NCBI GenBank assembly: GCA_030670715.1
Contig: DAOVBC010000001.1
Span: 1 to 28,364, forward strand
DNA: 28,364 bases
DNA from: Deltaproteobacteria bacterium
GTDB lineage: Bacteria; Desulfobacterota; Desulfobacteria; Desulfobacterales; SG8-13
Direction: 5' to 3'
In this document: in pieces, positions 1-28,364 of the stretch
Position numbering within the stretch: the stretch's first letter is position 1
How the letters are laid out: each line of letters starts with the position of its first letter
Program-made: the position numbers and the translations under genes
The notes under the pieces: generated by a model
Seen by the model: the letters and a program-made list of their open reading frames with translations, nothing else
What the model was told of the DNA's origin: nothing
Database searches by the model: none

Positions 1-851
1 TCACCGACAGCCTTGGCCATCTGCCAGGGCGGACCGCAAATATCGCCTGCCGCATAAATTCCGGGAATGTTGGTTTCCTGCTGTTTGTTGGTCTGAATAT
101 ATTTTGCATCCTCATCCAGCTGAACCCCCAGGGTCAGGGCAAGCTCCATTACTCCCTTTGCGCCGAGTTCGATAAACACACCGCCGACTGGAATACTGGT
201 GCCGTCTTTTAACTCCAGGCCCTTGACCTCACTGTCGCCGGATATTTCTTTTACCTCGGCGCCTTCGTAAATAACAACATCGCTTTTCTCGAGTTCTGCT
301 TTCAGGGCGTCCACAACATCGAGTTGCTCGGCTACCAGATGCACGGATTTTGCATAGTCGAGCAGCGCCAGTGCACCACCGGCAGCAGCACTTTCATTTC
401 CGATGACGGCGACATCCTGGTTGCGGAAAAAATTGGCATCACATTCAACACAATAACTCACCCCTTTGCCCAGGAGTTCTTTTTCTCCGGAAACCCTCAA
501 TTTTTTGCGGGTGGAGCCGGTGGCGATAATGATTGCTTTGCACTGAACATCGCAACCGCTTTCGGTCTTGATCTTGAAGAGAGGGCCGTCCTGGGCAACA
601 CCCATCACATCTTCTTCAATAAATTCCGCACCGAATCCAACTGCCTGCTCCATTCCGGCCCGCAGCATCTCCTCACCGTTCAAATTAAAGATACAACAAA
701 AGTTCTCCACGTGGGCGTGAAAAAGGCTGCTTTTTTCCTGCTTCCCCAGAATCAGCACCGAAACTTTTCTCCTTGCGGCGTGAATTGCCGCCTGTAGGCC
801 GGCAGGGCCGGTCCCCAGAATTACCATATCGTAAAACGCTTTTTCCTGCAT
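1..851 (-). CDS. trxB: Thioredoxin reductase-like FAD oxidoreductase (TrxB family), 3' end truncated by window edge
   Basis: Manual translation from ATG at 851 (GGAGGGG RBS): MQEKAFYDMVILGTGPAGLQAAIHAARR... FAD motif GxGPAG, ATG motif (IIIATG), GKGVSYCVECD active-site CxxC, and TNIPGIYAAGD second FAD motif. Frame is open to position 1. Missing from the ORF track because it has no stop in the window. Confidence 0.9.
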   Translation of the reverse strand, partial: MQEKAFYDMVILGTGPAGLQAAIHAARRKVSVLILGKQEKSSLFHAHVENFCCIFNLNGEEMLRAGMEQAVGFGAEFIEEDVMGVAQDGPLFKIKTESGCDVQCKAIIIATGSTRKKLRVSGEKELLGKGVSYCVECDANFFRNQDVAVIGNESAAAGGALALLDYAKSVHLVAEQLDVVDALKAELEKSDVVIYEGAEVKEISGDSEVKGLELKDGTSIPVGGVFIELGAKGVMELALTLGVQLDEDAKYIQTNKQQETNIPGIYAAGDICGPPWQMAKAVG

Positions 852-897
852 ATCCCCTCCCAAGATTCTTAAAACAGATAAAATTAATACTAATCTA

Positions 898-1111
898 GTA
901 CGTGTTCACGGGGTGCGCTGCCCCGATTCACTCCGGTGGCTACGTGTCTGGTCATTTCAATGACTTAGCCGCGGGGGCATTCCTGCCCCCTCCGCGTTCT
1001 CCCGCGAAAATCATGCGGGAGCCGCGGTCTCCCCCACTGCTAAGTCAGTGAAATAACGAAGCCACTCCGCCAATATCGTTACTCGGGGAAATGTACCCCG
1101 TGAACACGTAC
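898..1111. mobile_element. 214-bp MITE-like element, copy 1
   Basis: Terminal inverted repeat AGTACGTGTTCACGGGGT (897-914) / ACCCCGTGAACACGTACT (1095-1112). Internal inverted repeat ATTTCAATGACTTAGC / GCTAAGTCAGTGAAAT. Same length as, and about 92% identical to, the reverse complement of 17750-17963. No coding capacity and no visible TSD at this copy. Confidence 0.85.
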
Positions 1112-1201
1112 TGGAAAACGGTATAAAATGAAAGACCGTTTGTTAACCCGTCATTATTAAAGACATTATTTGATTTTCAAACAGGGAAGGTAGTTCCGTT
1201 T

Positions 1202-3100
1202 TTAACGGAACGAGGAATCGGTCAGTTTTTTTCCGAGCGTATCCAACACATCGGATTTATAAATCCGGTCATAAGCGGCTACGGAAAAAGCAGATTTCTT
1301 TTGTGCGGACATCAAAGATTTCAGATGAACGAAGCCTTTGGTGGTCAAACGGTATTTTTGGTTTGTATTTTGTTGGGCCCACCGGTTTTTTAGAAGAATA
1401 TTCATCACGTCTTTAAAACTTCGGGATAGTGTATACTCATAACCAAAGTTGCCGTACACCTTCTGCAAATGTGCTGGAATATCGTGAACCCCATCATTTT
1501 TTGACAACAACTTGAGCAGCTCTGTTTGGCTCAAACCCTCCGGTCGATCTTCCATGCACAGGATCATCATCACCCAAAGTGATTTGAGCGGATGTGTTTT
1601 TTGGGCTTCAGTGCACCACCGGCGCACCCTTTTTAACACCGCTTTCAGTTTTTGTCCGTCAATATTGTCGCCGGGGTAGGTTTTTACGATAAAAGACGCT
1701 GTGATGCCCAACAATCCGTAGGTCCGCTGTTTGATTTGTTCCAAATCCGGGTCATAATTGCGATAGTCATAGGCCAGCAAATACGGCTTGAATCCTTCAC
1801 GGCGATCCAATTTCAGCAGGGGGGAAGGCATTTTTTTCAAATTACCCCTGGCCTTTAGGAGCCTGTAGATGTCGGATCCGAACAAAGGGTAGGTATAGAG
1901 GTGGACATGAACGGTGGACTCACTGTTGTGGATGCAGGATATAGCCAGTGTGGCGGTGATGCCGACATCATCAATAGTTGATTCGGGGGAAAAGAGCTGG
2001 ACGCTCAACCTGGGTAGCACCTTTCCCTCTTTCAGCAGCTGTATGGATTGGTTGATTTCCGAAACCGTACAGCCCCTTCGCAGGCGTTTGGAAAGATCAT
2101 CGGTCAAGGCATCCGCCCCCATAAATGCCACTTTCACATTGGTTTTCCCCAGTTGTCTTGTCAGCTTTTTCGTCAGTCCCTTGGGTCGTAAAAAGCACGA
2201 ATACACGATCTCTCTTCCGACCTTTCGGTTTATTCGGTCTAAATAACCGCATATCCGCAGCGCCCATTCTTCGCTGATATTAAACGTATCGTCCCATACA
2301 TCCACAAACTGAATCTCAGGATTGTTTTTTAGCAGCTCAAGCATTTCATCGACAAAACCGTCGCTCTGGACCGCGCAGTGAAAATCTTTGCCGAACTGGC
2401 TGGCAATGGCGCAAAACAGGCATCCGCCCTGCGATTTTCGTGCCCAAATACAGGCTCTCTGGAGTGTAATCGCTACGGTTTTTTCCCCTAATCTCACATG
2501 GGCAAAGATGTTTTGTTCCGGCAGGGGGGCGGCGGAAAATGGGGTGGACATCAAGGCCTGTCTCTCCGGCAGCCAGAACACTAAGCTCGGAATGTCGAGC
2601 AGCGCATAAAGGAAATGTTTATCCCAGGGCCCGGTCATGGTGTTTCTTTCAAGGAGAGGCAGCAGCGAGAACAACGCGTTTTCAGCGGCCCCTCTCACAA
2701 TAAAATCCGGAGCGATGTCGACCACCTGATTCACGAAAATGGAATGCCGGTATCGCATTAAGTTTTTATAGTTATTGGATATTTCGTTTCCTCCCATAAT
2801 AATGGGAGCCGTATTGATCGTCCGTAGACACCATACAATTTTGGGCAATATAAAAAGATTGGCGGAATAGGGAGCGGAAACCAGCAGGACGTCGCATTCG
2901 GAAAAGCCGATATGTTTAAAAAAACGGCCGAGGAATTCATATCCCCTCAGCGTTGCGTCCTCCATGGAGAGAAAGATGCTGTCAGCGCCGATGGCTTCAC
3001 CACAAACGGGTTGATACCCCAATTCCGTTACGATGCGTTTCAGCGTTGAATATGCCAGACTGTTTTGCCTTGTGAGAGTGATGATGCCGACTTTTTTCAT
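1202..3100 (-). CDS. B12-binding-domain radical SAM protein with C-terminal winged-helix-like domain
   Basis: N-terminal cobalamin-binding-like motifs (APIIMGG, DFIVRGAAE). Cys cluster QRACIWARKSQGGCLFC. FVDVWDDTF and MGADA motifs match the class B 'DDxF' and 'GxES' positions. C-terminal SQTELL...NRWAQQ...KYRLTTKG resembles a wHTH. Confidence 0.8.
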   Translation of the reverse strand: MKKVGIITLTRQNSLAYSTLKRIVTELGYQPVCGEAIGADSIFLSMEDATLRGYEFLGRFFKHIGFSECDVLLVSAPYSANLFILPKIVWCLRTINTAPIIMGGNEISNNYKNLMRYRHSIFVNQVVDIAPDFIVRGAAENALFSLLPLLERNTMTGPWDKHFLYALLDIPSLVFWLPERQALMSTPFSAAPLPEQNIFAHVRLGEKTVAITLQRACIWARKSQGGCLFCAIASQFGKDFHCAVQSDGFVDEMLELLKNNPEIQFVDVWDDTFNISEEWALRICGYLDRINRKVGREIVYSCFLRPKGLTKKLTRQLGKTNVKVAFMGADALTDDLSKRLRRGCTVSEINQSIQLLKEGKVLPRLSVQLFSPESTIDDVGITATLAISCIHNSESTVHVHLYTYPLFGSDIYRLLKARGNLKKMPSPLLKLDRREGFKPYLLAYDYRNYDPDLEQIKQRTYGLLGITASFIVKTYPGDNIDGQKLKAVLKRVRRWCTEAQKTHPLKSLWVMMILCMEDRPEGLSQTELLKLLSKNDGVHDIPAHLQKVYGNFGYEYTLSRSFKDVMNILLKNRWAQQNTNQKYRLTTKGFVHLKSLMSAQKKSAFSVAAYDRIYKSDVLDTLGKKLTDSSFR

Positions 3101-3153
3101 CTTGTTCCGTTTAACGGTTTATTCTTTACGGAAAAGATACCCGGCGCGCGCTG

Positions 3154-3816
3154 CTATAGATCCGGGTCCACCAACCCGAGCTGTATCGCGAAATGGACCA
3201 GCTTGACGGGTGAGTCGATATCAAGCTTTTCCATTATCTTGGCCCGGTGAGATTTTACGGTGCTCATGCTGATATACAACATTTCTGCAATCACGCGTGT
3301 TGAGTGCCCTTCGGCGATTAACTGGAAAACCTCTCTTTCACGGTTGGAGAGCTGCTTGTACCTCTCGGTTCGGGGAGAGCTTTTCCGGGGTGATCGGTAG
3401 GCGTCCATGAGCACCTTGGATATGGAAGGACTTAGAAAGGTCTCGTTCTTCATAGCGGCATGAATGGCCTTGATAATGTCCCTGCCGCTCGATTCTTTGA
3501 GCAAATATCCCGATATCCCGGTTTCGAAGAGTTCATGGATATAATGCTCATGGGAATACATGGACAAAATAAGTATCTTCGTTTCCGGCAAATGCTTTCG
3601 AATTCTTTTAGCGGCCTCGATGCCGTTTAGGCGGGGCATGGCGATATCCAAGATCACCACATCGGGTTTCAGCTGTTTGGCTTTATCAACGGCATCCCGG
3701 CCGTTGGTGGCTTCTCCGATGACCTTCAGGTCGGGCTGTTCCTCCAGAAGGCGCGCCAGACCTTGCCGTACAATCGTATGGTCGTCCGCTAACATGATCC
3801 TGACGGGACTGTTCAC
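3154..3816 (-). CDS. NarL/LuxR-family response regulator
   Basis: REC domain (LADDH, D in VILDIAMP, GYLLKES) plus LuxR HTH (LSNREREVFQLIAEG...STVKSHRAKIMEKL). Start overlaps the kinase stop (GTGA). Confidence 0.95.
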   Translation of the reverse strand: MNSPVRIMLADDHTIVRQGLARLLEEQPDLKVIGEATNGRDAVDKAKQLKPDVVILDIAMPRLNGIEAAKRIRKHLPETKILILSMYSHEHYIHELFETGISGYLLKESSGRDIIKAIHAAMKNETFLSPSISKVLMDAYRSPRKSSPRTERYKQLSNREREVFQLIAEGHSTRVIAEMLYISMSTVKSHRAKIMEKLDIDSPVKLVHFAIQLGLVDPDL

Positions 3817-6146
3817 GTGTCTGCTCCTTCGCGAATCGGCACCTCGATGCGAATCCGTGTGCCCTCGCCCGGACGGCTCCTTAGCTGGAAAGATCCGCCT
3901 AAAAGCGAGGCACGTTCACGCATACCCAAAAGGCCTAGATTCTGCTTGCCCTTGGCGAGGATTTTTGCGTCAAATCCAACCCCATCATCTTCAGCCAGAA
4001 AGATAATTTTGGGATAGCTTTTGATGATCGACAGTCGGAAACTTTTCGCTGACGCATGTCTCAGCGTGTTGGTCAACGCCTCCTGGCTGAATCGGTAAAA
4101 AACCGTCTCGGTGTCAGGGGCTAACCTTTCATTAAATCCCACCATGCTGAAATCGATATCAAGTCCGGTATGATGTTCCATTTCAGTGAAATACCTGTTG
4201 AGTGCCGGTTCGAGACCGAGGTCTATCAACAGCGTTGGATGGAGATTATAGGAAAGGCGCCTGATTTCCGAGGAAGTTCGGCTGATCATTTTGCGTATTT
4301 CACCGATTTCGTCTTGCAGATGTTCATCTCCGACGGCGTGATTTTCCTCAAGACGATCCAGCCCCAGTTTCACGGCCGTCAAGGACTGGCCGGTTTCATC
4401 ATGCAACTCCAGGGCGATTCGGCGACGTTCCTCTTCCTGACTTTGGAACAGCTTTTCGGTAAGCTGCCGTAAATCCTCCCGGTGCTGGCGAATCGTCTTC
4501 ATCAGGCGGGCATTTTCAATGGTACCTCCTAAAAAATTTCCCAAAGATCCTAAAAGATGGATTTCATGTTGATTGAGCCGTCGGGTTTTGGGCAGGTCAA
4601 AACCGAAAAATCCCACCCCCCGTCCTTTAAACGTAATCAGGAAGCAGGACAACCACGGAACCGGTTTACCGTTTTTGGATTGATACTTAACACAAAACGA
4701 CGGAAAGGTGGGTTTGGGTGTGATCTGGGCTTTTTCGTGAACCAGATGGTGTTCAAGCTGAGTATCTTTAAAGATGACGGGGTCCGACATTTCCGTAGAC
4801 GGCTCCGGCAGTCCTGAACGGACCTGTAGGCGCGCTTCTCCGGCCTCCCGGTCGATAAGAAATAGCGAACCGCGTTTCAAACGCAGTGCCCGGAGAACGT
4901 CTTTCAGGGTGCCTTCTAAAATGTAGTCCAGATCCATGGTGTTGTTCAACGCCACTGCCACGCTGTTGAGAATGGACAGCTCCCTGTTTCTTTCCCTGAT
5001 CATCTTTTCCGCACGTTTACGGTGGGTGATGTCCTTGATAATCCCTTCGTATTCAATATCCCCGGTTTCAGGATTTTCGTATCGCCGACTTGATATCAGC
5101 ACATGCAGCGGGGAACCATCACGCTTGATGAAATCAACCTCGTAATCCTTGACATATCCCTTGCGGTTGATTTCCGCCAGAAACTTCTTCCGGTCTTCAG
5201 GGTTGCGATACAACCGCGGAGCGGACAGGTTGTTGATTAGCTCCTGCTTGTTCTGATATCCCAGCATTTCCACGCCGGCCGGGTTCATATCCAGGATTTG
5301 TCCGGGTTTATTCGTGGTATAGATGCTGTCATGGCTGCCTTCAAAAATCCGGCGGTACTTTTTTTCGCGACGGGCAACTTGTTCCTGTAGCTTTTTGATT
5401 TCAGATATGTCTTTAAAGATTTCAAGGCCACCGGTAATGCGTCCGGCGCTGTCCGTGAAAGCGGAGGTCGAACAGATGATCGGTACCTTTTTCCCGTCAA
5501 TATTGGTGATGGTGTACTCTCTGTTGTGGATATCTTGACCTTCTTCCACTGCCCGTTTGAGGGCACAATCCGATTCGCAAATCGAGTTTTTAAAGACATC
5601 CTTGCAGTACATTCCTACGGCGTCGTAAGCCGAAAAACCGGTAATTTTCTCCGCCGCCGGGTTAAAATAGGTAATGCGCCATTCCTGATCCGTGGTGAAT
5701 AGCCCGTCGGGAATGCGGTTGAGAATTTCAACGAAGCTTTCCTCTTTCTGATAAATTCTCTCCAGGGCCTTGACATTGTGACGTTGGATCTGATCGGCGA
5801 TAAAATGAGATTCCCCTCTCAAATGCTGTTTGCTTATAAAACTGAAAAAGGAGCAGGTCAGACAGCTGGCGAGTTTCTGAAAAAAATCTTCTTCGATCAT
5901 ATCACTGCAGTGGGTCCGAGGGATCAGCCAACAGTCGGTCACATTTTTCCCGTGGGCCGGGCACAGCACTTTGGGGCACGCAAGCAATTCCCAGCATGCT
6001 TTCTGTTCCGACCGGTCATGTCGGGACAACGATAGACTAATGAGGTGATTTTCCAGCAATGAACTCACAATACGGATCTCCCTTGGCACGGCATAGCGGC
6101 TCATCTGCGGTGAAGGTAAAGCACCCGTCAGGATAGTCGCCACCAT
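3813..6146 (-). CDS. Sensor histidine kinase: Cys-rich two-CW-like domain, PAS, PAS, GAF, HisKA_3, HATPase (true start uncertain, between 6029 and 6146)
   Basis: ERRRIALELHDETGQSLTA HisKA_3 H-box, QEALTN, DDGVGF and LGLLGMRER ATPase boxes, two PAS repeats. N-terminal CWELLAC...CPA...CWL...HC...CLTC motif. The longest ORF overlaps the upstream V4R gene, so the real start is probably downstream of 6146. Confidence 0.92.
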   Translation of the reverse strand: MVATILTGALPSPQMSRYAVPREIRIVSSLLENHLISLSLSRHDRSEQKACWELLACPKVLCPAHGKNVTDCWLIPRTHCSDMIEEDFFQKLASCLTCSFFSFISKQHLRGESHFIADQIQRHNVKALERIYQKEESFVEILNRIPDGLFTTDQEWRITYFNPAAEKITGFSAYDAVGMYCKDVFKNSICESDCALKRAVEEGQDIHNREYTITNIDGKKVPIICSTSAFTDSAGRITGGLEIFKDISEIKKLQEQVARREKKYRRIFEGSHDSIYTTNKPGQILDMNPAGVEMLGYQNKQELINNLSAPRLYRNPEDRKKFLAEINRKGYVKDYEVDFIKRDGSPLHVLISSRRYENPETGDIEYEGIIKDITHRKRAEKMIRERNRELSILNSVAVALNNTMDLDYILEGTLKDVLRALRLKRGSLFLIDREAGEARLQVRSGLPEPSTEMSDPVIFKDTQLEHHLVHEKAQITPKPTFPSFCVKYQSKNGKPVPWLSCFLITFKGRGVGFFGFDLPKTRRLNQHEIHLLGSLGNFLGGTIENARLMKTIRQHREDLRQLTEKLFQSQEEERRRIALELHDETGQSLTAVKLGLDRLEENHAVGDEHLQDEIGEIRKMISRTSSEIRRLSYNLHPTLLIDLGLEPALNRYFTEMEHHTGLDIDFSMVGFNERLAPDTETVFYRFSQEALTNTLRHASAKSFRLSIIKSYPKIIFLAEDDGVGFDAKILAKGKQNLGLLGMRERASLLGGSFQLRSRPGEGTRIRIEVPIREGADT

Positions 6147-6639
6147 AGATCAGGTCCATAAAGGCTCCGGTCACACCACGCAGCATATAGCATTTCCCCG
6201 ATGCCGCCCGATCATATTGATTTAAATAGCCGCCGGCTTCATATGAATCACTGACACAGATCACCAGTTTTTCATCCGGTATCAGTTTTTTCACTTCAAG
6301 ATCCCCCCAGCCAAAGGCCACGGCCACGGCCGTAAACCCTTCAATCTGGTCTTCTTTTTGGTCGATCATGGGCTTGACAATTTCGTCCCATTCCCAGGAA
6401 TTACGGATTCCCTGGAACGTAGCGTATCCGCATTCCTGAGCAGCCTGAATCAGCAGAGCCTGTGCTTCGGTTTCACGTGTTTTCCCCATTTTCTTTTCGA
6501 ATTCAAACGAAAGCCGGTTGTAGTAGTGCACCGAAAAAAGCGAAAGGTAGACGCCGAAAAGCGGTATAATCCCCTTGGCTTCCCTGATCCGGCTTCCCTC
6601 CATGACCGCATGAATGATTTTATTTCCGTCGATTGCCAT
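6037..6639 (-). CDS. V4R (4-vinyl reductase) domain protein
   Basis: FGWG motif, SYEA, KCYMLRGVTGAF and terminal EPLCRAKGDPYCEF, all typical of V4R. Confidence 0.85.
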   Translation of the reverse strand: MAIDGNKIIHAVMEGSRIREAKGIIPLFGVYLSLFSVHYYNRLSFEFEKKMGKTRETEAQALLIQAAQECGYATFQGIRNSWEWDEIVKPMIDQKEDQIEGFTAVAVAFGWGDLEVKKLIPDEKLVICVSDSYEAGGYLNQYDRAASGKCYMLRGVTGAFMDLIYGGDYPDGCFTFTADEPLCRAKGDPYCEFIAGKSPH

Positions 6640-6680
6640 TTATCCGTTTTTCCCCTGTCGGTAAATATCAACCTGTTTTA

Positions 6681-7211
6681 TTATCTTTGACGACGATTCA
6701 CCGTGAAAAGGCATTCCTCATCCCGCATCATTTTACATTGCTGCTCGTCAACCACGAAATGTCCCGGTTCGTACTGGAAAATCGCTTCAAGCGCCCCGGC
6801 AATCCATCCCCGGGCAAAATGACAGCCCGGTGTGTCCCGTCTGGCGTGTTTGGCAAGCCAACCGGTCACATGATGACTCGAGGGAGAGTAAACCTTACCG
6901 CCTTCCGGCCCGATTTCGTGGAAATGCAGGACGCCGAATCCTGAATTTTGATACAAAATTGAAGCCATTTCCAGTTTTGATTTTAATGTCTTGATCTGTG
7001 TGTATTGGGAAAAAAGCGATTTGAGCCCGTGGTAGTTCGCCTGTTCCACTGAATCGAACAGCAGTTGAACCCCCTCATCGCCCAAAGTATCTTCCAGCGT
7101 TTTCTGCAGGTTGATGTTGTAATGATGGCAGTGCATGGTGATGGGCTGCCCGGATAACACAACACGGTGTCCCTTACGGGCCAGTTCACTTTTCCAGTCG
7201 AACAGAGTCAT
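6681..7211 (-). CDS. V4R domain protein (XylR-N/V4R-like)
   Basis: RVVLSGQPITMHCHHY, GFGVL, GCHFARGWIAGAL and terminal EQQCKMMRDEECLF. Confidence 0.85.
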   Translation of the reverse strand: MTLFDWKSELARKGHRVVLSGQPITMHCHHYNINLQKTLEDTLGDEGVQLLFDSVEQANYHGLKSLFSQYTQIKTLKSKLEMASILYQNSGFGVLHFHEIGPEGGKVYSPSSHHVTGWLAKHARRDTPGCHFARGWIAGALEAIFQYEPGHFVVDEQQCKMMRDEECLFTVNRRQR

Positions 7212-7281
7212 CTTTCACCTTTGTTCAAAATATCCAATAGCCACTGCCAAAGGAAGAATGTCCACGTCATGATGAACGGAT

Positions 7282-7310
7282 ATGCTAATAGGTTCGACAC
7301 TTTTCGTCAA
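7282..7310 (-). promoter_or_regulatory. Sigma70-type promoter for the V4R-V4R-kinase-RR-radical SAM operon
   Basis: Minus strand reads TTGACG (7310-7305), 17 nt, TAGCAT (7287-7282). It lies directly downstream of the mtrH terminator. Confidence 0.6.
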
Positions 7311-7340
7311 ATAAAAAAGCCCCCGGGAATGGGGGCTATT
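7311..7340 (-). terminator. Rho-independent terminator of the mtrH-like gene
   Basis: Minus strand AGCCCCC-ATTCCC-GGGGGCT hairpin followed by TTTTTTATTT, about 50 nt after the stop at 7389. Confidence 0.8.
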
Positions 7341-7388
7341 AAATTTCGGATAGATTGTGGGCGGCGGGATTGGGCGGATAAACTTATG

Positions 7389-8372
7389 TTACATGCCTTT
7401 CAATTCTCCGGCTTTATCCCAAGCGACTTTCAGCTGTTCGGCAAAATCCGGGAACAGTTTAAGCAGCGGGTGATTCGGATCTTTCGGCAGCTCTCTTGTA
7501 TCGTTAAAAACCGAGGTGGCCAGGAACGCATCGGCCAGAGCGACCGCCGGCATCACGCGCTGTGCGCCCGCCATGGGTCCCGTAAAGATCAAATCATGAT
7601 AATAAAACGCCGTGAGCGCCTCCAGGCCTGCATCAAAACCGGCCCAGCCCTTGAACTCAAAAAGGTCTTTGAATCGTTGCAGCTCCATGTAAGAGCCGTT
7701 GCTTGGAGCGCTGCCCGTGGCAAAACCCCATTTCTCCTTGATGAGCTGGTTGGAAATGCCGCACAATGCACAGGCCGGAGCATTCAAAGTGGTCGTATCG
7801 ACGATGATGCTTTCAAATTGTGCGCCGGCTTTTTCGATGGCATTCAACAGCTTCTCGGTCCCTTTGATCCGACCCATGGGGGTTTGATCATCCTGGTCAA
7901 AGGCGACCAGAAGTACGTGTTTGACACCGATGTCGGCAATTTCTTTAACTTCCGTTTCAATGTCCTCTTCCCAAATCGTCAGACTGTTGTAAAACATTCG
8001 GTCCAGCAATCCCTTTTCGGCACAATAGGCAGCGCCAGCCACTTTTGCTTTCAGCATAATGGCATCGATGCAAAAAGGCATATCGCTGACTGAGGTCACG
8101 AAGTCCACATACTTATTAAATTTTTCCCCCGGGCTGGCAACAATATCCGCCATGGCGATGGCACCGGTGTCCTGCCATAATTTGTCCGCCGCATTTAACA
8201 GTTCAGTGGCACGCGCTTCATTAAACCCTTTCCTGCGACTGCCCTTGTCGAATACCTTGTCGCTTTCCTGGAAAATAGAAAAGCAGCATACGGTGGGATA
8301 TTCTCCTGGTTGACCCCCGAATTTGGCACCGCCGATTTCGCATACTTTTTGCTCCGTGCTAAAACGATTCAT
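7389..8372 (-). CDS. mtrH: MtrH/MtgA-family methylcorrinoid:tetrahydropterin (likely THF) methyltransferase
   Basis: N-terminus MNRFSTEQKVCEIGGAKFGGQPGEYPTV matches the MtrH-family signature. Pterin-binding TIM-barrel motifs (PFCID, YNS, IVD, SAPSN) and HPLLKLF tail. AGGAGG RBS. Confidence 0.88.
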   Translation of the reverse strand: MNRFSTEQKVCEIGGAKFGGQPGEYPTVCCFSIFQESDKVFDKGSRRKGFNEARATELLNAADKLWQDTGAIAMADIVASPGEKFNKYVDFVTSVSDMPFCIDAIMLKAKVAGAAYCAEKGLLDRMFYNSLTIWEEDIETEVKEIADIGVKHVLLVAFDQDDQTPMGRIKGTEKLLNAIEKAGAQFESIIVDTTTLNAPACALCGISNQLIKEKWGFATGSAPSNGSYMELQRFKDLFEFKGWAGFDAGLEALTAFYYHDLIFTGPMAGAQRVMPAVALADAFLATSVFNDTRELPKDPNHPLLKLFPDFAEQLKVAWDKAGELKGM

Positions 8373-8504
8373 GCCTACCTCCTTTCGTTTTAAACGATAT
8401 TAGGTGGGTAAACCCCATTCCCCGAACTGCTGTCCTCTCCATATAGTCGAAAACCCACGTTGGAACAGAATAATATTTTGTCTCAGAATTGCGTTATTAT
8501 TCAT

Positions 8505-8525
8505 ATCGTCTAAAGGACGATTTTT
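8505..8525. promoter_or_regulatory. Candidate operator ATCGTC-N5-GACGAT(TTTT)
   Basis: Perfect 6-5-6 palindrome in the divergent mtrH/oxidoreductase spacer, with a 16/21 match at 14166-14186. Confidence 0.35.
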
Positions 8526-8632
8526 GAGATTATTATAGATGATTTTATTGCCCCTTTATTGACAGGATAGTTCGGGTATGAAAAAACTCGCAAAAGAGTC
8601 ACAACATAACACGGCAAAATGGGGGAGCGATT

Positions 8633-17035: not shown

Positions 17036-17158
17036 AGGGTCGCTCCTCCTGAACAGAGAAAAAATCAAGGTAGCTTACGCGCATCGAGTGTTACAATTTT
17101 TAGTATATCGAAAAATCTTTTTCAAGACATAGTTTTACGCGGGTTTCTCCCCGGCACA

Positions 17159-17668
17159 TCATATTTTCTGGTCCCTGATTCCAGAGTATACCGCTTTGCA
17201 GATACCGGATACGCCGCCTTTTAAACCGTCCGGATTCTTAAATCCTTCCGTCCCTTTAAGGCTTTCGAGATATGCCTGCGCGTCAATCAGGTTCGGGGAT
17301 CCGTTGTCGGAACCGGGGTTCGGTTTTATTTTGAACAGCCACCCCTGATCGTAAGGAGACTTTAAAACAAGGTCGACGTCTTGTTTGACCTGATCATTAA
17401 AGTGGATAACACCCTTAACAGGAGAATTAAGATACAAAATCTTCCCGGTAATAGCAAATATCACGGCCTGATCTTGATCGACACGCTGTCCTTCCGAAAC
17501 AAGCCAGTCAAGACCATTCAGCCCGCCCATCAGCACCAGGGCCGGTTCGGTCAACCCTGCCAGAAGTTCCCGATCCATCGCTTTTGCCCAAATTCCCTGT
17601 GATGCATCATAGTTACGATCTTCCGGCACTTCCACCTGTTTACCCAGAAACTTAAGAATAGTCGCCAT
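17159..17668 (-). CDS. Glycine cleavage H-protein-like (lipoyl-domain fold) protein with C-terminal extension
   Basis: YDASQGIWA, GLTE, SPVKG and SPYDQGWLFKI match GcvH. AGGAG RBS before ATG 17668. The putative lipoyl-Lys spacing is atypical. Confidence 0.8.
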   Translation of the reverse strand: MATILKFLGKQVEVPEDRNYDASQGIWAKAMDRELLAGLTEPALVLMGGLNGLDWLVSEGQRVDQDQAVIFAITGKILYLNSPVKGVIHFNDQVKQDVDLVLKSPYDQGWLFKIKPNPGSDNGSPNLIDAQAYLESLKGTEGFKNPDGLKGGVSGICKAVYSGIRDQKI

Positions 17669-17712
17669 TTTTCTCCTCGCCATAATATGATTTCCAATGA
17701 AACGCACGATTG

Positions 17713-17741
17713 ACTATACGGCATTAGTGTACGTTTGGCAA
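17713..17741 (-). promoter_or_regulatory. Sigma70-type promoter for the GcvH-like...DUF1638 cluster
   Basis: Minus strand TTGCCA (17741-17736), 17 nt, TATAGT (17718-17713). Confidence 0.65.
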
Positions 17742-17749
17742 AAAAAATT

Positions 17750-17963
17750 GTACGTGTTCACCGGGTACGTTTCCCCGTGTAACGATATTGTCGGAGTGGC
17801 TCTGTCATTTCAATGACTTAGCCGTGGGGGAGACCGCGGCTCCCGTACGTTTTTCGCGGGAGAACGCGAAGGGGGCAGGAATGCCCCCGCTGCTAAGTCA
17901 TTGAAATGACCAGACACGTAGACACCGGAGTGAATCGGGGGAGCGCACCCCGTGAACACGTAC
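17750..17963. mobile_element. 214-bp MITE-like element, copy 2 (inverted relative to copy 1), with 8-bp target duplication
   Basis: GTACGTGTTCAC...GTGAACACGTAC ends. AAAAAATT at both 17742-17749 and 17964-17971. Perfect 18-bp inner inverted repeat at 17805-17822 / 17892-17909. Confidence 0.88.
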
Positions 17964-18153
17964 AAAAAATTAGAGGAGAATCCGTAAAATTGTAACTGGA
18001 TAGTGTCGATTGGCGCATCTTCCGTGGGTGTAACTTTCAATTTAGGAGGATATCCTATCCCTAATTGACCTGCCCCGCTTTTTGAGTTAGAGATAAGAAA
18101 GAATACCGTCAGCAAAAGCCATACAATTCTGTAGCAGAGAACAGGAGGATGCT

Positions 18154-18618
18154 ATGATCACCGTCAGAGATATCATGACCACCGACCTGATCACGGTCAC
18201 ACCGGATATGGATATTGCCAAGGCGGCCAAAACCCTGCTTGATAACCGGATTAACGGCGCGCCGGTAGTGGACGATAGCGGCCGCCTGGTGGGCATCCTC
18301 TGTCAGAGCGATCTTATCGTCCAGCAGAAAAAACTGCCGATTCCCACTCTTTTTACTTTCCTTGACGGCATCATCCAGTTGACGTCCACGAAGCAGATCG
18401 AAAAGCAGGTCCGTAAAATAGCCGCTCTTAAAGTCTCGGAGGCCATGACGCCGAAACCCGTCACCGTCCGGCCGGACACCGGCCTGGAAACCGTAGCGGC
18501 CCTGATGGTGGACAGCAATTTTCACACCCTGCCCGTGGTCGAAGACTCCCGCCTGGTGGGAATTATCGGCAAGGAGGATGTTCTTCGCACCCTTTTAACC
18601 ACCCCCGAAGGCCACTGA
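18154..18618 (+). CDS. CBS-pair domain protein
   Basis: VRDIMT...APVVDDSGRLVGIL and VSEAMT...LPVVEDSRLVGII. AGGAGG RBS. Confidence 0.93.
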   Translation: MITVRDIMTTDLITVTPDMDIAKAAKTLLDNRINGAPVVDDSGRLVGILCQSDLIVQQKKLPIPTLFTFLDGIIQLTSTKQIEKQVRKIAALKVSEAMTPKPVTVRPDTGLETVAALMVDSNFHTLPVVEDSRLVGIIGKEDVLRTLLTTPEGH

Positions 18619-18714
18619 AAAGGGCATTTTACCCATTTGTTCCGCCCCATATTTTTCCACATGAAATTCAACGAAAGCGTCTATTTCATCGGGGTGAGCT
18701 TTGCATTGTGTAAT

Positions 18715-18741
18715 CTTGCGCTTTGCTCTATGCGCTATGCG
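18715..18741. repeat. Lone heptamer tandem arm adjoining the 127-bp element
   Basis: CTTGCG CTTTGCT CTATGCG CTATGCG. No inverted partner found. Confidence 0.45.
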
Positions 18742-18743
18742 TC

Positions 18744-18870
18744 TAGTGTACTGTACCAGGGATAAGTTTAATAAATGGCCGGTCATAAAATTTTCTGGCC
18801 CCGCAGAGCGGGGCCAGAAAATCCCATGACCTAAGGCAATTTTATAAGTTATTTCCGGGACACGACACTA
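18744..18870. mobile_element. 127-bp TA-flanked MITE/REP-like element
   Basis: Imperfect 25-bp terminal inverted repeats (TAGTGTACTGTACC... / ...GGACACGACACTA, 18/25). Central perfect 15-bp stem ATTTTCTGGCCCCGC-AGA-GCGGGGCCAGAAAAT at 18790-18822. Confidence 0.65.
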
Positions 18871-19034
18871 TCTCTGTGTAATCCAAAACTATTTCCTACC
18901 AATTTGCTATAAATTTAACATCCTGAAAACATTTTAATTGCATTTTCCATGCATTTATGAATTATTTGTTATTTTAGCTTTTCGTTTCCACGATATTTCC
19001 TGATCAATTTGATTTTCTCTAAAAGGTTTCAGAC

Positions 19035-20519
19035 ATGCGCTCTGAAAAAGAGATGGAATATTTATTAAAGGCAATCGATGCGTTCCGAAGGCGCATGATT
19101 GTCGTTTCTCCGCAATTTGAAATCCTGGCTGCCAACTGTCACCTCGAAGGGGTCGAGAATTCGGACCTGCTCGGAAAGCTCTGCCACCGGGTGTTTTATG
19201 ACCGCGAGGAACCCTGCGAGAACTGTGCCGTTGAGGAAGTGATCCAGCATGGCCGACCCGCCCTGAGGCCGAAACCGGTCGACGGATCGGACCTGGAGAA
19301 AATGCCCTGTTTTTACGCCTATCCGATCCATGCCGGAGAGGAAGTCGAAGCCTTTGTCAGCATGGATTTTGATCTGCCGACCCGCGGCGGGATCGAAGCA
19401 AAAATGCAGAGTACCAACGTTCTTCTGCGCAACCTGATTCTCAGTGCAATAGATGGTGTTATTGCTGCCGACATGCGTGGGAAAATCCTTATTTTTAATG
19501 TTATGGCGGCCGAAATATTCGGCTACACGGTAGAAGAAGCGCTTAACAGCTTGAATATCAAAGATATCTATCCCGACAATACGGCTCATGATATTATGCA
19601 GAAGCTTCGCAGTGATGACTGCGGCGGCCGGGGCAAGCTCAGGTCTTACAAAGTTGATGTTCTCGGTAAAAATGGCAAACCGATTCCCATTAACCTGAAT
19701 GCAGCCATCGTGTACGAAGGGGAGCGTGAGGTGGCCACCATCGGATTTTTTCACGATATGCGTGAAATCCTGCAGATGAAGGAAAAACTGGAGAAAACCC
19801 GGGTTCAACTGCTGCAGGCAGAAAAGATGGCCTCCCTGGGGAAACTGGCCGCCGGTGTTGCCCATCAGCTGAACAATCCTCTGGGGGGAATCACCCTTTT
19901 CACCAAACTCGTCATGGAAGACTATGATCTGGAAGAAGGCGCCCAGGAAGATCTGAACCGGGTGCTCAGGGATGCAAAGCGCTGTAAGGATACGGTAAAG
20001 GAGCTGCTCGAGTTTACGCGCCAGACCCGCCACTTGATGCAGCCTCACGATATCAACCGGGCCATTACCCGCACCCTTTTTCTGCTGGAGAATCAAACGC
20101 TTTTTCAAAACATTCAGATTGAAAAGAAGCTGGCAGACGATCTGCCCCGGGTTCAAGGCGACATTCAGCAGCTCTATCACATGCTGATGAACATTATTCT
20201 CAACGCCGCCCAGGCAATGGAAGGCAATGGGAAGCTGAAAATTGAAACCGGTCCGGTGCCGGGACTGGACCGGGTGCTGATTACGATATCCGACACGGGT
20301 CCGGGAATTCCCGCAGATATCCTGCCACATATATTTGACCCTTTTTACACCACGAAGGAAGAGGGCAAGGGAACCGGCCTGGGGCTCAGCCTGGTCTACG
20401 GTATCGTCGAAAATCACAACGGATGGATTAAAGCCAAGAATAGAAAAGGACGGGGGGCAGCCTTTATTATCGAACTCCCTATTGCACAGGGCATCGATGG
20501 AGAAAATGAAAGTGGATAA
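19035..20519 (+). CDS. PAS-PAS sensor histidine kinase (NtrB-like HisKA)
   Basis: LLQAEKMASLGKLAAGVAHQLNNPL H-box. NAAQA, DTGPG, FYTTK and GTGLGL boxes. Confidence 0.95.
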   Translation: MRSEKEMEYLLKAIDAFRRRMIVVSPQFEILAANCHLEGVENSDLLGKLCHRVFYDREEPCENCAVEEVIQHGRPALRPKPVDGSDLEKMPCFYAYPIHAGEEVEAFVSMDFDLPTRGGIEAKMQSTNVLLRNLILSAIDGVIAADMRGKILIFNVMAAEIFGYTVEEALNSLNIKDIYPDNTAHDIMQKLRSDDCGGRGKLRSYKVDVLGKNGKPIPINLNAAIVYEGEREVATIGFFHDMREILQMKEKLEKTRVQLLQAEKMASLGKLAAGVAHQLNNPLGGITLFTKLVMEDYDLEEGAQEDLNRVLRDAKRCKDTVKELLEFTRQTRHLMQPHDINRAITRTLFLLENQTLFQNIQIEKKLADDLPRVQGDIQQLYHMLMNIILNAAQAMEGNGKLKIETGPVPGLDRVLITISDTGPGIPADILPHIFDPFYTTKEEGKGTGLGLSLVYGIVENHNGWIKAKNRKGRGAAFIIELPIAQGIDGENESG

Positions 20520-22011
20520 GAACCTCGATCAGATCAACGTAATGGTCGTAGACGACGAACAGGACATCCGGGACGGATCCGAGCGGATACTCGTCCGAAT
20601 CGGTTTTCAAGTGTACAAAGCCGCCCGCGGTGATGAAGCCCTGACGCTTCTGGAAAAGGAAAAACCCGCCATCGTTCTGCTTGACTTGAAAATGCCCGGT
20701 ATGGACGGGATGGAGGTTCTTGAGAGAATCCAGAAATTGGATAAACCACCACTGGTTATCGTCATTACCGGTTATGCCACCGTCGAAACAGCTATAGAAG
20801 CCATGAAACAGGGAGCATACGATTTTATCCCCAAACCTTTTGAGCCGGACCAGCTTCGCATCGTTGTGAATCGTGCCGCGGAAAAAATCCGGCTCACCCG
20901 GGAAACGGAGATCCTGGAGCTGGAAAAAGCAAGAACCCTGCTGGATCTGGATACCGAAAAAAGCCGTATCAGCACCATTATCGAATCCCTCCCCGATGGT
21001 GTGCTGGTGACCAACAATACCGGCCAGGTGGTTCTGATGAATCCGGCCCTCAAGAGCCTTCTCGATCTGGGTCCCGATGTAAAGCCGGGCAAACAGGTCG
21101 AAGAATATGTCACCGATGAATCATTTTGCAGCCTTGTGATGGAAATCTCCCAGGGAAAACACGTGGACTACGAAGACATTCCGGATATTGAATTCGCATT
21201 GCCAAACGAAAAATATCTGCGGGCCAGGGGGCAGCCGGTCCTAGGTGAAAAAAAGGAATGTTTGGGCGCGGTGGTGAATTTCGCGGACATAACGGCAATG
21301 AAGGTTTTAGATCGCCTGAAATCAGAGTTCGTGGCAAAAGTTTCCCACGAGCTTCGATCCCCGCTATCGACCATCCATGAACAGATCGCCCATGTACTCA
21401 ACGACATGGTCGGTGCGTCCTTAAACGATGATCAGAATATCCTCTCGCGGGCCAAGGAAAAGACCCAGGGGCTGATTTCAATGATCGGTGATCTGCTGGA
21501 TCTCTCGCGGATTGAGGAAGGGCTGATATGCCATGAACCGCAACCGGTCCACCTGGATGACCTGCTGCGAAGCATTGTTGAGTTTCTTGGTGCCAGGGCC
21601 GACGCCGGAGATCAATCGTTGCAGCTGGAGATCCTCTCTGATCCGGTCCCGACGATTACCGCCGATCCCCTGGCCCTGGAGAGCATCTTCGGAAACCTGA
21701 TCACAAATGCCATCAACTACACACCGGAAAACGGAAAAATCAGGGTAGAAGTTGATCTGGCCGGCATCAACATTCGTGTGAAGGTGATCGACAACGGGTT
21801 CGGGATTGCCGATAAGCATTTCGATAAGATTTTTGAGAGGTTCTACCGGGTCAAGGACGAAAAGACACGCTATATCACCGGTACGGGACTGGGACTGTCG
21901 ATTGTCAAAGGGCTGGTCGATTCCCTCGGCGGTATTATCCAGGTGGACAGCGCACCGGGGGAAGGAAGTACCTTTACGGTTTTATTGCCGACAACCGGAA
22001 ATACCGGTTGA
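20506..22011 (+). CDS. Hybrid REC-PAS-HisKA-HATPase kinase
   Basis: VMVVDDE...LLDLKMP...FIPKPF receiver, PAS, VSHELRSPL, NAINY, DNGFG and GTGLGL. Probable ATG at 20506 with GGAG RBS, overlapping the upstream stop. Confidence 0.93.
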   Translation: MKVDKNLDQINVMVVDDEQDIRDGSERILVRIGFQVYKAARGDEALTLLEKEKPAIVLLDLKMPGMDGMEVLERIQKLDKPPLVIVITGYATVETAIEAMKQGAYDFIPKPFEPDQLRIVVNRAAEKIRLTRETEILELEKARTLLDLDTEKSRISTIIESLPDGVLVTNNTGQVVLMNPALKSLLDLGPDVKPGKQVEEYVTDESFCSLVMEISQGKHVDYEDIPDIEFALPNEKYLRARGQPVLGEKKECLGAVVNFADITAMKVLDRLKSEFVAKVSHELRSPLSTIHEQIAHVLNDMVGASLNDDQNILSRAKEKTQGLISMIGDLLDLSRIEEGLICHEPQPVHLDDLLRSIVEFLGARADAGDQSLQLEILSDPVPTITADPLALESIFGNLITNAINYTPENGKIRVEVDLAGINIRVKVIDNGFGIADKHFDKIFERFYRVKDEKTRYITGTGLGLSIVKGLVDSLGGIIQVDSAPGEGSTFTVLLPTTGNTG

Positions 22012-22112
22012 TCGCGTAACATCCAGTATAAAAATAAAACTCGGATTATGTCGGGTAAAAAACCGTAAAGGAAAACCCAATAGTCAAACTTCAAATATCA
22101 AACAATTACTTA

Positions 22113-22390
22113 GATGAGGTGTCGGGGAGTTTCTATCGCTAAGTCCCGGTTAGAGCGGAATGGGTTATCCGCACATCAGCGGGCACTGTCTGAATGCTTT
22201 AGGGATCGTTAAGAAAGAACAGCGGGTTGTTAAAATATTTCATTAGCGCCACAGTCGTCGCCAAACTCCCAACCTATTGATTTAATGCCCTATATTCTGT
22301 TCTTTCTTTACGAACCCTTAGGTATGAGTTTGCCCGTTGATGTGCGGATAATTCATGGAGCTCTCAGCTTAAAAAACTCCCCGACCCATC
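22113..22390. repeat. Long imperfect foldback with three paired blocks
   Basis: GTCGGGGAGTTT/AAACTCCCCGAC, TATCCGCACATCAGCGGGCA/TGCCCGTTGATGTGCGGATA (19/20), and the AGGGATCGTTAAGAAAGAACAG/CTGTTCTTTCTTTACGAACCCT block. Confidence 0.75.
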
Positions 22391-22435
22391 GATTAGATAA
22401 CTCCCAAATTTGTCAACCCAATTCAGCGTTTCGAT

Positions 22436-23251
22436 TTAACTCTCTTCCAGTGCATTTAAAAACTCCTCCGGCGGAACCTGGATGCCGGTCCAGAGGGCAA
22501 ACGTTCGCCGGGCCTGAAAGGCCAGTGAAGAAAGGCCATCCATAAACCGGATTTCTCTGGCCCTGGCCATTTCCTCCCAAAAATTCTGGCGGCGGCCGTA
22601 GTTGAGGTCAAGGACCAGCCTGCATCCGGATAAATCAAGCTTTTCCACCAGTGCGGCCATTTGGGGCGACTCATCGACACTGGAAACCGATGTCGCGTTA
22701 ACCACAATCTCCGCTTCCAGCGGATGATCCTCCAGGGCAGAAAAAGAAATAGCTTCTCCCTGAAAACGGCTTACTATTTCAGCTGTTTTCTCTTCATTGC
22801 GGCCGGCAACATAAACCGTACTTGTTCGGAGCCAGTTTAAAATAAATACGGCTGCCTTTGCGACACCACCGGTGCCGAATACAAGCGCTGATTTTCCTTC
22901 CGGGTCGAATCCTGCGTCACTGAGGGCGTCCATGATACCGATGGCGTTGGTGTTATACCCCTTGAGAATATCGCCGTTGCGCACAATCGTATTGATGGCG
23001 CCGATGATGTTGGCGCCCTCTGAAAGCACGTCCAGATGCGGTATGCAGGTCTCCTTGTAAGGCACGGTGACATTGGCGCCGGCGATGTTCAAAATTCTCA
23101 GGCTTTGCATGGCCTGCCCGAGGTTCTCGGGCTTGACCATAAACGGCACGTAACTCCCTTTTATACCCAACCGCTTCAGTACCGCCGTAAATATGGCCGG
23201 CGACTTTGATTGATAGGCCCGTTCATCACTGAGTATGCAATAGACTTTCAT
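22436..23251 (-). CDS. aroE: Shikimate dehydrogenase-family protein (AroE-like, NTD changed to NTN)
   Basis: SKSP, GANVTVPYKE, GAINT, GYNTN, GTGGVAKA, VNATSV, LDLNY and FQARRTFALWTG. Probable start MKVYC at 23251. Confidence 0.85.
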   Translation of the reverse strand: MKVYCILSDERAYQSKSPAIFTAVLKRLGIKGSYVPFMVKPENLGQAMQSLRILNIAGANVTVPYKETCIPHLDVLSEGANIIGAINTIVRNGDILKGYNTNAIGIMDALSDAGFDPEGKSALVFGTGGVAKAAVFILNWLRTSTVYVAGRNEEKTAEIVSRFQGEAISFSALEDHPLEAEIVVNATSVSSVDESPQMAALVEKLDLSGCRLVLDLNYGRRQNFWEEMARAREIRFMDGLSSLAFQARRTFALWTGIQVPPEEFLNALEES

Positions 23252-23319
23252 GGATGAAACGCGGCAGCCAACTGCAATATAAATGGAGATCAAAATGCAG
23301 CATCGCCGCCCGCTGCCCT

Positions 23320-23402
23320 GTTGCGAGTTGCGCGTTTCGGGTTGCGGGTTAAAAAATCGGTTTGCTCATCGCCCGTAACACGCAACCCGCAACCCGAAAC
23401 GC
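23320..23402. repeat. Heptamer tandem/inverted palindrome C
   Basis: GTTGCGA GTTGCGC GTTTCGG GTTGCGG, 24 nt, then CCCGTAA CACGCAA CCCGCAA CCCGAAA. Confidence 0.8.
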
Positions 23403-23456
23403 TCGGTTAACAGAAGAATACTGAAAGGATCCATGGAGATTGAAGAGTAGAAACAT

Positions 23457-24773
23457 TCACGATAACATATTCACTTCCGCCAAATCCGGTCCCAGGTATG
23501 TGCGCTCATTCTCTCCCAGAATCCCCAGAGACAGGCAGATGAGCGTCCACAGGTGAACCGAATGGTATTTCCCGCCGTAATGCTCTTTCATGTCATGGAT
23601 CTGGGCATGGCAGTTGTGGCAGGGCGTAATACAATAATCGGCTCCGGTCTGGTCGATCTGTTCAAATTTGATTCGGCCGTAGTATCTGCGGGCTTCCGGA
23701 AAACCGGACTGCAGGAATCCGCCGCCGCCGCCACAGCAGAAATTGTTGGATCGATTGGGCGTCATATCGATGAAGTTCTCTTCACCCACCACCGCTTTGA
23801 CTACAAAACGCAGATCTTCGGCAATCGGATCACCGAGGGACTTTCTGACCAGCTGACAGGGATCCTGGACAGTGAACGTTACCTTCAGATCTTTGTTCCA
23901 GTCCGAGTTCACCTTGAGTTTGCCCTCCCGGATCCACCGGGCATAATATTCAATAATGCTACGCGGTTCAAAATTATGCTCGATGTTGAATTTATTCAGT
24001 CCGACCCGGACTGAGAAAAATTCGTGACCTCATTCGGTGTTGAGCAGGACTTTACACGCCAGGTCATCCACTGCTTTGGCTTTTATGCGAACATTTTTCT
24101 CCCACATTTCAGTATCGGCGCAGAACAGGCAGTAATTTTCAGCGGCCCATCCCTTGGAACCGTATGTCCAGTCCGCACCGACAAGATCGAGGATCTTCCA
24201 CATCGGGACCATCTCATCGGGTTCGGTTACCGGTTCCCTGGAGTTCTGGTTCAGGAAAAAGTGCGCCCCCTTTTTATCCATCGGCGCCTGAAGGTTTTCA
24301 AATCCCGGTTGCGTATCCCGGACTTCTTCGGCAACATCCTCAACCACAAACCGCCAGTCTTCTTCAGTGGCACCCATGGCACTGCAGGTTTCGTTCTTGA
24401 AAGCCATCTCACACGATCCACGAATACCTTTGGGCTGGTTCTCTTTGGGCCATCGATTGCGCACATTAAAAACCAGCGCCGGGATATCGATTTTCATCGG
24501 GCAGGCATAGATGCAGCGCTGGCACATGGTACACATCCAGGCCCAATTCGAGTTCAGGACCTCATCGTCCAGTCCCAGGACGGCCAGGCGCAGAAATTTC
24601 CTGGGATCCATATTCTCCAGTCCACTTGCCGGGCAGCCGGAAGAGCAAAGCCCGCAGGTCAGACACGCATTCAGATTACCCCCTTCGGGCAGCAGGTCCA
24701 TCACTTGGTCTTTAAACGTTTTTTCCTTACTTCTCTTTATCTCAATTACCTGAGATGCCATTGTTCCCTCCAC
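23457..24773 (-). CDS. HdrC/HdrD (GlpC/COG0247)-like Fe-S/CCG oxidoreductase, selenoprotein (438 aa, Sec at UGA 24032-24030)
   Basis: CLTCGLCSSGCP and CTMCQRCIYACP ferredoxin motifs. NTE-UGA-GH replaces the ECGH motif and is in frame with 23457..23912 (QDPCQL, NFCCGGGG, TPCHNCH). Strong SECIS-like hairpin follows. Confidence 0.9.
23988..24023 (-). promoter_or_regulatory. SECIS-like hairpin of the Fe-S oxidoreductase
   Basis: GAATTT..TCAGTCCG-GGT-CGGACTGA..AAATTC, with the loop starting 23 nt after the UGA. Confidence 0.85.
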
Positions 24774-24783
24774 AGAAAAGAAG

Positions 24784-24868
24784 TGCCTAAAATTTAAAAT
24801 GCCTAAATTGCCTAAAGTTAAAATCGGTTTTTAACCATTTTTTCATTTTAGGCATTTTAGTGCATTTC
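24784..24868. repeat. 9/7-mer tandem/inverted palindrome D
   Basis: TGCCTAAAA TTTAAAA TGCCTAAAT TGCCTAAAG TTAAAAT, spacer, then TTTTAGGCA TTTTAGTGCA. Confidence 0.65.
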
Positions 24869-24941
24869 TACTAAACAAATTCATTAAGTAAATTCAGCGC
24901 CGACAGGGGTATATTACTCTAATTTACCGGGAACGGTCCCC

Positions 24942-25334
24942 CTATTCTACATTCAACAGCCGCTTGATGCTCTGGGTGATTTCTTCGGCCGACGCCGGTT
25001 TGGCAATGTAATCGTCGGCTTCGGTGGCCATACCGTCGGCATGGGTATAGCGGGTGGACGTCACGTGGGAGGCAACCGCCGTCAGCAGAATGATCGGTAT
25101 GCTGCAATACTTATCATCCTCTTTCAGCTCCTTGCAGACCGCGTACCCGTCCTTTTCGGGCATCATCACATCCAGCACGATGGCATCCGGCGGGTTTGCC
25201 TGAACCTTTTCCATGCCTTCCACACCGTTGTAAGCAATATCGACTTCAAAGCCTTCCTTTTCCAGGTTCCCCTGAACGATGGCAGCGAAATCGGGCTCAT
25301 CGTCAACGACAAGGATTCGTTTTTGTGTACTCAT
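24942..25334 (-). CDS. Single-domain response regulator (REC only)
   Basis: RILVVDDE, VLDVMMP, LLTA and YIAKP. GGAGGAGG RBS before ATG 25334. Confidence 0.93.
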   Translation of the reverse strand: MSTQKRILVVDDEPDFAAIVQGNLEKEGFEVDIAYNGVEGMEKVQANPPDAIVLDVMMPEKDGYAVCKELKEDDKYCSIPIILLTAVASHVTSTRYTHADGMATEADDYIAKPASAEEITQSIKRLLNVE

Positions 25335-25388
25335 GACATACCTCCTCCATTTGATAACTCTGGTTTTAAATATTCTCTTCACACCTGA

Positions 25389-25470
25389 GCTGAAGGCTGA
25401 AAGCTCAAAGCTGAAAGCAAAAGACTGGTTTCGCTCTTACCCTTTGAGCATTGAACCTTGAGCTTCGAGC
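25389..25470. repeat. Heptamer tandem/inverted palindrome E
   Basis: GCTGAAG GCTGAAA GCTCAAA GCTGAAA, spacer, then TTTGAGC ATTGAAC CTTGAGC TTCGAGC. Confidence 0.8.
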
Positions 25471-26402
25471 TAATTCACGCTCGGCCTGGGATGCAGTCCG
25501 GCGCGTTCCACGATTTCCGGCACCTTTTCTTCCCATTCAATGGCCATAATGTGAAATCCACTCACCCCTTTTACTTCCTTGAGACGTTGTATCGCTTCAA
25601 CGCAGATGTCGATCCCCTCCTGCGCCTGTTTTTCTTTGGGGGTGTCTGCCATCCGCTTGACAATATCATCCGGCACATCCATGCCCGGTACCCGGTTTTT
25701 CATATAGCGCGCCATCCCGGCGGACTTCATCGGGGTAAGACCGGCAAGGATATACACTTTTTCGTTCAGCCCGCGGTCACAGACCTTTTTCATCCAGTCT
25801 TCGAACTTGTCAAGATTGTAAATGCACTGGGTCTGAATGAATTCGACCCCGGCCGCAATCTTCTTCGCCAGGCGGGGGACACGGATCTCATACGGGTCGG
25901 CAAATGGATTGGCCGCCGCTCCGACAAACATCTGCGGTGGCCGCTTGATGTCATCACCGCCCAGGAACTTGCCGTCATCGCGCATGTGCCTGACGGTCTG
26001 GATCAATTGCATGGAGTCGATATCATGGACATTCTGACCCTGGGCACAGTCTCCGAAACTCTGGTGATCGCCGGAAAGACACAGGATGTTGTGGATATCA
26101 AACGACGCCGCCCCGAGGATGTCGCTTTGAAGTGCGATCCGGTTGCGGTCCCGCGTGACCATCTGCAGAACCGGTTCCACCCCCATCAGTTTGAGCCGGA
26201 TACAGGCAGCCAGACTGCACAGGCGTGTCATGGATGTCTGGTTGTCGGTGACATTGATGGCATCGACATGATCCTTGATAAGATTGGCCTTTTCAGTGAT
26301 GACTTCCGGGTCGCTGCCGCGGGGAGGCCCGCATTCCGACGTAACGGCCAGATGCCCGGCAGTCAGAATTTTTTCCAGTTTACTCGGTGTATTCGTGCTC
26401 AT
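25470..26402 (-). CDS. metF: Methylenetetrahydrofolate reductase, flavin subunit
   Basis: SECGPP, INVTDN, VTRDRNR, LCLSGDH, ANPFA and FIQTQ motifs. Confidence 0.95.
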   Translation of the reverse strand: MSTNTPSKLEKILTAGHLAVTSECGPPRGSDPEVITEKANLIKDHVDAINVTDNQTSMTRLCSLAACIRLKLMGVEPVLQMVTRDRNRIALQSDILGAASFDIHNILCLSGDHQSFGDCAQGQNVHDIDSMQLIQTVRHMRDDGKFLGGDDIKRPPQMFVGAAANPFADPYEIRVPRLAKKIAAGVEFIQTQCIYNLDKFEDWMKKVCDRGLNEKVYILAGLTPMKSAGMARYMKNRVPGMDVPDDIVKRMADTPKEKQAQEGIDICVEAIQRLKEVKGVSGFHIMAIEWEEKVPEIVERAGLHPRPSVN

Positions 26403-27067
26403 AGTTCCACATCCTCCCTGACGACTTTGCGTGGTCCTCCGGCTCTGTCGGTGGACCAGTCTTTTAACGGTGATATATTTTCATAGTCATCCATCCGGCC
26501 GAGGGCCTTCAGCCGATCAATGATCAGCTGCCACCCGCACTCCAGCTCTTTGTCTACTTCACATTTACCGGAGGCGGAACCGCCGCAGGGGCCGTTGAAA
26601 ATGCGTTTAGCACAGCGGGATACCGGGCAAATACCGCCGGTGCTGGCCAGAATGCACTGACCGCAACCCTGACAGCGCTCCGTCCAGACACCCCGTGCTT
26701 CGGTAACGCCCATAAAAAGGGTGTTGACACCCGGATAGATCGGCTTGGATTGATATTTTTCAGCCATAAACTGAACGCCGACCCCGCAGGCAATGGAAAC
26801 CACCGCATCATAGTCATCGATGATGTCGCGAATTTCCTCAAGGTATTCGTGATCACACTGCCTCTCCAGGGTCCGCTCTGCGATGTTCACCTCACGGCCC
26901 TGCTGCAGAAAGTGCATCCTTAGCGCCGAGGCCAGAATGCCGACTTCTTTTTTACCGCCGGCCTCGCAGACCGTTACACACTCGTTGCAACCCAGAACAA
27001 GAATGCTCTGGTGATCCTTAATTGTCTCGATGATCTCCTCGATCGGTTTTTTATCGGCAACAATCAT
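26399..27067 (-). CDS. metV: MetV (MTHFR C-terminal-domain Fe-S/Zn subunit)
   Basis: MIVADKKP, GCNECVTVC, RQC, ACGVG and CQGCGQC...CPVSRC...GPCGG...C...CGW. ATGA overlap with metF. Confidence 0.92.
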   Translation of the reverse strand: MIVADKKPIEEIIETIKDHQSILVLGCNECVTVCEAGGKKEVGILASALRMHFLQQGREVNIAERTLERQCDHEYLEEIRDIIDDYDAVVSIACGVGVQFMAEKYQSKPIYPGVNTLFMGVTEARGVWTERCQGCGQCILASTGGICPVSRCAKRIFNGPCGGSASGKCEVDKELECGWQLIIDRLKALGRMDDYENISPLKDWSTDRAGGPRKVVREDVEL

Positions 27068-27091
27068 AAGACATGACCTCACTTTTATCTT

Positions 27092-27177
27092 GGTTTTAAG
27101 TTTAAGGTGTTAGGTTTTAGGCCAACAGGGAAACCGTCAATTTTTTACTTAAAACATAAAACCTAAAACCCGGAACC
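27092..27177. repeat. Heptamer tandem/inverted palindrome F
   Basis: GTTTTAA GTTTAAG GTGTTAG GTTTTAG, 27 nt, then CTTAAAA CATAAAA CCTAAAA CCCGGAA. Confidence 0.75.
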
Positions 27178-27181
27178 ACCC

Positions 27182-27619
27182 CTATGCCGCCTTGGCCTTT
27201 TTCTTGGCCAATTTTATGGGGTTCGGCCCTGCTTCAAGTATTTTTTCATGCATCTCCTGAGCATACTTGACGAACAGCGGGCCGTCACTGGACGACAGGT
27301 TGCACATCCGCACGCGATGGCCGCCGATCCCGATGGTATCAAGCAACTGCTGCGCCTGCTCCACCCGCTTTCGAGCCCTGAAGTTGCCGCTGTTGTAGTG
27401 ACAGTCCCCTTCCCGGCACCCGACGACATAAACACCGTCGGCACCTTTCTCGAAAGATCGCATGATGTGAAGAATGTCGACCTTGCCGGTGCAGGGCACA
27501 CGAATGATTTTAATGGATGTCGGGTAGCTCAATCGCATCGAACCTGCCAGGTCCGCAGCCGTGTACCCTCAGAAATTACAGCAAAAAGCGATAATGATCG
27601 GTTCAAATTCCTTGCTCAT
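27182..27619 (-). CDS. mvhD: MvhD/FlpD hydrogenase delta-type [2Fe-2S] subunit, selenoprotein (145 aa, Sec at UGA 27571-27569)
   Basis: ATG 27619 overlaps the hdrA stop (ATGA): MSKEFEPIIIAFCCNF-UGA-GYTAADLAG, matching the MvhD FxCxxC motif. Then RVPCTGKVD, GADGV and GCREGDCH. Confidence 0.93.
27540..27554 (-). promoter_or_regulatory. SECIS-like hairpin of mvhD
   Basis: GGACCT-GGC-AGGTTC (one G-U pair), with the loop starting 20 nt after the UGA. Confidence 0.65.
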
Positions 27620-28364
27620 AGGACTCCCTCCAGCAATGATTCTACCTTGCACAATATCTGATCGTCCTCATACCAGTTGAGTTCAATGGCTTTTGCGGGG
27701 CATTCCGCCGCACATATACCGCACCCGTGACAGAGGGCCTCGTCTATTTCACTGACGCCTTCGGCGTTGATCTTCGGCACCCCGTACGGACACGACCGGA
27801 CGCAAATGAGACAGGAGGCGCACATTTCTGCGTTAACACAGGCCGTTACAGCCGAAAGGGTGAGCTGATCCTGGGCGAGAAAGGTTGTGGCTCTGGATGC
27901 CGCGGCGTATGCCTGGGCGATTGCCTCGGGCAGCAGGTTGGGGCTGTGGGCCGTGCCGCAGACGAAAATCCCCTCGGTGGCCATTTCCACCGGTCTTAAC
28001 TTGACATGGGCTTCCATAAAGTGACCTTCTGCCGTGCGAGCTAGTTTAACGATGGATGCGAGTTCTTCTGTATCCGAGGCCACCATGCCGGCGCTCAATG
28101 CCAGCAGATCGGCATTCACCCGCAGCGGACGCCCCAAAACGTGGTCGGTAAAGGTTACAGCCACGCCGTTATCCGACGCTTCCGCCACCGGCGGGTTTTC
28201 CGGGTCGTACCTGGAAAACAACACGCCTTTTTCCCTGGCTTCCTTGTAGTAATCCTCCAGGAGGCCGAAGGTCCGTATATCCCGGTAAAGAATGAAAATC
28301 TGACTGTCCGGGTTCAATGATTTTATTTTGAGTGCGTTTTTTACAGCATTCTGGCAGCAGATCC
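27616..28364 (-). CDS. hdrA: Heterodisulfide reductase subunit A-like flavoprotein, C-terminal part (5' truncated by window)
   Basis: ICCQNAVKNAL, LYRDIRTFG, AHVKLRPVE, GIFVCGTAHSP and two terminal ferredoxin motifs (CASCLICVRSCP, CHGCGICAAECP). Confidence 0.93.
   Translation of the reverse strand, partial: ICCQNAVKNALKIKSLNPDSQIFILYRDIRTFGLLEDYYKEAREKGVLFSRYDPENPPVAEASDNGVAVTFTDHVLGRPLRVNADLLALSAGMVASDTEELASIVKLARTAEGHFMEAHVKLRPVEMATEGIFVCGTAHSPNLLPEAIAQAYAAASRATTFLAQDQLTLSAVTACVNAEMCASCLICVRSCPYGVPKINAEGVSEIDEALCHGCGICAAECPAKAIELNWYEDDQILCKVESLLEGVL

Follow-up and report, generated by a model that had tools for sequence, protein, structure and literature searches.

A conserved selenocysteine codon with its SECIS element in a single-CCG HdrD-like Fe-S protein gene linked to hdrA-mvhD-metVF in Desulfobacterales

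Deltaproteobacteria encode a selenoprotein family described as 'Fe-S oxidoreductase (GlpC)-like' (Zhang et al. 2006, PMC1794560), which is listed in a 2026 review as the Fe-S oxidoreductase (GlpC) family with the selenocysteine (Sec) motif 'UGH' (PMC13188914). In Desulfobacterium autotrophicum HRM2, HdrD4 carries an annotation as a Sec-containing protein (PMC2702500), and the selenoprotein is not mentioned in the paper on the Desulfococcus multivorans genome and proteome. The protein analysed here has the same U-G-H motif, the same soluble HdrC-like plus HdrB-like architecture and the same occurrence in sulfate-reducing Desulfobacterales; the family is also clustered with hdrA and mvhD selenoprotein genes and has a bacterial SECIS just downstream of the Sec codon. 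The operons first described were hydrogenase-linked (glpC-hdrA-frhD-frhG-frhA), whereas the present gene accompanies hdrA-mvhD-metVF and an inserted response regulator; there is no essential difference between the proteins. Both the selenoprotein family and the exact Sec site are already catalogued in sulfate-reducing bacteria, and neither is new in kind.

Three further groups of proteins provide a frame for comparison. DsrK, HmcF and TmcB, the catalytic subunits of DsrMKJOP, Hmc and Tmc, contain two cubane-cluster motifs and exactly one complete CCG motif, as does the selenoprotein. The Cys of their T/GECGH motif is what is left of the second CCG motif that these proteins lack; it is strictly conserved, is probably indispensable for the reduction of (tri)disulfides and may bind the cluster (Barbosa et al. 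2024, PMC10861901). In HdrB/HdrD, two noncubane clusters bind the two halves of CoM-S-S-CoB, according to Wagner et al. 2017 as cited in PMC10861901. In EtfD, the N-terminal CCG motif is degenerate and its four remaining Cys bind a linear [3Fe-4S] cluster; the His of CxHC is a ligand of the noncubane cluster that belongs to the other CCG domain, and EtfD is described as non-catalytic (PMC13083937).

Within the window (the whole 28,364-nucleotide stretch that was analysed), the gene and the elements of its recoding site were located as follows.

23457-24773, minus strand: HdrD-like selenoprotein gene, one frame of 438 codons counted from the first GTG
24030-24032, minus strand: Sec codon UGA, codon 248, in the context LLNTE-U-GHEFF (motif NTE-U-GH)
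23996-24014, minus strand: SECIS upper hairpin, 8-bp stem with a GGU apical loop, +19 to +37 from the U of the UGA
23988-24023, minus strand: lower stem enclosing the upper hairpin, 6 bp, GAAUUU/AAAUUC
23457-23459, minus strand: stop codon of the gene, TGA

The list of open reading frames contained a 247-aa ORF (24030-24773) and a 151-aa ORF (23457-23912), both on the minus strand and in the same frame, which the original prediction had joined through NTE-UGA-GH into one protein. Translation with TGA read as U indeed gave 438 residues with a single internal TGA, the 39 codons that separate the two ORFs being all open. The GTG at 24773 is merely the first possible start. Because an ATG at 24761 sits 5 nt behind GGAGGG and homolog alignments start at residues 2-5 of the 438-residue translation, the protein probably starts at this ATG and is 434 aa long. 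Full-length database homologs (n = 120) showed 62-69% identity. Since the best of them is 69% identical, though TGA-bearing orthologs found in genomes reach 83%, gene callers appear to cut the gene in two; the original prediction had expected it to be mis-called as a pseudogene.

The alignment of homologs revealed the expected interchange of Cys and Sec: column 248 was Cys in all 120 full-length database homologs (121/121 aligned sequences) and TGA, in the motif NTE-U-GH, in 29 of 29 orthologous loci, flanked by E247 and H250, which are invariant across the aligned proteins. A total of 49 loci were inspected, and the remaining 20 all had their TGA in the same E-U-G-H motif, including a 37%-identical paralog clade that reads PE-U-GH. 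Of 61 genomes of the same order, 52 contained near-full-length homologs with exactly one TGA (about 80 in all), as compared with 12 homologs without TGA. Sec forms therefore clearly outnumber Cys forms in the searched genomes of this order and, since gene callers cut the gene, the dominant form is under-represented in protein databases. Nothing but the in-frame stop itself would speak for a pseudogene, brought about by an error in sequencing or assembly or by a nonsense allele specific to the strain. This reading was refuted by the occurrence of the same TGA in the homologs counted above and in independent contigs of two marine-sediment metagenome runs, where it was unchanged even in a variant with 11 further differences; the frame contained no second internal stop and no frameshift, and conservation on both sides of the TGA was strongly purifying. 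We consider it to have virtually no chance of being correct.

All the elements predicted to follow the UGA, namely the 8-bp stem, the GGU loop and the 6-bp lower stem, were present at 23988-24023. The upper hairpin, UCAGUCCG-GGU-CGGACUGA, starts 19 nt from the U of the UGA, and the hairpin had a minimum free energy of -18 kcal/mol (z -2.5 against shuffles). Across the 29 orthologs the upper stem was 96% paired, four of its eight pairs showed compensatory changes with both sides changed, and its covariation score was reached by none of 500 shuffles. The lower stem was weakly conserved (69.5% of cells paired in the same orthologs, with the innermost pair kept in 6/29). The PE-U-GH paralog clade has a different stem, yet its GGU loop lies at the same distance. 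Judged by this pattern of conservation, the hairpin is a real SECIS, conserved among UGA-bearing homologs. An Rfam scan of the window at gathering thresholds returned no family; such a scan would not be expected to detect bacterial SECIS elements.

The genome also encodes most of the Sec machinery: tRNA-Sec (74 bits, with agreement from ARAGORN), SelA (605 bits) and a Sec-type SelD, the gene of which carries its own TGA. SelB was not found with TIGR00475 or PF09107 in this 70.6%-complete MAG, and was present in 4/4 relatives of the same family. The missing SelB in an incomplete genome, along with gene callers yielding exactly the two ORFs, would fit an alternative in which the UGA terminates translation and the locus yields an HdrC-like ferredoxin of 247 aa, alone or alongside an HdrB-like fragment with its own start, perhaps only under selenium limitation. 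Termination would leave the conserved SECIS without a role, and no start or ribosome-binding site is properly placed; moreover, the open codons past the UGA are conserved as protein and encode part of a domain fold, and two clades that diverged deeply both retain the TGA at a single column. We regard this alternative as very improbable. As far as comparison of homologous sequences can tell, UGA codon 248 is a real selenocysteine codon, and the locus is one gene rather than two.

The encoded protein comprises three regions.

24489-24674, minus strand: HdrC-like ferredoxin domain (Pfam Fer4_8, residues 34-95), with a match to the 5ODC HdrC chains
23994-24266, minus strand: degenerate N-terminal CCG-like domain, about residues 170-260; the HdrB fold match spans residues 170-435
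23598-23873, minus strand: intact C-terminal CCG domain (PF02754, residues 301-392, E 3.4e-12)

The HdrC-like domain contains two CxxCxxCxxxC motifs (C37, C40, C43, C47 and C81, C84, C87, C91), all eight Cys being invariant, and is predicted to hold two cubane [4Fe-4S] clusters. The C-terminal CCG domain, in which C306, C346, C347, C385 and C388 are all invariant, aligns to the C-terminal CCG of HdrB and is the predicted site of a single noncubane [4Fe-4S] cluster. It was also the sole CCG domain called by Pfam, with no such call in the N-terminal CCG-like domain. The latter keeps two of five motif positions, C215 (NYC replacing CC) and U248 (TE-U-GH replacing CxxC), and its first Cys position reads NS; E-(C/U)-G-H is its only universally kept feature. 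Since only C215 and U248 are left, this domain could not bind a noncubane cluster of its own. The placing of Sec in the ECGH motif of a CCG domain thus held for the E-U-G-H of a CCG-like domain and did not hold for a functional, cluster-binding CCG. An hhalign comparison of the N-terminal pseudo-CCG with the C-terminal CCG produced a 6-column match (ENYC~NNFCC) at a probability of 0.4%, which serves only as a hint of an internal duplication of the CCG domain. The predicted structure model adopted an HdrB/EtfD-like fold (pLDDT 86.8). We think it likely that the locus is one gene for a cytoplasmic single-CCG HdrD-like Fe-S protein of about 434 aa with UGA 248 read as Sec; its chemistry, substrate and physical complex we infer.

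Among the NCBIfam models the nearest were HmcF (183 bits against a cut-off of 750), TmcB (176 against 735) and DsrK (117 against 400), all far below the equivalog cut-offs, and the best Swiss-Prot fold match was HmcF DVU_0531 (TM 0.74). In an alignment with the DsrK encoded by this genome, TE-U-GH and GECGH correspond at each residue, with Cys in DsrK where the selenoprotein has Sec. DsrK has no equivalent of C215, an extra conserved Cys of the selenoprotein. The true dsrK of this genome adjoins dsrM, whereas the selenoprotein gene has no adjacent membrane cytochrome b gene and is flanked by genes for a response regulator and a shikimate dehydrogenase. In methanogen HdrB/HdrD (5ODC; fold match TM 0.6-0.76 by hit), which share the HdrC-like domain and the C-terminal CCG with the selenoprotein, the first Cys of the N-terminal CxxC of HdrB aligns with Sec; in the profile alignment, TE-C-GH matched HdrB TEC-NGC. 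By alignment, Sec takes the place of the first Cys in the lost CxxC and is equivalent to the T/GECGH Cys of DsrK, HmcF and TmcB. Two identities were rejected. HdrD/HdrB of methanogens requires two complete CX(n)CCX(n)CXXC motifs, and the N-terminal domain here keeps only C215 and U248. GlpC was discarded on its TIGR03379 score (38.8 against 279.9 bits), its fold match (TM 0.54, 16% identity) and the absence of glpAB from the window. The label 'HdrD/GlpC-like' agrees with the published GlpC/Fe-S-oxidoreductase UGH family, but the protein is a soluble HdrD-like member of the single-CCG branch with HmcF, TmcB and DsrK, nearer to these than to HdrD or GlpC.

Upstream of the selenoprotein gene, the window contains the following genes.

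24942-25382, minus strand: single-domain response regulator, between metF and the selenoprotein gene, in the same place in 8 related genomes
25470-26402, minus strand: metF, methylene-THF reductase subunit
26399-27082, minus strand: metV, methylene-THF reductase subunit (metF and metV both assigned by synteny and Pfam, MTHFR and DUF5981)
27182-27619, minus strand: mvhD, itself a selenoprotein gene (TGA 27569-27571, FCCNF-U-GY), ATGA-coupled to hdrA
27616-28362, minus strand: 3' part of hdrA, encoding the C-terminal 248 residues; the contig ends here

Full-length relatives of HdrA contain TGA. The predicted genomic link to hdrA-mvhD-metVF was borne out by synteny in 11 of 14 related loci: the order hdrA-mvhD-metV-metF-response regulator-selenoprotein gene-aroE was found in 8 genomes, and the selenoprotein gene followed mvhD in 3 more distant genomes (hdrA-mvhD-gene-metV-metF or metVF-hdrA-mvhD-gene). 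The other 3 of the 14 had no hdrA, mvhD or metVF nearby. Between metF and the selenoprotein gene lie the response-regulator gene and a spacer of 168 bp that contains a palindromic element; scans for sigma-70 promoters, terminators and sigma-54 promoters around the selenoprotein gene gave nothing above chance. Clustering of metF, metV, hdrA and mvhD with a CCG-type subunit is the layout of an Hdr-linked methylene-THF reductase. Mock et al. 2014 reportedly described such a complex, MetFV-HdrABC-MvhD, in Moorella thermoacetica. This type is classed as Hdr-linked MTHFR (PMC8515935). The M. thermoacetica complex has the same gene clustering with separate HdrB and HdrC subunits, whereas one fused, single-CCG, Sec-containing HdrD-like gene is found here, in a sulfate reducer that probably runs the pathway oxidatively. 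Because the gene order is conserved, our analysis indicates that the selenoprotein replaces HdrBC in the Desulfobacterales version of the MetFV-HdrA-MvhD methylene-THF reductase module, within a putative physical complex.

Sec had been proposed to act either as an Fe-S ligand or as a catalytic residue. The catalytic option fits better, because the site corresponds to the Cys of T/GECGH, for which a catalytic role in DsrK has been proposed (PMC10861901). Sec most likely serves as the redox-active residue next to the protein's one noncubane [4Fe-4S] cluster; judged by homology to HdrB, DsrK and EtfD, U248 most likely lies close to this cluster. We propose that the hairpin at +19 to +37 from the U of the UGA would recruit SelB. 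In the protein, electrons would enter via the two cubane clusters and reach the noncubane cluster, and the selenolate, located at the interface of the two CCG-fold domains beside that cluster, would attack a disulfide (or trisulfide) substrate. A selenenyl-sulfide or cluster-bound intermediate would form and then be resolved in one-electron steps, a chemistry that would be closer to that of ferredoxin:thioredoxin reductase than to the two-cluster homolytic mechanism of HdrB, which is inapplicable here since the N-terminal motif keeps two of five positions. His250, two residues past Sec, may complete the coordination of the cluster, as does His583 in the CxHC of EtfD; the motifs suggest that the two His may be equivalent.

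The PDB entry whose fold matched best along the entire protein was EtfD of Mycobacterium smegmatis (9OJN; TM 0.65 by query, 15% identity). Unlike the selenoprotein it is membrane-anchored and 1042 aa long; like it, EtfD has a degenerate N-terminal CCG motif with a His two residues past its first Cys (CxHC, compared with U-G-H). The profile and fragment searches did not list 9OJN. With EtfD holding its linear [3Fe-4S] by four Cys of a degenerate motif (PMC13083937), Sec could instead be a permanent, non-catalytic ligand of a second unusual cluster (linear [3Fe-4S] or [2Fe-2S]) bound by C121, C215, C240 and U248. Among the 120 Cys-type homologs, C121 and U/C248 never vary, and C215 and C240 are almost invariant. 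Many Sec-bearing orthologs, however, have Ser or Asn in place of C240, no Cys occupies the C215 position in the PE-U-GH paralog clade or in DsrK, and E-(C/U)-G-H alone is kept universally. Where EtfD has its ligands at the first Cys and at the last Cys of CxxC, the residues here are N/S and E/S. Sec as a structural Fe-S ligand would have no known advantage, whereas Sec at a redox-active Cys is the rule (PMC1794560). We therefore consider a permanent ligand improbable. Within the catalytic reading, a more specific proposal is that in the resting enzyme the U248 selenolate would sit on the unique iron of the noncubane cluster, through an Fe-Se bond that would give rise to the 'open' S=1/2 state observed for as-isolated DsrK and TmcB, and would come off this iron to attack a disulfide; the disulfide would be the acceptor of an electron-bifurcating HdrA-MvhD-MetVF-HdrD complex that oxidises methyl-THF. 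This is speculative and on balance rather unlikely; if true, selenium would tune the high-potential bifurcation branch in complete-oxidising sulfate reducers.

That selenium is found precisely where DsrK has its proposed catalytic Cys provides independent support for that proposal, and 77Se EPR offers a handle on disulfide reduction by single-cluster HdrD-like enzymes. Our analysis points to this selenoprotein as the likely disulfide-reducing subunit of a putative Hdr-linked methylene-THF reductase in marine sulfate reducers.

Translation of the minus-strand interval 23457-24773 with TGA read as selenocysteine (Sec, U) gave 438 residues with one internal TGA. The ORF list contained this interval as two minus-strand ORFs in a common frame, one of 247 aa (24030-24773) and one of 151 aa (23457-23912). 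The 39 codons separating them were open, so that both belong to a single 438-codon frame carrying NTE-UGA-GH, as originally predicted. The first in-frame GTG (24773) is an unlikely start: an ATG at 24761 follows a GGAGGG by 5 nt, and homolog alignments begin at residues 2-5. The features of the gene are as follows:

24030-24032, minus strand: Sec codon TGA, codon 248 (U248), context LLNTE-U-GHEFF
23996-24014, minus strand: upper hairpin with an 8-bp stem (UCAGUCCG/CGGACUGA) and a GGU loop, at +19 to +37 relative to the U of UGA
23457-23459, minus strand: the gene's own stop TGA
Residues 34-95: 2x[4Fe-4S] ferredoxin domain (Pfam)
Residues 301-392: single CCG domain (Pfam)

A database search with the HdrD-like protein returned 3020 homologs, the best 120 of which were full-length (~433 aa) and 62-69% identical. 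Column 248 was occupied by Cys in 121/121 aligned sequences, and E247 and H250 were invariant. When 61 genomes from the same order were searched in six frames, 52 had homologs. Among near-full-length matches with at least 60% identity, counted from the six-frame table, ~80 contained exactly one TGA and 12 contained none. Six-frame orthologs reached 83% identity versus 69% for the best full-length database protein, a gap which fits the splitting of Sec forms by gene callers. The NTE-U-GH TGA was present in 29/29 excised orthologous loci, and an E-U-G-H TGA was also found in 20 more distant loci, 16 of which form a PE-U-GH paralog clade (~37% identical). The interchange of Cys and Sec at this column and the retention of TGA across relatives confirmed that the TGA is a Sec codon. 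Contigs from two marine-sediment metagenome runs spanned this codon with no difference there; one of them represents a strain variant that carries 11 substitutions elsewhere and keeps the TGA. The TGA can therefore not be a sequencing error or a private nonsense allele, nor the gene a pseudogene.

For one ortholog (L032, G030:C26:36448-37749) the match was listed as containing two TGA codons. In six relatives the contig with the ortholog also carried, 21-38 kb away and on the opposite strand, another Sec-bearing copy with 70-74% identity (genome:contig G007:C21, G010:C20, G005:C18, G012:C12, G014:C36 and G002:C45); none was found in the source genome, a 70.6%-complete MAG.

The hairpin behind the Sec codon had an MFE of -18 kcal/mol (z = -2.5 vs dinucleotide shuffles). 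Across 29 distinct orthologous sequences, the upper stem was 96% paired, with two-sided changes at 4/8 pairs; for example, the loop-closing pair changed from G-C to U-A in six sequences and the basal pair from U-A to G-C in six. The covariation score was reached by 0/500 shuffles, and a shift of the 3' arm by 1-3 columns lowered pairing to 13-49%. The position and the 8-bp stem with its GGU loop were as originally described, and the hairpin was conserved in UGA-bearing homologs. The enclosing 6-bp lower stem (GAAUUU/AAAUUC), part of the same description, was only 69.5% paired, its innermost pair being kept in 6/29, and is not a conserved part of the SECIS. The PE-U-GH paralogs had a different stem (GACCA/UGGUC or ACCC/GGGU) at an unchanged distance and kept the GGU loop. 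The hairpin marks the protein sequence as well: Sec forms read GHE(F/L)F(S/A)VR and Cys forms GHSTYSVW. No SECIS-like hairpin was found behind the gene's own stop TGA.

The source genome (MAG, 2.28 Mb) encoded tRNA-Sec (74 bits vs a cut-off of 47; ARAGORN anticodon TCA), SelA (605 bits) and a SelD bearing its own in-frame TGA. SelB was not found in this 70.6%-complete assembly and scored above cut-off in 4/4 relatives of the same family. Two Sec-type SelD matches, each with an in-frame TGA, were recorded (G000:C7:3935-4861 and G000:C262:3845-4138), the latter cut by the contig end.

The gene product is a soluble single-CCG HdrD-like protein. Its AlphaFold model (pLDDT 86.8, pTM 0.87) matched M. 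smegmatis EtfD from end to end (TM 0.65) and HdrB at residues ~170-435. The top reviewed-protein fold match was HmcF of D. vulgaris (DVU_0531; TM 0.74, 27% identity), followed by Archaeoglobus DsrK-type Hme subunits and Methanosarcina HdrD (TM ~0.7). HmcF, TmcB and DsrK also ranked highest in NCBIfam, all far under their cut-offs. An identity as GlpC was rejected (NCBIfam 39 bits vs a cut-off of 280; E. coli GlpC fold match distant, TM 0.54, 16% identity); "GlpC" is therefore just the COG-style name that the selenoprotein family bears in the literature. The invariant Cys were the eight of the ferredoxin domain, C121, C/U248 and the five of the C-terminal CCG motif (C306, C346, C347, C385, C388), with C215 nearly invariant.

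Sequence comparison suggests that the stretch preceding the intact CCG domain is a degenerate copy of that domain. ENYC aligned weakly with NNFCC of the C-terminal motif. In the family profile T-E-C-G-H aligned with the T-E-C-N-G-C of HdrB from M. marburgensis, so that its Cys falls on the leading Cys of the N-terminal CxxC. The first Cys position was N/S, the second Cys of CC was M/L and the last Cys of CxxC was E/S. Because each noncubane cluster needs all five Cys of one motif (PMC10861901), the degenerate domain is unable to hold one itself. Placement of Sec in a cluster-binding CCG motif, as first proposed, was thus not upheld. The overall interpretation was partly supported: the Sec site stood, and the GlpC label and this placement did not.

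BLASTP against the source genome's own DsrK (646 bits, adjoining dsrM; dsrM-dsrK pair on G000:C320, L083 1-2514) aligned LLNTE-U-GH with ILGGE-C-GH: DsrK has Cys in GECGH, whereas the soluble paralog has Sec at the same site. This T/GECGH Cys is strictly conserved in DsrK, HmcF and TmcB, and was described as what is left of a lost second CCG motif, as probably essential for reducing (tri)disulfides and as possibly cluster-binding in the as-isolated state (PNAS 2024, DsrMKJOP, PMC10861901). A permanent role for Sec as ligand of another, atypical cluster is disfavoured, because the one universal feature is E-(C/U)-G-H: neither DsrK nor the PE-U-GH clade has C215, and C240, common in Cys forms and Ser or Asn in many Sec orthologs, is dispensable. 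The corresponding motif of EtfD is C581-x-H583-C584, in which His583 supplies the remaining ligand to the noncubane cluster of the opposite CCG domain (PMC13083937); judged by its place in the motif, H250 of U-G-H would be the counterpart of His583. We propose that electrons would flow via the two cubane clusters into the one noncubane cluster, that a selenolate at the domain interface would attack the substrate disulfide, and that a mixed Se-S or cluster-bound intermediate would be reduced in one-electron steps. This logic would be that of a cluster plus redox-active-chalcogen site, unlike HdrB with its two-cluster mechanism.

The minus-strand gene order was hdrA 3' end, mvhD, metV, metF, a single-domain response regulator, the gene and aroE. 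The mvhD ATG overlaps the hdrA stop (ATGA coupling), and mvhD also carries a Sec codon:

27182-27619, minus strand: mvhD, Sec codon TGA at 27569-27571 (MSKEFEPIIIAFCCNF-U-GY), context FCCNF-U-GY

The ORF list gave mvhD only as the 118-aa part after this TGA. Eight related genomes had the identical order from hdrA through aroE. In three that are more distant, the gene directly followed mvhD (hdrA-mvhD-gene-metV-metF or metVF-hdrA-mvhD-gene), the place that hdrBC would occupy in the Moorella-type cluster. The predicted partnership with HdrA-MvhD-MetVF is thus well supported by synteny. Three other paralogous loci had no hdrA, mvhD, metV or metF neighbours. An intergenic palindromic element lies upstream of the gene (24777-24827) and also at 23320-23402 and 27092-27177. 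In four sediment metagenome runs its summed contig depth was 344-1602 versus mostly <70 over the gene; element-like sequences must therefore occur many times over in those communities.

Members of the PE-U-GH clade (L063-L078, e.g. G005:C2:79832-80962) share the same architecture and occur in most genomes of the order. In 2006 an "Fe-S oxidoreductase (GlpC)" selenoprotein family was reported from Deltaproteobacteria, encoded beside the selenoprotein genes hdrA and frhD/mvhD (PMC1794560), its Sec motif was given as UGH in a 2026 review (PMC13188914), and the Desulfobacterium autotrophicum genome paper named a soluble Sec-containing HdrD, HdrD4 (PMC2702500). The Sec HdrD-like gene is thus confirmed as real, correctly read and already known. 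The only modest addition of our analysis is an explicit residue-level link between the U of this selenoprotein and the Cys proposed as catalytic in DsrK-type enzymes; a deeply diverged second clade with Sec at the same site and a different SECIS stem was also found.
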